NCBI GenBank assembly: GCA_049840735.1
Contig: JASGJN010000026.1
Span: 416,001-480,000, forward strand
Direction: 5' to 3'
Length of the DNA stretch: 64,000 nucleotides
Source of the DNA: Anaeromyxobacter sp.
GTDB taxonomy: Bacteria > Myxococcota > Myxococcia > Myxococcales > Anaeromyxobacteraceae
Shown: one piece after another, positions 1-64,000 of the stretch
Numbering within the stretch: position 1 is the first letter of the stretch
Layout of the letters: every line of letters begins with the position of its first letter
Translations under genes and position numbers: made by a program
The notes under the pieces: generated by a model
Told to the model about the DNA's origin: nothing
The model's input: the letters and a program-made list of their open reading frames with translations, nothing else
Database searches by the model: none

Positions 1-2616
1 CCGCCACCAGCACCCTCGTCCTCCGCGGCCTGGGCTTCGGCGCCACGCAGGGCACCGGCGCGGTGACGCTGGACGGGGCGCAGGCGCTGACGGTCACCGC
101 CTGGACCGACACGCAGATCACCGTCCGCATCCCCCCCGGCGCCGTCGCGCCCGGCCCCCACCAGCTGGCGGTCTCGGCGGCCAACGGGCTGCGCACGGTC
201 AACGGCCTCACGCTGCACGTGCTGCGCAGCCCCTACCTGCCCACCGTCCGCGAGGTGGGCCCGGGCCGGACCTACGCCACCATCCAGGCCGCGCTGGACG
301 CGGCGGCGGCCGGGAACGGCCCGCAGCTGGTGGTGGTCTACCCCGGGAACCCGGACCCGGCCAACCCGCGCCTCAACCCGCGCGGCGCCTACTTCGAGAA
401 CCTGATCATCTCGCGCCCGGTGAAGCTCCAGGGCGTGGGCCCCGGCGGCTTCCAGGGCACCACCTACGTGCCCGGCTCGATCGTGGACGGCGGCGCCTTC
501 GGCGGCGACGGCGCGCTGGCCGACGCCTGGCGCGCCCGCGTGGACGCGCTCACCTGGAGCGGCAACCAGACCGTGTTCGAGGGGGCCACCATCACCGTCC
601 TGGCCACCGCCGGGCAGTTCGGCCAGGCCTACCCGGCCACCATCGACGGCCTGGACGTCCGCGGCGGCGATCAAGATGGGCTTCCCCGGCAACATCAACC
701 AGATTGGCGGGACCCCCACCGGCCTCCCCGCCAACGCCATCACGCAGGGCGGCGGCATCTTCGTCAACGGCTACGCCCCCTACCTGCGCATCACCAACGA
801 CGTGCTGGAGGCCAACGGCGGCGCCTACGGCGGCGCCATCCGGCTGGGCACGCCCAACCTGCCGGCGCCCCTCACCTCCAACCGGAACGAGCTCGTGAGG
901 ATCCTCAACAACCGGATTGTCGCGAACGGCGGCACCAACCTGGCCGGCGGCGTGGGCATCTTCGCCGGCGCGGACGGGTTCGAGCTGGCGCACAACGACA
1001 TCTGCGGCAACTCCTCGGCCGAGTACGGCGGCGGCCTGACCGTCTACGGCTACAGCCCCGGCGGCCGCATCCACCACAACCGGATTTGGTTCAACAGCTC
1101 CTACGACGAGGGCGGCGGCGTGATGCTGGCCGGCGAGCTCCCGGCCGACCCGGGCACGCTCTCCCCCGGCACCGGCGCGCTGGAGGTGTCGGCCAACCTC
1201 ATCCAGTCCAACCTGGCCAACGACGACGGCGGCGGCCTGCGCCTGCTCATGGTGGGCAACTACCCGGTGGACGTCTTCAACAACGTGATCGTCAACAACG
1301 TCTCCACCCACGAGGGCGGCGGCGTGGCGCTCGACGACGCGCCGGCGGTCCGGTTCTTCAACAACACGGTGATGAAGAACCTCACCACCGCCACCGCCGT
1401 CACCAGCAACGGCTCCCCCGCGCCGGCGGGCCTCTCCACCGCGGCCAACAGCGACGCGCTCCAGGCGGTGCTGCCGCCCGGCGCGCCCACCTTCTCGAGC
1501 CCGCTGCTGTTCAACAACGTGTTCTGGGACAACCGGGCCGGCGCCCGCTCCGGGGCCACCGTGCTGGGCATCGGCCTGCCCGGCGACGCCAGCCCCGTCC
1601 ACCCCTGGGACCTGGGCGCCGGCGACGGCAGCGGCCTGCTCACGCCCACCGCCTCGGTGCTGCAGACCGCCGAGGGCACGGTGCCGGACGCCAGCAACAC
1701 GCTCGCCGATCCGCTGGTGATGCAGCCCTACGACACCTCGGTCGCGCTGGCGCCCTGGCGCACCAACCCCAACTTCATCGGCGCGGTGATGGTGGTCACG
1801 CCGCTGCCGCCCAACCTGATGGGCGACTACCACCTGACCCAGGCCTCGCCGGCGGTGAACACCGGCGTGCCCTCCCGGGCGGGCATCGCCGCCCCCGCGC
1901 TCGACTTCGACCTCCAGCTCCGGCCGGCGGGCGGCGCCTTCGACCGCGGCGCCGACGAGCAAGGCGCGGTGGCGCCGGGCGGCGGTGGCGGCGGCGGCGG
2001 CCCGGGCGCCGCCTTCCCCTCCACGCCCATCCTCGACGCGTTCACCCGCGCCAACACCAGCTCCGGCCTGGGCGCGAGCTGGACCGGCAACGGCGGCGCC
2101 TTCCAGATCTTCTCCAACCAGGTCCGGACCACCTTCGGCGTGGGCGGGGCGCTGCGCTGGAGCCCGGCCGTCTTCGGGCCCAGCCAGGAGGCGTACTTCA
2201 CCTTCACGCGCGTCTCGGTCGTCGGCTACGAGCAGGCGCTCCTGCTCAAGCTGAACGGGACCTCGCCGACCTCCACCAACGCCTCCGGCATCGAGGTCCG
2301 CTACAACGCGCTCACCGCCACCGCCAGCGTCCTGACGCGGGTGCCGGGCGCGGGCTGGGTCCAGCGCGCGAGCTTCCCGGTCACCTTCGCCGCCGGCCAG
2401 CAGCTGGGCGCGCGCGCCCTGCCGGACGGGACGGTCACCGTCTTCCGCAACGGCTCGGCCGTGGGCACCACCAACGTCACCGCCGGCGTCAACCCCTGGC
2501 CGGCGGTGTACGCGAGCGGCGGCGGCCGGATCGGGTTCGCGTTCGGCGGCGCCTTCTTCCCCCTGCTCGGCACCGACGCCCGCATCGACACCTTCGGCGG
2601 CGGGACCATGCCGTGA
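1..2616 (+). CDS. Large secreted protein, 5'-partial: IPT/TIG domain, right-handed parallel beta-helix and C-terminal beta-sandwich; apparent frameshift at ~672
   Basis: IPT-like 'VTAWTDTQITVRIP', then 'YATIQAALDAA' and repeated GGG(I/V)/N-ladder motifs ('TQGGGIFVNG', 'YDEGGGVMLAG', 'NDDGGGLRLL', 'THEGGGVALDD'). Frame 63 joins ORF 676..2616 if one base is removed in 'gatcaagatg'. Confidence 0.75.
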
Positions 2617-2636
2617 CCCGCGCCAGGAGACCCGTC

Positions 2637-3951
2637 ATGACCCAGCCCACCGATCCCAAGCGCATCACCCGCCGCCACCTGCTCCGGGGCGCCGGAGGGG
2701 GGCTCGCGCTCCTCGCCGGCGGCGGTCTCCTGCCGCGGCCGCTCTCGCGCCTGCTCCTGCCGTCCAGCGTCGGGGTGGCCGGCGCGGCGGACGACCCGCC
2801 GCACGACCTGTTCTTCGCCGGCACCGACGGCTGGATTTGGCTGCCCGAGGCGCCGGCCCTCCGGCCCTTCCACCCGGACGTGCTCGCGCCGCCGCCGTTC
2901 ACCACCTACGTGTTCGGCTTCCGCAACGTCACCGGCCTCACCGCCACCGAGCGGGCCGCGCAGAAGTTCAAGGCGCAGCACTCGGCCCCGCTCTGGTGGG
3001 TGGACCAGTACGACGGCGCGCGCGAGTTCCGGGTGGCGCTCGACCAACCTGGGGCTGGGCATGCGGCCCGACCTCACCGACGCCCACACGCTGCACTGGC
3101 ACGGCTTCCGGAACGTGCTGCCGTTCTTCGACGGGGAGCCCACCGGCTCCTTCGGCGTGCCGGCGGGGCGGATCTTCGTCTACGCGTTCCGGCCGCGCGA
3201 TCCCGGCACGTACATGTACCACTGCCACGTGGAGGACACCGAGCACGTCCACATGGGCATGACCGGGATCGTCTTCGTGCGCCCGGCCATAGGCCCCGGG
3301 TTCGCCTACAACGACCCCGCCACCGCCTTCGACCGGGAGTACGCCATGTTCCTGTCGGAGGTCTGGGCCGAGGCGCACTGGTGCGACGCCCACATCCAGC
3401 TGCCGGACTGGACCGACTACCGGCCCGACTTCTCGCTGCTCAACGGCCGCGTCTGGCCGGACACGCTGCTCCCCAGCGGCTCCATCGACCCGTTCCACCC
3501 GGTGCGCGCGGCCGGCGGTGATCTGCTCCCGCCCGGCGGCGAGGAGCGGCTGCGCTACCAGCCGTACTCGTCGCTGGTCACCTGCAACGCCGGCGAGCGC
3601 GTGCTGCTCCGCTTCGCCAACCTGGGGTTCCGCGAGGCGGCCATGCGCTGCGCCCTGCGCCTGCGCGTGGTGGGCAAGGACGCCACGCCCATGCGCGGGC
3701 GCGACGGCACCGACACCAGCTACGAGGCCCAGACGCTCTCCTTCGGCGCCGGGGAGTCGATCGACGCGATCTTCACCGCCCCGCCCCACGGCGGCGGCGC
3801 CGGCCCGGACGTCTACGTGCTGGAGGACCGCGACCTGAGGCGCTCGGGGAACCTGGCGCAGGGCGGCTTCGGCGGGCGCCGCACCGAGATCCGCGTCCAC
3901 CCGCCGGGCACGCTGCCGCCGCAGCGCTACCCGCACGACGCCTGGCTGTGA
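2637..3951 (+). CDS. Tat-exported two-domain multicopper oxidase-like protein (MCO1); frameshift ~3042
   Basis: RBS aggaga at 2625, ATG 2637. Twin-arginine signal 'ITRRHLLRG'. Copper motifs 'HTLHWHG' and 'YMYHCHVEDTEHVHMGM'. Confidence 0.85.
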
Positions 3952-3962
3952 GGAGACCGACC

Positions 3963-5221
3963 ATGACCGCCCTCCGGATCCCGGCCCTCGCCGCCCTCCT
4001 CCTGGCCGCGCCGCTCGCCGTCGCCGCCGACCCGGCCGTCGGCCTGGCCGGCTGCCCCGCGTCCCCGCCCGCCAACCCCACCTACGTCCTCACCGCCACC
4101 GACGGCTACATCCAGCTGCCGGACGGCAACACCATGTACATGTGGGGCTACGCGCCGGCCGGGGGCGGCTTCCAGCACCCCGGCCCGGTGCTCTGCGCCA
4201 GCGCCGGCGACACGGTGACGGTGGTGCTGCGCAACGACCTCGCCCAGGCCGTGTCGGTGGTCTTCCCCGGGCAGGAGGGCGTGACCGCCGACGGCGCCCC
4301 GGTGCAGCCGCAGTTCACGGACGGTGCGCTCACCTCGCTGGCCCAGGCGGCGCCGCCCGGCGGCGGGACCGTCACCTACCGCTTCGTGGCCGGCCGCCCC
4401 GGGACCTTCGCGTACCACAGCGGCACCGACCCGGCCACGCAGGTGCGGATGGGGCTGTTCGGCGCGCTGGTGGTGCGGCCGGCCGGCGTCCCGCTCCAGG
4501 CCAGCGGCCGGGCCGACAGCGCCTTCACGGAGGGGGAAGAGTTCCTGGTGCTCCTCTCCGGAGATCGACCCGCTGCAGCACCAGGCCCTGGAGAGCGGGC
4601 TCCCCTACGACGCCAGCGCCTACCAGGCGCGCTACTGGCTGCTCAACGGGCGCGGCTTCCCCGACACCGTGGCCGACAACTTCGCGCCCTGGCTGCCCAC
4701 GCAGCCCTACGGCGCGCTGGCCCGGGTCCACCCCCTCGATCCGGTCGCCCACCCGCGCCCCGGCCTCATCCGCTACCTGAACCTGGGCGCGGAGAACTAC
4801 CCGTACCACCCGCACGGCAACAACGGCCTGGTGATCGCGCGCGACGGCTTCCCGCTCGGAGGGGCCGGGCGGCGAGGACCTCTCCATGGAGAAGTTCTCG
4901 GTGAACGTGGCGCCCGGCCAGACCTGGGACGTCCTCTTCAGCTGGCACGACGCCGAGGCCTACTCCGAGGCCAACCCGGTGCCGGTGACCGTGCCCAGCT
5001 ACGCCAACCTGCAGCTGGGCATGTTCTACGGCGGCTCGCCGTACCTGGGCCTGACCGGCCCGCTGGGGCCGGGCAAGTCCACGCTCAACCAGTGCGGCGA
5101 GCTCTACGTCATCTCGCACAACCACGCCCTCGACCGGCTCACCGGCTGGGGCGGCGTGACCATGGTCGGGCCCATCACCTACCTGCGGGTGGACCCCCCG
5201 CTGCCGAACACCTGCCCGTAG
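3963..5221 (+). CDS. Secreted two-domain cupredoxin/MCO-like protein (MCO2); frameshifts ~4560 and ~4870
   Basis: Sec-type signal peptide. Cupredoxin signatures 'MWGYA..HPGPVLCASAGDTVTVVLRNDL', 'RPGTFAYHSG', 'WLLNGRGFPDT'. His pairs 'YPYHPHG' and 'ISHNH'. Pieces lie in ORFs 3948, 4324 and 4886. Confidence 0.8.
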
Positions 5222-5236
5222 CGCCCGGAGACGGCC

Positions 5237-8158
5237 ATGACGCGAACCCTCCCGCGATCGCTCCCGACCTGTCTATTCCTGCTGGCCCTCGCTCCGGCGG
5301 CGGGGCGGGCCGACCCGCTCCCGCTGCAGGCCTGCGCCGAGCCGGTGGCCGGGCAGCCCACCTGCGCCCTCCACGCCGGCGCCGGCACCCTGGCGCTGCC
5401 GGACGGCTCGACCGTGCCGGTGTGGGGCTACGCCGCCGCGGAGGGCGGCGCCGTGACCTCGCCCGGCCCCGTCTACGTGGTGCGCCAGGGCGACCAGGTG
5501 ACCCTCACCCTCCACAACGACCTGGGGGTGGCCACCTCGCTCCGCCTCTCCGGCCTGTCCGGCGCCCCCGAGCTGCCGGCGGTGGCGCCCGGCGGCAGCG
5601 CGGACCTCTCCTTCGTGGCCGCGGCGCCGGGCACCTACCGCTACGAGGCCGGCGCCTCGCCGGGCACGCAGTACCAGGTGGCCATGGGGCTGCACGGCGT
5701 GCTGGTGGTGCGCCCGGCTGCGGACGGCACCGCCTACGGCGATCCCGCCAGCGCCTTCGACGACGAGGCGGTGGTGGTGCTCTCCGAGCTCGACCCGGCC
5801 CTGCAGGCCGCGGCGGAGCCGGCCGCCTTCGACCTGCGCAGGCTGGCGCCGACCTGGGGCCTGGTGAACGGCCGGCCCTACGCCGGCGCCGCCGCCTCCG
5901 ACCTGGTGGTGCCGGTCTCCGCGGGGCCGCGCCGGCTGCTCCTGCGCTACGCCAACGCCGGCAGCGCGCCGCGCGCCATGGCGCTGCTGGGCCTGCCGCA
6001 GGCGCTGCTGGCGGTGGACGCCGCGCGGCTGCCCTGGGCGCAGCGCGGGGTCTCGCAGGCGCTGGGCGCCGGCCAGACCGCCGACGCCGTGGTGGTGGTG
6101 CCGGGTGGCCTGGCGGAGGGGTCGCGCTACGCGCTCTACGACGCGAGCCTCTCGCTCCACAACCCCGGCCAGGCCGGGCTGGGCGGCATGATGACGTTCC
6201 TGCGGGTGGGCGCGCCCGGCGCGGGCGGCGGCGAGCTGCGCCCGACCACCGGCGGCGTGGCCGTCGCGCCGGCCGCCACCGCCGGCCTGTCGGTGACCGT
6301 CAGCGCCACCGTCTCGAGCCCCGGCGGCGACGTGCTGGCGGCCGAGGCCTTCCTGGACGCGCCCGGCGCGGACGGCGCCGGCGCCGCGCTGGCGGTCACC
6401 GCCGCGCCCTCCGTCACCGCCAGCGGCGCGCTGGACGTGGGCGCCGCCGCCTCGGGGGTCCACGCCGTCCACGTGCACGGGCGGAACGCGGCGGGCTGGG
6501 GGCCGTTCGCGGTCGGCACCGTGCGCATCGACCGGGCCGGCCCGCTCACCAGCGCGGTGGCGGCCAACCCCGCCGCCACGCGGGGCGCCGCCGCGGTGGT
6601 GGTCTCGGCCACCGGCGACGATCGCGCCACCGGCGGCTCGGCGGTGGTGGCGGCCGAGCTGACCATCGCCGACCCGGGCAACCCGGCGCCGCTGGCCATG
6701 GCCGCGGGGCAGGCGGGCGACGTGACCGGCTCACCGTGACGCTGCCGCCCGCGCTGCTGGCCTCCCTGGCCTCAGGCCCGCACCTGCTCTCGAATCCGCT
6801 CCCGCGACGCCCTCGGCAACTGGGGCGCGCCGGCGCTGGCCACCGCGCTGGTGGTGGACCGCGCCGGGCCGTCGGCGGTGGCCAGCGTGGCCCCGCCGGC
6901 CACCAACGGCACGCAGGGTGTTCTCCTCCGGCGTGGCCGCGCTGCGCCTCTCCGTCACCGCCACCGACGCCCTCTCGCGCGTCGCCGGCGCGGAGGGGTT
7001 CATCGACGCCGCCGGGGCCGAGGGCAGCGGCTTCCCGCTGCTGGCCGGCGACGGCAGGTTCGACGGCCTCACCGAGGCGCTCACCGCCGACGTGCCGCTC
7101 GCCACGGTGGTGCAGCTCCCCCAGGGCACGCACGCGCTGCTGGTCCGGGCGCGCGACGCCGCCGGCAACTGGGGGACGCCGGGCCTCCGTCTCCTTCCTC
7201 TACGAGAAGGGCCGGCCCACGGTGTCCGGCCTGGCCCTCGCGCCCAGCCCCACCGGCGGCGCGGCCAGCGTCACGGTGACGGCCACCGCCACCGAATCCG
7301 GCCCCGGCCTCCGGCGTCGCGGCCGCCGAGTGGTTCGAGGGGACCGACCCCGGCGCCGGGCGCGGCGTGGCCATGGCCGCCGCCGACGGCGCCTTCGACG
7401 GCGCCACCGAGGCGCTCACCGGCACCATCCCGGTGGCCGCCCGCGGCTGGAGCGCCGGCACGCGCACCATCTCGGTCCGCGCCCGCGACCGGGCCGGCAC
7501 CTGGAGCGCCCCGGTGGCCGCCACGCTGACCATCACCGTCCCCGGGCAGCTCTTCGCCGACGGCTTCGAGGCCGGGAACCTCTCGGCCTGGAACGGCGGG
7601 GCCACCGGCGCCGGCCTGGCGGTCGCCGCGCCGGCCAGGCTGGGCCCCACCGGCACCTACGGCCTGGCCCTCGCGGTGGGCAACACCCCGGCCTTCGTCA
7701 CCGACACCACGCCCACCGCCGAGCCGTCCTACCGGGCCCGGTTCTGGTTCCACCCGAACGGCACCGGCACCGGCGGCAACGCCTGGGATCTGTTCCAGGG
7801 CGCGAGCGGCGCGCAGGTGCCGCTGCGGGTCCAGTACCGGCGGCAGGGCGCGGCCACCTACCAGGTGCGCGCGCAGCTGCTGGCGGCAGGCGGCGCGGCC
7901 GTGGCCACGCCGTGGGTGACCATCAGCAACGCGCCCCACGCCGTGGAGGTGGCCTGGACCGCCGGCACGGGCGCCGGCCCCCGGCTGCAGCTGTTCCTGG
8001 ACGGGGCCCTGGCGCAGACGCTCTCCGGCCAGAACACCGGCGCCTACCGGATCGACACCGCCCGGCTCGGGCGCGTCGCCGGCCCGACGGGGGGCGCCGG
8101 CGGCACGCTCTACCTGGACCAGTTCGTCTCCTCGCGCGGCGCGGCCATCGGGCCATGA
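5237..8158 (+). CDS. Secreted MCO-like protein without canonical copper ligands (MCO3), fused to several Ig-like repeats; ~5 apparent frameshifts between 6730 and 7300
   Basis: Signal peptide; 'VPVWGY..SPGPVYVVRQGDQVTLTLHNDL', 'APGTYRYEAG..VAMGLHGVLVVRP'. Repeats of the type 'AAEAFLD/AEGFID/AAEWFEG ... VRARDAAGNWG'. C-terminal 'LFADGFEAGNLSAW' domain (ORF 7367..8158). Confidence 0.7.
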
Positions 8159-8583
8159 GCGCGCGCCGGGACAGCCAGGGCGGGGCGGCGGGGCGGGCCG
8201 CGCTCGCGCTCGTGCTCGCCGCGGCCGGGCCGGCCGCGGCGGGCGGCGAGGGGCCGACGCTGCCGCCGGCCGCGCTCGAGGCCGGGCACGGCCTCCGGGT
8301 GGCGCGGGTGGCGCTGGTGGCGGCGGGCGGGATGGTCGACCTGCAGCTGCGGGTGCTCGACGCCGCCCGGGCCCGGGCGCTGCTGGGCCGCCACGCGCCG
8401 CTCCAGCTGGTGGTGGACCCGGGCGGCGCGGTCCTGGCGGCGCCCGGCCACGCGTCGCCGTGCAGCGCGGCCGCGGCCGGCTGCGCGGTCCTCTTCCCCA
8501 ACGCCGGCGGCGCCGTGCACCGCGGCGGCACCGTCACCTTGCTGGTGGGCGACCTGCGGGTCGGGCCCATCGTGGTCCAGTAG
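8155..8583 (+). CDS. Small secreted hypothetical protein of the MCO cluster
   Basis: ATGA overlap with the upstream stop; signal peptide; beta-rich 'GLRVARVALVAAGGMVDLQLRVLD...VLFPNAGG...TVTLLVG'. Confidence 0.65.
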   Translation: MSARRDSQGGAAGRAALALVLAAAGPAAAGGEGPTLPPAALEAGHGLRVARVALVAAGGMVDLQLRVLDAARARALLGRHAPLQLVVDPGGAVLAAPGHASPCSAAAAGCAVLFPNAGGAVHRGGTVTLLVGDLRVGPIVVQ

Positions 8584-8596
8584 GCCGGAGGACGCC

Positions 8597-10469
8597 ATGG
8601 CCCCTGCAGCGCTGCTGGTCGCACTCGATCGTCAACGCGCCGCCGGCGCTCGCGCCGGAGCTGGAGCAGGGGCTGCGGGCGCTGCCGGCGGGGGGCACGC
8701 TCGCGGTGGTGGTGCGGCTGGCGGGAGGGACCGGCCCCGCGCCGGGCGCGCTGCGGCCCGGGCCGCTGGCCGGCGCGCTGCGCGCCCGCGCGGCCGCGGC
8801 CGGCCGGGCGCTGGAGCCGGCGCTGCAGGGCTGGCGGGCGCGGGGCCTGGTGGCCCGCTGGACGCCGCTCTGGATCGTGAACGGCTACTCGGTCACCGGC
8901 ACGCCCGAGGTGATCCGGGCGCTGGCCGCGCGGCCCGACGTGGCCGCGGTCTCGCCCGACGCGCTCGACCTCTCGCCCCAGGGCGCGCCGGCCGAGCCCA
9001 ACGTGGCGGCGGTGGGCGCCCCGGCGCTCTGGGCGGCCGGCTTCACCGGCCAGGGCGTGACGGTGGCCATCCTCGACACCGGCGTGGACGTGAGCCACCC
9101 CGACCTGGCGGCGCGGTGGCGCGGCGGCCCCGGCGGCTGGCTCGACCCCTACGGCCAGCACGCGTCGGCCCATGACGCCAGCGGCCACGGCACCTGGACC
9201 GCCGGCGTGCTGGTGGGCGGCGAGGCGGGCGGCACCGCGCTGGGCGTGGCCCCCGGCGCCCGCTTCATCGCCGCCAAGGTCTTCCCGGACGCCGGCCCGG
9301 CCACCGCCACCGCCGTCCACGCCGCCTTCCAGTGGGTGCTGGACCCGGACGGCGACCCGGCCACCGAGGACGCGCCGCGGGTGGTGAACGGCTCGTGGTC
9401 CTTCGGCGCGCCCGGCTGCAACCTGGAGTTCCTGGAGGACCTGCGCGCGCTGCGGGCCGCCGGCATCCTCCCGGTCTTCGCCGCCGGCAACTACGGGCCC
9501 GGCGACGCCACAAGCACCTCCCCGGGCAACTACCCCGAGGCCCTGGCGGTCGGCGCGCTGGACGGCGGCGGCCGCCCCCTCGACCTCAGCAGCCGCGGCC
9601 CCTCCGCCTGCGGCGGCGGCCCGTTCCCGGCGCTGGCCGCGCCCGGGCTCGACGTCTGGACCACCGACCTCATGGCCTGGTACCTGCCGGCCAGCGGCAC
9701 CTCGATCGCGGCGCCGCACGTGAGCGGCGTGGCGGCGTTGCTGGCCTCCGCGGTCCCGGGCGCCTCCGCCGACCAGCTGGCGGCGGCGCTGCAGGCGGGC
9801 GCGCTGGACCTGGGCGCGCCGGGGCCGGACCCGGCCACCGGCCGCGGGCAGGTGGACGCGGCGGGCGCGCTCCAGGCCCTGCTGGCCCCGCCCGCGCCCC
9901 AGCCCCCGGTCGCCTCCGCCGACGCGTACACGCTCGACGCCGGCACCTCGGCCACCTTCACCGCGCCGGGCGTGCTGGCCAACGACGCCTCGCCCAGCGG
10001 CGCGCCGCTCTCGGCCGAGCTGGCGGCGCCGCCCGCCCACGGGCAGCTGGCGCTGCGCGCCGACGGCGGCTTCGACTACACGCCCGACGCCGGGTTCTCC
10101 GGGGCGGACGGGTTCGGCTACCGCCCGCGCGCCGCAGGGCTGGCCGGCGCCGTGGCGGCCGTGGCGCTGACGGTGCGCCCGCCCAACCAGGCCCCGGTGG
10201 CGCGCGCCGACGCGGCCCGCACCGCCCCCTCCACGCCGGTGGCGGTGCCGGTGCTGGACAACGACGCCGATCCCGACGGGGCGCTGGCGCCGGCCACGCT
10301 CGCGGGGGTCGCGCGGCCGCAGCACGGGCGCGTGTCCTACGCCGGCGGGCGCGCCACCTACACCCCGAGCTTCGGCTTCCGCGGCCGTGACACGTTCACC
10401 TACCGCGTGCAGGACGACCGCGGCGCCTGGTCCAACGCGGCCCGGGTGACCGTGGACATCAAGAGGTGA
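8597..10469 (+). CDS. S8 (subtilisin-like) serine peptidase with two C-terminal Ig/cadherin-like (tandem-95-type) domains; frameshift ~8626
   Basis: RBS ggagg and ATG 8597. Triad motifs 'AILDTGVD', 'GHGTWTAG', 'SGTSIAAPHVSG'; oxyanion 'FAAGN'; 'PVASADAY..GVLAND' and 'APVARAD..PVLDNDADPDG' repeats. Confidence 0.9.
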
Positions 10470-10473
10470 CCTG

Positions 10474-11310
10474 ATGCGCTGCCTGGCCCGCCCCGCTCCC
10501 TCCCTCGCCGCCCTCGCGCTCGGCGCCGGAGCCCTCCTGGCCGGCTGCGGCGGCGACGCGCCCCCCGGCGCCGCGCCGCGCCCGTCGCGCGCGCCGCTCC
10601 AGCCGGAGCAGGCGCTGCGGGTCGAGGTGGCGCTGGGGGCGGGGCCCGACCGCCACCCGCTGCCGGACGTGGAGGTCAGCTTCATCCCCGAGGCGCTCAT
10701 GGTGGCTCACCTGGAGCGGCGGCAGGCGGAGGTGGCGGGGCGGCTGGAGCGGCTCCGGGCGGAGACGGAGCGGCTCCACGGCGCGCTGGCGCGGCAGCAG
10801 GCGGTCAACGAGCAGGCCAGCCAGGCCTATGCCCGCCAGTCGGGCGACTACCTGCGCGACCGGACCGCGCTCAACCTGTCCCGCGGGCACTCCGCCTCCG
10901 ACGTGACGGCCGCGCGCGCCTCCCTGTCGCGCGATCGCCGCACCGCCCGGCTCACCGCCGAGGCGGTGGCGCGCGACACGCTGGCGGCGGAGCGGCGGCT
11001 GCACGCGGTCCGGGCCGAGCTGGAGCGGGTCCAGACCGAGACGCTGCTGGCCGGCCTGCCGCAGCCCATGAAGCTGGCGCGGACCGGGCCGGACGGCCGG
11101 GCGGAGCTCACGCTGCCGCCGGGCCGCTACGCGGCGGTGGGGCTGGCTCCGGCCGGCGCCGGCGCGCCGGCGGGGCCGTGGCTGGGATGGGTCGAGGTGC
11201 AGGCGCGCCCCGGCCTGCTGGTGCTGGACGACGCCAGCGCGAGGGCGCTGGAGCCGGGCCTGGCGCGCCAGGCCGCGGGTGAGGCTTCCACCGGAGGAGT
11301 GCAACCATGA
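10474..11310 (+). CDS. Hypothetical lipoprotein with a central coiled coil
   Basis: Lipobox 'LLAGC'; helical Ala/Arg/Glu-rich middle; stop overlaps the SCO start. Confidence 0.6.
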   Translation: MRCLARPAPSLAALALGAGALLAGCGGDAPPGAAPRPSRAPLQPEQALRVEVALGAGPDRHPLPDVEVSFIPEALMVAHLERRQAEVAGRLERLRAETERLHGALARQQAVNEQASQAYARQSGDYLRDRTALNLSRGHSASDVTAARASLSRDRRTARLTAEAVARDTLAAERRLHAVRAELERVQTETLLAGLPQPMKLARTGPDGRAELTLPPGRYAAVGLAPAGAGAPAGPWLGWVEVQARPGLLVLDDASARALEPGLARQAAGEASTGGVQP

Positions 11311-11918
11311 TCGCGATCCGTCCTGCCCTGCTGACCGCGCTGGCGCTGGCCGCCGGCGCCACCGCCGCCGAGGCCCCATGCCCGTGCCACGCCGGCAAGC
11401 CGGCGGCGGCGCCCGCGCGCGCGGCCGTCACCCGCACCGCGCACGCCTACGCGCCGCCGGACGTGACCCTAATCGACCAGGACGGCCGCCCGGTGGCGGT
11501 GGCCGAGGCCCTGGCGCAGGGCGGACCGCTGGTGGTCAACTTCATCTTCACCACCTGCACCACCATCTGCCCGGTCATGAGCGCCTCCTTCGCCGGCCTG
11601 CAGCGCCAGCTGGGCGCGGCGGGGGAGGGGCTGCGGATGGTGTCGATCACCATCGACCCCGCCCACGACCGGCCCGCCGAGCTCGAGGCCTACGCGCGCC
11701 GGCACGGGGCCGGGCCGGGCTGGACGTTCCTCACCGGCCGCGAGGAGGACGTGCGGGCGGTGGCGAGCGCCTTCGACGCCTGGGTGGCGGACAAGGCCGA
11801 GCACCGGGCCTTCACGCTGCTCCGGCCCGCCGGGAGCGCCACCTGGGTCCGGGTGGAGGGGCTGGCCGGCGCGGCCGCGCTGGCCGAGGCGCTGCAGCCG
11901 CTCCAGGCCGGGCGGTGA
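11307..11918 (+). CDS. SCO1/SenC family copper chaperone
   Basis: 'LIDQDG', 'NFIFTTCTTICP' (CxxxC), 'SITIDPAHD', 'WTFLTG', conserved His in 'AEH'. Confidence 0.92.
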   Translation: MIAIRPALLTALALAAGATAAEAPCPCHAGKPAAAPARAAVTRTAHAYAPPDVTLIDQDGRPVAVAEALAQGGPLVVNFIFTTCTTICPVMSASFAGLQRQLGAAGEGLRMVSITIDPAHDRPAELEAYARRHGAGPGWTFLTGREEDVRAVASAFDAWVADKAEHRAFTLLRPAGSATWVRVEGLAGAAALAEALQPLQAGR

Positions 11919-13483
11919 CCGTGGGCGCGCTGGCGGCCCTGCTGGCGGCGGCGCTGGCCGCGGCGCCGGCCGGGGACGCCGCGGCCGGCGAGCGGCTCTA
12001 CCGCGACGGGCGGCTGGCGGGCGGGGCGCCGGTGCAGGCCGTGGTGCTCGACGGGCTGCCCATCAGCGGCGCGCAGGTGAGCTGCGCGGCCTGCCACGGG
12101 CGGAGCGGGATGGGCGCGGACGAGGGGGGGGTGGTCACGCCCTCCATCACCGCAGCGACCCTGGCCGCGCCGCGCGGCGGCGAGCGGCCGCGGCCGGCCT
12201 ACGACCGGGCCGCGCTGGCGCGGGCCATCCGCGAGGGCGTGGACGCCGCCGGCCGGCCGCTTGATCCGCTCATGCCGCGCTTCCGCCTGGAGGGGCGGGA
12301 GCTGGAGGCGCTGCTCGATCACCTGGGCGGCCTCTCGGCGCGCCCCTCGCCCGGCGCCGGCGAGGCGCTGCACCTGGCCACCGTGATCGCGCCCGACGCG
12401 CCGCCGGAGGTGAGGGACGCCACGCTCGCGGTGCTGCGCGCCTACGTGGCGGCCCACAACGCGGCCGCGCGCGTGGAGCGGCTGCACCACCGCCGCGTGC
12501 AGCGCCCCACGCTGGGGGACGAGGAGCCGGCCAGCGACTGGGTGCTCCACGAGTGGACGCTGCGCGGCGCGCCCTCGTCCTGGGGCGCGCAGCTCGCGGC
12601 CCAGCAGCGGGCGCAGCCTGCCTTCGCGGTGGTCAGCGGTGCGGGCGGGGCGCGCTGGGAGCCGGTGGACCGGTTCTGCGAGGCGCAGCGGCTCCCCTGC
12701 CTGTGGCCGAACCTGGTCACGCCGCCCGAGGCGGAGGGCTTCTACGCGCGCTACTTCTCGCGCGGCCTGCGGCTGGAGGCGGACACCGTGGCCGCCGACC
12801 TGGCGCGGCGCGGCGGCGGGCAGCGGGTGCTGCAGGTGCTGCGGCGCGGCGGGCCGGGGGCGGCCGGCGCGGCGGCGCTCTCGGCGGCGCTGCGGCGCCA
12901 GGGCGTGCCCGCGGAGGCGCTGGCGCTCGGGCCGGCGGAGGCGGTGGACGCCGGGCGCCTGGAGGCCGCCGCGCGACGGTCCGGCGCGACGGCGGTGATG
13001 CTCTGGCTGCGCCGCGAGGAGCTCGCCCTGCTGGCCGGCGCGCCGCAGCGGCTGGACCGGGTCTACGCCTCGTCGGCGCTGCTCGACGGCGACCTGTCCG
13101 CGGCCGCCGCGCTCCCCGCCCGCCGCGTGGCGGTGGCGCACGCGTGGGCGCTGCCGGAGGACGCCGCCGCGCGCGAGGCCGCCTCGGAGGGCTGGTTCCG
13201 GGCCGCCGGGCTGGGGCCCGCCGGCGGCGCTGCGCGGCGCGCGCGCGACCAGTCCTTCGCGGCCATGCGGCTGCTGGGGCAGGCGCTGATGCACCTGGAG
13301 GAGTCCGGCGCCTTCCAGCGGGACTTCCTGCTGGAGGTGCTCGATCACGGCGCCGGGCCCTGGGATGCCTCGGCGCAGCACCCGCGGCTCACGTTCGGCC
13401 CGGGCCAGCGGTACCTCTCGACGGGCTGCTACCTGGTGCCGGTCGGGGAGGAGGCCGGGGCGCCGGCGTGGATCGTGCCCTGA
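11915..13483 (+). CDS. Cytochrome c fused to a type-1 periplasmic binding protein-like domain
   Basis: GTGA overlap; signal peptide; heme motif 'SCAACHG'; probable axial Met in 'DPLMPRF'; alpha/beta C-terminal region ending 'PRLTFGPGQRYLSTGCYLV'. Confidence 0.8.
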   Translation: MTVGALAALLAAALAAAPAGDAAAGERLYRDGRLAGGAPVQAVVLDGLPISGAQVSCAACHGRSGMGADEGGVVTPSITAATLAAPRGGERPRPAYDRAALARAIREGVDAAGRPLDPLMPRFRLEGRELEALLDHLGGLSARPSPGAGEALHLATVIAPDAPPEVRDATLAVLRAYVAAHNAAARVERLHHRRVQRPTLGDEEPASDWVLHEWTLRGAPSSWGAQLAAQQRAQPAFAVVSGAGGARWEPVDRFCEAQRLPCLWPNLVTPPEAEGFYARYFSRGLRLEADTVAADLARRGGGQRVLQVLRRGGPGAAGAAALSAALRRQGVPAEALALGPAEAVDAGRLEAAARRSGATAVMLWLRREELALLAGAPQRLDRVYASSALLDGDLSAAAALPARRVAVAHAWALPEDAAAREAASEGWFRAAGLGPAGGAARRARDQSFAAMRLLGQALMHLEESGAFQRDFLLEVLDHGAGPWDASAQHPRLTFGPGQRYLSTGCYLVPVGEEAGAPAWIVP

Positions 13484-13755
13484 GGAGCGGTCGGGGGGCT
13501 GCGCCCGCCGCCCCGCCGCTGGCTCCGGTGGAGGCTCGGCCGGCTGGCCCGTACCCGAGGTGCGGGAGGTCCCGGGCCCATCGACCCTTGGCGGCACCCC
13601 ACGGATCGAGATCGTTAGCGCCGATCGCCCCGCGGATCCAGCCCCCTGGCGTCGATCTGCGCTGATCGACCAGGCCGGCGCCAGGCGGCTGACGGACGCC
13701 CCCGAAAAGCGAAGGCGTCGTGGGCAGGTGGGATCGATCGCGGCGGCGGCCGGGC

Positions 13756-13792
13756 TATGATGACCCAGCAATGTTGCCAGCCACGGCAACAT
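13756..13792 (+). promoter_or_regulatory. Possible -10 element (TATGAT) followed by a perfect inverted repeat ATGTTGCC-N6-GGCAACAT upstream of hpf
   Basis: TATGAT at 13756-13761; inverted repeat at 13771-13792 read directly from the sequence. Confidence 0.35.
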
Positions 13793-13887
13793 CGGTGTCG
13801 GCCGCGGAACCGGCGGGGCTCATGAGCCGCCGGGACGCGGCCGATGCATTTTCAGCCCGTCCGCAGCAGCACCAAGGAGGCGGTTCC

Positions 13888-14446
13888 ATGCAGGTGAACA
13901 TCACCTTCCGTCATCTCGAATCCCACCGAGGCCCTCAAGGCGCACGTCCGCGAGCGCGTGGCGCACGTCCAGCGCTACATCGATCGGCCGTCCGAGGCGC
14001 ACGCGGTCCTGCACGTCGAGAACCTGCACCACCACGCCGAGATCACCATGAAGGCCGGCCGGTTCCTGCTGCGCGGGACGGCGCGGACGGAGGACATGTA
14101 CGCCTCGATCGACCAGGCCGCGGACAAGATCGAGCGGCAGCTCAAGAAGCACAAGGAGAAGCTCCACAACCACAAGGCCAACGGCGTGGCGGTGGCCGAG
14201 GGCGAGCCGGTGGACGTCCGCCACGACATCCTCGACATCCTGGACAACCCGGACCGCCCCAGCCACCGCGTGGTGAAGAGCGAGCAGCTCAAGGCCAAGC
14301 CCATGTCGGTGGACGAGGCGCTCCTGCAGCTGGAGCTCCTGGATGAGCGGTTCCTGGTGTTCCAGAACGCGAACGACCGCGCCATCAACGTCGTCTACCG
14401 GCGCGAGGACGGGAACTTCGGGTTGATCGAGGCGCGCACCGCCTGA
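13888..14446 (+). CDS. hpf: Ribosome hibernation promoting factor, long HPF/RaiA (sigma-54 modulation protein); frameshift ~13919
   Basis: RBS aaggagg. 'MQVNITFRHL(D)PTEALK', 'DMYASIDQAADKIERQLKKHKEK', and C-terminal 'KPMSVDEALLQLELL...FLVFQN...NVVYRREDGNFGLIE'. Confidence 0.92.
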
Positions 14447-14566
14447 GCTCCCCGCGCGTCCCCGCCCGTCGAAGGGCGGGCGGGGGCGCGCGCGTCTCCG
14501 CGGGGACGGCCGGCTCGTCTTGCGTTCTTGCCCCGGCGTTGCCAACTGTGTTAACGCCGGTTCGCC

Positions 14567-15025
14567 ATGAAGATCGTCGAGTTCCTCCGGCCCGAGGGCG
14601 TCATCGCAGACCTGTCCGGCCAGACCGGGCAGGCCGTGCTGGCGGAGCTCTGCCGCCCCCTGGCCGGCGGACCGCGCGCCGACGGGCAGCGGCTCCTCGA
14701 GACGCTCCTCGACCGCGAGAAGCTGGGCTCGACCGGCATCGGCGAGGGCGTCGCCATCCCGCACGGCAAGGTCCCCGGCCTGCCGGCCCTCACCGCCAGC
14801 TTCGGCCGCTCCGTGCCCGGGGTGGACTTCCGCGCCATCGACGGCAAGCCCACCTACCTGTTCTTCGCGCTCTTCGCGCCGGAGAACTCGGCCGGCGCGC
14901 ACCTCAAGGCGCTGGCCCGCATCAGCCGCATCTTCAAGAACCCCGCCTTCCGGGAGGCCATCCTCAAGGCCCCGGATGCGGCGGAGATCTACCGGCTGAT
15001 CGAGGGCGAGGACGCGAAGTACTGA
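14567..15025 (+). CDS. ptsN: PTS IIA-like nitrogen-regulatory protein
   Basis: 'REKLGSTGIGEGVAIPHGK' (phospho-His), 'DFRAIDGKP', 'HLKALARISR'; follows hpf. Confidence 0.9.
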   Translation: MKIVEFLRPEGVIADLSGQTGQAVLAELCRPLAGGPRADGQRLLETLLDREKLGSTGIGEGVAIPHGKVPGLPALTASFGRSVPGVDFRAIDGKPTYLFFALFAPENSAGAHLKALARISRIFKNPAFREAILKAPDAAEIYRLIEGEDAKY

Positions 15026-15144
15026 GCGGACGCCGGGCCGGGCGCCACCTCGGCCGGCCGCGTCACCTGCCGCACCCCTCGGCCTCGGCGTTTGGGCGTT
15101 GGCCCGCCGGCCCCGCCGTACGATGATGCGCCTCGGGAGGGGAC

Positions 15145-16026
15145 ATGAGCGCTGGCGTCCGGGTTGGTGTGGTGCTCCACGTGCTGGAGGATCAGCCGTG
15201 GTGCCTCCGCCTCATGCAGGACCTGCAGGGCCTGCTGGCGCACCGCGCCGACATCCACCTCGAGGTCTCCGACGGGGCGGCCGACGCCGAGCGCCAGCTG
15301 CACCTGGTGGAGGCCCACCTGGCCGCCCGGGTGGACGTGCTGATGGTCCTGCCCATCGACTCGGAGCGGCTGAAGCCGGTGCTCCGCGGCTACCGCGAGG
15401 CGGGCATCCCGGTCATCGTGCTCGACAACGAGGTGGACGACCCCTCGCTGTACCGCTCGCTCATCGTGGCCGACAACCGCCACTTCGGCCGGAAGATGGG
15501 CGAGTTCTTCCTGGAGGTGACCGGCGGCCGGGCGGAGCTGCTGGAGCTGCAGGGCATCGCCAGCACCAGCGCCGCGCGCGACCGGGGGCAGGGCTTCCGC
15601 GAGGCGCTGGCGGGCCAGCCCGGGGTGCGGATCGTCGAGAGCGTCACCGGCGACTGGCTGGCCGAGCGCGCCCGCGAGCAGGTGGCCGCGGCCCTGCCGC
15701 GCCACCCCGGCCTGGACGGCGTCTACGCCCAGAACGACGAGATGGCGCGCGGGGCCTGGGACGCCGCGGCCGCGGCCGGGCGCGCGGACGAGCTGCTCAT
15801 CACCGGCATCGACGCGCTCCGCGGCGAGCACGGGCTGGGGCTGGTGATGCAGGGGCGGCTCGCCGCCACCATGATCAACCCCTCCCCGGCGGGCGCCGCC
15901 GCGGAGGCGCTGCTGGCCATCCTGCGCGGGGAGGCCCCGCTCAAGAAGACCCTGCTCCAGACCTCGCTGCTCCGGTCCAACGAGCGCGTGCGCGAGTGGC
16001 AGCGGGCGCGGCGGCGGTCGGCCTGA
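15145..16026 (+). CDS. RbsB/LacI-type sugar-binding domain protein with no signal peptide or HTH
   Basis: 'GIPVIVLD', 'IVADNRHFG', 'ARDRGQGF', 'VYAQNDEMARGA', 'ITGIDA'. Confidence 0.8.
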   Translation: MSAGVRVGVVLHVLEDQPWCLRLMQDLQGLLAHRADIHLEVSDGAADAERQLHLVEAHLAARVDVLMVLPIDSERLKPVLRGYREAGIPVIVLDNEVDDPSLYRSLIVADNRHFGRKMGEFFLEVTGGRAELLELQGIASTSAARDRGQGFREALAGQPGVRIVESVTGDWLAERAREQVAAALPRHPGLDGVYAQNDEMARGAWDAAAAAGRADELLITGIDALRGEHGLGLVMQGRLAATMINPSPAGAAAEALLAILRGEAPLKKTLLQTSLLRSNERVREWQRARRRSA

Positions 16027-16140
16027 GGGCCGGCCTCCCGCGCGATCCCCGCTGACACCTGGGCCCGTTCTCCCACCTTCGCGCTTCCCCGGATCCTGGG
16101 ACCTGGCCGGCCCTCGATCCCGACGCGGCCTGGTGACACC

Positions 16141-16866
16141 ATGGGTCGCATGGAACTGCGCGTCCCGGCCACGCTCCGCACGCCCGCACTCCTGGCCGCG
16201 CTGCTGCTGGCCGCCGGCTGCGGCCGCGCCGTCCGCACCTCCCCGCCGGCCGAGGCCAAGCCGGCCGTCCGCGCCGTCTTCTTCGGCTCCAGCACCGTGG
16301 CCGGCACCGGCGCCACGCGCCCCGAGCGCACCTGGACCGCGCGGCTCGCCCAGGAGCTGCGCTGGACCGAGCTGAACCTGGGGCTGCCCGGCTCGCGCCT
16401 CACGCAGCGCCCGGCCCGCATCCCCTCCGGCGAGCAGCGCTGGCCCGAGGTGGTGGCCGCCCGGCCGGACGTGGTGGTGCTGATGTACGGGGCCAACGAC
16501 GTGGACGGGAACGTGCCGCTGGGCGAGCCCGGGACGCCCGGCACCTTCCGCCACGCCGCCGCCCAGGTGCTCGGCCAGCTGCACCGCGCGCTGCCCAGGA
16601 CCGTGCTGGTGGTCTGCTCGCCCCAGCCCGCCCGCGCGCTGGAGGAGAAGCGCGGCCCGTACGACCAGGCCCTGGCCGAGGCCGCCGCCGCCGTGGGCGC
16701 CCTCTACGTCCCCGGCGACCAGGCCTTCCCGTCCGCCCGGCTGGACGCGCTGGCCCGCGATCGCCTGCACCTGAACGACGCCGGCCACGCCGAGCTGGCC
16801 CGCTTCGTGGCCGCGCGGCTCCACGCGGCCAACGTGGCGGCGCAGGGGGGGCGCTCACCGCGGTGA
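16141..16866 (+). CDS. SGNH/GDSL hydrolase family lipoprotein
   Basis: Lipobox 'LAAGC'; blocks 'FFGSSTV', 'NLGLPGS', 'YGAND', 'DRLHLN'. Confidence 0.85.
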   Translation: MGRMELRVPATLRTPALLAALLLAAGCGRAVRTSPPAEAKPAVRAVFFGSSTVAGTGATRPERTWTARLAQELRWTELNLGLPGSRLTQRPARIPSGEQRWPEVVAARPDVVVLMYGANDVDGNVPLGEPGTPGTFRHAAAQVLGQLHRALPRTVLVVCSPQPARALEEKRGPYDQALAEAAAAVGALYVPGDQAFPSARLDALARDRLHLNDAGHAELARFVAARLHAANVAAQGGRSPR

Positions 16867-16873
16867 CGTGAGC

Positions 16874-17450
16874 GGGGCGCAGCCCCGGATATCTGCCGCA
16901 GCGCTGCCCGCTGCCCGCGGCCCGCAGGGTGGGGGCCCCAGCGTAGCTGGGGGAGGGGCGCAGCCCCTCGACGCTGGGTGCCGCGCAAGGGCCCAGTCCT
17001 CTTTGCTGGAAGATCCGGGCCCGCAGCGCGGCGGGACCCAGCGCAGCAGGGGTGGGGCCCCGACGGCTCTGCCGGCGGGGCGGGGGCGCAGCCCCCGATA
17101 TCTGCCGCAGCGCAGCCCCTCGACGCTGGGTGCCGCGCAAGGGCCCAGTCCTCTTTGCTGGAAGATCCGGGCCCGCAGCGCGGCGGGACCCAGCGCAGCA
17201 GGGGTGGGGCCCCGACGGCTCTGCCGGCGGGGCGGGGGCGCAGCCCCGGATATCTGCCGCAGCGCTGCCCGCGGCCCGCAGGGTGGGGGCCCCAGCGCAG
17301 CTGGGGGAGGGGCGCAGCCCCTCGACGCTGGGTGCCGCGCAAGGGCCCAGTCCTCTTTGCTGGAAGATCCGGGCCCGCAGCGCGGCGGGACCCAGCGCAG
17401 CAGGGGTGGGGCCCCGACGGCTCTGCCGGCGGGGCGGGGGCGCAGCCCCC
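16874..17450. repeat. Composite REP/BIME-like palindromic repeat array between convergent genes
   Basis: Three near-identical ~138-bp units (~16958-17096, 17110-17247, 17312-17449) and two ~75-80-bp units (~16887-16967, 17248-17321), all bounded by the hairpin core GGGGCGCAGCCCC. Confidence 0.85.
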
Positions 17451-17454
17451 GTTT

Positions 17455-18156
17455 CTAATGATTCACGAAGTGGAACAGCCGGTCCCAGCGGAGCCCCTTG
17501 TCGCCCCACGAGACCAGCGCGATCCAGGCGCGCCCCTTGATGCGCCCCACCGGCACCGGGCCGAAGTAGCGGCTGTCGAAGGACTTGTCGCGGTGGTCGC
17601 CGGCCAGGAAGACCGTGCCCTCCGGGACGACGAACGGGTTGACGTCGTCGCCGCAGTGGCCGTCGAGCGAGGGCTCGCAGTAGGTGTGGTAGCGGTGCCC
17701 GTCCAGCGTCTCGAGGTGGTCGGCGCAGCGCTCCTCCTCCCAGGGGCCGTCCTCGGACCTGGTCATGTAGGTGCAGCGCTCGTCCGGCACCGCCTCGCGC
17801 GGCACCGGCGTGCCGTTGACGCTCAGGTGGCCGGAGCGGATGGCCACCGTGTCGCCGCCGACCGCCACCACGCGCTTGATCAGGTCGTCCTTGCGCCGGT
17901 TCTGCTCCGGCGCCAGCAGCACCACGATGTCGCCGCGCCTGGGCGAGGACCACATGGCCTGCGCCGTCGAGGTGAAGGGGAGGCGGGCGCCGTAGGCCCA
18001 CTTCTGGACCACCACGTAGTCCCCAATCTGCAGGGTGGGGATCATCGAGCCCGAGGGGATGTAGACCGCCTCGAAGAGGAACGTCCGGAAGGCCAGGACC
18101 GCGAGGATGGTGAGCGCCCAGCCCCGGATCTCCTTGACCAGCTTCGCTCTGTCCAC
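17455..18156 (-). CDS. lepB: Signal peptidase I
   Basis: 'IPSGSMIPTLQIGD' (catalytic Ser), 'LIKRVVA' (Lys), 'GDHRDKSFDSRYFG'. Start taken as GTG at 18156. Confidence 0.93.
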   Translation of the reverse strand: MDRAKLVKEIRGWALTILAVLAFRTFLFEAVYIPSGSMIPTLQIGDYVVVQKWAYGARLPFTSTAQAMWSSPRRGDIVVLLAPEQNRRKDDLIKRVVAVGGDTVAIRSGHLSVNGTPVPREAVPDERCTYMTRSEDGPWEEERCADHLETLDGHRYHTYCEPSLDGHCGDDVNPFVVPEGTVFLAGDHRDKSFDSRYFGPVPVGRIKGRAWIALVSWGDKGLRWDRLFHFVNH

Positions 18157-18172
18157 GCGCCCCGCCTCGGCT

Positions 18173-19409
18173 CTATTCGGTCCGCATCGCCTCGACCGGG
18201 TCGAGCCGCGACGCACGCGCGGCGGGGTAGATGCCGAAGAGGAGGCCTGCCCCGCCGCTGGTGACGAGGGAGACTATCACCGCCCAGGCCGGCACGCTCG
18301 CCGGAATGTCGAAGACCTCCCGCGCCGCCACCGCCAGCCCTGCCCCGGTGAGCACGCCCGCGAGGCCACCCAGGGCCGCCAGCGTCACCGACTCGACCAG
18401 GAACTGGGACAGGATGCGCCGGCGCCGGGCGCCCAGCGCCATGCGGATGCCGATCTCGCGGGTCCGCTCGGTGACCGAGACCAGCATGATGTTCATGATG
18501 CCGATGCCGCCCACCAGCAGCGCCAGCGCGCACACGCCGAAGGCGGCCGAGCCCACCACGCGGGCCAGGTTGTCGAGCAGCTCGCCCGCGGTCTCGTTGG
18601 AGAACATGTCGAAGTCGTTCTCCTCGTGCGGCTGGAGCCCGCGCATCCGCCGCAGCGCGCCGATGACCTCCTCCTGCGCCTTGGCCGAGTCCTCCGGCCG
18701 GGTGGCCACGATGGCGATGTTGGTGTTGCGCTGCTTGCCGATGACGATGTCGTAGACCGTCCACGGGATGACCGCGAAGCCGTCCTTGGACTGGCCCAGG
18801 ATCGAGCCCTGCCGCTGCGCCACGCCCACGACCTGGAAGCGCGCGCCGCGGATGCGGAATCTCCTGGCCCAGCGGGTCCTGCTTCGGGAACAGGATGTCC
18901 GCCACGTCGGCGCCGATGAAGACCACCCGGCGTCCCAGCTGGACGTCGCTCTGGGTGATGAAGCGGCCCTGGCCGACGGTCACGCCGTTCGCGTCGGCGT
19001 AGTCCGGCAGGCCGCCGCAGAGCGTGATGTCGTTCTTGGTGGACTTCTCCGGCGTGGAGAGGGTGACCAGGCCGTTGCCGTGCTCGTACTCCTCGATCGA
19101 GACCTGGGAGACGTGGGGCAGGTCGCGCAGCCCCTCGCCCTGCTCGCGGGTCAGGTCCGGCCGGCGCTCGTACTTGCGGTTGTCGTGGGGGCCGAACTGC
19201 ATGGCCGGCCACTTCTGCACCTGGAACGCGCCCGCCCCCAGCGCGGAGAAGTCCGAGTTCATCTTGAGGCGCAGCCCCTCGACGCCGGACATCATGGCCA
19301 CCACCGCGGCAGAGCCGATGATGATGCCGACCAGGGTCAGCACCGAGCGGAGCACGTTGGTCCGCAGGGTGTTCAGCGCCATCGCGATGGTGTCGAGCAG
19401 GCTGGTCAT
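18173..19409 (-). CDS. MacB/FtsX-family ABC permease; frameshift ~18858
   Basis: 'LRSVLTLVGIIIG', '[29 protein letters not shown]', 'RLDPVEAMR'. Confidence 0.9.
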
Positions 19410-20671
19410 TCGTACCTCAGGGCCTCGACCGGATCGAGCTGCGCCGCGCGCCAGGCCGGCCAGGCGCCGAAGAGCAGCCCCACGAAGGCGGAGAAGCCCA
19501 GCCCCAGCGCCACCGCCGAGGGCGTGACCGCCGCCGCCAGCGGGGTGAGCAGCGAGACCAGCTGGGCGATCCCCAGCCCCAGCGCCGTGCCGATGGCGCC
19601 GCCCAGCGCCGCCACCAGCGAGGACTCGATCAGGAACTGGAGCAGGATGGTCAGGCGCCGGGCGCCCAGCGCGCGGCGGACGCCGATCTCGCGGGTCCGC
19701 TCGGTGACCGAGACCAGCATGATGTTCATGATCCCGATGCCGCCCACGAAGAGCGTGATGGAGCCCACGAAGAGGGCGATGCCGTAGAGGGCGCCGGTGA
19801 GCTGGTTGTAGATGCGCAGGAACTGCTCCTGGCGGTTGAGCGCGAAGTCGTCCTTCTTCTCCGGCGGCACCTGCCGGACCCGCCGCAGGATCCCCACCAG
19901 CTGGTCCTCCAGCGCGTCCAGGTCCTCCGGCGCGGCCGCGACCGCCAGGTTGATGGAGCGCTTGGCGCCCAGGTCGCGCATGAAGGTGGTCCAGGGGACG
20001 AGGACGTTGGAGTCCATGTCCATGCCCAGCAGCTTCCCGCGCCGCGCCATGGTGCCGATCACGGTGAAGACCCGGCCCTCGACCACCACGCGCTGCCCCA
20101 CGATCTGCTCGGGCGGCACGCCGGGGAAGAGCCGCTGGGCCACGCCGAAGCCCAGCACCACCGTGTTGCGCGAGAGGTCGACGTCGGTCTCGCTCAGGAA
20201 CCGCCCGGCCGACACCGAGCCCGAGCCGGTGTCCAGGTAGCGGGCGTTGGTGCCCTGGATGGAGACGCTCGAGACCTCCAGGTCGAGCCGCTTCACCGAG
20301 CCGCGCGACATCACCTGGGGCGCGATGGCGGTGGCCAGGAAGGCCTCCTTCTCCACCGCCGCCAGCTCCTTCTTGCCCAGGTCCTTCCGGTTGCGCATCT
20401 CCCACCACTCGCCCCGGCCTTGCGTGAACCAGGCGAACTTGGAGACGTAGACGGTGTGCGCGCCCAGGTTGGCGATCTGCGACTCGAAGGAGGCGTTGAG
20501 CCCCTGGATGATGGCCACGATGGCGATCACCGTCATCACGCCGATGACGATGCCCAGCGTGGTGAGGAAGGTGCGCAGCCGCGCCCCAACCAGCGCCTGG
20601 AGCGCGATGCGGACGTTCTCCGCCACCTCGGCGGTGACGCGGAGGACGCCGTGGCGCAGCCGGCCGCTCAT
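19406..20671 (-). CDS. MacB/FtsX-family ABC permease
   Basis: '[14 protein letters not shown]', '[29 protein letters not shown]', '[10 protein letters not shown]'. Confidence 0.92.
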
Positions 20672-21402
20672 GCGTGCACCGCGCGCGGGGAGGCGCCCAG
20701 CGCGGCGATCTCGGCGCCCGGCCCGTCGCCCACCACCTGGCCGTCGGAGAGCCGGATGGCCCGCGGGCAGCGCGCCGCCAGCTTCGGCTCGTGGGTGACG
20801 AGGATGATGGTGTGGCCGCGGGCGTGCAGCTCGCCGAAGAGCCGGATGATCTCCTCGCCGGTGGCCGAGTCCAGGTTGCCGGTGGGCTCGTCGGCCAGGA
20901 GGATGGAGGGGTCGCCCACCAGCGCGCGGGCGATGGCCACGCGCTGCCGCTGGCCGCCGGAGAGCTCGTTGGGCCGGTGGGTCATGCGGTGCGCCAGCCC
21001 CACCGCGCGCAGCGCCTCCTCGGCGCGGGCCCGCCGCTCGCGCCGGGACATGCCGCGGTACACCAGCGGCAGCTCCACGTTCTGCAGCGCCGTGGCGCGC
21101 GGCAGCAGCTGGAAGGTCTGGAAGACGAAGCCGATCTCCTTGTTGCGCAGGTCGGCCAGCGCGTCGTCGGAGAGCCCCTCCACGTCGGAGCCGTTGAGCC
21201 GGTAGACGCCGGCGCTGGGCGTGTCCAGGCAGCCCAGCAGGTTCATCAGCGTGGACTTGCCCGAGCCGGACTGGCCGATGATGGCCACCCACTCGCCGCG
21301 CTCGATGCGGAAGGAGACGCCGTCGAGGGCGCGGACCGTCTCGCCGCCCACCACGTAGTGGCGGTGCAGCTCGTCCACCACGATCAGGGACTCGTCCGTC
21401 AC
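20668..21402 (-). CDS. MacB/LolD-type ABC ATP-binding protein
   Basis: Walker A 'GQSGSGKST', signature 'LSGGQRQR', '[12 protein letters not shown]', 'VTHE'. Confidence 0.95.
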
Positions 21403-21406
21403 GGTC

Positions 21407-22792
21407 CTACCCCTTCCCGCCCGCCGCGGCGCCCTTGCCGCCCAGCGGCTCGTCCTTGACCGGCTTGCCGTCGGCCAGCTCGCGGGAGAGGACCCGGTAC
21501 GGCCCCTCCACCACCTTGTCGCCCTCGGCCAGGCCGGCGGTGATCTCGATCTCCGTCTCGCTGGCCAGGCCGGTCTCGACCGCGCGGATCTTCGCGACGC
21601 CGTCCTGCACCACGAAGACCACCTTCTTGAGCGGGTCGCGCACCGGCTTCTTGCCCGACCCGGCCTGCTCGCCCTCGGGCTGCGGCAGCGGGCGCTCCTG
21701 CGGCCCCGGCCCGCCGCCCTTGACCTCCTTCTCCGGGCGGACCGTCACCGCCTGGATGGGCACCACGATCGCGCCCTCGCGCGTGTCGGTGGCGATCGAG
21801 GCCTGGGCGCTCATGCCCGGCAGCGCGTTGGCGACCGACTCGTCGAGCGAGAGGCGGACGAAGAAGGTGGTGACCTCGCCCTCCGTCCCCTGGTTCTTTA
21901 CGGTGGCGTTGCGCGCCACCTCCACCACGGTGGCCTTGAACTTCTGGTCCGGGAAGGCGTCGATCTCCACCTCGGCGGGATCGCCCTCCTTCACGTAGAC
22001 CACCTCGTGCTCGCCCACCTCGATCTTGGCCTCCATCTTGGAGAGGGTCGAGATGATCAGCACCACGTCCTCGGAGAGGTCGGAGCCGCGGACGCGCTCG
22101 CCCACCTGCTTCTCGCGCTTGGTGATGACGCCGTCGATGGGTGAGCTGAGCGTGGTGAGCGAGAGGTTGTGGCGCGCCTCGGAGAGGAGCGCGTCGGCCT
22201 GGGCCACGCGGTCCACGGCGGCCTGGAGGCGGGCCTGCTCGGCGGCCAGGTTGGCCCTGGCCGTGTCCAGCTCGGCCGCGGAGGCGTTCTCGGTCGCGTG
22301 CAGCCGCTCCACCCGCTTCAGCTCCTGGCCGGCCTGGTCCACCTTGACCCGCTGGACGCTCACGTCGGCGGCGGCGCTGGCGCGGTTGGCCTCCTGCTGC
22401 GCCACCTGGGCGGAGTAGCGCCGGGCGTCGATCCGGCCCAGCACCTGCCCCTTCGTCACGCGCTCACCCTCGTGCGCGTCCAGCTCCAGCAGGTCGCCGG
22501 AGACGTTGGCCGAGAGCTTCACCTCGGTCGCCGCCTGGAGCTTGCCGGCCGCGGTCACGACGCGGGTGATGGGCCCCTTGCGCGCCGCCGCCAGCTGCAC
22601 GCCGGTGGGCGGCTGCGGGCGCGGGCGCAGCGAGGCGGCGGTGATGGCCGCCACCAGCAGCACGAACAGCGTGACGAGCACGCGCCGGGTCCAGCTCATC
22701 TTCACGGCGGGCACCACGGGGGCCAGGGTCGGTCCGGTCTCGCCGGGGCGCGGCTCGGGAGTGGTCATGGGGATCGGGTTCTGCGTGGCCAT
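21407..22792 (-). CDS. MacA-like periplasmic adaptor (membrane fusion protein)
   Basis: N-terminal TM helix, lipoyl-like 'SPIDGVI', alpha-hairpin, '[10 protein letters not shown]', 'GLAEGDKVV'. Confidence 0.9.
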
Positions 22793-24166
22793 CTAGAGGG
22801 CTCCTCCCACCGCGCGGACCAGGTCGGCCGAGGCGACGGCGAAATCGATGCGGGACTGGACCAGGGCCAGCTCGGCCTGGGCGAGCTTGAGGTTGGCGTC
22901 GCGGATCTCCAGCTGGCTGGCGAGGCCGGCCGCGAACCGCTGCGTGGCGAGGTCGAGCGCGCTGCGCGAGAGCCTGAGCGCCTCCTCGGAGAGCGTCACC
23001 TGCGCGGCCAGCGAGACCACCGAGGCGCGGGCGTCGGCCACCTCCTTGGCGACCGCCTCCACCGAGGCCTGCTGCAGCGCCTGGTTGCGCGCCAGGTTCC
23101 CCTCGGCGCGCGTCACCTGCGAGCGCGTGCGCATGCCCTCGAAGAGGTTCCAGGACAGCGCCACGCCCACCGAGGCGGAGTAGGCCTTGGTCGGATCGCC
23201 CAGCACGCCCTCCACGCCGGAGAGGTCCTGCCCGGAGCGGCCGTAGGTGCCGCGCGCCGTCAGCGCCGGCAGGTAGCCGCCCTTGGCGGAGGAGATCGAG
23301 GAGCGCGAGGCGGCCAGGGCCTCCTCGCCGGCGGCCAGCGTGGGCCGCCGCTCGCGGGCCCGGGCCTGGAGCTGGTCGAGCGGCGGCGGGGCGCTGGCGG
23401 TGAGGGTGGCCGCGTCCAGCCCGGGCGGCGGCGCCGCCGAGAGCTCCTCGGCGCCGGTCCGGCCCAGCGCCTGCGCCAGCGAGGTGCGGGCCTGCGCCAC
23501 GCGCACCCGCTGCGCCTCCACGTTGATGAGGTCGTTCTGGAGGTTGACGCGGGCGGTGAGCGTGTCGCTCTTGGGCGAGCGGCCGGCGGAGAAGAGCGCC
23601 TCGGCGCGATCGACCAGCTCGCGCGAGCGGTCGGCGGTCTGCTGCAGCACCGCCAGGCTCCGCTCGGCGCGGAGCAGCGCGTAGAAGCGCTGGGTCACGT
23701 CGAAGGAGACGGTGAGCGCGGCCTCGTCGTAGAGCCGCTCGCCCTGCCGCTTGCCGTGGTTGGCGGCGTCCAGGTCCTTGAAGGCGGACCAGTCGAACAG
23801 CACCTGCGACGCCGTCAGGTCGGCGCTGTAGGAGCCGACGTTGGTGGCGTCCGAGCCGCCCACCAGCACCGGCTGCCCGGTCACCGGGTCGATCACGCTG
23901 CGGCCGCGGGTGGCGCCGGCGAAGGAGCGGCCGGCGGCGGCGGAGAGGTCGAGGCGGGGCAGCACCGCGGCGCGCGCGGTGGTGCGATCGGCCTCGGCGA
24001 GCGTCACGTCGGCGCGGGCCCGCAGCAGGTCGGCGTTGGCCTTCTCGGCCTCGCCCAGCGCCTGCTCCAGCGTGAGCGTGGCGGGTGCAGCGGGTGCGGC
24101 GGGCTCCTGCGCCAGGGCGGGCGCGGCGGCGGCGACGAGGAGGAGGGCGGCGATGGGTGTGCGCAT
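22793..24166 (-). CDS. TolC-family outer-membrane efflux channel
   Basis: Signal peptide; 'LTLEQAL', 'YLPALTARG', 'LSWNLFEG', 'RFAAGLASQLEIRDA'. Confidence 0.9.
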   Translation of the reverse strand: MRTPIAALLLVAAAAPALAQEPAAPAAPATLTLEQALGEAEKANADLLRARADVTLAEADRTTARAAVLPRLDLSAAAGRSFAGATRGRSVIDPVTGQPVLVGGSDATNVGSYSADLTASQVLFDWSAFKDLDAANHGKRQGERLYDEAALTVSFDVTQRFYALLRAERSLAVLQQTADRSRELVDRAEALFSAGRSPKSDTLTARVNLQNDLINVEAQRVRVAQARTSLAQALGRTGAEELSAAPPPGLDAATLTASAPPPLDQLQARARERRPTLAAGEEALAASRSSISSAKGGYLPALTARGTYGRSGQDLSGVEGVLGDPTKAYSASVGVALSWNLFEGMRTRSQVTRAEGNLARNQALQQASVEAVAKEVADARASVVSLAAQVTLSEEALRLSRSALDLATQRFAAGLASQLEIRDANLKLAQAELALVQSRIDFAVASADLVRAVGGAL

Positions 24167-24184
24167 GGTGTCGGATCGAGGAGG

Positions 24185-24904
24185 CTAGTGGGGGCCAGGG
24201 CCGGGGCCGCCGGACATGAAGGCGGGACCGGCGACCCGGAACAGCGCGACGTAGCAGAGGAAGAGGACGAGCGTGGTGACGACGGCGCGGGTGCGCGAGG
24301 TGCCGGCGGCGCGCGCCATGCCCAGCGCCATGAGCCCCAGCGCCCACAGGTTGAAGACGTCCACCGCCAGCAGCGCGCCCTCGAGCTCGTGCGGCGCGCC
24401 CGGCGCGAGCGCGGCCAGGCTGGCGGGCACGAGCCCGGGGAGCTCCTCGAGCGGCAGCGGGCCGTGGAGCAGGGCCAGCGGGAGGTAGAGCAGGCCGCCC
24501 AGCCAGACCGGCACCAGCGCGTGCGCGGAGACGGCGAAGCTGGCGCGAAGGGTGGGGCTGGCCCCGGCCGCGCGGAAGCCGAGGAACAGGCCCAGCGCGA
24601 CCAGCCCGGCGCGCAGGGTGGGACCCACCAGCGCCCGGGCCCAGCCGAAGATCAGCCCCAGCTTGTGCGCGGTGATCGCGGCCTCCTCGCGCTCGAAGGC
24701 CGTCATGTCCGGCCCGCCGCCCGAGCCCATGCCGAAGTCGACGTGGGGCAGGACGAAGGCGGCGAAGAGCACTGCGGCCACGGTGGAGACGAGCAGCGCC
24801 GCGAAGGCGCGGCGGCGCGCGACCACGGTGGTCAGCGTCCGCTCCGGCGACGTGAGCGTGCGCAGGACGAGGGTGCCGTCGGCGGAGAGGTCGGAGGCGG
24901 TCAT
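24185..24904 (-). CDS. Yip1-family membrane protein
   Basis: N-terminal 'LTSPERTL', about five TM helices, 'VDVFNLWALGLMALG'; heads the efflux operon. Confidence 0.7.
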   Translation of the reverse strand: MTASDLSADGTLVLRTLTSPERTLTTVVARRRAFAALLVSTVAAVLFAAFVLPHVDFGMGSGGGPDMTAFEREEAAITAHKLGLIFGWARALVGPTLRAGLVALGLFLGFRAAGASPTLRASFAVSAHALVPVWLGGLLYLPLALLHGPLPLEELPGLVPASLAALAPGAPHELEGALLAVDVFNLWALGLMALGMARAAGTSRTRAVVTTLVLFLCYVALFRVAGPAFMSGGPGPGPH

Positions 24905-25545
24905 GTCGTTGGCTCTGGGGCCCCTACGTGGGCGGGTGCCGGCTATTTCAGGCCCGGCCGGCTGGCCGTCCCTGCAACACGGAGGGGCCGGGGCGATTCC
25001 TGTGACAATGCCGCAGGGTTGCCAGCGTGCCGCGGCCCTTCGGGGCCGCCGCCAGGCCGCCCCGTGCGCCCCTCCCCGCGAGCGCGCCCGCGGCCGCAGC
25101 GGGCGCTCAAGGATGGCGACACCTTACGCCGTCCGGGCGGAGCCCGAGTTGCCGGTTCGTGAAGGAATGTGAACGTGGACGGACGCGATCAGTGGACAGC
25201 GTCGAGCGTCCGCTCCAGGGCCGAGGGGCCGCCGCTCTGCTCCGGCCCGTCTCCGCGGAGCTTGGCGAGGGCGTGGTACGGCATCGAACCACCGAGGGCG
25301 AGGCGGGCGGGAAGATCCGCAGCCGCCCTCGCCCGCCTCGCCCACCGGTCGACCCCCATCGGCCCCCCCACCCCTCTCGGCCGCAAAGATCGGCACCGGC
25401 CGCGCGTGGGGCAACCGGCGGCGGTGTGCGGGGAGGACCGCGCCCGCGGCCCTCCGCGCGCCCGCCCGCCCAGCGCGCCTGCGGGCGCCCGCCCTCCCGC
25501 CCGCGCTCCGCGCGGCGGCGTACCACGCAGCGCGCCGACCGCCCG

Positions 25546-27060
25546 TCAGCGCCGGGCGCGCGGCGCGGGCGCGGCCGACACCTCCAGCCGCCGCCCGAAG
25601 ATGGCCCGGAAGAGCTTCGCCTCGCGCGCCGCGTCCCAGAGCTCGAGGTCCAGCGGCGTCCGCGTCAGCGCCGCGATGCGCACCGCGCGCCGGTCCACCA
25701 CCGTGCGCAGCGCCGTCACGGCCTGGTGGTGGCTGCGGTCGAGCGCGTCAGCGACCCGCAGGAGCCCCACCAGCCGCCGGACGGTGCGGAACTCGCCGGG
25801 CCGGAGCGGCTCCAGGTCCTCCCGGCCGCGCTCCGGGGCGCTGCGCCGGTGGTAGCGCGCCACCAGCGCCACCAGCTGCCGCTCCTGATCCGAGAAGCCG
25901 GGGATGTCGGCGCTGGCGATGAGGTACTGGCTGTGCCGGTGGTGGCGGCTGGGCGAGACGGCGTGGCCCACGTCGTGGAGCAGGGCCGCCGCCTCCAGCA
26001 GGCCGCGCGCGCTGGCCGGCAGGCCGTGCAGCGGGGCCAGCGCGTCGAAGAGCCCCACCGAGAGCCGCGCCACCTGGCGCGCGTGGGCCTCGTCGAAGCG
26101 GAAGCGCCGCCCCAGCGCCAGGGCGGCCAGCACCCGGCCCTCCGCCGCCGCCTCGGCCGCGGCGGGGGAGCGGCGCGCCAGATCGCGCAGCACCCCGTCC
26201 CGCAGCCCGCCCTCGACCGCCACGACCTCCTTGAGCCGCAGCTGGCGCATGGCCGCCTCGAGGATGACCGCCCCGGCCACCACGATCTCCGCGCGCTTGG
26301 CCTCGAAGCGGCGGCGGCGCTCGGCCAGGCTCAGCTCGGCCAGGGCCTCCACGGCCCGCTCCAGCCGGCGCAGCGTGATGCGGCCGCCGTCGCCCTCCGC
26401 CGCCACGACGGCGCTGGCGGTCCCGGAGGAGGCGAGGGCGGTCCTGAAGCGGGGCAGGTCCCGGGGCAGCGAGTCCCGGAAGGCCTCCTCCGCGTAGCTG
26501 CGCAGCACCTTGAGCTGCCCGGGGGAGACGCGGCCGGAGGAGCCGAACAGCTCGGTGAGCCGCACGGCGCCCACCCCGACGCTGTACAGGCCGGTGGGGC
26601 GCTCGCCGCGCGCCGGGGCGACCTCGGTGGAGCCACCGCCGACGTCGATCACCAGCGCGCGCGAGGTGGGCGGCCGGCCAGCCAGCACGCCCATGCAGAT
26701 GAGCCGCGCCTCCTCCCGCCCCGAGACCACCTCCAGCTCCAGCCCCGCCTCGTCCAGCGCGCGGCGGACCACCTGCTCGCGGTTCTTCGCCTCGCGCACC
26801 GCGCTGGTGGCCACCGCTCGCACCCGGGCGCCGTAGCGACGGCAGAGCGCCCCGTAGCGGCGCAGGGTGGCGATCAGCCGGTCGGCGACCGGACGGGGGA
26901 GGCTGCCGGTAGTGAAGACGCCCTCTCCGGGGCGTACGGGATCGCGCTCCTGGTGGAGGGTCTCGAGCGTGCCATCCGGAAGGGGGCGGGCGATCTCCAG
27001 GCGAACGGCGTTGGTGCCGACGTCGATCGCGGCCAGGATCCGGTCTCTTGCGCGCGCCAC
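25546..27060 (-). CDS. ppx: Ppx/GppA exopolyphosphatase with HD domain
   Basis: 'AAIDVGTNAVRL', 'ATSAVREAKN', 'VSGREEARL', 'IDVGGGSTE', 'AALLHDVG'. Confidence 0.93.
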   Translation of the reverse strand: MARARDRILAAIDVGTNAVRLEIARPLPDGTLETLHQERDPVRPGEGVFTTGSLPRPVADRLIATLRRYGALCRRYGARVRAVATSAVREAKNREQVVRRALDEAGLELEVVSGREEARLICMGVLAGRPPTSRALVIDVGGGSTEVAPARGERPTGLYSVGVGAVRLTELFGSSGRVSPGQLKVLRSYAEEAFRDSLPRDLPRFRTALASSGTASAVVAAEGDGGRITLRRLERAVEALAELSLAERRRRFEAKRAEIVVAGAVILEAAMRQLRLKEVVAVEGGLRDGVLRDLARRSPAAAEAAAEGRVLAALALGRRFRFDEAHARQVARLSVGLFDALAPLHGLPASARGLLEAAALLHDVGHAVSPSRHHRHSQYLIASADIPGFSDQERQLVALVARYHRRSAPERGREDLEPLRPGEFRTVRRLVGLLRVADALDRSHHQAVTALRTVVDRRAVRIAALTRTPLDLELWDAAREAKLFRAIFGRRLEVSAAPAPRARR

Positions 27061-27203
27061 GGCGCCCCATTGTAGCGCAGCACGCCAGCGCCCGGTGCCC
27101 AGGCGGGCCACCGTTCACCGTTCCGTCACGGAGCGGAAGGCGACCCGGGGGCCTGGGTCCGTTATCTTCTGGAGCAAGAGGCGACAGCCCGAGCCGCTCA
27201 CCC

Positions 27204-29423
27204 ATGGTCCAGCCCAGCACCGCCCCCGCCGCGCTCCCCCTGGAGCCGGCCCCGCCCCGCCGCCCCCTCGATCTGACCGATCCGGGCCTGTTCATCAACC
27301 GCGAGCTCTCCTGGCTCGGGTTCGACGGCCGCGTGCTGGAGGAGGCGCAGGACCGCACCCTCCCCATCTTCGAGCGGCTCAAGTTCCTGGGCATCGTCTC
27401 GTCGAACCTGGACGAGTTCTTCATGGTGCGGGTGGCGGGCCTGAAGAAGCAGATCCTGGGCAACGTGGCCGAGCCGCGCAACGACGGGCTGACGCCGCGC
27501 GAGGCGCTGGCCGCGGTGGCCGCCCGCACGCACGAGCTGGTGGAGGCCCAGTACCGCTGCTGGCGCGAGGAGCTCCTGCCCGAGCTGGCGCGCAACGGGC
27601 TGGTGCTGGTCCCGTCGCGCGACCTCACGCCGGAGCAGGCGGAGGCGGCGCGGGTCCACTTCAACGAGAAGGTCTTCCCGGCGCTCACGCCGCTGGCGGT
27701 CGATCCCGGCCACCCCTTCCCGCACCTGCGCAACAAGTCGCTCAACATCGCGGTGCTGCTGCGCCGCGAGGGGCGCCGCCGCAAGCGCGAGCCGACGCTG
27801 CCGCTGCTGGCCGTGGTCCAGGTGCCGGCGGTGCTGCGCCGGCTGGTGCGCCTCCCCTGCGCGGCCGGGAGCGCCTTCGCGCTCCTCTCCGACGTGATCG
27901 CCGCCCACGCCGGGCTGCTCTTCCCGGGCTACTCGGTCCGGCAGAGCGCGGTCTTCCGCGTGACGCGCAACTGGGACCTCTCCATCGACGAGGAGGAGTC
28001 GGAGGACCTGCTCTCCACGGTGGAGGAGGAGCTGCGCCGGCGCGACCGCGGCGCCGCGGTGCGGCTGGAGCTGTCCGGCGAGGCGCCGGAGGAGCTCGCC
28101 GAGGCGCTGGTCTCGGCGCTCAACCTGGAGCCGGCCGACGTCTACCGCGTCCCCGGCCCCCTGCAGCTGCAGGACCTGGGCGCGCTGGCCGACGCCGATC
28201 CCCGCCCGGAGCTGCGGGTGGAGCCGGTGGCGCCGGTGGTGCCGCCCATCTTCGACGAGGAGGAGCCCATCGTCGAGACGGTGGCGCGCGGGGACGTCCT
28301 GCTTCACCATCCGTACGAGTCGTTCGACCCGGTGGTGCGCTTCGTGGAGGAGGCGGCCGACGACCCGGCGGTGCTGGCCATCAAGATGACGCTCTACCGC
28401 ACCTCGGGCGACAGCCCGTTCGTGCGCGCCCTCTCCCGCGCGGCCGAGAACGGCAAGCAGGTGACGGTGCTGGTGGAGATCAAGGCCCGCTTCGACGAGG
28501 CCAACAACATCGCCTGGGCGCGGCGGCTGGAGGAGGCCGGCGTCCACGTGGTCTACGGCGTGGTGGGGCTCAAGACCCACTGCAAGGTGGCGCTGGTGGT
28601 GCGGCGCGAGGGGAACGGCATCCGGCGCTTCGTGCACCTCGGCACCGGCAACTACAACCCGCTCACCGCCCGCATCTACACCGACCTCTCGCTCTTCACC
28701 GCCAAGCCGGCGCTGGCCGAGGACGTCTCCAACCTGTTCAACATGCTGACCGGCTACGCCGAGCCGCCGCGCTGGCAGAAGCTGGCGGTGGCGCCGTTCG
28801 GCCTGCAGGAGCGGCTGGTGCGGCTCATCGACCGCGAGGCGGAGCGCGCGCGCCGCGGCGAGCCGGCCCGCGTCGTGGCCAAGATGAACTCCATCGTGGA
28901 CCCGGTGGTGATCCGCGCGCTCTACGCGGCCAGCGCCGCGGGCGTGGAGATTGACCTCCTGGTGCGCGGCATCTGCTGCCTGCGCCCGGGCGTGCCGGGC
29001 GTGTCGGAGCGGATCCGCGTCACCTCCATCGTGGACCGCTTCCTGGAGCACAGCCGCGTCTTCGCCTTCGGCGAGTGGCCCGCCGCCGAGGTCTTCCTCT
29101 GCAGCGCCGACTGGATGCCGCGCAACTTCCACAGCCGCGTGGAGGTGCTCTTCCCGCTGGAGGACCCCGCGCTGAAGGCGCGCGTGCTCGACCAGGTGCT
29201 GGGCCTGGCGCTGGCCGACACCGTCAAGGCGCGGCGGCTGCAGCTCGACGGCTCCTACCGCCGGGCCGAGCCGGGCGCGGGCGGGCTGCGCAGCCAGGAG
29301 CAGCTCCTGGCGCTGGCGCGCCAGGCGGCGGAGGCGCCGGTCCGCCCGGTCATCCGCCAGGTGCCCGCGCCGGAGGGGACGCTCGCCGCGGCCTCCCGCG
29401 CGGAGGCGCCGCCGCGCGCCTGA
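27204..29423 (+). CDS. ppk1: Polyphosphate kinase 1
   Basis: 'FINRELSWL', 'LHHPYESF', 'KMTLYRT', 'KARFDEANN', 'LKTHCK', 'RFLEHSR', 'SADWMPRN'. Confidence 0.97.
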   Translation: MVQPSTAPAALPLEPAPPRRPLDLTDPGLFINRELSWLGFDGRVLEEAQDRTLPIFERLKFLGIVSSNLDEFFMVRVAGLKKQILGNVAEPRNDGLTPREALAAVAARTHELVEAQYRCWREELLPELARNGLVLVPSRDLTPEQAEAARVHFNEKVFPALTPLAVDPGHPFPHLRNKSLNIAVLLRREGRRRKREPTLPLLAVVQVPAVLRRLVRLPCAAGSAFALLSDVIAAHAGLLFPGYSVRQSAVFRVTRNWDLSIDEEESEDLLSTVEEELRRRDRGAAVRLELSGEAPEELAEALVSALNLEPADVYRVPGPLQLQDLGALADADPRPELRVEPVAPVVPPIFDEEEPIVETVARGDVLLHHPYESFDPVVRFVEEAADDPAVLAIKMTLYRTSGDSPFVRALSRAAENGKQVTVLVEIKARFDEANNIAWARRLEEAGVHVVYGVVGLKTHCKVALVVRREGNGIRRFVHLGTGNYNPLTARIYTDLSLFTAKPALAEDVSNLFNMLTGYAEPPRWQKLAVAPFGLQERLVRLIDREAERARRGEPARVVAKMNSIVDPVVIRALYAASAAGVEIDLLVRGICCLRPGVPGVSERIRVTSIVDRFLEHSRVFAFGEWPAAEVFLCSADWMPRNFHSRVEVLFPLEDPALKARVLDQVLGLALADTVKARRLQLDGSYRRAEPGAGGLRSQEQLLALARQAAEAPVRPVIRQVPAPEGTLAAASRAEAPPRA

Positions 29424-29622
29424 GCCCGCACCCGGGACCCGGTCCCGCGACGTCCCGACACCCCTGTCTGCGCCGACCCGGTGGCGCGCTCGTGATGCTT
29501 TCGCCTCGGCGCGCCATGGGGCAGAACCCGCGGCACCTGCCGAGCCGCCGCCCGTCCGGCCTCCCGCGACCTCGCGGGCCGGCCCCGCGGCGCATCGCTC
29601 GCCCGGAACGTTCGAGGTGCAC

Positions 29623-30911
29623 ATGTCCACGGGTCCCCGTCTCTCGCCCCTGCGCAAAGGGGAAAGCTGGCCGTCCTGCTGCCCGGCATGGGCGCGGTGG
29701 CCACCACCGCCATCGCCGGCGTGCTGGCGGTGCGCAAGGGGCTGGCGCAGCCGGTGGGCTGCCTGACGCAGCTGGGCCACCTGATGGACGAGAAGGGCGG
29801 GCACGGCGGCCGGCTCCGCGACGTGCTGCCGCTCGCCGCCTTCGACGACCTGGTCTTCGGCGGCTGGGACCCGGTCCCGGACGACGCCTACCAGGCGGCG
29901 CTGCGCGCCAACGTGCTCGACCGCAAGCACCTCGACCCCCTCCGCGAGGAGCTCGAGGCCATCAAGCCCATGCCGGCGGTGTTCGAGCCGGCCTGGGTGA
30001 GCCGCATCGAGCCGGTCAACGTGAAGAAGGGCTCGCTGCGCGCCCGCGCCGAGGCGCTGCTGGCCGACATGCGCGGCTTCCTGCAGCGGAACGGCTGCGC
30101 CCGCGGCGTGGTGGTCTGGACCGGCTCCACCGAGGCCTACGCCGAGACCGGCCCGGCCCACCTGACCCTGGCCGCCTTCGAGGCCGCGCTGGACGCGGAC
30201 GACAGGACCATCGCGCCCTCGATGGTCTACTGCTGGGCCGCGCTCAACGCCGGGCTGCCCTTCCTGAACGGCGCGCCCAACCTGACCACCGACGTGCCCG
30301 CGCTGCGCGAGCTGGCGGCGAAGAAGGGGCTGCCCACCGGCGGCAAGGACTTCAAGACCGGCCAGACGCTCATGAAGACCACGCTGGCGCCCATGCTCCA
30401 CGCGCGCCTGCTCGGCCTGCAGGGCTGGTTCTCCACCAACATCCTGGGCAACCGCGACGGCGAGGTGCTGGACGACGCCGCCAACTTCAAGACCAAGGAG
30501 GTCTCGAAGCTCTCGGTGCTCGAGGCCATCCTCGACGCGAAGCAGCACCCCGAGCTCTACGGGGACATCGACCACAAGGTCACGATCCACTACTACCCGC
30601 CCCGCGGCGACAACAAGGAGGGCTGGGACGCGATCGACCTGTTCGGGTGGATGGGCTACCCCATGCAGATCAAGATCAACTTCCAGTGCAGGGACTCGAT
30701 CCTGGCCGCGCCGCTGGTGGTGGACCTGGCGCTGCTGGGCGACCTGGCCGCCCGCGCCGGCGAGGCGGGGCCGCAGGAGTGGCTCTCCTTCTTCTTCAAG
30801 AGCCCGGTGACCGCGCCCGGCCACACGCCGGTGCACGACCTCTTCGCGCAGCAGGCCAACCTCCAGGCGAAGCTCCGGGCCTACGCCGCCGCCTACGCGG
30901 CGGCGCGGTAG
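29623..30911 (+). CDS. ino1: myo-Inositol-3-phosphate synthase; probable frameshift near the 5' end (in-frame ATG at 29688)
   Basis: 'GKLAVLLPGMGAVATT', 'VFGGWD', 'GKDFKTGQTLMKT', 'STNILGNRDG', 'GDNKEGWD', 'RDSILAAPLVVDL'. Confidence 0.93.
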
Positions 30912-30920
30912 GAGGGCGCG

Positions 30921-31694
30921 GTGGCGAGCGGCGCCTGGGCGGTGCTGGCGCACCTCGGGCTGGTGGCGCTGACGGCGGTGGTCTACGCCGCCGTACGCCC
31001 GCCCTACCCGGCGCGGCTCGACGGCTACCGCGGCCCGCTCCGCTGGCTGGGCGGCTGGGCCTACTGGGCCACCCGCCCCATCCTGCGCGCCGCCGTCCGC
31101 GGCGGCTGGACGCCGTCGGCGCTCACCTGGATCGGCCTCGCGCTCAACGTGGCCGCCGGCGTGGCCGCGGCCAGGGGCGCCTGGGGCTGGGCCTGGGTGG
31201 CGCTGCTGTGGGGCTCCACCGGCGACCTGCTGGACGGCGCGCTGGCGCGCGAGACCGGCACGGGCAGCAAGGCCGGCGCCTTCCTCGACTCCAACCTCGA
31301 CCGGCTCTCCGAGATCGCGCTGCTGGGCGGCTTCGCGGTGGGGCTGCCGGCGCCGGCCGGCGAGGCCTGGGCGGTGGCGGCGCTGGCCGCCTCGCTGATG
31401 GTCTCCTACACGCGCGCCCGCGGTGAGGGGCTGGGCGTGGACTGCCCCGGCTTCGGGATGGAGCGGCCGCACCGGATGGTGCTCTTCCTCTTCGCGCTGG
31501 TGGTGGCGCCGTTCCTGGCGCCGTCCGCCGCCGACCTGCTCCTGGTGATCACCTGTGGGGTGGTGGCGGTGGGTGCGAGCCTGACGGCGGTGGCGCGGCT
31601 GGTGGTGATCGATCGCCTGCTCCGGGCTCCCCCGCCGGTGGCGGCCGAGGAGGCACACGGTCGCCGCGGGACCCAGCCGGGCGGGATGCCGTAG
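30921..31694 (+). CDS. CDP-alcohol phosphatidyltransferase resembling phosphatidylinositol-phosphate synthase
   Basis: CDP-AP signature 'DLLDGALARETG..SKAGAFLDSNLDR'; 'VSYTRARGEGLG' and 'GMERPHR' as in PIP synthases; directly downstream of ino1. Confidence 0.85.
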   Translation: MASGAWAVLAHLGLVALTAVVYAAVRPPYPARLDGYRGPLRWLGGWAYWATRPILRAAVRGGWTPSALTWIGLALNVAAGVAAARGAWGWAWVALLWGSTGDLLDGALARETGTGSKAGAFLDSNLDRLSEIALLGGFAVGLPAPAGEAWAVAALAASLMVSYTRARGEGLGVDCPGFGMERPHRMVLFLFALVVAPFLAPSAADLLLVITCGVVAVGASLTAVARLVVIDRLLRAPPPVAAEEAHGRRGTQPGGMP

Positions 31695-31703
31695 GCTGCC
31701 GCC

Positions 31704-32853
31704 GTGCGCGTCTGCATCATCACGCCGTACGACCTGGCCATCGACGGCGGCGTGAACCGCCACGCCTTCTCGCTGGCCGCCGCGCTGGGCCGGCTGGGGC
31801 ACGAGGCGGAGGTGCTGGGGCCCACCAGCGGCCCGGCGCCGGCCGGCGCCCACGGCCTGCCCGGCGTGGTGCCGGTGCCGGCCAACGGCTCGGTGGCGCG
31901 CATCGGCCTGCTCACGCCGCCCAGGCTCACCCGCGAGTTCCTGGCCGACGGCGGCTTCGACCTGGTCCACGTGCACGAGCCCATCGTGCCCGGGCCGGGG
32001 CGCCACGCCCTGCGCCACGCCAGCGTGCCGGTGGTGGCCACCTTCCACGCCAACGCCGAGCGCGAGGTCCCGCTGCAGCGGCTGCTGCGCCGCTTCGCGG
32101 CCGGCGGCCTCGCGCGCATCGCCTTCGGCGTGGCGGTTCTCGCTCCAGGCCAAGCGCTTCTCCCGCACGATCTTCCGCGGCCGGACCGCGGTCATCCCCA
32201 ACGGCGTGGACCTGTCCCGCTTCCACGCCGCGGTGGAGCGCGCCGGGGACGAGCCGCATCCGCACGGCCCGCCGGAGGTCCTCTTCGTGGGCCGCTACGG
32301 CGAGCCGCGCAAGGGGCTGGCGGTGCTGCTGGACGCGGTGGCCCACCTGCACGCGCAGGGGCGGCCGGTGAGGACGCTGGTGGTGGGCGAAGGCCCCACC
32401 GAGCGGTTCGCGGCGCGCGCCGAGCGGCTGGGGGTCCGGTTCCTGGGCCGGCTCGACGACGACGCGCTGGCCGCCCGCTACCGCGCCGCCGACGTGTTCT
32501 GCGCCCCGTCCACCGGCGGCGAGAGCTTCGGGATGGTGCTGGTGGAGGCCATGGCCGCCGGCTGTCCGGTGGTGGCCAGCGACCTCCCCGGCTACGCCGA
32601 GGCGGCGCGCGGCGCGGCGCTGCTGGCGCGCACCGGCGAGCCGGTCGCGCTGGCGGAGGCGCTCTGGCGCGCGTGCCAGGATCGCGCCCTGCGCGAGCGG
32701 CTGGTGGTGCGCGGGCGGGCCCGCGCCGACGCGCTCTGCTGGACGCGCGTGGCCGCGCGCGTGCTCCACATCTACCAGCACGTCGTCGCGGCGCCGCTGC
32801 CGGTCCAGCCGGAGCCCGCCGCGGCGCCCTCGCCCACCCGGCGGACCGCATGA
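31704..32853 (+). CDS. GT4 glycosyltransferase, PimA-like (phosphatidylinositol alpha-mannosyltransferase-like); frameshift ~32138
   Basis: 'PYDLAIDGGVNRH', 'VPANGSVAR', 'HVHEP', 'VATFH', 'IPNGVD', 'GRYGEPRKG', 'CAPSTGGESFGMVLVEAMAAG'. Confidence 0.85.
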
Positions 32854-33560
32854 GCGATCCCAGCTTCCCCCGCACCTGGCGGCAGAAGGCCGTGCTGATC
32901 CCCATGGCCCGGACCCTCAAGCTCTGGTACCGGCCCCGCGTCCACGGGCTGGAGTCGGTCCCGGCCGACCAGCCGGTGATCTACGTCGCCAAGCACCCGC
33001 GCACGTTCCTCTACCTCGAGGTCATCGTCCTCGGCCTGCTCACCTTCTGGGACGGCGACCGGCGCCCCTTCCGCCCCATGGAGAAGCGCGGCACCTCGCT
33101 CCACAAGGTGCCCGGGCTGGCCTGGATCCGCCGGCACGTCGGCACCATCGAGGCCACCGAGGAGGCGGCGCTGGCCGCGCTCCGCGGCGGCGAGTCGGTG
33201 CTGGTCTTCCCGGGCGGCGCGCGGGAGCTGTACGGCCCGGCCGACCAGGTGGACTGGGGCGGGCGGCGCGGCTACGCGCGCATCGCGGCGCAGGCGCAGG
33301 CGCCGGTGGTGCCGCTGGCCATCGGCGGCGCCGACCAGCAGCACCCGCTGCGGCTGCCGCTGGGCCGGCGCGGCTCGCTCTGGCTCCCGCCGGTGCCGCT
33401 GCCGGTGCCGCTCGACTTCTGGTTCGGCCAGCCCATGCGCCCGCCCGCCGCCGGGGACGAGCTGGCGGTGAGGGCCTTCGCCGACGACGTGGCCGGCTGC
33501 ACGCAGGACCTGCTCGACCGCGCCGTGCTGGGCCGCCGCAAGCCCTGGAGCCTGACGTGA
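32850..33560 (+). CDS. Lysophospholipid/DGAT2-like acyltransferase 1
   Basis: 'VHGLESVP..PVIYVAKH', 'VLVFPGGARE', 'APVVPLAIGGAD'; ATGA overlap with the GT4 gene. Confidence 0.8.
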   Translation: MSDPSFPRTWRQKAVLIPMARTLKLWYRPRVHGLESVPADQPVIYVAKHPRTFLYLEVIVLGLLTFWDGDRRPFRPMEKRGTSLHKVPGLAWIRRHVGTIEATEEAALAALRGGESVLVFPGGARELYGPADQVDWGGRRGYARIAAQAQAPVVPLAIGGADQQHPLRLPLGRRGSLWLPPVPLPVPLDFWFGQPMRPPAAGDELAVRAFADDVAGCTQDLLDRAVLGRRKPWSLT

Positions 33561-34306
33561 CCGCCTCCCCGCCCGTCCGCCCCGAGATCCCGCGCATCGA
33601 CGACCGGGATCCCATCTACCGCCGCGGCATCCTCCCCTTCGCCTGGACCCTCTCGCGCTACCACCGCATGTCGATGCAGGGCGGGCCGCCGCCGGACGGC
33701 CCCTGCATCTACGTGATGCTGCACGGCGCAGGGTACCTGGTGCTGGACCTGGTGCTGGTCGGCTACTTCCTGCAGTGGAAGGGCTGGTTCGAGCGGGGCG
33801 AGCCGCACCGGCCCCTGCGCATCGTGGCGGCGCAGTCGAAGATCGAGCGGTTCCTGCCCGGCCTGCCGCGCCTCAAGGACGCGGTGGGGATCATCGGCAC
33901 CGACGAGGAGGCCTGCGCCGCCGTGCTGGAGCGCGGCGAGCAGCTGCTCATCACGCCGGGCGGCATGCGCGAGGCGCAGCCGGCGCGCGACTTCTACCGC
34001 CTGCGCTGGGAGGGGCGGTACGGGTTCGTGCGCCTGGCGCTCCGCACCGGCGTGCCCATCGTGCCGGTGGCGGTGGTGGGCGGCGCCGAGGCGTACCCCG
34101 GTTTCCGGCTGAAGAAGCTCTCCTTCTGGTCCCCGGTGCCGCTGCCCGCGCGGCTCGACATGGCCATGGGCGAGCCCATCGCCGTGCCGCACCAGCCGGA
34201 CCGCGCCCGCGAGCTCGCGGTGGTGAAGCCCATCCACGCGCTGGCCTGGCAGCGGACGCAGGCGCTCTACGACCGGCTCACGGCGGAGCGGGGCCGGCGC
34301 CGGTGA
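33557..34306 (+). CDS. Lysophospholipid/DGAT2-like acyltransferase 2
   Basis: 'IYVMLHG', 'LLITPGGMREA', 'RWEGRYGFVRLALRTGVPIVPV', 'MGEPI'. Confidence 0.82.
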   Translation: MTASPPVRPEIPRIDDRDPIYRRGILPFAWTLSRYHRMSMQGGPPPDGPCIYVMLHGAGYLVLDLVLVGYFLQWKGWFERGEPHRPLRIVAAQSKIERFLPGLPRLKDAVGIIGTDEEACAAVLERGEQLLITPGGMREAQPARDFYRLRWEGRYGFVRLALRTGVPIVPVAVVGGAEAYPGFRLKKLSFWSPVPLPARLDMAMGEPIAVPHQPDRARELAVVKPIHALAWQRTQALYDRLTAERGRRR

Positions 34307-34989
34307 CCGCGCCGCGGGTGCGCATCGCCAGCGACTGGCACCTCGCGCCGGGCAGCCCGCCGCTCCACGCCCGGCTGGCCCGCGCCTTCCTGGAGCAGGC
34401 GCGCGCCGACGGCGCGGCGGTGATCCTCAACGGCGACGTCTTCGACGACCTGTTCGCCGGCGCGGGCCGGGGCGAGGCGGCCCACCCCGAGGTGGTCGCG
34501 GCGCTGGACGCGCTGCGGGCCGACGGGCGGCTCACCCGCACCTGCGGCAACCACGATCCCGGCGCCGGCGAGCCGCGCGCGGTGCTGGACTGGCCGGGGC
34601 TGGGGCGGGTGCTGGTGGAGCACGGCCACCGCGCCGATCCGGTCAACAGCTCGCCGCTGGGCCGGCTGGGCGACGGCATCTCGCGCCGCTTCGGCCGGCT
34701 GGGCGTGGTGCGCGGCGCGGCCTGGCTGGCGGAGCAGGCGGCGCGGGCGGTGGCCGGGGAGCGGCTGGTGCGGGTGTTCAGGGCCCGCTGCCTCGCCCGG
34801 GTGGAGCGCGAGGGCTTCGCGCTGGGCGTCTTCGGGCACGTGCACGCGGCGCACCTGGCGCCGGGCGACCGCTACGCCAACGCCGGGTCGCTGCGCGGGG
34901 AGGCGCTGGAGTACCTGGAGCTGGGTCCGGGCGGGCCGCGCCTGGGGCTGCTCCGGGCGGCCGACCTGGGGCCAGACGGCACCGCCTGA
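34303..34989 (+). CDS. Calcineurin-like metallophosphoesterase (LpxH-like)
   Basis: Motifs 'SDWH', 'NGDVFD', 'GNHD', 'EHGH', 'FGHVH', 'YANAGS'; GTGA overlap. Confidence 0.85.
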   Translation: MTAPRVRIASDWHLAPGSPPLHARLARAFLEQARADGAAVILNGDVFDDLFAGAGRGEAAHPEVVAALDALRADGRLTRTCGNHDPGAGEPRAVLDWPGLGRVLVEHGHRADPVNSSPLGRLGDGISRRFGRLGVVRGAAWLAEQAARAVAGERLVRVFRARCLARVEREGFALGVFGHVHAAHLAPGDRYANAGSLRGEALEYLELGPGGPRLGLLRAADLGPDGTA

Positions 34990-35061
34990 GCGGGCGGTCA
35001 GGGCATACAATGCGCCGCGCCGGGAAGCCTGGCCGGCTCGACGACAAGGACACCCCGGACG

Positions 35062-37533
35062 ATGTCGCTCTCCGAACGCTGGGTCCGCTTCGCGGACCGC
35101 CGCCGCCGCCCGCTCCTCCTGGCCTGCACCGCGGTCGCGCTGCTGGGGCTCCTGGGCACGATCCACCTCTACGCGGACCTGCGCCCGGACCTCTCCGAGC
35201 TGCTCCCGGCCAACAGCCGCAGCGCGCTGGACCTGGCGGCGGTCACCGCCCGCGTGGGCGGCTACGCCGAGCAGACGGTGATCCTCTCCGGCCCGGATCC
35301 GATGGCGCTGCAGCTCCTGGCGGACGACCTGGCCGACCAGCTGGCCCAGGCCCCGCGCAGCCTGGTGAAGGGCGTCGAGTACCGGGTGGACGAGGTGCGC
35401 GACTTCTACCTGCCGCGCCTGCTCCTCTTCCTCTCGCAGCCGGACCTGGAGGCGCTGCGCGACCGGCTGGCGGCGCGCATCGCCTGGGAGCGCGACCAGG
35501 CGGCGGGGCGCGCCGCGGGGCCGGCCCCGGACGTCGAGGGGCTGCTGAAGCAGCTGGCCGGCGACCGGCAGGACCTGGTGGGCCGGTTCCCGGACGGCTA
35601 CGTGATGGGGAAGGTGCCGGGGCGCGAGCCGGGCCAGGAGATCACCGCGCTGGCCATGGTGGTCCGGCTGGCGGCGCCGCCCGACGACTACGGCGCGGTC
35701 ACCGCGCTGGACCGCGAGGTGCGCGCGGCCATCGCGCGGGTGGAGCCGGCGCAGCGGCAGGGGATCGAGATCGGCTTCGGCGGCTACGTCACCTCCAGCA
35801 TCCTGGAGCACGACGCGCTGGCCGAGGACCTGGTGTGGGCCACGCTGCTGGTGCTGGCGGCGGTGGCGGCGGCGGTGGCCGTCTACAACCGGACCTGGAA
35901 GGCCGTCTTCGCGGTGGGCGCCCCGCTGCTGGCCGGCACCTTCGTGACCTTCGGCGTGGCCGACCTGGTGGTGGGTCACCTCAACTCCAACACCGCCTTC
36001 CTGGGCTCGATCGTGGTCGGCAACGGCATCAACGTCGGGCTGATCCTGTTCGCGCGCTACCTGGAGGAGCGGCGCCACGGCCAGGCGCCGCTGCCGGCCA
36101 TGATCACCGCGGTGGAGGCCAGCTGGCTGGCCACGCTCACGGCGGCGCTGGCCGCCGGCGCGGCCTACGGCTCGCTCCTCTCCACCGACTTCCGCGGCTT
36201 CAACCAGTTCGGGCTGATCGGCGGCCTGGGCATGGCGCTGGCCTGGGTCTTCTCGTACGCCATGACGCCGCCGCTGGTGCTGGCCTGGGAGCGGCGCTCG
36301 CCCATCCCGCGCCAGGGCCAGCGCCCCGCCCACCCCATCTTCACCCAGGCCATCTCCTGGGCGGTGGACCGCGCGCCCCGCGCCACCGCGCTGCTGGCCG
36401 CGCTGGTCACGGCCCTCTCGGTGGTGGCGGTGGTCCGCTTCGCCCGCGATCCCATCGAGCACGACTTCCGCAAGCTGCGCGACCAGCACGCGGCCGACCC
36501 GGGCGGCCCGGCCTGGTGGGACGAGCGGGTGGACCGGATCCACGGCGGACACCTGACGCCCACGGTGCTGCTGGCCCGGGACGAGGCGGAGGCGCGGGCC
36601 ACCGCGCGCGCGCTGGAGGCGCACCGCAAGGCCACGCCGGGTACGCTGCTGGGGCAGGTGATCTCGGTGGACGCGCTGGTGCCGGAGGGGCAGGCCGGGA
36701 AGCTGCCGGTGATCGCGCAGATCCGGGCGCTGGCCACGCCGGCGAACCTGGCCTTCCTGGCCCCGGACCGCCGCATGGCGGTGCAGAAGGTGATCCCGCC
36801 GGCGGACCTGCGCCCCTTCGGCGTGGCGGACCTGCCGGAGGCGCTGCGGCGCCCGCTCACCGAGGTGGACGGGCGCGCCGGCACGCCGGTGCTGGTCTAC
36901 GCGGCCCCCTCGCTCGACAACTGGGACGGGCGCCAGGTGACGGCCTTCGCGCGCGAGCTGCGCGCCGTGGCGCTGCCGCGGGCGGACCTCCCCATGGCCA
37001 GCTCCATGCTGGTCTTCGCCGACGTGCTGGAGGCCATCGAGCAGGACGGCCCGCGCGCCACGCTGCTGTCGCTGGCCGGCGTGGTGCTGCTGGTGCTGGT
37101 GGCCTTCGGGCTGGGGAAGCGCTCGGTCCGCTCCCTCTCCGACGCGGGCTGGGTGCTGGCCTCGCTGGGCGTGGGCGTGCTCTGGTTCGGCGGCCTGGCC
37201 GGCGCGCTCCAGCTGAAGCTCAACATGCTCAACTTCATCGCCCTGCCCATCACCTTCGGCATCGGCGTGGACTACGCGACCAACGTCTTCCAGCGCCGCC
37301 GGCTCGACCACGCCGGCTCCATCGCCGACGTGATCCGCACCACCGGCGGCGCGGTGGCGCTCTGCTCGCTCACCACCATCATCGGCTACGCCTCGCTGCT
37401 CATCGCGCGCAACCAGGCGCTGATCTCCTTCGGCCTGCTGGCGGTGCTGGGCGAGGTGGCCTGCCTGGCGGCGGCGCTGCTGGCGCTGCCGGCGGTGCTC
37501 CGCTGGTACGAGCAGCGGCGGCGCGGAGGCTGA
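35062..37533 (+). CDS. MMPL/RND-family lipid transporter (HpnN-like)
   Basis: Two repeats of TM + large periplasmic loop + 5 TM; 'IVVGNGIN..LFARYLEER', 'PITFGIGVDYA', 'SLTTIIGYASL'. Confidence 0.88.
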   Translation: MSLSERWVRFADRRRRPLLLACTAVALLGLLGTIHLYADLRPDLSELLPANSRSALDLAAVTARVGGYAEQTVILSGPDPMALQLLADDLADQLAQAPRSLVKGVEYRVDEVRDFYLPRLLLFLSQPDLEALRDRLAARIAWERDQAAGRAAGPAPDVEGLLKQLAGDRQDLVGRFPDGYVMGKVPGREPGQEITALAMVVRLAAPPDDYGAVTALDREVRAAIARVEPAQRQGIEIGFGGYVTSSILEHDALAEDLVWATLLVLAAVAAAVAVYNRTWKAVFAVGAPLLAGTFVTFGVADLVVGHLNSNTAFLGSIVVGNGINVGLILFARYLEERRHGQAPLPAMITAVEASWLATLTAALAAGAAYGSLLSTDFRGFNQFGLIGGLGMALAWVFSYAMTPPLVLAWERRSPIPRQGQRPAHPIFTQAISWAVDRAPRATALLAALVTALSVVAVVRFARDPIEHDFRKLRDQHAADPGGPAWWDERVDRIHGGHLTPTVLLARDEAEARATARALEAHRKATPGTLLGQVISVDALVPEGQAGKLPVIAQIRALATPANLAFLAPDRRMAVQKVIPPADLRPFGVADLPEALRRPLTEVDGRAGTPVLVYAAPSLDNWDGRQVTAFARELRAVALPRADLPMASSMLVFADVLEAIEQDGPRATLLSLAGVVLLVLVAFGLGKRSVRSLSDAGWVLASLGVGVLWFGGLAGALQLKLNMLNFIALPITFGIGVDYATNVFQRRRLDHAGSIADVIRTTGGAVALCSLTTIIGYASLLIARNQALISFGLLAVLGEVACLAAALLALPAVLRWYEQRRRGG

Positions 37534-37538
37534 CCCGC

Positions 37539-37910
37539 TCAGCCCGGCGGGGCCCCGACCGCCGAGAGCGCCAGCTCCAGCTGCTCGCGCGAGAAGGGCT
37601 TCTCCAGGAACGCCTGCGCGGTCGGGCGATCGGTCCCCCGCTCGGCGCTCATGGCGATGATGGGCACGCCCGCCAGGCGCGGGGTGCGCCGGATGCGTGC
37701 CACCAGGTCGTGGCCGGTCATGCGCGGCGTGTAGAGGTCCACCAGCACGGCGGCGGGCCGCGGGCCCCGGCCGAGCAGGTCCCACGCCTGCGCCCCATCC
37801 GCGGCGGCGGCCACGCGGAAGCCCGCCCGCTCGAGGAGCGCGCGGATCGCGCTGCGCATGCCCGGGTCGTCCTCGACCAGGAGGATGAGCCGGATGAGGT
37901 TCTGGTCCAC
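37539..37910 (-). CDS. Single-domain response regulator (receiver)
   Basis: 'ILLVEDD', 'VLVDLYTPRMTG', 'PIIAMSA', 'FLEKPF'. Confidence 0.88.
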   Translation of the reverse strand: MDQNLIRLILLVEDDPGMRSAIRALLERAGFRVAAAADGAQAWDLLGRGPRPAAVLVDLYTPRMTGHDLVARIRRTPRLAGVPIIAMSAERGTDRPTAQAFLEKPFSREQLELALSAVGAPPG

Positions 37911-38023
37911 GGCGGAAACCTGCACAGCCCCACGTCCCGCCGCGACCGGGCGCCCCGGGCGCGACGGGGCGTGAAACCTGGCCTCGCCGCGCGCAACGTT
38001 GCAGGGCGGAGGAGGAGGCCCGC

Positions 38024-40214
38024 ATGCAGAGCGGGGACCTGGGCAGGGAGGCGGGGACGGGGCTGGCCGGCGTGCTGCGCGGGCGGCGGCAGGCCATCGT
38101 GCAGGCCTGGGCCGAGGCGGCGCGCGCGGCCGGCGCGGGGCGGGGCCTGTCCCAGCCGGCGCTGGAGGACAACGTCCCCGAACCTGCTCGAGGCCATCAC
38201 GCAGCGGCTGGAGGGGCGCGACGACGGCGGCGCCTTCGGCAAGGGCACGGCGGAGGAGCACGCCGAGACGCGGCGCTCGCAGGGCTACGACCTGCGCCAG
38301 GTGGTGGACGAGTACGCGCTGCTCCGCCAGGTGGTGCTGCGCGAGGCGGGCGCGGCGGGGGCCCTGGGGGACGAGGCGGGGCTCCGGACGTTCTCGTGGA
38401 GCATCGACCAGGCGGTGGTCGAGGCGGTCGACGCCTTCATCGCGGGGCGCGACTCGACCCAGGCGGCGCTGGACCGGATCGCCTCCGCGGCCCTAGAGAG
38501 CCGTGACCGGCGCGAGCTGCTGCCCCGCCTGCTCGAGGCGCTCACCACCTCCTGCCCGGGCATCGACACCGCGGCCATCCTGATCCGCTCGGGTGATCGG
38601 CTGATCACCGAGGCGGCGACCGGGCTGGAGACGCCGGCCGGGGTGCCGCCCTACGCGGTCCGATGGGGCGAGGGGTTCGCCGGCTGGATCGCCGCGCACC
38701 GGGCGCCGCTCTCGGCGCGCGAGGCGGCCCAGGACCCGCGGGTGCGCAACCCGGCGGTGCGGCGGGCGGGCGTCCGCGCGCTGGTGGGCGTGCCGCTGAT
38801 CTTCCAGGACGAGGTGCTGGGCGTGGCGCACGTGGGCTCGCTCACCCGCCCGGAGATCGCGCGCGAGGAGCTGCAGCTGTTCCACGCCATGGTCGAGCGC
38901 GCGGCGCAGGGGATCGGCCTCCACCTGCTGCGCGAGCGGGCCGAGGCCTCCGCCGCGGCGCTCGCGCTGCGGGTCCGCCAGCAGGCGGCGGTCTCGGCGC
39001 TGGGGCGCGCGGTCCTGGCCCGCCGGCCGGTGGCGGAGGTGCTGGAGGAGGCGGCGCGCCGGGCGGCCGAGGCGCTGGAGGGGGACCTGGCCTACGTGAC
39101 CCGGCTCGAGCCGGACGGGCAGGCGGTGCGGATCGTGGCCGGGATGGGCTGGGCGCCGGACGTGGTGGGGACGGCGCTGCTCCCGGTGGGCACCGGCTCG
39201 CTGGCCGGCTACACGCTGCGCGCCCGCGCGCCGGTGGTGGTGGGCGACTACCCGCACGACGGGCGCTTCAGCCCCGCGCCGGTGCTGCTGCACCACGGCA
39301 TCGTGGCCGGCGTGACCGCGGTGGTGGAGCGGCGCGGCGCGGCCGAGCCGCTGGGCACGGTGGGGGTGTTCGCGCGCAGGCCGCGGGCCTGGGTGGAGGC
39401 GGACCAGCACTTCGTCCAGGCCATCGCGAACGCGGTGGCGGACGCGCTGGAGCACGACCGGCTGGACCAGGAGGCGCGCCGCGAGCTGCAGCTGCGCGAG
39501 GACGTGCTGGGGGTGGTCTCCCACGACCTGCGCGGCCCGCTGGGCGTGATCCGCATCGGCCTGGCGGTGGTGGCGCGCTCGCTCTCCGGGCAGGCGGCGG
39601 CCGACGCCCGGCGCTCCTTCGCGGCGGTGGAGCGGGCCGTGGGCCGGATGGAGCGGCTGATCCGCGACCTGCTGGACATGGCCCGGATCCGCGCCGGCCG
39701 GGTGGTGGTGGCGCGCCGCCCCGAGGACCTGGCCGCGCTGGTGGAGGAGGCGGTGGCCGGCCTGGTGGCCGCGGCGCAGGAGAAGGGCGTGGCGCTGCAC
39801 GGGGCGGCCCCGGGCGGCGTGACGCTGGCCTGCGACCGCGACCGCATGCTGCAGGTGCTCGACAACCTGCTGGCCAACGCCGTCCGCTTCACCCCGGCGG
39901 GCGGGCGCGTGGCGCTGGACGCCGGCGCGGGGCCGGAGGGCGTGTGGCTGACCGTCACCGACACCGGGCCGGGCATCCCCGCCGCCGACCTGCCGCTGAT
40001 CTTCGAGCCGTACTGGTCGCGCCCGGGGCGGACGGCGGGGCAGGGGACCGGGCTCGGGCTCTACATCACCCGGGCGCTGGTGGAGGCGCACGGCGGCACC
40101 ATCCGGGCCGAGGCGGCGCCTGGCGGCGGCGCGCGCTTCACGCTGCAGCTGCCTACTGCGGGTCCGCCGAGGGAGGCGCCGCCGCCCGCGCCCGACGCCG
40201 CGCCCGCCAGGTGA
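38024..40214 (+). CDS. Cytoplasmic sensor histidine kinase: RsbRD-N-like, 2x GAF, HisKA, HATPase; frameshift ~38181
   Basis: 'HAETRRSQGYDLRQVVDEY', GAF motifs 'GEGFAG' and 'GSLAGYTL', H-box 'VSHDLRGPL', 'LDNLLANA', 'DTGPGI', 'GTGLGL'. Confidence 0.9.
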
Positions 40215-40785
40215 GCCCGGCGGCCGCGGCCAGGGCCGCCGCGACGGCCAGCGCCGGCCAGGCGGCCTGCAGGGCCTCGGCCCCGCCCAGCCGCTCGTAG
40301 CCCGCGCCCAGCGCCCAGCCCAGCCAGAAGTAGAGCGTGGCCCAGATCAGCCCGGCCGCCGTGGTGCCGACCAGGAACGTGGAGCGCGGCAGCCGGAGCG
40401 CGCCGGCCACCACGGTCATGACGATCCGCAGCCCCGGGATGAGCCGGCCCACCACCACCGCCAGCCAGCCCCGCCGCGCCAGCCAGCCCTCCAGCCGCGC
40501 CTCGCGCGCCTCGGTATAGCCGAAGCGGCGGGCGACCTTGAGGATGAGCGGCCGGCCGGCGTGGCGCGAGAACAGGTAGAGCGCTGCGGCGCCGAGCACC
40601 GTGGCGGAGGTGACGACGGCCGCGGTGGGGAGGAAGGCGGCGCGCCCCTGCTGCGCCATGAACCCCATGGCGGCGATGAACAGGTCGCCTGGGAGCGGCA
40701 GGGGGACGCCCGCCTCCTCGATCAGGATGACGGCGAACAGCCCCGCGTAGTGCCAGCGGGCGAGGAAGTCGGCGGGGCTCTGCAC
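40153..40785 (-). CDS. DedA/SNARE-associated family membrane protein
   Basis: 'LIEEAGVPLPLPGD', 'VVGRLIPGLR', 'VVAGAL'. 3' end overlaps the kinase by ~60 bp. Confidence 0.88.
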   Translation of the reverse strand: MQSPADFLARWHYAGLFAVILIEEAGVPLPLPGDLFIAAMGFMAQQGRAAFLPTAAVVTSATVLGAAALYLFSRHAGRPLILKVARRFGYTEAREARLEGWLARRGWLAVVVGRLIPGLRIVMTVVAGALRLPRSTFLVGTTAAGLIWATLYFWLGWALGAGYERLGGAEALQAAWPALAVAAALAAAAGLTWRARRRARAAAPPSADPQ

Positions 40786-40940
40786 CTGCCATCCATGCCA
40801 CAGGGCGCCGGGTGCGCGGAAGGGCGGGGGGTGGGCTGCCTGGCCCCGGCCCGACCGCGACCTCGCGAGCGGCTGCCCCGCCGCCCGGCCCCCCAATCCC
40901 CGGCCTTGGCGCCCGGCCCGTCCCTGCCCACCCCTTTCGC

Positions 40941-41252
40941 ATGGCCGCTGCGTCGCAGGGATGGCACGAGTCGGAGGCGCTGCTCGACGGGCGCACGCGG
41001 GATCTGCACCGCGCCATCGTCTCGCTGCAGGAGGAGCTGGAGGCGGTGGACTGGTACCAGCAGCGGATCGACGCCACCCAGGACCCGGAGCTGAGGGCCA
41101 TCCTGGCCCACAACCGCGACGAGGAGAAGGAGCACGCCATGATGCTGCTGGAGTGGATCCGGCGGCACGACGTGGGCTTCGCGCGGCAGGTCAAGCTCCA
41201 GCTCGGCCACGCCGGCCCCATCGCCGCCGAGAAGGACGAGGAGGAGGGATGA
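40941..41252 (+). CDS. Encapsulin-associated ferritin-like protein (EncFtn/Flp)
   Basis: 'RDLHRAIVSLQEELEAVDWYQQR', 'AHNRDEEKEHAMMLLEWIRRHD' (ferroxidase E..E / ExxH). Confidence 0.92.
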   Translation: MAAASQGWHESEALLDGRTRDLHRAIVSLQEELEAVDWYQQRIDATQDPELRAILAHNRDEEKEHAMMLLEWIRRHDVGFARQVKLQLGHAGPIAAEKDEEEG

Positions 41253-42070
41253 GCTGGCACGATTGGGAGGACGCGCCCTTCCCGCAGGACGTCTGGGACC
41301 AGCTCGCGGCGGTGATCACCGCCGCCGCCGACGAGGTGCGGGCGGGGCGCCGGCTGCTGGAGCGGGTGGGGCCGCTCGGGTTCGGCGCGCGCGCCGGCGT
41401 GGCCGAGGACGAGCCGGCGCTGGAGGCGGACGAGGCGGAGCGGCGCGCCCACGTGCACGTCCCGCGCGTGCGGGCGCTGCCGGTGATCCACCGCACCTTC
41501 TCGCTGGGCGCCCGGGCCATCGAGGCGCTGGGGGCGCGCGGCGAGCCGCTCACGCTCACCGAGGCGGCCGAGGCGGCCCGCCAGGTGGCGCGCGCGGAGG
41601 ACCACCTGCTCTTCGCCGGGAACGCGCGGGCAGGGGTGCGGGGGCTGCTCGAGCACGAGGGCGCCGTGCCGCTGCCGCTGGGGGACTGGACCGACCCCGG
41701 ACGCGCCGCCGACGCGCTGCTGGAGGCCGCGGCCAGCCTGGACCAGGCCGGGCGGCACGGCCCCTACGCGGTGGCGCTGGCGCCGGCCCGCTGGTACCAG
41801 CTGTTCCGGCCGCACCCGGGCAGCGGGCTCACGCCCTACCAGCAGCTCCAGCCGGTCTTCGCCGGCGGGCTGGTCAAGGCGCCGGCGCTGCAGGAGGCCG
41901 TGGTGGTGGTGACCCGCTCGGCCTCCGGGCCGCGCGTGGTGGTGGGGCAGGACCTGGCCGCCACCTACGACGGGCGCGAGGGGATCTTCCACCGCCTCTC
42001 GCTGGTCGAGTCGGTGACGCTGCTCCCCGGGGTGCCGGGGTCGGTCGCGATCCTGCGCGGCGCACCCTGA
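41249..42070 (+). CDS. Family 1 encapsulin shell protein (Linocin M18/HK97 fold)
   Basis: 'EDAPF..VWDQL', 'GRRLLERVGPLGFG', 'AARQVARAEDHLLFAG', 'GPYAVAL', 'VGQDLAATY'; ATGA-coupled to EncFtn. Confidence 0.9.
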   Translation: MSWHDWEDAPFPQDVWDQLAAVITAAADEVRAGRRLLERVGPLGFGARAGVAEDEPALEADEAERRAHVHVPRVRALPVIHRTFSLGARAIEALGARGEPLTLTEAAEAARQVARAEDHLLFAGNARAGVRGLLEHEGAVPLPLGDWTDPGRAADALLEAAASLDQAGRHGPYAVALAPARWYQLFRPHPGSGLTPYQQLQPVFAGGLVKAPALQEAVVVVTRSASGPRVVVGQDLAATYDGREGIFHRLSLVESVTLLPGVPGSVAILRGAP

Positions 42071-42102
42071 GCCGCCCTACCACCTGCGCCCACCTCCGTC
42101 CA

Positions 42103-42132
42103 CCCGGAGTCGACCGGCCCGGAGTCGACCGG
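42103..42132. repeat. Tandem 15-bp direct repeat (CCCGGAGTCGACCGG x2), possible regulator site
   Basis: Read directly; intergenic, upstream of the DUF2378 gene. Confidence 0.5.
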
Positions 42133-42234
42133 ACCGCAAGTAAACGTCCGCGGCCCCCTTCCGCGCGGCCGGTCCGGTGTGCTGGGATCGGTGGCCTGGG
42201 CGGGGGCGGCGCGCGCCCCCGGGGATGAGGTCCG

Positions 42235-42822
42235 ATGCCGACCGACAAGCAGGATCTGAAGGAGCGGGTCGCCCGCGCCACCGCGCGGGAGGGCGACACC
42301 ACCCGCGGGCTCAACTTCAACACCGTCTTCACGCTGGTGCGGGAGGAGCTGGGGGCGGAGGCGGCCAAGGCGGTCGATCCCACCGGCAAGGGCTCCCGCG
42401 TGGACTTCTTCTCCTACGCCATGGCCGACTACCTCTGGATCACCTGGAACGCGGCCGACCGGCTGGAGAAGCGGCTGGGCGGCGTGGAGGCGGTGTTCCG
42501 GGAGCTGGGCAAGCGCACCGTCACCGGGTTCCTGGGCTCGGCGCTGGGGCGCACCGTCTTCGCCATCGCGGGGCGCGATCCGCGCCGCGTGATCTCGGCC
42601 GGTCCCGCCGGCTACCGCTCGGCGGTCGGCTACGGCGATCGGCGCGTGGAGTGGCTGGGCGAGCGCGAGGCGCGCTTCGTGTTCCAGGGCGACTACATGC
42701 CGCCGGCCTTCCACGCCGCGGTGATCGAGACGGCGCTGCTCTCCACCGACGCGGTCTCGCCGCGCGTGGTGGGGCGCTCCACGGGGCCGCTCGACTCGGA
42801 ATACCTGATCAGCTGGAGCTGA
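42235..42822 (+). CDS. DUF2378-family myxobacterial protein
   Basis: 'TTRGLNFN', 'VDFFSYAMADYL', 'RELGKRTVTGFLGSALG', 'GYRSAVGYGDR', 'MPPAFH'. Confidence 0.75.
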   Translation: MPTDKQDLKERVARATAREGDTTRGLNFNTVFTLVREELGAEAAKAVDPTGKGSRVDFFSYAMADYLWITWNAADRLEKRLGGVEAVFRELGKRTVTGFLGSALGRTVFAIAGRDPRRVISAGPAGYRSAVGYGDRRVEWLGEREARFVFQGDYMPPAFHAAVIETALLSTDAVSPRVVGRSTGPLDSEYLISWS

Positions 42823-42926
42823 GCGGCAGGGGGCGTGGAGGACGGGGCCCCGGCCATGGCCGCGGCGATCGCGTGCCCCACGCCCCGGGGCTTGGATCCG
42901 CCCGGGCGGCCTGCTACCACCGCCCG

Positions 42927-43772
42927 ATGGCCCAGCCGGCTCCGCAGGGCGAGGTCGAGGCGGTCGCGCGCAGGATCGCGGCCGCCTACGCGGCGATCCC
43001 CGAGGTCGAGGCGGTGGCCATGGGCGGCTCCTGGGCCACCGGCCAGGCCACCGCCGGCTCCGACATCGACCTGTACGTCTACGCCCGCGGCGGCGAGCCG
43101 GCCCTGGGCGCGCGCGCCGGGGCGGCGGCCGGGAGCCCCCGGGCCGAGCTGGGCAACCACTTCTTCGAGCCGGGCGACGAGTGGATCGACGCGGCCAGCG
43201 GCATCCACCTGGACGTGATGTTCCGCGATCCGGCCTGGATCGAGGCAGATCTGGAGCGCGTGCTGGTGCGCCACGAGGCGTGGGTGGGCTACTCCACGGC
43301 CTTCTGGCACAACCTCCGGACCGCCGTCCCGCTCTTCGACCGGAGCGGCTGGTACGCGGCGCTGCGGGCCCGCGCCGCCGCGCCGTACCCCGCGCCGCTG
43401 GTGCAGGCCATCGTGGCCAAGAACCAGCCCCTGCTGCGCGCCTCGCTCTCCTCCTACGCCTACCAGCTGGAGCGGGCGGTGGCGCGGGCCGATCGCGTGT
43501 CGGTGAACCACCGCGTGGCCGCCTTCCTGGCCAGCGTCTTCGACGTGCTCCTGGCGGTGAACCGGCTGCCGCACCCCGGCGAGAAGCGGCTGCTGGCTTT
43601 CGTCGAGGCGAGCTGTCCGATCCGGCCGCCTGCGCTGTCTTCCCTGGTGGAGCGGTTGCTGGAGGCGGCGGGTCGGGGCGGGCCGGAGGTGCTGGCCGCG
43701 GCGGACGCGCTCGCCGCGGCGCTGGACGCGCTGCTGCAGGCCGAGGGGCTGCTGCCGGCCTGGCCGGCGTGA
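42927..43772 (+). CDS. Pol-beta-type nucleotidyltransferase with DUF4037-like helical domain
   Basis: 'AMGGSWATG....SDIDLYVY' (GS..DxD), 'HLDVMFR', 'HPGEKRL'. Confidence 0.8.
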   Translation: MAQPAPQGEVEAVARRIAAAYAAIPEVEAVAMGGSWATGQATAGSDIDLYVYARGGEPALGARAGAAAGSPRAELGNHFFEPGDEWIDAASGIHLDVMFRDPAWIEADLERVLVRHEAWVGYSTAFWHNLRTAVPLFDRSGWYAALRARAAAPYPAPLVQAIVAKNQPLLRASLSSYAYQLERAVARADRVSVNHRVAAFLASVFDVLLAVNRLPHPGEKRLLAFVEASCPIRPPALSSLVERLLEAAGRGGPEVLAAADALAAALDALLQAEGLLPAWPA

Positions 43773-43897
43773 ATCTGCGGGGCCGACTTCTCGTCGGATT
43801 TTTGGGAAAGGGAGCTAGCGCGATGTGTCATGAGGCAGAACGTCACGGCCCCGGCTGGGGCTCCGATCAACTCGGCTGCTCAGGCCAATATGCGCGG

Positions 43898-45400
43898 ATG
43901 CACGCGACCCGCTGGGCGTTCCTCGCGGCCTTCCTGGCCGCGTTCACTGCATGTGCGCACGGTCCCTCCGTCACCGGCGCTGGCGGTGAGCCGAAGCCGC
44001 TGCCGGCGCGCCCGTGGGGCGACGAGGTCCTCTACTTCGTGCTGGTCGATCGCTTCGCCGACGGCGATCCCGCCAACAACATCAAGGTGAAGGACGAGCA
44101 GGGCTACTTCCACGGCGGCGACCTCAAGGGCCTCACGCAGCACCTGGACGAGATCGCCGACCTGGGCGTGAGCGCCATCTGGATCAACCCGGTCCTGACG
44201 CAGGTGAAGGGCTACGTCACCGGCGCGGGCTTCGAGGACTGGGCCTACCACGGCTACTGGGCCGACGGGTACGACACGGTCGATCCGCGCTTCGGCACCG
44301 AGCAGGACCTGAAGGACTTCGTCAACGCCTGCCACGCGCGCGGCATCCGCGTGCTGCTGGACGTCGTCTACAACCACGTCGGCTACGACTCGACCTTCAT
44401 CTACAAGAAGGAGACCCGGAACCTCTTCCGGTCCGGGATCAACGGCCAGTGCGGCGAGGGCGACGACCTCACCGCGTGCCTGGCCGGCCTGCCCGACTGG
44501 AAGACCGAGGAGGAGCCGGTCCGGCAGTTCCTGTTCGCGAAGCAGCTGGCCTGGGCCAGCAAGTACGGCTTCGACGGCTACCGGCTGGACACGGTCAAGC
44601 ACGTGGAGCCCGACTTCTGGGTCGAGCACTCGAAGCTTGTCGATCAGCAGCTGGGCAAGGACTTCTTCCTGCTGGGCGAGGTCTTCGGCGGGAACAAGGA
44701 GTCGCTCTCGCCCTACTTCGAGGACGACGCGCTGGACGCCGGGTTCGACTTCGAGTTCCAGGGCCAGGCCACCGCCTGGGGCATGGGCCGGATGCGCAGC
44801 GTCGCGATGGCGAAGTACCTCGAGACCCGCCACCGCATCCCGAAGAACCGGTGGATGGCCCAGTTCCTCTCCTCGCACGACGTGACCGGCGCCCTGAAGC
44901 TGGCCGGCGGCGACGTGGACGCCTTCCGGCTGGCGGCCACGCTGCAGCTCACCGCCATGGGCATCCCGACCATCTACTACGGCGAGGAGGTGGCCCGGGA
45001 CATCGGCCAGTGGCCCGCCAACCGCTCCGACATGCCCTGGGGCGACAAGGCCATCGAGCCCGGCGCCGGCAAGCCGCGGAACGAGGCGCTGCGGGCGTAC
45101 TACAGGCAGCTGATCGGTATCCGCCGCGCCCACACCGCCTTCTCCCGCGGCACGCAGGAGAAGGTCTTCGCTGACGGTGACGTCCTGGCCTTCCTTCGCC
45201 GTGACACGAATGACGCGGTGGTGGTCTGCCTGAACCGGGGCACACAGCCTGCCACCCTCAAGGTACCGGCTCCCAAGGAATGGGGACAGGGCACGGTCAC
45301 CGAGCTGATCGAGGGCAAGAAGGTTGCCGTGACCGAAGGTTCGGTCGATCTGGTGATCCCGCCTAAAAGCGCCCGGATCCTGGGCACGAAGGCGCGGTAG
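43898..45400 (+). CDS. GH13 alpha-amylase family lipoprotein
   Basis: Lipobox 'FTAC'; 'VDRFADGD', 'HGGDLKG', 'YHGYW', 'DVVYNH', 'DGYRLDTVKH', 'LGEVF', 'FLSSHD'. Confidence 0.92.
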   Translation: MHATRWAFLAAFLAAFTACAHGPSVTGAGGEPKPLPARPWGDEVLYFVLVDRFADGDPANNIKVKDEQGYFHGGDLKGLTQHLDEIADLGVSAIWINPVLTQVKGYVTGAGFEDWAYHGYWADGYDTVDPRFGTEQDLKDFVNACHARGIRVLLDVVYNHVGYDSTFIYKKETRNLFRSGINGQCGEGDDLTACLAGLPDWKTEEEPVRQFLFAKQLAWASKYGFDGYRLDTVKHVEPDFWVEHSKLVDQQLGKDFFLLGEVFGGNKESLSPYFEDDALDAGFDFEFQGQATAWGMGRMRSVAMAKYLETRHRIPKNRWMAQFLSSHDVTGALKLAGGDVDAFRLAATLQLTAMGIPTIYYGEEVARDIGQWPANRSDMPWGDKAIEPGAGKPRNEALRAYYRQLIGIRRAHTAFSRGTQEKVFADGDVLAFLRRDTNDAVVVCLNRGTQPATLKVPAPKEWGQGTVTELIEGKKVAVTEGSVDLVIPPKSARILGTKAR

Positions 45401-45567
45401 CCGATCGAGGTATTGACGAAACGCGAAATTGGAAATTCGGCGCCGGACAATGCAGTGGCGAATCGTCCGGTACCCATTTGGCCTTTACCTGCGGCCCCCG
45501 ATCGGGTTTAAGACGAGCACGCTTTCCGACGGGCCTGGCCGCAGTACTCGCTGAGCAGGGGTGTGAC

Positions 45568-46656
<1,089 letters not shown>

Positions 46657-46691
46657 AGCGCACCCGGTCCCGCAGGCAGGAGGTGGTGACG

Positions 46692-47892
46692 ATGAGGAAG
46701 CTGTCTCTGCTCGCCCTCGCCGTTCTTGGGCTCGCCGCGCTCCCCGCAGCGGCCGCCGATCTGGTCGTGTGGCACGCGTACCGCGGCGCCGAGAAGGTGG
46801 CGTTCGAGAAGGTGGTCGCGAACTACAACGCCCGGCCCGGCGCCAAGGCGAAGGTCGCGCCGCTGGCCGTCCCGTACGACGCGTTCGCCGACAAGATCTC
46901 GGCGGCCGTGCCCCGCGGCAAGGGCCCCGACGTCTTCATCTACGCGCAGGACCGCCTGGGCGGGTGGATCGAGGCCGGCAAGACGGTGGAGCCGATCGAC
47001 TTCTACGTCGACGACGCCATCCGCTCCCGGTACATCCCGACCACGCTCGACGCGATGACCTACAACGGCAGCCTCTGGGGCCTGCCGCTGAACTACAAGG
47101 TCGTCAGCCTCATCTACAACAAGAAGCTGGTCCCGACGCCGCCCAAGACCACCAACGACCTGGTGGCGCTGGCCAAGAAGCTGACCAACAAGACCAGCGG
47201 CAAGTTCGGCCTCGCCTACGAGTACGGCAACTTCTACTTCAACGCGATCCTCTTCAACGGGTTCGGTGGCGGCGTCTTCGACGCCAAGGGCAACCCCACC
47301 ATGAACTCGCCCGAGAACATCAAGGCCTTCGAGTACCTGATGAAGTGGAAGGGCATGGGGTTCCTCCCCCGCCGAGCCCTCGCCCACCCTGATCACCTCG
47401 CTCTTCAACGAGGGCAAGGCCGCCATCGTCTTCTCCGGCCCCTGGTTCCTCGGTGAGGTCGCCCCGGACATCGAGTACGGCGTCGCGCCGCTGCCGATGA
47501 TCTCCGAGATCAACAAGCCCCTGCGCCCGTGGATGACGGTCGAGGGCGTGTACGTGACGGCCGGCTCGCAGCAGAAGGAGGCCGCCTTCGACTTCGCCAA
47601 GTACCTGACCGACGTCGACGCGGCCAAGATCATGGCGCTCGAGGGCCGGCAGAGCCCCGCCAACGCCAAGGTCTACGAGGACTCCAAGGTCGCGAGCGAC
47701 GCCATCCTGGCCGGCTTCCGCAAGCAGGTCGAGGTGGGCATCCCGATGCCGAACGTCCCCGAGATGACGATGGTCTGGTCCCCCGCGACCACGGCCGGGA
47801 ACACCATCCTCCGCGGCACGCCGCCGAAGGATGCCCTCGCCAAGGCCCAGGCCACGGTCGTCAAGGACGTGCAGGGCCTCCGCAAGAAGTAA
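46692..47892 (+). CDS. malE: Maltose/maltodextrin ABC substrate-binding protein; frameshift ~47370
   Basis: Signal peptide; 'GKGPDVFIYAQDRLGGW', 'LIYNKKLVPTPPKT', 'SGPW', 'PMPNVPEMTMVW'. Confidence 0.88.
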
Positions 47893-47903
47893 GTGAACCA
47901 TTG

Positions 47904-47934
47904 CCGCGGGGTCCGCGCCGAGCGGACCCCGCGG
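47904..47934 (+). other. Perfect 13-bp stem-loop between malE and malF
   Basis: CCGCGGGGTCCGC-gccga-GCGGACCCCGCGG; no U-tract. Confidence 0.8.
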
Positions 47935-47953
47935 TGCACCGCTGGAAGCGAAC

Positions 47954-49943
47954 GTGACCACGACGACGAAGACACCTTCGTATCGCCATCGGTTCCTGGC
48001 CGGCCTGGCCGCTGCCGCCCTGCTGGGCGCCGGGCTCGGGCACGTGGCCCTGCAGGCCGGTCGCGACTCGATCGTGGGCGCTCGCGAGCAGCGGAAGGCC
48101 ACGGCCTCCGCGCTCATGCTGGCCGACCTGGTGCAGCGCGCCGGTGGCAAGGGCGACCAGGTCCGCCAGGTCGTGGACACCTGGGCCAGCCAGGCGCCCA
48201 AGCCGGCCGCCGCCCAGGTCATCCTGCTCAGCCCGCCCACCATGGAGGCCTTCGCCGCCAGCGGTCCGGGCGCGCCGCCGGTGGGCGACCCCGCGCCGCG
48301 CGACCTGCGCCGGGCGGGCCCCAACACCGAGAAGCCGCTCTACGACCTCGTCCAGGGGCTGCGCGCCGCGGTCGGCAACAACCGCGACGGCGTGAGCGCC
48401 ACCAAGCGCGAGATTCGAGGTGGTCTCCGACGGCGACCGCCTCGCGGTGGCCGTGCCGCTGGAGCAGCAGGGCGCCGACGGCGCCGCCGCCGACGTGATC
48501 GGCGCGGTCCGCATCCTGGTCCCCGCCGAGCCCGCCGGGGCCACCCCGCTGTGGCCGCTGCTGCTGGCCATCCTGGCGCCGGTGGCGGTGATCGCGGCGG
48601 CGCTGCGCTTCCTGCCCGACCGCGCCTGGCCGATGTTCGCCGCCACGGCGGTGGCGCTGGCCCTGTCGCTGGGCGCCTACTTCGTCTGGGCCCGCGGTGA
48701 GGCGCAGGACGCGCGGGTCGACGCGCACCAGGACGTCTCGAAGCACGTGAAGGCGCTGCAGGCCGAGGCCATCACCATCTCCAACAGCCACGGCATCGCC
48801 GCCACGGCCGTCCCCCCGGGCAGCTGGGACGCCGGCCCGGAGCGCCGCCCGCTGGGCTACCTGCAGCCCAACGGCGACCTGGACCGGGCCCGGATCGACG
48901 CCACCGGCGCCGAGGCGGACGGCTCGGTCCTGCGGGTGATCTGGGTGCTGGCCGGCCTGGCGCTGTTCGTGCTCGCCACCGTCGGCTTCGGCGGCGTCCA
49001 CAAGGTGGCCGCGGGCTTCTGGAAGCACCGCACGGCCTACGGCTACATCACGCCGGCCATGGTGGGCGTGACGCTGCTGGTCTTCTTCCCGTTCTTCTAC
49101 GGCGTGACGCTGTCGTTCACGAGCAGCGACCTGCACACGGTCCACGCCTCGCCGTTCGACATCTGGATCGGCCTGCGCAACTACGCCACCATCCTCGGCG
49201 ACTGGCAGGTCGCGACCATCACGCCGGCCGGCGAGCTGTCGCTCAACTTCACCAACTTCTATTACACGTTCCTGTTCACGGTCCTCTGGACGGTCACCAA
49301 CGTCGCCATCGGCGTCACCGGCGGCCTGATCCTGGCCCTGATCCTGAACACCAAGGGGCTGGCCCTGCGCCCCATCTACCGGGTGGTGCTGATCCTCCCG
49401 TGGGCCATGCCGAACTACATCACCGCGCTGATCTGGCGCGGCATGTTCCACCGCCAGTTCGGCGTGGTGAACAACTTCCTGGCCATCTTCGGGGTGGAGC
49501 CGCTCAGCTGGTTCGACAACCCGGTCACCAGCTACCTGACCGCGCTCGCCACCAACGGCTGGCTCTCGTTCCCCTTCATGATGGTGGTCTCGCTGGGCGC
49601 CCTGCAGTCCATCCCGGCCGACATCTACGAGGCGGCCCGCGTGGACGGCGCCACCCGCTGGCAGCAGTTCAAGGCCATCACGCTGCCGTCGCTCAAGCCT
49701 GCGCTGGTCCCGGCCATCATCCTGTCGGTGGTCTGGACCTTCAACATGTTCAACGTCATCTACCTGGTGACGGGCGGTGAGCCGGGCGGCGCGACCGACA
49801 TCCTGGTGACCCAGGCGTACAAGTACGCGTTCCAGCAGTACCGCTACGGCTACGCGGCCGCGTACTCCACCATCATCTTCGGGATCCTGCTCGTGTACGG
49901 CGTGTTCCAGAACCGCATGACCAAGGCGTCGGAGGGCATCTAG
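47954..49943 (+). CDS. malF: Maltodextrin ABC permease with a long N-terminal extension; frameshift ~48414
   Basis: 'IGLRNY', 'ILPWAMPNYIT', EAA loop 'LQSIPADIYEAARVDGA', 'FNMFNVIYL', 'TDILVT'. Confidence 0.85.
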
Positions 49944-49945
49944 CC

Positions 49946-50839
49946 ATGGCGACGACGAAGCGAAGCCGCCGGGGCGACGAGCTGCCGCACGCGCCGCTGC
50001 ACGTGCTGCTGGTGCTGGCGGTCTTCACCACGCTCTACCCGATCTTCTGGGTGCTCACGATCGCGTTCTCGGGCCGCCAGAGCCTGGCCATCGCCGATCT
50101 GCCGTCCGACCCGACCACCTGGGACCGCCTGCGCGCGGTCATGCCCTGGCCGGCGCACTTCTCGCTCCAGAACTTCGCCTCCGTGTTCTCGGATCAGCCG
50201 TTCATGCTCTGGATCCTGAACTCGGCGGTGGTCTCGGTGGCCACCACGGCCCTGGGCGTGTTCCTGGCCTGCACCGCCGGCTACGCCTTCTCCCGGTTCA
50301 AGTTCCCGGGGCGGCAGACCGGCATGATGTCCTTCCTGGTCTCGCAGATGTTCCCCGGGACCCTGATGCTGATCCCCCTCTACATCATCATCGTCAAGTG
50401 GCTGGGTCTGGGGAACTCCCGCACCGGCCTGGTCATCGTCTACGCGACGACCTCCATCCCGTTCTGCGTCTGGATGCTCAAGGGATATTTCGATACCATC
50501 CCGAAGGAGCTCGAGGAGGCAGCGGTGATCGAGGGCGCTGGGCCTGCGCGCATCTTCTGGACCGTCGTGTTGCCGCTGGCCAAGCCGGCCATCGCGATCA
50601 CGGCCCTGTTCTCCTTCATGACCGCCTGGAACGAGTTCATCCTCGCGGCCACCTTCATGGAGGACGACAAGCTCTACACCGCCCCTGTGGGCCTCCGCTT
50701 CTTCGTGGGCGGCTTCAGCTCGCAGTGGGGCTACTTCGCCGCCGGATCGATCATCGTCTCGGTCCCGGTCGTCTTCCTGTTCCTCTATCTGCAGAAGTAC
50801 CTGGTCTCCGGTCTCACCGCCGGGAGCGTCAAGGGCTAG
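49946..50839 (+). CDS. malG: Maltodextrin ABC permease
   Basis: 'AGYAFSRFKFPG', 'QMFP', 'KGYFDTIPKELEEAAVIEGA', 'LQKYLVSGLTAGSVKG'. Confidence 0.92.
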   Translation: MATTKRSRRGDELPHAPLHVLLVLAVFTTLYPIFWVLTIAFSGRQSLAIADLPSDPTTWDRLRAVMPWPAHFSLQNFASVFSDQPFMLWILNSAVVSVATTALGVFLACTAGYAFSRFKFPGRQTGMMSFLVSQMFPGTLMLIPLYIIIVKWLGLGNSRTGLVIVYATTSIPFCVWMLKGYFDTIPKELEEAAVIEGAGPARIFWTVVLPLAKPAIAITALFSFMTAWNEFILAATFMEDDKLYTAPVGLRFFVGGFSSQWGYFAAGSIIVSVPVVFLFLYLQKYLVSGLTAGSVKG

Positions 50840-50887
50840 CCACCGCCTCGGGGGCGGGTGCAGCCACTCACAAGGAGGAGTGTAGGT

Positions 50888-53308
<2,421 letters not shown>

Positions 53309-53340
53309 CCTTCACCGCGTAGCTACAGCAGAGGCAGTGA

Positions 53341-53374
53341 GAGGCCGGGAGGGAGGCGACTCCCTCCCGGCCTC
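53341..53374 (+). terminator. Perfect 15-bp hairpin with GCGA tetraloop after lamB (terminator or mRNA-stabilising)
   Basis: GAGGCCGGGAGGGAG-gcga-CTCCCTCCCGGCCTC; weak U-tract. Confidence 0.65.
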
Positions 53375-53436
53375 GTCGTTCAGCAGGCAGTTGAATACCG
53401 ACCGCTTCGGATCGTCCCGTCTACGGAGGAGAGACC

Positions 53437-53907
53437 ATGATGAAGAAGCTCATGATGCTGTGCGGTCTGCTGGCTGCCGTCGCGTTCGCGCCGGCCACCC
53501 AGGCCGAGGATCTCAAGCTGCCCGAGGGCCAGGTTGCCGTTCACTACTTCCGCGCCGACGGCTCCTACGACGGCTGGGGCCTCCACGTGTGGGAGTCCTT
53601 CCAGGCCAAGGAGGAGGCCGGTGACGAGTTCGCGCTCAAGGAGATGAGCGACCGCCCCCTGCCCGGCGTGACCTGGTTCAAGCCGCTGCCCCAGTCCGGC
53701 AAGGACGACTTCGGCGCGTACTGGCTGCTGCCCGAGAAGGAGTTCAGCAACGGCCGCGTGAACTACATCCTTCACAAGGGCGACAAGAAGGACCAGTGCA
53801 ACAAGGACATGTTCTTCCTGATCAAGGACTCCCGCGAGATCTACATCAACTCCGGTGACTGCTCAATCTACACGTCCAAGGACGCGGCCCTGAAGGCCCG
53901 CAAGTAG
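53437..53907 (+). CDS. Secreted stand-alone pullulanase-associated (CBM41/PUD-like) domain protein
   Basis: Signal peptide; 'VHYFRADGSYDGWGLHVW', 'GKDDFGAYW', 'NYILHKGDKKD'. Confidence 0.8.
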   Translation: MMKKLMMLCGLLAAVAFAPATQAEDLKLPEGQVAVHYFRADGSYDGWGLHVWESFQAKEEAGDEFALKEMSDRPLPGVTWFKPLPQSGKDDFGAYWLLPEKEFSNGRVNYILHKGDKKDQCNKDMFFLIKDSREIYINSGDCSIYTSKDAALKARK

Positions 53908-54530
53908 TCGACGCATCCTGCTGTTCCTGGCGGAGGCGGCTGGACGGGGTCCGGCCGCCTCTTCCTGTCTTCAGCCCCCTGCGCGGGCCTCCGGCCGCGC
54001 CGCCAGGCTGGGCCAATCGGGCCCGCCGCGCCAGTCGGACGCCGCGCCGGATCCCGCGGGCGCTCCCCGGCGCGCGCGGCCACCGCTCCGCCGTCCGCCA
54101 CCGCTCCAGCGCCGCGGGATCCGATCACCGGTCCGCGCGCTGGGGCCCGGCGGCCCCGGTCAGCCTGGGCGTGAAGGGCTGTACCGGGTCTGCAGGACGC
54201 CGCCCGGTGGACCGGGCCCAAGGCCCGATCCGGCGCAGGTCGAAGGGTCCATTGCGGCCCGTCTGCCTCGGCGATTGGACTGGGGAAATTTCGTTCCAAT
54301 CGTCCCCTGAACTAGGGTCACCCCTCCCACGAAAAGCCTGATAGACGGGGTCAGTGACCCGGGGCGGGTCAACCCGGCTGGACGGAGCACACTCTGCGTG
54401 CGCGTCCAGACGGCCGGAAGGACGGCGATCCTTTGCTCGATGGGGTTGGAGCGCCGTTTGCTGAGGGGGGCCTGGGGCGCCGACCGCTTCGGCTCGCACC
54501 GCTTCACGCTCGTTCCACAGAAAGGCCGAC

Positions 54531-57500
54531 ATGTCCTCCATCTCACGGCTCACGGTCCTGACCGCCGCGCTCGCGGCGCTGGGCCTCGCCTGCTCTCGCC
54601 AGGAGGCGCAGCTCGGCGCGCCCATCCGCACGTCCGCAGCCGCCCCCATCGCCGCCGGCAACACCGGCGCCCGCACCGGCCACGTGGCGGTCGCGCTCCC
54701 CACCGGCAAGATCCTCATCGCCGGCGGTCGCGGCAGCGTCGCGGGCACGCCCCTGGCCACGGCCGAGCTGTACGACCCGACCACCGGCGCCGTCGCCGCG
54801 ACCGGCCCGCTGACCACCGCGCGCGCCGAGGCCACCGCCACGCTGCTCGCCGACGGCCGGGTGCTGGTGGCTGGCGGCCACGGCGCCGCCGGCGCGCCGC
54901 TGGCCAGCGCCGAGCTCTACGACCCGGTCGCCGGGACCTTCTCGGCGGCGGGCAGCCTGACCAGCGCCCGCGCGGGCCACACCACCACCCGGCTCTCCAG
55001 CGGCGTGGTGCTGGCGGCCGGCGGCCAGGGCGCCTCGGCGCCGCTCGCCTCCGTCGAGGCGTACAATCCGGCCACCAACCTGTGGACCGCCGCCCCCGAC
55101 CTCGCCGCCGCGCGCGTCAACCACACCGCCACGCTGCTCCCCTCCGGCGCCCTCCTGATCGCCGGCGGCGAGGGCGGCGTCCCCTCGGTCTCCGCCGAGC
55201 GGTACACCCCCGGCGCCGGCTCGGCCGCGCTGCCGGACATGGCCACGGCCCGCAGCAAGCACACCGCCACGCTGCTCCCCGGCGGCGACGTGCTGATCGC
55301 CGGCGGTGGCGACGGCGCCGGCCCCACCGCCTCCGCCGAGGTGTTCGACGGCGCCGGCTTCTCCGGCGTGGGCGACCTGAACGCCGCGCGCCTCGACGCC
55401 AGCGCCACCCTGCTCCCCGACGGCCGCGTGGTCGTGGCGGGCGGCGAGGGCGCGAGCGGCCCCCTGGACTCGATCGAGGTCTACTCCGGCACCACCTTCG
55501 GCCCCGGCGGCCTGCTGGACGCCGCCCGCACCGGCCACACCGCCACGCTGCTCCTGGACGGCCGCGTCCTGCTGGTGGGCGGCGCCGGCGCCTCGAGCGT
55601 GCTCACGCTGGCCGAGGCCGTCGCCCCGATGGGCGGCGACTGGTCCGACGCCGGGACCGTGCTGGCGGGCCGCTACGGCCACGCCTCGGTCCTCCTCCCC
55701 GACGGCCGCGTCCTGGTCACCGGCGGCGTCAATCCCTGGGGCGGCTACCTGGCCACCACCCAGCTCTACGATCCGTCCGCTGGCTGGTCCACCGCGCACT
55801 CGATGGCCAGCGCCCGCGCGTTCCACTCCGCGACGCTCCTGCCCAGCGGCCTGGTGCTGGTGGCCGGCGGCAAGGGCGGCCCGAACAACTTCCGCGACAC
55901 CGCCGAGCTGTACGACCCGGCGTCCGACACCTGGACCGCCGCGGGCTCGATGACCAGCCCGCGCTCGAACCACACCGCCACGCTGCTGGGCAACCGGCAG
56001 GTGCTCATCACCGGCGGCGAGACCGCCGGCGGCGAGCTGAACAGCGCCGAGCTCTACGACGCGACCACCGGCTTCGCGGTCACCGGCGCCATGGCCGAGG
56101 CGCGGTCGCACCACACCGCCACGCTGCTGCCCGAAGGCACGGTGCTGGTCACCGGCGGCAGCGATGGCACGCACGCAGGGCTGGCCTCCGCCGAGGTCTT
56201 CTACCCGCCGAGCAATGCCTTCGTGCAGGTCGGCAGCATGTCCGTGGGTCGCGCCTCCCACACGGCCACGGTCCTTCCGAACGGGAACGTGCTGATCGTC
56301 GGCGGGATCGACCCTGTCTCCGGTCCGCAGGCCCTCGCGGAGGTGTTCATCTCCACGGGCTTCGTGTGGGGCTCCGCCGGGACCCTGGTCACCCCGCGCG
56401 GCGATCACGCCGCCGTCCTGCAGCCCAACGGCGACCTGCTGGTCATCGGCGGCCGCGCCGGCGCGGCCGGCGGCCTGCACGACGTCGAGCGCTGGGACGC
56501 CGCCACCTCCACCTTCGAGCAGCTCCGCCCGCTCTCCAACGCGCGCCGTGACTTCACCGCCACGGTCCTGCCCGACGCCACCGTGCTGGTGGTGGGCGGC
56601 GACACCGTGGTCACCGGCAACGGCGCGGAGGTCTACGACGCGTACGCCCTCACGCCGGCCGTCTACGCGCCCACCCTGGCCGGCCCGATGCCCATCCGCG
56701 TGCCGGGCGCCCTGCTGGACCTCTCCGGCACCGGCCTCACCGGCGTCTCCGAGGGCTCCTCCGGCGCCACCACCTCCTCGGCCGTGAACCACCCCATCGC
56801 CGTCCTGGAGCGCGAGGGGAACGAGGGCGTGCTCTACGCGCCCGTCACCCGGTTCACCACCACCAGCGCCACCGTCCGCCTGCCTGGGCTGCAGCCCGGC
56901 TGGTGGTGGGTGCGGGTCTACGCCGCCGGCGTCCCGACCCGCGCCTGGCCGCTGCAGGTGCTCGATCCCTTCATCGTCGACCCGGCCACCGTGACCGTCC
57001 CGCCGCGCGGCAGCTACGCCTTCTCCGCGACCGGCGCGAGCGGCACCGGCTACGTCTGGTCCATCGCCCAGGCGGGCAGCCTCCCGGGGACCACCATCGA
57101 CGCCGCCTCCGGCGTCTACACCGCCGGCTCCACCGGCGACACCACCGACATCGTCGAGGTGGAGGACTCGAGCCACAACACCGCCCAGGCGGTGGTGACG
57201 GTGGGCCCAGGCGTCTCCATCACCCCGGCCGACCCGCAGGTCCCGCCGCGCGGCTCGGTGGCCTTCTCGGCCGCCGGCGGCTCCGGCGCCGGTTTCCAGT
57301 GGGCCATCGCCACCAACCTGTCCGGCGGCGCCATCGACGCCGCCTCGGGCGCCTACACCGCCGGCGCGAGCGGCGGCGTGACGGACGTGGTCCAGGTGAC
57401 CGACTCGCTCGGCAACATCGCCACCACCACCGTGCGCGTCACCACCGCGCTCGAGATCAGCCCGACCGAGGCCGACACCACCCCGCTCGGCACCGTCACC

Positions 57501-59675
57501 TTCACCGCCAGCGGCGGCAGCGGCGAGGGCATCACCTGGTCGGTCTCCACCAACGCCTCCGGCGGCTCGATCGCAGGCGGCGTCTACACCGCCGGCCGCA
57601 CCGGCAGCGTGGACGACGTGGTCCGCGTGACCGACTCGGTGGGCAACGTCGCCGAGGCCGTCGTCCACGTCAGCGCCGGCATCAGCATCACCCCGCCCGG
57701 CACCACCGTGGCGCCGGGCGCCGGCGCCGCCTTCACCGCCACGGGCGGGACCGACACCGGCTTCGTCTGGGCCCTGACCACCAACGGCTCCGGCGGCACC
57801 ATCGACGCCGCCACCGGCGCCTACGTCGCCGGCACCGCCAACGGCCCGCGCGGCCAGGTCACCGACGTGGTCACCGTGACCGACTCGCTGGGCAACCTCG
57901 CCAGCGTCAACGTGACGGTCACCCCCGGCATCACCATCTCGCCGGCCAACCCCGGCGCCCACCCCGGCGAGTCCATCACCCTCACCGCCAGCGGCGGCAG
58001 CAACGCCGGCTACACCTGGACCACCGTCACCAGCACCTCCGGCGGCGGCGTCACCGCCGGCGGCGTCTACACCGGCGGCACGCAGCCCGGCACGGTGGAC
58101 GTGGTCCGCGTGACCGACTCGCTCGGCAACACCGCCGAGGTCGAGGTGGTGGTCTACCCCGAGTGGAAGGCCACCGGCTCCGGCTGCACCTCGTCCGGCG
58201 GCAGCTCGGGCGGCCTGGCCCTGGCGCTGATGGGCCTGCTGCTGGCGCTCCGCGCCGGCCGGCGGTCCTCCCGCTCCTTTCGCAAGGGCGCGGCGGCGCT
58301 GATCCTGATCGGCGCCGCGGCCACCGCCCAGGCGCAGGAGGCCTCCCGCGCCTTCGTCGTGCAGCGCTTCCAGCCCTCCGGCGGCGCGTACGACGTGCTG
58401 GGCGTGGAGTCGGCCCAGACGCCCGGCCACCTGAAGTTCAGCGGGCAGCTCTGGCTCAACTACGCCAGCCGCCCGCTGGTGCTGGTGGCGCCGAACATGG
58501 AGGACGTGGCGCTGGTGAAGAGCCAGACCGGCATCGACCTGGCGCTGTCGCTGGGCCTGACCGACTGGGCCGAGGTGTCGGTGGTCGCGGCGGGCGTGCT
58601 CGACCAGACCAGCGAGACCAACCGCTTCGTGCCGCCGCAGCTGGCGGCCGACCTGACCAGCCCCGGCTTCTCCGACCTGCGCCTCATCCCCAAGGCCCGG
58701 CTGCTGGACTGGAAGGGCCTCCGGCTGGGCGTGTCCGTCCCGGTGACCTTCCCCACCGGCGACGCCGACTCCTACCTGGGCCACGACGCCGTCACCTTCG
58801 CGCCGCGCGCCCTGGTCGAGGTGGACACGCTCCCCTGGCTGCGCCTGCTCCTCAACGGCGGCGCCGTCATCCGCGAGGATCGCCAGCTGGTGAACCTCAC
58901 CGTCGGCAACGCCTGGACCTACGGCGTCGGCGCCGAGGTGCCGTTCATGGTCGGGCAGCAGCGCCTGTCCGCCATCGGCAGCCTGGCCGGTGAGATTGGG
59001 ATGGACGACTCGTCCGCCCAGGCCAGGCCGCTGGAGGCGCTGGCCGGCCTGAAGTGGCTGCACCGGTCCGGCCTGTCGCTGGCCGCCGGCGGCGGCCCCG
59101 GCATCGGCGAGGGCTACGGCACGCCCGAGTACCGCGTCTTCTTCCAGCTGGGCTGGACCAACGCCAATCCGAAGCGGTCCGGCTACACGCCGCCGCCTCC
59201 GCCGCCGCCCGCGCCGAAGGAGGAGCTGAAGAAGGAAGAGCCGAAGAAGGAGGAGCCCAAGGCCGAGCCCACGCCTCCGCCGCCCCCGCCGCCGGTCGTC
59301 ACCCCGCCGCCCGCCGAGGAGCAGGAGGAGGAGCTGCGGATCGACACCCGCATCTACTTCGGCTTCAACAAGAAGGACCTCAAGCCCGAGTACCAGAAGA
59401 CGCTGGCCGAGCTGGCCCAGGTCATCGCCTCCGACCCGCGCTACCGCCACATCCGGATCGAGGGCCACGCCGACGACCTCGGCGCCGAGGAGTACAACCA
59501 GTGGCTCTCTGAGCAGCGCGCCCAGACGGTGAAGAAGTACCTGGTGAAGCACGGCGTCGACCCGAGCCGCATCGAGGTGATCGGCTACGGCAACCGCCGC
59601 CCGTCCGAGCCCGGCAAGACCAAGTCCACCCGCGCCAAGAACCGCCGCGTCGAGTTCGGGGTCAGCTCGCACTAA
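54531..59675 (+). CDS. 1714-aa lipoprotein: 14 Kelch repeats, 5 Ig-like repeats, internal MYXO-CTERM-like segment, second signal peptide, OM beta-barrel, Pro-rich linker and OmpA C-terminal domain
   Basis: 'GLAC' lipobox; R.xHTATLL..G.VL..GG repeats; 'V.VTDS.GN.A' repeats; 'GSGCTSSGG..LALALMGLLLALRAGRR'; 'AAATAQAQE'; OmpA motifs 'IEGHAD', 'LSEQRA', 'GYG', 'KNRRVEF'. Confidence 0.88.
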   Translation: MSSISRLTVLTAALAALGLACSRQEAQLGAPIRTSAAAPIAAGNTGARTGHVAVALPTGKILIAGGRGSVAGTPLATAELYDPTTGAVAATGPLTTARAEATATLLADGRVLVAGGHGAAGAPLASAELYDPVAGTFSAAGSLTSARAGHTTTRLSSGVVLAAGGQGASAPLASVEAYNPATNLWTAAPDLAAARVNHTATLLPSGALLIAGGEGGVPSVSAERYTPGAGSAALPDMATARSKHTATLLPGGDVLIAGGGDGAGPTASAEVFDGAGFSGVGDLNAARLDASATLLPDGRVVVAGGEGASGPLDSIEVYSGTTFGPGGLLDAARTGHTATLLLDGRVLLVGGAGASSVLTLAEAVAPMGGDWSDAGTVLAGRYGHASVLLPDGRVLVTGGVNPWGGYLATTQLYDPSAGWSTAHSMASARAFHSATLLPSGLVLVAGGKGGPNNFRDTAELYDPASDTWTAAGSMTSPRSNHTATLLGNRQVLITGGETAGGELNSAELYDATTGFAVTGAMAEARSHHTATLLPEGTVLVTGGSDGTHAGLASAEVFYPPSNAFVQVGSMSVGRASHTATVLPNGNVLIVGGIDPVSGPQALAEVFISTGFVWGSAGTLVTPRGDHAAVLQPNGDLLVIGGRAGAAGGLHDVERWDAATSTFEQLRPLSNARRDFTATVLPDATVLVVGGDTVVTGNGAEVYDAYALTPAVYAPTLAGPMPIRVPGALLDLSGTGLTGVSEGSSGATTSSAVNHPIAVLEREGNEGVLYAPVTRFTTTSATVRLPGLQPGWWWVRVYAAGVPTRAWPLQVLDPFIVDPATVTVPPRGSYAFSATGASGTGYVWSIAQAGSLPGTTIDAASGVYTAGSTGDTTDIVEVEDSSHNTAQAVVTVGPGVSITPADPQVPPRGSVAFSAAGGSGAGFQWAIATNLSGGAIDAASGAYTAGASGGVTDVVQVTDSLGNIATTTVRVTTALEISPTEADTTPLGTVTFTASGGSGEGITWSVSTNASGGSIAGGVYTAGRTGSVDDVVRVTDSVGNVAEAVVHVSAGISITPPGTTVAPGAGAAFTATGGTDTGFVWALTTNGSGGTIDAATGAYVAGTANGPRGQVTDVVTVTDSLGNLASVNVTVTPGITISPANPGAHPGESITLTASGGSNAGYTWTTVTSTSGGGVTAGGVYTGGTQPGTVDVVRVTDSLGNTAEVEVVVYPEWKATGSGCTSSGGSSGGLALALMGLLLALRAGRRSSRSFRKGAAALILIGAAATAQAQEASRAFVVQRFQPSGGAYDVLGVESAQTPGHLKFSGQLWLNYASRPLVLVAPNMEDVALVKSQTGIDLALSLGLTDWAEVSVVAAGVLDQTSETNRFVPPQLAADLTSPGFSDLRLIPKARLLDWKGLRLGVSVPVTFPTGDADSYLGHDAVTFAPRALVEVDTLPWLRLLLNGGAVIREDRQLVNLTVGNAWTYGVGAEVPFMVGQQRLSAIGSLAGEIGMDDSSAQARPLEALAGLKWLHRSGLSLAAGGGPGIGEGYGTPEYRVFFQLGWTNANPKRSGYTPPPPPPPAPKEELKKEEPKKEEPKAEPTPPPPPPPVVTPPPAEEQEEELRIDTRIYFGFNKKDLKPEYQKTLAELAQVIASDPRYRHIRIEGHADDLGAEEYNQWLSEQRAQTVKKYLVKHGVDPSRIEVIGYGNRRPSEPGKTKSTRAKNRRVEFGVSSH

Positions 59676-59741
59676 CCGTTCGGGCCGGCGCCGCCGGCCC
59701 GAACCTCCGGTCCCGAACCCGGAGACGCTGCGCAACAAACC

Positions 59742-59780
59742 AGGCCCGGTCACCTTCCGAGGTGGCCGGGCCTTTCTGTT
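59742..59780 (+). terminator. Rho-independent terminator
   Basis: AGGCCCGGTCACC-ttccga-GGTGGCCGGGCCT followed by TTCTGTT. Confidence 0.75.
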
Positions 59781-59840
59781 GTCCCCGGCTCACCCAGCGC
59801 CACGTGACCAAGCCGCCTGCCCCCCCGTCGCAGTCCCCCC

Positions 59841-59972
59841 CGTCCCCGTCCCTCCCCTCCCTGCGCCCGGCACCGCTCCCCCTGTCCCCGTCCCCGTCCC
59901 TCCCCTCCCTGCGCCCGGCACCGCTCCCCCTGTCCCCGTCCCCGTCCCTCCCCCCCTGCGCCCGGCACCGCT
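59841..59972. repeat. 48-bp C-rich tandem repeat, ~2.7 copies
   Basis: Unit CGTCCCCGTCCCTCCCCTCCCTGCGCCCGGCACCGCTCCCCCTGTCCC at 59841 and 59889, partial copy at 59937. Confidence 0.85.
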
Positions 59973-60505
59973 TCCAAGGCGCTGCTCGCAGCTCATACGA
60001 ACTCCGCCCACTGGCCGGCAGCTCCACACTTCGAGGCAACCCCGGTCAACTATCGCCGGCGATAGCTCGAGTGGGGCGCGAACAGTGCAGTGTTGACGCG
60101 AGCAGATCGCCGTTGACTGGCCGTGATCAGGGCCGCCCGACGAAGCTCCGCCTCGCTTCATCGACCCCGGCTGATGCACCCCGTCCCGCCCTGGCAACTT
60201 GATTCGGGCGGATGATGTCACGCGCCTCGCAGTGCCGTACCACCCAGGCGCCGCCCGTCCGGTCAGCGCCCAGCACAGTCTGTCCGCGGTTCGACAGGCT
60301 CACCGCGAACGGATGGCGCCACCTCGCTGCACCCAGCGCCCGCACTCACACCTGACTGTCAGCGCTGTCGTGCCTGGCTCCGCCAAGGCCCACGCCCCAC
60401 TTCCCCCCCAGTCCCAAGCCCCCCAACTCCTCCCCTCAGCAGCGCACCGCCCTCGGCGCGGGGGCAGGGCCCCCCGCGCTCCGTACCGCCGGCAGGCCCA
60501 TACCG

Positions 60506-60732
60506 CCGGCAGCCCCCACGCCGGCAGCCCCCACGCCGGCAGCCCCCACGCCGGCAGCCCTCACGCCGGCAGCCCCCACTCCGGCAGCCCCCACTCCGGC
60601 AGCCCCCACTCCGGCAGCCCCCACTCCGGCAGCCCCCACTCCGGCAGCCCCCACTCCGGCAGCCCCCACTCCGGCAGCCCCCACTCCGGCAGCCCCCACT
60701 CCGGCAGCCCCTCACTCCGGCAGCCCCTCACT
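60506..60732. repeat. 15-bp minisatellite CCGGCAGCCCCCAC(G/T), ~15 copies
   Basis: 13 contiguous 15-mers plus two 16-mers; the first four end in G, the rest in T. Confidence 0.95.
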
Positions 60733-60869
60733 CCTGCAGCCCCCTCCCGCCCCCCCCACTCCGGCACCGCATCCCCCGCCCGCGCAACCAACACCCCCCA
60801 TCTCAGACAGCTCGACCCGGCCCCCTCGCGGAGGCCGGGCCGAAAACCCGCAAGCAACGGAGTCGGTGC

Positions 60870-62567
60870 CTACCTGAGCCGCCAGATCCCGCTCCCCCGC
60901 CCCGGCAGCGTGGCCCGCCAGCCGGTGCCGGACTTCACCAGCCTCCCCTTCCCATCCACCAGCAGCTTCTCCGCCGCGGCCGCGGTCACCTCCAGCACCC
61001 CGGTGTCCACCGGCCGGCTGCCCAGGTTGTGCACCACCAGCACCGTCTCGTCGCCGGCGCGGCGGAGGAACGCCACCACTGTCCCGCGCCCCTCCGGCAC
61101 CGTGAGCAGCTGCAGGTCGCCGCGGGAGAGCGCGGCCGAGGCGTGCCGCACGCGGATGAGCGTGCGGTAGCGCGAGAGGACGGACTTCGGGTCCTTCGTC
61201 TCCCTGGCCACGTTGGCCTTGTCGGCGCCGGGCGCGAAGTCCTCCCACGCCTCCGAGGCGGCGGTGAAGCCGTGCGTGGGCGTGGCGTCCCAGGGCATGG
61301 GCGTCCGCTTCTCCTCGTCCTGGTCGCCCTCGCCGTTCTCCATCCCCAGCTCCTCGCCGTAGTAGATGAACGGGGAGCCGGGGAGGGTGAGCAGCAGCGA
61401 GCCGGCCAGCTTCAGCTTCTCGGTGTTGCCCAGCACCAGCGAGCCGAGTCGGCGCTGGTCGTGGTTGGTGAGGAAGGGGGCATCCACCGCGCCCTTCGGA
61501 TACGCGGCCTGGACGGCCTGCAGCGTCGAGACCAGGTCGTCGGCCCGGCCGCCCGCGGCGGCGCTGGCCAGCGCGGTGGCCAGCGGGAAGTCGAAGAGCA
61601 GCTGCAGCTCCTCGCGCGCGTCGCTGCCGTAGTAGGGCGCGATGTCGTCGGTGGTGGACCAGACCTCGCCCACCAGCGCCGCGTCGGGGCGAACGGTCCG
61701 GACGGCGGCGCTGAACTCCTTCAGGTAGACGTGGGTCTCGGGCAGGTCGGCCTGCGTCTCGGTCTTCTCGTCCTCCATCAGGTAGCGGATGGCGTCGAGC
61801 CGGAACCCGTCCACGCCCTGGTCCAGCCAGAACCGGGCGATGCGCTTGGCCTCCTCGCGCACCTCCGGGTTGCGGTAGTCGAGGTCGGGCATGCCGCCCC
61901 AGAACACGCCGTAGAAGTAGGCGCCCTTGCGCTGGTGCCAGACCTTGCCGGAGGGATCCCACGGCTGCCCCCAGTCCGGATCGTCCTGCCGCCAGACGTA
62001 CCAGCCGCGCTTCGGGCTGTCCGGCGAGGAGGCCGACTCGCGGAACCAGGGGTGGACCTCGGAGGTGTGGTTGAGCACCAGGTCCACGATCACCTTGAGG
62101 CCGCGCTTGTGGGCCTCCGCCAGCAGCCGCTGGAAGTCGGCGTTGGTGCCGTAGTCCTTCTCGATCTTCTCGTAGTCCACCACGTCGTAGCCGTGGTAGC
62201 TGGGCGACTCGAAGACCGGCATGAGCCACAGCGCGTCCACGCCCAGGTCGGTGGTGGTGGCCGGGTTGCCGTCGTTCAGGTAGTCGAGGCGCGAGATGAG
62301 CCCCTGCAGATCGCCCTTGCCGTCCTTGCCGCTGTCCTGGAAGGAGCGGACGAAGACCTCGTAGAAGACGGCTCCCTTCCACCATGGGTTCTCGCCGGCA
62401 GACGGCGGCGGCGGAGGCGGGGGAGGCGGGGGAGGAGGCGGCGGCTTCGGTGCCTCGGCCACCGGCGCGGTCGCGGGCGGCGGCGCGGGGGGCGGCTGGG
62501 ACGGCTTGGGCGGCGCGCTGGCGCAGCCGGCGACGAGGCTGAGCAGCAGGGCGAGGGAGCGGCGCAT
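60870..62567 (-). CDS. GH13 alpha-amylase/alpha-glucosidase family lipoprotein with a Pro-rich linker
   Basis: Lipobox 'VAGC'; '[18 protein letters not shown]', 'SYHGYDV', 'DLVLNH', '[10 protein letters not shown]', 'VGEVW', 'FLTNHD'. Confidence 0.93.
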
Positions 62568-62623
62568 GGGACCTCCTGTGGGAGGCGGACTCTAGCCCGC
62601 GCCCGCCGCCGGCGCGAGCGTCC

Positions 62624-63275
62624 TCACCGCCGCGCTGCGTGCGCCGCGCGGACGCAGCGGGCCAGCGCCTCGGCCCGGTCGCGCAGGTCGCTGCTCCACG
62701 CCAGCGGCCGGAACGGATCGGTGGCCAGCGCGAACCAGTAGAACCCCAGGCCCGCGCCCTGGTCCGACCCCTCCAGCCCCTCGATCAGCAGGTCGGGATT
62801 GCGCAGCTCGATCCCGCTGGTCTGCCAGAGCACCTCGAGATAGGCGGCGCGCTGCTCGCGGCAGGCCTCCGCCGGCGTGGGGGCGGGGGCAGCGTCCGGG
62901 CCGCTCCACCCGGCCGGAGCGGAGGCCGGAGGCGGGGGCCCGCCCGCGCGGGCCACCAGGTAGGGCGCCACCGACGCGGCCGGGACCACCGAGAAGGAGC
63001 CGGTTCTCGCGGTCCTCGGGGCCGGCCTCCTCCACGCGGAACCAGCCCTCGGGCAGGTCCACCCGCTGCCCCACCTTCACCTCGCGCCCGAGCACCTCGA
63101 CCCGGACGTTGTCCACCTGGATGCGTCCCTCGGCCCTGGGCGCCGCCGTGGCCACCGCGGCGGGTGCCGACCCGGGTGCCGCCGGCGCCGGCTCGGTCTG
63201 GGCCGCGGCCGGCCGGGTGGCGGCGACGGCCAGCGTGAGGACCAGGGCACGGAGCAGCGCGGACGGGCGGGGCAT
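62624..63275 (-). CDS. Secreted hypothetical protein; frameshift ~63004
   Basis: RBS ggagg, signal peptide 'MPRPSALLRALVLTLAVAATRPAAAQ'; joins ORF 62624..62989 if one base is removed. Confidence 0.55.
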
Positions 63276-63397
63276 GGGCACCTCCAGCGCAGAACATCGT
63301 CAGGTGGCCGAGCGGGCGCAAGCCACCGGCCCGCGAGGCGCAACGACATCCTGCCCCGTTTCGGCTACGAGGGAGAAGATCGTCAACGGAGGCCGTC

Positions 63398-64000
63398 ATG
63401 CGGGTCGCGATCGTGGGGGCAGGCGGGGTCGGTGGGCTCCTGGCGGCGCTCCTCTCCCGCGCCGGGGAGGACGTGGCGGTGGTCTCGCGCGGCGCCACGC
63501 TGGACGCGCTGCGCGCCCGCGGCCTGGCGCTGGACTCGCCGCTGGGGCGCTTCACCTGCCGGCCCGACGCGGCGGAGGACCCGGCGGCGCTGGGGGTCGC
63601 CGACGCGGTGCTGGTGGCGGTGAAGGCCTGGCAGGTGGCGGAGCTGGCGCCGCGGCTGCGGCCGCTGGTGGGATCGGAGACGGTGGTGGTGCCGCTGCAG
63701 AACGGCGTGGAGGCGCCGGAGCGGCTGGCGGCGGCGCTGGGGTCGGCGGTGGCGGGCGCGACCATCCACGTGCTGGCCTGGCAGGTGGGGCCGGCGCAGG
63801 TGCGCCACGGCGGTTACCCGCCGCGCGTGACCCTGGGCGCGCGCGGGCAGGCGGCGCTGGCGCCGCGGCTGGCGCGCCTGGCGGACGCGCTGCAGCGCGC
63901 CGGGGTGGGCGCGAAGGTGGTCGAGGACGTGGACCGCGCGCTCTGGGAGAAGCTGATGCTGGTGGAGCCCTGGGGCGCGGTGGGGGCCGCGGCCCGGGCG
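63398..64000 (+). CDS. panE: 2-dehydropantoate 2-reductase (ketopantoate reductase), 3'-partial
   Basis: 'MRVAIVGAGGVGG', 'LVAVKAWQV', 'PLQNGV', 'LWEKLM'; runs off the window end. Confidence 0.9.
   Translation, partial: MRVAIVGAGGVGGLLAALLSRAGEDVAVVSRGATLDALRARGLALDSPLGRFTCRPDAAEDPAALGVADAVLVAVKAWQVAELAPRLRPLVGSETVVVPLQNGVEAPERLAAALGSAVAGATIHVLAWQVGPAQVRHGGYPPRVTLGARGQAALAPRLARLADALQRAGVGAKVVEDVDRALWEKLMLVEPWGAVGAAARA

Follow-up and report, generated by a model that had tools for sequence, protein, structure and literature searches.

Two-domain multicopper oxidases (MCOs) are described, throughout the literature surveyed, as trimers of one gene product. Ceruloplasmin and the other six-domain MCOs carry three two-domain units on a single polypeptide, which has one trinuclear cluster and T1 sites in its even-numbered domains. 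In the type C two-domain enzymes, such as the blue copper oxidase of Nitrosomonas europaea (3g5w), a metagenomic laccase (2zwn) and 3gdc, the T1 copper lies in domain 1 and the trinuclear cluster is formed between domain 1 and domain 2 of the next subunit (PMC13151041); these enzymes are homotrimers with 12 ligands per chain and three sites. Nmar_1354 of Nitrosopumilus maritimus (9cck) is a two-domain oxidase described as a heterotrimer, but one gene encodes all its subunits, which differ in whether they carry a pendant domain, and paralogues do not share out its core ligands. In the heteromeric IoxA–IoxC oxidases and the MofABC/OmpB clusters, as probably at the locus analysed here, an oxidase outside the cell is encoded together with partner proteins and with SCO or cytochrome genes, but all four copper-binding regions of IoxA are in one chain and no split site is described for either. 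In addition, a magnetite-induced cluster of Sideroxydans lithotrophicus ES-1 (Slit_1812–1818) is already in print, with two proteins carrying typical motifs and one lacking them, as far as the accessible text goes (PMC5566968; PMC12016527).

We analysed a window of 64,000 nt from an Anaeromyxobacter sp. contig (JASGJN010000026.1, positions 416,001–480,000), which contains three tandem cupredoxin genes on the forward strand, MCO1, MCO2 and MCO3, encoding subunits A, B and C. Subunit A (2637–3951, ATG at 2637) has a Tat-like signal (TRRHLL) and two cupredoxin domains, and carries a complete T1 site together with four cluster histidine residues, all in domain 1. By homology, its HxxHxH motif (HTLHWH, 3085–3102), which aligns to domain 1 of 3g5w, provides the T1, T2 and T3 His residues, and its second motif (3220–3261) provides a T3 His, the T1 Cys, a further T3 His, the second T1 His and the axial Met. 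No HxH is present in domain 2. The first-pass annotation had correctly confined both motifs to domain 1, but had written the spacing of the second as HCH..H....M, the real form being HCH-x5-H-x4-M. Subunit B (3963–5221, ATG at 3963) has a Sec-type signal and the reverse arrangement: domain 1 reads SVVFPG and YHSG, with a single stray His and no Cys, and the four cluster His residues are in domain 2 as HPH (4807–4815) and HNH (5117–5125), each invariant (70/70). Subunit C (5237–8158, ATG at 5237) has a two-domain cupredoxin module (approximately 5345–6205) followed by Ig-like repeats, and reads SLRLSG and YEAG at the motif positions, without a ligand set. The degenerate domain 1 of B with its two domain-2 motifs, and the ligand-free C with its repeats, were thus found as and where previously annotated. 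In profile alignments B and C aligned to A and to one another, and the lost His residues were replaced by Thr/Ala in A, Ala/Pro/Glu/Gly in B and Gly/Leu in C. Thus only A has a T1 site (His, Cys, His and Met) in domain 1, and no chain has all eight cluster His residues: four are in A, four in B and none in C.

The closest solved relatives of A are the type C enzymes (sequence E 3.9e-10; Foldseek E 5e-17 and 7e-17), and its modelled fold matched 2zwn and 3g5w from end to end. The two cupredoxin domains per chain, a type C feature, are present in all three subunits. SLAC, named earlier as an example of the two-domain arrangement, is a type B enzyme and must give way to these structures; no HCH was found in domain 2 of any subunit, where type B enzymes have their T1 site. 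In copper nitrite reductases the Cys of the T1 motif is not followed by His and the T2 site has three His residues, whereas domain 1 of A contains HCH and four cluster His residues. The type C homotrimers have complete chains and three sites, whereas here no chain is complete and one site per ring would be expected; on ligand count, canonical sites in a homotrimer would be excluded. The six-domain MCOs also have one cluster, but in one chain, whereas here three genes are involved and the T1 site is in domain 1. The three-gene split is thus a parallel route rather than an established ancestor; no A–C–B six-domain fusion was present among 43 longer A matches or 150 B matches, which is weak evidence of absence.

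The partition goes far beyond chance and recurs in 160 other loci. All eight domain-1 ligands of A were kept in 160/160 of these, a count inflated by the His-containing patterns used in the locus searches; in a check not seeded by locus motifs, 120/120 and 40/43 A homologues had the set in domain 1 and lacked any motif in domain 2. B kept both domain-2 motifs in 125/133 sequences, the remaining eight being truncated, and never contained HCH (0/133), and the ligand set was lacking from every C (119/119). No single module with a full set occurred among the top 150 B-profile matches. The last domain-2 motif was gapped in A and C in the joint alignment and was therefore scored by pattern searches; ten A sequences had an HxH beyond the T1 Met, by context in loops or tails and off the ligand positions. 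These counts support the earlier argument that no subunit can build the site alone and that domain 1 of A plus domain 2 of B supply 4+4 His. B started no more than 400 bp after A in 147/149 loci and C followed in order in 115/117, so that homologues occurring singly, which would have spoken against the proposal, were almost absent; one A without B or C (L104) looks chimeric. All seven regions from six other genomes of the same phylum contained A, B, C and the giant gene described below. A rough Tat motif was found in 61/72 A sequences of the near clade and 0/69 of the far clade, so the Tat signal assigned to MCO1 holds for the window but is not a general family feature. The family is common, with no fewer than 530 stretches matched in the genome collection and 7,882 A-like proteins retrieved by a single search; its hosts are Actinomycetota, Chloroflexota, Myxococcota and Proteobacteria.

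The reading we consider probable is that the three proteins form an extracellular heterotrimer, a type-C-like oxidase that has a single T1 site and a single trinuclear site and for which activity is predicted. The substrate would be oxidised at the sole T1 copper, in domain 1 of A, and electrons would pass through the Cys–His link to the sole trinuclear cluster. This cluster, to which domain 1 of A and domain 2 of B would each contribute four His, would reduce O2 to water. The B1/C2 and C1/A2 interfaces would be metal-free. C would close the ring and mount it outside the cell through its Ig-like repeats and a giant β-helix protein, and copper may be supplied by SCO or CopC/CopD. The partition of ligands, the order of the genes, their fusions and the fold are direct findings, whereas we infer copper binding, the A–B cluster and a 1:1:1 stoichiometry; O2 reduction is assumed, because many hosts (Anaerolineae and sediment contigs) are probably not aerobes.

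The joining of C and the direction of the ring come from a three-chain model of trimmed proteins from locus L006. C joined A plus B with a score of 0.82, compared with 0.45 for the best control, passing a mark reached by 116/157 solved pairs and 2/215 mismatched pairs; the runs agreed in at least 94% of contacts, with a partner pLDDT of at least 72. The score covers C only, the A–B contacts not being listed, and may stem from likeness to solved homotrimers. In the model, C contacts A almost wholly through domain 2, including the ex-ligand positions 285, 287, 345 and 347, and B through domain 1, including ex-ligand positions 62 and 64, and none of the eight cluster His residues is in the C interface as listed. 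This placement is what the ligand logic requires, and it leaves free the faces formed by domain 1 of A and domain 2 of B. The asymmetric heterotrimer with a copper-free third subunit that the first-pass annotation proposed gains support, the stoichiometry and cluster remaining our deduction. C kept a score of 0.45 when another protein took the place of A, suggesting that B and C may pair without A. A Glu–Arg salt bridge in place of copper at C1/A2 was considered and rejected, as the model pairs the Arg with the GPG loop of C.

The published ES-1 cluster is, by its peptides, a distant member of the same family. On the basis of published peptides matched by eye, Slit_1818 corresponds to A, Slit_1817 to B (HPFHFHG) and Slit_1816 (2,873 aa) to a C–giant fusion, as in loci L144 and L171. 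The ES-1 cluster shares with the window the SCO, cytochrome and small genes and three tandem cupredoxin genes, but it represents a distant clade and has C and the giant protein in one chain instead of two; window A is 29% identical with A of locus L173, which is similar to ES-1. The words ‘trimer’ and ‘histidine’ are absent from the main text of the magnetite paper, and the ligand split is not noted there; nor did we find a description of it in the openly accessible papers searched. The gene cluster is therefore already known, and the split of one active site among paralogues is without a found description. The uncharacterised ES-1 cupredoxins of magnetite oxidation should accordingly be viewed as a complex, with the four His residues of B as a specific mutational target. 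A family of this kind would be overlooked or mis-scored by motif screens, and expression of single genes would yield inactive protein, given one site divided among paralogues.

The ES-1 members are co-induced, but in proteomics their best percentiles were 29.5 for the A-type protein compared with 74.8 and 79.3 for B and C; the A-type protein was much scarcer, which does not suggest a strict 1:1:1 ratio. This unequal abundance favours a reading in which A and B share the cluster but different subunits can take the third seat (giving A2B, AB2 or rings with other C-like proteins), with C as an optional tether. An additional C-like paralogue in locus L110, a tandem C–C protein (P0232) and the lower conservation of C (mean column identity 49% compared with 57% and 64% in the other two) point the same way. 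Nevertheless, C is in place in nearly all loci (115/117), is found joined in one chain with B or with the giant protein, and passes as a model partner, and we regard a variable seat as unlikely, though the strongest of the alternatives.

Further genes flank the trio. The giant gene, whose 3′ part occupies positions 1–2616 of the forward strand and whose start lies some 3.2 kb ahead of the window, encodes a secreted protein of about 1,900 aa with SdrD_B-like and TIG domains, a right-handed β-helix and a C-terminal lectin-like sandwich. It was upstream in 113/113 loci with upstream room, and is a fourth component of the unit that had been overlooked earlier. Its C-terminal part folded with low confidence (pLDDT 50.9), the last domain, which matches carbohydrate-binding sandwiches such as CBM66, being the sole one there with a match; Atlas matches were generic β-helix clusters. 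Giant–A fusions were found in 11 loci, C–giant fusions in three, and in-frame B–linker–C proteins in P0171 and P0172, the latter alongside an 886-aa cluster member. The long proteins P0004 and P0007 look like A–B fusions but were discarded: each is a lone sequence whose modules are truncated, probably a read-through, and the same may apply to L047 and L054. Downstream, on the same strand, are a small secreted protein that matches no Pfam family (8155–8583; resembling Slit_1815 peptides by eye), with homologues in 62/64 near and 19/22 far loci, and an S8 subtilase with a cadherin/Ig-like tail and a frame break near its start (8597–10469; 62/64 and 16/22). They are followed by an SCO1/SenC copper chaperone (11307–11918), present in 6/7 regions of the same phylum, and a cytochrome c domain protein whose C-terminal region is long (11915–13483), which resembles Slit_1812 peptides by eye and, by its description, MofC (PMC5566968). 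CopC/CopD genes were present in 46/64 near loci.

The cytochrome c and SCO genes, found in proteobacterial and myxococcal clusters, could also fit a ring that forms but acts as an electron-transfer or non-O2 enzyme, the T1 site exchanging electrons with the co-encoded cytochrome and the interface copper acting on a nitrogen oxide or hydroxylamine. However, a cytochrome gene was within the flanks of only 4/64 near and 3/22 far loci, and all eight His residues of an O2-reducing cluster are kept, compared with three at the corresponding site in nitrite reductases. Even with many hosts probably anaerobic, and with hydroxylamine being oxidised by the type-C-like Nmar_1354 (PMC11761707), this seems improbable. 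For the preferred oxidase, surface-associated reduced metal, for example Fe(II) minerals or Mn(II), is a plausible but less than even guess at the substrate, polymeric organic matter being the alternative; most near-clade hosts are not known to oxidise iron. The widest reading, possible but doubtful, is of a widespread, obligately heteromeric one-site oxidase on a giant β-helix surface protein, which would oxidise solid-phase reduced metal extracellularly, explain the magnetite-induced ES-1 cupredoxins and show, in a living system, the loss of symmetry at which six-domain oxidases arrived by fusing their genes. The family offers a natural model for the passage from three-site trimers to one-site enzymes.

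A further His pair in domain 2 of A, invariant in 78/78 near sequences, might provide substitute ligands in a homo-oligomer of A alone, with B and C otherwise employed. But the far clade keeps only one of the two residues, equivalent His residues are common in B, and the four invariant His of B would be left unexplained, making this very improbable.

All three genes contain frame breaks, near 3040 in A, near 4560 and 4860 in B, and near 6730–6800, 6917, 7187 and 7305 in C, several of them in its repeat part; the giant gene has one near 675. None falls on a ligand motif, so the missing ligands are not due to frame errors. The breaks are absent from intact homologues, which also lack full ligand sets; the earlier refuting condition, that corrected sequence would restore such sets in each gene, thus finds no support in them. 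A codon-phase statistic for the genome-wide frameshift rate gave only noise and was dropped. Decay into pseudogenes of an ordinary oxidase, suggested by at least seven frameshifts across A, B and C, has a negligible probability, as intact homologues have the same partition, housekeeping genes just upstream (kdsB/pyrG and kdsA, read by eye) are broken likewise, as long-read indels predict, and identity stays high over the breaks. The family-level conclusion stands even if the breaks in the window are real. In tblastn comparisons with the intact L003 set, identity across the breaks was 73–79% for the giant gene and A, 57–78% for B and 51–65% for C.

Six-frame reading of the window confirmed three cupredoxin genes in tandem, all on the + strand: A (MCO1, 2637–3951), B (MCO2, 3963–5221) and C (MCO3, 5237–8158), with the 3′ end of the giant gene for their secreted β-helix partner upstream of A at the window start (1–2616, +). 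In A, HTLHWH and HCH-x5-H-x4-M both lie in domain 1 and domain 2 is free of His motifs; in B, domain 1 is degenerate and domain 2 carries HPH and HNH; C lacks either ligand set and ends in Ig-like repeats, confirming the motifs as first annotated (domain 1 only in MCO1, domain 2 only in MCO2, neither in MCO3). The frames of A, B and C showed at least seven breaks, all of them outside the ligand motifs, and upstream housekeeping genes appeared by eye to be broken likewise. Intact proteins of L003, an Anaeromyxobacter MAG and the closest named relative of the window among the matches listed (79%), aligned through these breaks, which are likely to be assembly indels. In a B-profile search of the genome, the window cluster was the sole match. 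A 278-residue ORF between the S8 peptidase and SCO genes (10474–11310) starts like a lipoprotein and matches no Pfam family.

The ligand split is real and conserved. A genome scan gave at least 530 relatives among the 599 stretches listed, and a scan of metagenomes, for which distant relatives served as seeds, gave 546 among 600; the best 80 from each were kept. All eight domain-1 ligands of A were retained in 160/160 loci (80 genome and 80 metagenome). Both domain-2 motifs of B were present in 125 of 133, the remaining eight being truncated with the first motif retained; HCH was found in B in 0/133, and a ligand set in C in 0/119. As His-containing patterns had been used to find the loci, A was re-examined on protein-search matches: the domain-1 set was present, and a domain-2 motif absent, in 120/120 and 40/43. 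Positions of lost ligands were assigned by gapless profile alignments. The first-pass annotation had asked whether the partition extends to homologous clusters, as it does, and had named restoration of full sets by corrected sequence as a refutation; intact homologues do not restore them, with no full set in one module among the best 150 B-profile matches.

Gene order was regular. B started within 400 bp downstream of A in 147 of the 149 loci with room, and C followed in 115/117; in the misses, B starts at 441 bp (L092), B and C share one frame (L054) or A stands alone (L104). At L104 (3–1592), a partial A is joined to a fragment resembling a solute-binding protein, B and C are missing downstream, and this contig is probably chimeric. 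The giant gene (~1,700–2,600 codons) was present in 113/113 loci with upstream room; in 11 loci it is read in one frame with A, and in three with C. In-frame B–linker–C proteins were found in separate assemblies, and their linkers are long (~170 and 440 residues), a length to be expected were domain 2 of B turned towards A, not C. Three such fusions (P0171, P0172 and P0320) have a common basic linker domain. Downstream of C came a small gene (62/64 loci of the window's clade, hereafter near, and 19/22 distant, or far, loci) and an S8 peptidase gene (62/64 and 16/22); of the copper-handling genes that follow, CopC/CopD occurred in 46/64 near loci, and SCO lay within the flanks in 6/64 near and 4/22 far loci.

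Several unusual architectures were also observed. P0232 has two ligand-free C-type modules in tandem with a dockerin-like tail, and at L110 (18137–19714) another C-like paralogue stands by itself ~4 kb downstream of the operon and is placed with C by the tree. In P0018, P0020, P0024, P0026–P0028 and P0030–P0033, A-type modules are fused C-terminally to a vanadium haloperoxidase-like domain of the PAP2 superfamily (PF22778 and PF01569 in precomputed annotation). The giant protein of a Chloroflexota locus (L007, 1703–9511) has five N-terminal PASTA domains, and at L001 (12710–14722) a winged-helix/TPR-type regulator gene, recognized by eye, lies after rpoN and just before the giant gene.

By both fold and sequence, A matched 2zwn and 3g5w best, two-domain oxidases of type C, a class in which the cluster is held between one subunit's domain 1 and the neighbouring subunit's domain 2 (PMC13151041). 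The A:B:C system would putatively work alike, but its ligand set is not within one chain. In a three-chain model of trimmed L006 proteins, C scored as partner reached 0.82 compared with 0.45 for the best control, at a mark met by 116/157 solved complexes and 2/215 mismatched pairs; the runs agreed in at least 94% of contacts, with partner pLDDT at least 72. This pass may be explained by likeness to solved homotrimers, and the ring direction in the model is more telling. Modelled C contacted A almost only via domain 2, including the four positions of lost ligands, and B at the domain-1 positions of lost ligands, and none of the eight cluster His was listed in its interface. The faces left unoccupied are thus domain 1 of A and domain 2 of B. 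The model output listed no A–B contacts, so a trinuclear cluster between these faces is an inference. The three-chain model supports C as joining A and B, the score itself being open to an explanation by likeness to solved homotrimers.

Partition, gene order and the C-joining model agree in supporting the heteromeric split oxidase of the first-pass annotation. The likeliest enzyme, which we consider fairly probable, would be an exported ring of A, B and C in which A would hold the single T1 site and the only trinuclear cluster, predicted to reduce O2, would lie between domain 1 of A and domain 2 of B; C would close the ring and link it to the giant protein. Alternatively, the ring may not be fixed at 1:1:1: B–C scored 0.45 without A in the model, which counts against fixed stoichiometry, and additional C-like copies (L110 and P0232) and the scarcity of the A-type protein in proteomics of Sideroxydans lithotrophicus ES-1 point the same way.

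For the A:B:C ring, the ES-1 data, on which this suggestion wholly depends, would tentatively point to a reduced metal at surfaces as a possible substrate. We know of no such surface oxidation in the Actinomycetota and Chloroflexota hosts of the near clade. In the accessible part of Keffer et al. 2025 (PMC12016527), Slit_1812–1818 are more abundant on magnetite, with log2 differences between late fresh magnetite and late Fe(II)-citrate of 7.7 (Slit_1816), 5.5 (Slit_1817) and 3.5 (Slit_1818). By eye, its peptide lists match A, B and a C–giant fusion of this family, and that part of the text states merely that two of the proteins have typical motifs. The gene cluster is already in print (PMC5566968 and PMC12016527). 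The ligand split among A, B and C was absent from the accessible parts of PMC11761707, PMC9415286, PMC9040806, PMC13386937, PMC7036934, PMC10367259 and bioRxiv 10.64898/2026.01.22.701106, and a search of the open literature found no published account of it.

Within the window's own phylum, 7/201 genomes matched A, and 7/7 regions from six other genomes of this phylum contained the giant gene along with A, B and C. In a quick, unrooted tree built from 49 sampled rows, each subunit formed a group of its own that spanned the clades, with support of 100 for A, 92 for B and 88 for C (the last including one extra paralogue); this would be compatible with a single old three-way split. The twin-Arg signal on A was confined to the near clade, most hosts of which are Actinomycetota and Chloroflexota. 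The window cluster (2637–8158) belongs to this clade, other genomes of its family (L174 and L175) having distant clades; it may have been acquired by gene transfer. A third clade, from the window's own order (L171–L173), in which the T1 loop reads HCHITPPEH and C forms one chain with the giant protein, matched the ES-1 peptides best. One genome (G165) contains two different clusters.

What the first reader, a model, noticed from the sequence alone, without database searches (positions are those of the whole stretch)
29623..37533. Mycobacterial-style phosphatidylinositol-mannoside (PIM)-like glycolipid operon with its own MMPL transporter in a Gram-negative myxobacterium
Seen: ino1, PIP-synthase-like CDP-AP, PimA-like GT4, two acyltransferases, a metallophosphoesterase and MMPL, co-directional with overlaps or ~10-bp gaps (72 bp before MMPL). 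Established: Actinobacteria make PIMs via Ino1, PgsA1, PimA and PatA, with pgsA1-patA-pimA clustered, and MmpL/HpnN proteins move lipids outward. Inference: a self-contained pathway from glucose-6-P to inositol-P, PI(P), glycosyl-PI and an acylated product, then export to the outer membrane. I know of no described glycosylated, acylated inositol lipid pathway in this lineage. The lipid backbone (DAG, ether or ceramide) and the sugar donor cannot be determined from sequence.
Basis: partly seen in the sequence, partly recalled or inferred. Interest (0 to 1): 0.8.

Follow-up and report, generated by a model that had tools for sequence, protein, structure and literature searches.

The report
PimA glycolipid operon in Gram-negative Anaeromyxobacter
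A Gram-negative soil bacterium of the Anaeromyxobacter group carries a seven-gene operon, conserved in most of its genus, that likely builds a mannose-bearing, likely acylated inositol membrane lipid of a kind described as peculiar to mycobacteria and their relatives, and that is predicted to move it out of the inner membrane with its own transporter.

Summary
The seven genes are real, with the stated spacing. The glycosyltransferase belongs to the PimA family: best solved-structure match E 3e-63 against 1e-19 for the next, Tyr9/His118/Asp253/Glu274 kept, and a tree clade at 100/100. The rest is not mycobacterial. Ino1 is Bacteroides-type, both acyltransferases are PlsC/DGAT-like rather than PatA, the phosphoesterase is a narrow LpxH-fold family, and the transporter is HpnN-like. 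The PimA-bearing form occurs in 23 of 36 genus relatives. Natural deletion variants help assign roles: ino1-PIPS-MMPL (4 genomes), ino1-PIPS-phosphoesterase (4), no AT1 (4), no PIPS (4). Best reading: PI(P) is made, dephosphorylated, mannosylated (PIM1-like), acylated once or twice and exported by the MMPL. Still open are the backbone (the genome also has SPT-like and Aur1-like genes), the acyltransferases' acceptor, and the destination (MlaC in only 2 of 37 genus genomes). No description was found in the paper library. New variant of a known kind, testable in cultured Anaeromyxobacter.

The parts
29623..30911 (+). ino1, myo-inositol-phosphate synthase, Bacteroides BT_1526 type; frame break near 29656-29667 in this assembly
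   Evidence: PF07994 E 3e-81; PDB 7NWR E 5e-145 vs 1gr0 E 2e-4; break:
30921..31694 (+). CDP-alcohol phosphotransferase of the PIP-synthase/AIP-synthase type
   Evidence: All 5 PDB hits are PI(P) synthases; DxxDGxxAR..GxxxDxxxD plus the SY.RAR and ERP.R segments are kept; NCBIfam PIPS/AIPS models hit below their cut-offs
31704..32853 (+). PimA-family GT4 glycosyltransferase; one extra base near 32136-32139 in this assembly
   Evidence: PDB PimA E 2.7e-63, next E 1.2e-19; motif table; tree; break
32850..33560 (+). AT1, LPLAT/MGAT-like acyltransferase (H-x7-E), lost in some relatives
   Evidence: PF01553; alignment; absent from L026, L032, L136, L139
33557..34306 (+). AT2, LPLAT/DGAT-like acyltransferase (H-x7-D), paralog of AT1 (29-37% identity), found with PimA in every locus long enough to show it
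   Evidence: PF03982+PF01553; model pLDDT 87, best fold PlsC Z 16.5 vs PatA 10.3
34303..34989 (+). Calcineurin-like metallophosphoesterase with an LpxH-like fold and helical cap, GNHD motif; candidate PIP phosphatase
   Evidence: All metal motifs invariant; top Foldseek hits are LpxH; narrow family, 12 clusters at E<=1e-30; found in ino1-PIPS-MPE operons
35062..37533 (+). MMPL/HpnN-like RND transporter
   Evidence: PF03176; PDB HpnN E 1e-11; below the HpnN and BstA cut-offs; found in ino1-PIPS-MMPL operons

Best explanation
The operon likely makes a mannosylated, likely acylated phosphatidylinositol (a PIM1-type glycolipid) on the inner face of the inner membrane, and its MMPL is predicted to move that lipid out of the inner membrane. 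Steps: (1) Ino1 turns glucose-6-P into inositol-phosphate (family assignment shown, activity inferred). (2) The PIP synthase joins it to CDP-DAG to give PIP (inferred from motifs and the nearest structures). (3) The LpxH-fold phosphoesterase removes the inositol phosphate to give PI (inferred from gene variants; the weakest enzyme step). (4) The PimA-family GT adds mannose from GDP-mannose to inositol 2-OH (family and residues shown, activity inferred). (5) AT2, and optionally AT1, add acyl chains to the head group, replacing PatA non-orthologously (inferred from co-occurrence). (6) The MMPL extracts the lipid toward the periplasm or outer membrane (substrate class inferred from gene linkage, destination unproven). 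My step odds: PI(P) made 0.9; GT glycosylates an inositol lipid 0.85; sugar is mannose 0.75; ATs acylate the head group 0.65; phosphoesterase is the PIP phosphatase 0.55; MMPL substrate is the inositol lipid 0.75; final site is the outer membrane 0.5.
For: GT: PimA is the best PDB match by 44 orders of magnitude. It keeps Tyr9, which PMC2988379 (passages) names as the PimA-versus-PimB' acceptor residue. It also keeps Gly16, His118, Arg196, Lys202, Asp253, Glu274-Ser275-Phe276 and Glu282, which PMC9883506 (passages) lists for GDP-Man binding. It falls in the PimA-family clade at 100/100. The genome has a mannose-1-P guanylyltransferase gene next to a phosphomannomutase-like gene. Conservation: an AT2 ortholog at >=58% identity in 23 of 36 genus relatives and 1 of 24 other-family genomes, with co-linear order in 20 of 20 loci. 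Natural variants: 4 genomes keep only ino1-PIPS-MMPL, arising at least twice, which ties the MMPL to a PI-type lipid. 4 genomes (one clade) keep only ino1-PIPS-phosphoesterase, which ties that enzyme to the PIPS product. In all 8 of these PimA-less variants both ATs are absent, so the ATs track PimA and not PIPS. The G056 copy inserts TolC-like and MlaC genes before the MMPL. 7 of 12 more distant PimA-like loci in the phylum have an MMPL and/or TolC+MlaC alongside. 5 of 12 other MMPL loci carry a PIPS-like gene.
Against: No activity or lipid has been shown; I found no lipid data for the genus. The ATs' nearest solved fold is the LPA acyltransferase PlsC, and public records name them 1-acyl-sn-glycerol-3-phosphate acyltransferase. 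PimA's Tyr62 is Ala, and Ile278 is Met. A PgpA gene, the family that acts as PIP phosphatase in Bacteroides, is present in 36 of 37 genus genomes, so the phosphoesterase is not required for that step. The genome also has SPT-like and Aur1-like genes, which could supply a ceramide acceptor. MlaC was found in only 2 of 37 genus genomes and not in this 94%-complete one. Two frameshifts are present in this assembly.
Confidence: 0.55

Rival explanations
1. Same chemistry on a ceramide backbone. PI donates phosphoinositol to ceramide through an Aur1-like enzyme encoded elsewhere, and the PimA-family GT makes a bacterial mannosyl-inositol-phosphoceramide (MIPC-like), which is then acylated and exported.
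For: The genome has an SPT-like gene whose best PDB and NCBIfam hits are serine palmitoyltransferases and an Aur1-like PAP2_3-acyltransferase fusion. Distant PimA-like loci contain Aur1-like PAP2 genes. Inositol phosphoceramide is reported for Myxococcus xanthus (PMC9246714, passage).
Against: Neither gene is in the operon. The SPT-like protein is below the curated cut-offs (446 vs 640; 445 vs 500). PimA itself acts on PI.
Confidence: 0.13
2. The two acyltransferases build the lipid backbone (LPA or monoacylglycerol acyltransferases making a special DAG for this PI). The product is an unacylated PIM1.
For: Fold nearest PlsC (Z 16.5, rmsd 3.1 over 190 residues); DAGAT/Acyltransferase Pfam families; public annotation.
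Against: The ATs are missing from all 8 PimA-less operons that keep PIPS, and are kept in the 4 operons that lost PIPS. The genome has two further MGAT-like paralogs elsewhere.
Confidence: 0.13
3. The phosphoesterase is a PlcP-like phospholipase that removes the phosphatidyl part, so the end product is a phosphorus-free acylated inositol mannoside made under phosphate limitation.
For: LpxH-like lipid-binding fold. PlcP is a phospholipase C paired with a GT4 in phosphate-starved bacteria, with LpxH used as its outgroup (PMC9239053, passages). ppk/ppx lie upstream here, and ppx is within 5 of 33 relative loci. Two ATs would give a diacyl product; a diacyl inositol mannoside of propionibacteria is recalled, not retrieved.
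Against: The enzyme also occurs with ino1-PIPS alone. AT1 is often lost, which would leave a mono-acyl product. No PlcP sequence was compared. ppx linkage is a minority pattern.
Confidence: 0.1
4. In this particular genome the operon is decaying: the ino1 and GT frameshifts are real and no glycolipid is made here. The family-level reading is unaffected.
For: Two breaks. The genome has a spare ino1. Related lineages repeatedly delete the PimA block.
Against: 3 of 33 tested genes in this assembly are frameshifted. Both halves of the GT keep 98-100% GC at third codon positions and 73% identity to intact orthologs. Splits in relatives lie at other positions, in 68-88% complete assemblies.
Confidence: 0.12
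5. The CDP-alcohol phosphotransferase makes a soluble compatible solute (di-myo-inositol phosphate type) that is then glycosylated.
For: Weak hit to a bifunctional IPCT/DIPP-synthase model.
Against: That hit is 32.8 bits against a cut-off of 580, while the PIPS/AIPS models score 86-110. No inositol-phosphate cytidylyltransferase is in the operon. Acyltransferases and an MMPL point to a lipid.
Confidence: 0.02

Closest known systems
Actinobacterial PI/PIM locus pgsA1-patA-pimA (PimA, PDB 2GEJ/4N9W; PatA, PDB 5F2Z)
   Same: PIP-synthase-type CDP-AP plus a PimA-family GT with the acceptor and GDP-Man residues kept, clustered with acyltransferase genes.
   Different: No PatA: PatA-like genes lie beside 22 of 26 actinobacterial pimA hits and AT1/AT2-like genes beside 0 of 26. 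Ino1, a phosphoesterase and an MMPL are inside the operon. No second mannosyltransferase in the operon. The GT forms its own Myxococcales clade, 35-43% identical to actinobacterial PimA. Host is a Gram-negative genus.
Bacteroides thetaiotaomicron inositol-lipid cluster BT_1522-BT_1526 (PMC9246714)
   Same: Gram-negative host, Ino1 of the same type (7NWR, E 5e-145), two-step route via PIP.
   Different: BT uses a PgpA-like phosphatase and an Aur1-like IPC synthase, and has no PimA, acyltransferases or MMPL in the cluster.
HpnN (hopanoid) and BstA (sterol) MMPL-family lipid exporters
   Same: MMPL-family RND encoded beside the genes for its lipid cargo; HpnN is the only PDB match.
   Different: Far below the HpnN and BstA cut-offs (187 vs 752; 113 vs 1400). 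The TM4 Asp of HpnN is Asn and an Asp-Tyr sits in TM10, in all 32 sequences compared. Linked to inositol-lipid genes. No periplasmic partner in most of the genus.
LpxH and PlcP metallophosphoesterases
   Same: Calcineurin-like core with a helical cap; the top Foldseek hits are all LpxH.
   Different: GNHD in place of LpxH's GNRD (alignment); 18.6 bits vs a cut-off of 134; a narrow family largely confined to this operon. PlcP was not compared directly.

Membership tests
PimA (GDP-Man:PI alpha-1,2-mannosyltransferase) | GT4 whose closest characterised relative is PimA and that groups with PimA rather than PimB'/MshA | tested here: met
   PDB E 2.7e-63 vs PimB' 5e-12 and MshA-type 7e-16; PimA-family clade 100/100 against 4 outgroup GT4s
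PimA (GDP-Man:PI alpha-1,2-mannosyltransferase) | Tyr9 acceptor residue (Asp in PimB') | tested here: met
   PYD motif invariant in 14 of 14 orthologs and present in the window; residue role from PMC2988379
PimA (GDP-Man:PI alpha-1,2-mannosyltransferase) | GDP-Man site: Gly16, Arg196, Lys202, Asp253, Glu274-Ser275-Phe276, Glu282, His118 | tested here: met
   All kept; Ile278 (main-chain contact) is Met; roles from PMC9883506
PimA (GDP-Man:PI alpha-1,2-mannosyltransferase) | Acceptor loop Tyr62-Asn63-Ser65-Arg68 (role recalled, from no call) | tested here: inconclusive
   Asn, Ser and Arg kept, Tyr is Ala; several actinobacterial hits also have Ala/Ser there
PimA (GDP-Man:PI alpha-1,2-mannosyltransferase) | Transfers mannose from GDP-Man to the 2-OH of PI | not testable with these tools
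   Needs an enzyme assay
Actinobacterial pgsA1-patA-pimA locus | PatA (HtrB/MsbB-like, PF03279) acyltransferase beside pimA | tested here: not met
   AT1/AT2 are PF01553/PF03982; no significant BLAST match to a bifidobacterial PatA-like protein (best E 0.25); the genome's two PF03279 genes lie on other contigs
Actinobacterial pgsA1-patA-pimA locus | Second mannosylation (PimB') giving PIM2 | not tested
   None in the operon; no genome-wide PimB' search was run
PIP synthase (PgsA1/BT_1523/AIP synthase) | CDP-AP catalytic motif plus the segments shared with PIP synthases | tested here: met
   motif definition from PMC9246714
PIP synthase (PgsA1/BT_1523/AIP synthase) | Curated model cut-off | tested here: inconclusive
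   110/180, 97/170 and 86/350 bits: best three families, none over cut-off
DIPP synthase (soluble solute) | IPCT partner or domain and model score | tested here: not met
   32.8 vs 580 bits; no cytidylyltransferase in the operon
LpxH | GNRD motif and curated cut-off | tested here: not met
   GNHD invariant; 18.6 vs 134 bits
PlcP phospholipase C | Grouping with characterised PlcP; phospholipase C activity | not tested
   No PlcP sequence was retrieved; the paper with the motifs is not held
HpnN hopanoid transporter | Model cut-off and hopanoid gene context | tested here: not met
   186.9 vs 751.85 bits; neighbours are inositol-lipid genes
Bacteroides BT_1522-1526 cluster | PgpA-like phosphatase and Aur1-like synthase in the cluster | tested here: not met
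   Both exist elsewhere in the genome, not in the operon

The most novel reading that the evidence does not exclude
Myxococcota use a dedicated MMPL subfamily, in places with MlaC and TolC, to export a range of decorated inositol lipids to the outer membrane, and Anaeromyxobacter's version is an acylated PIM, outside the Actinobacteria and built with different parts: a new PIP phosphatase family (LpxH fold) and PlsC/DGAT-like acyltransferases that acylate mannose and inositol. That would give the first enzymes of these folds for two steps, one of which (inositol acylation) still has no enzyme in mycobacteria, and the first MMPL with an inositol-glycolipid cargo.
Probability: 0.35. Interest if true: 0.82.

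Novelty: new variant of a known kind. Interest (0 to 1): 0.65.

Why it matters
[quoted passage not shown] The enzyme that acylates their inositol is still unknown (same paper, and PMC13223929 of 2026, passages). A compact operon in a cultured Gram-negative genus (named orthologs in A. oryzae and A. oryzisoli) would extend PIM-type glycolipids to a Gram-negative envelope. It offers candidates for a PIP phosphatase and for head-group acyltransferases unrelated in sequence to PatA, and a genetic lead for an MMPL that carries an inositol lipid. Natural deletion variants predict distinct lipid profiles, so the hypothesis can be tested by comparative lipidomics even without genetics. Caveat: PMC9490103 speculates that the mycobacterial inositol acyltransferase works on the periplasmic side, so the ATs here may not be its homologs.

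Tried and rejected
Reads: no sequencing run was listed, so the frameshifts could not be checked; this blank is no evidence. The phylum search scored only 4 candidates per genome: 0 of 185 in the largest family means 'not found with this query', not absent. PgpA presence does not discriminate between variants (36 of 37). The PF00155 search was too generic to say anything about sphingolipids and was replaced. The promoter scan found 0 sigma-70-like sites, and its 3 terminator-like hits lie inside genes. The ESM Atlas gave only generic family labels. No complex prediction was run, since no binding is claimed and AT1 is dispensable. A 723-aa library protein (P0124) joins AT1-AT2-MPE but contains an out-of-frame-looking stretch, so I did not use it as fusion evidence. 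Rejected: wholesale transfer of an actinobacterial PIM locus (Ino1 type, ATs and MMPL differ; the GT sits in an unresolved polytomy, so direction is not resolved); DIPP solute; PatA orthology. Literature: 10 full-text searches (listings only, except the papers read) showed no description of a PimA operon or glycosylated PI in Anaeromyxobacter or Myxococcota. The library lacks most subscription papers. Guerin 2007, Guerin 2010, Lorenzen 2014 and Wei 2018 were not held. No supplements were read. Acylated inositol mannosides in Thermomicrobia (Chloroflexota) and propionibacteria are recalled and were not retrieved; if correct, 'unique to Actinobacteria' is already not strictly true.

Full report
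Observation. Seven co-directional genes fill 29623-37533: ino1, a CDP-alcohol phosphotransferase, a GT4, two acyltransferases (AT1, AT2), a metallophosphoesterase (MPE) and an MMPL, with gaps of 9, 9, -4, -4, -4 and 72 bp. Two genes are broken in this assembly: the GT4 by one extra base near 32136-32139, and ino1 by a shift near 29656-29667. In 20 relative loci the GT4 is intact in 17, split elsewhere in 2 and cut by a contig end in 1. Two more split copies appeared in later loci (L138, L219). Of 33 genes of this genome that matched relatives' genes, 3 are frameshifted. I read the breaks as probable assembly errors; no runs were listed to test this.

Host. The genome is 6.67 Mb in 26 contigs, 94% complete. 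Named close homologs come from Anaeromyxobacter sp. and Anaeromyxobacteraceae and from A. oryzae and A. oryzisoli. The genus belongs to Myxococcota, Myxococcales.

The glycosyltransferase. Read with X at the break, it matches PimA in the PDB over its full length at E 2.7e-63; the next hit is 1.2e-19, MshA-type 7e-16, PimB' 5e-12. It keeps Tyr9, reported as strictly conserved in PimA against Asp in PimB' (PMC2988379, passages). It keeps Gly16, His118, Arg196, Lys202, Asp253, Glu274, Ser275, Phe276 and Glu282, reported as GDP-Man contacts or essential residues (PMC9883506, passages). Tyr62 is Ala and Ile278 is Met. A careful tree of 38 rows, chosen from the 81, puts it in the PimA family (100/100) within a 12-row Myxococcales clade (100/98). 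That clade stands in an unresolved polytomy with actinobacterial PimAs and a Chloroflexota/Gemmatimonadota/Myxococcota group. Identity to actinobacterial PimA hits is 35-43%. The direction of any transfer is not resolved. A mannose-1-P guanylyltransferase gene and a phosphomannomutase-like gene are present in the genome.

The other enzymes are not mycobacterial. Ino1 matches Bacteroides BT_1526 (7NWR, E 5e-145; identity of the entry from PMC9246714) far better than 1gr0 (E 2e-4). The CDP-AP matches only PI(P) synthases in the PDB (5 of 5) and keeps their motifs, but stays below the curated cut-offs. AT1 and AT2 are paralogs with an invariant His and a PGG-RE block. The AT2 model (pLDDT 87) is closest to PlsC (Z 16.5, rmsd 3.1, 190 aligned) and more distant from PatA (Z 10.3, rmsd 4.6, 168 aligned). 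PatA-like genes flank 22 of 26 actinobacterial pimA hits and AT1/AT2-like genes flank none; PatA resembles HtrB/MsbB (PMC4792965, passages). Distant members of the AT family occur in 22 of 41 Actinomycetota genomes (the tally includes the unpublished G419), at best E 2e-31. The MPE has intact metal motifs with GNHD and an LpxH-like fold (pLDDT 92; Foldseek ranks 1-18 are LpxH). It forms a narrow family: 12 clusters at E<=1e-30 among 1.8 billion representatives, found in 35 of 92 family genomes. The MMPL matches only HpnN in the PDB and lies far below the HpnN and BstA cut-offs.

Distribution and natural variants. An AT2 ortholog (>=58% identity) occurs in 23 of 36 genus relatives and 1 of 24 genomes of other families. 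A PimA ortholog (>=57%) occurs in 24 of 401 phylum genomes, 23 of them in the own family including this genome (only 4 candidates were scored per genome). Gene order is co-linear in 20 of 20 loci. Four variants exist. (a) No PIPS in the operon: 4 genomes, one clade; all 4 have a stand-alone PIPS-like gene, as does this genome. (b) No AT1: 4 genomes, at least three places in the quick PimA tree. (c) ino1-PIPS-MMPL only: 4 genomes, at least two events in a FastTree of ino1. (d) ino1-PIPS-MPE only: 4 genomes, one clade. Five genus genomes (56-91% complete) had neither AT2 nor MPE and were not examined further. The reduced forms nest among full ones, so they are losses. The MMPL and the MPE each stay with PI synthesis without PimA, while the ATs never appear without PimA (8 of 8). 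Kin are not independent, so these are few events.

Export. In G056, a genome of another family, TolC-like and MlaC genes lie between MPE and MMPL, and a weak START-like gene follows. Of 12 more distant PimA-like loci, 7 have an MMPL and/or TolC+MlaC. Of 12 other MMPL loci, 5 carry a PIPS-like gene, several with GtrA, aminotransferase, oxidoreductase, PgpA or Aur1-like genes. MMPL-family proteins encoded beside their lipid pathway are known for sterols and hopanoids (PMC11713862, passages). Against a simple outer-membrane route: MlaC was found in only 2 of 37 genus genomes and not in this one.

Mechanism. Most likely: glucose-6-P to inositol-P to PIP to PI to mannosyl-PI, then one or two head-group acylations, then extraction by the MMPL (0.55 for the whole core; step odds are given in Best explanation). 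Rivals: a ceramide backbone, since the genome has SPT-like and Aur1-like genes; ATs that build the backbone; MPE as a PlcP-like phospholipase giving a phosphorus-free glycolipid (PMC9239053, passages); real decay in this genome. PgpA is present in 36 of 37 genus genomes, so the MPE is not needed as the only PIP phosphatase.

Novelty. PMC9490103 (passages) calls PIMs unique to Actinobacteria and the inositol acyltransferase unidentified; PMC13223929 (passages) repeats the latter in 2026. PMC3229680 (passages) describes the pgsA-acyltransferase-pimA operon. PMC9246714 (passages) covers the Bacteroides route and cites inositol phosphoceramide in M. xanthus; PMC10191378 (passages) added nothing on this. 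Ten searches showed no account of this operon, within a library that lacks most subscription papers; no supplements were read. An earlier AI note of this scan reports a similar cluster in Polyangia; it is a lead, not independent support. Verdict: it works like the early PIM pathway, the GT is a PimA-family member, and the operon is not a member of the actinobacterial locus. New variant of a known kind; interest 0.65.

Noticed in passing
L144:818-11728 (also L145, L143, L147, L150, and own genome L192:6164-8870): A second, diverged PimA-like clade (EYY, HAPL, ISSFG motifs) sits beside a polysaccharide deacetylase and an LPG_synthase_TM flippase. In L144 it also has two Aur1-like PAP2 genes, PgpA, PIPS, DUF3047 and an MMPL. 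GT4 plus deacetylase suggests GlcNAc transfer then de-N-acetylation on an inositol lipid, like the first GPI steps; untested.
   Followed up: partly
L202, L205, L207, L209: Related MMPL loci carry a PIPS-like gene and a class III aminotransferase (all four), a GtrA gene (L202, L205, L209) and a Gfo/Idh oxidoreductase (L202, L205); L205 also has an SPT-like gene. Possibly an amino-inositol (inosamine) lipid pathway.
   Followed up: partly
L224:5912-8188 (G000:C9): Aur1-like PAP2_3 domain in one 759-aa frame with a PlsC-type acyltransferase domain, near a YegS-type lipid kinase.
   Followed up: partly
L052, L089, L061: PimA-family genes in Gemmatimonadales and Chloroflexota: L052 has PHP-PimA-PIPS; L089 has two PatA-like genes, PHP and PimA. 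PimA loci therefore occur in further non-actinobacterial phyla.
   Followed up: partly
L130:8605-9951 and L131:7984-8811 (G000:C17, C16): A second ino1 (60% identical) and a stand-alone PIPS-like gene elsewhere in the genome.
   Followed up: partly
window:17458-24904 (-): Yip1-TolC-HlyD-ABC-MacB-FtsX-signal peptidase efflux module. Its TolC is within 8 of 33 relative loci and Yip1 within 12 of 33; one FtsX-like gene appears frameshifted.
   Followed up: partly
window:25546-29423: Divergent ppx and ppk (polyphosphate) genes directly upstream of the operon; ppx is within 5 of 33 relative loci, ppk in none.
   Followed up: partly
window:40156-42067: DedA/VTT gene, encapsulated-ferritin cargo gene and encapsulin shell gene downstream; DedA lies near the operon in 12 of 33 relative loci.
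   Followed up: no
window:43898-52914: Lower-GC (65-71%) maltodextrin-type uptake block: amylase, MalK, binding protein (apparently split in two frames), permeases, LamB porin.
   Followed up: no
window:54531-59672: 1714-aa Kelch-repeat protein with a C-terminal OmpA domain.
   Followed up: no
L141:9508-11115: 536-aa gene with no Pfam match between the PimA-like GT and the flippase; the equivalent position in L140 weakly matches PMT_2 (GT-C).
   Followed up: no
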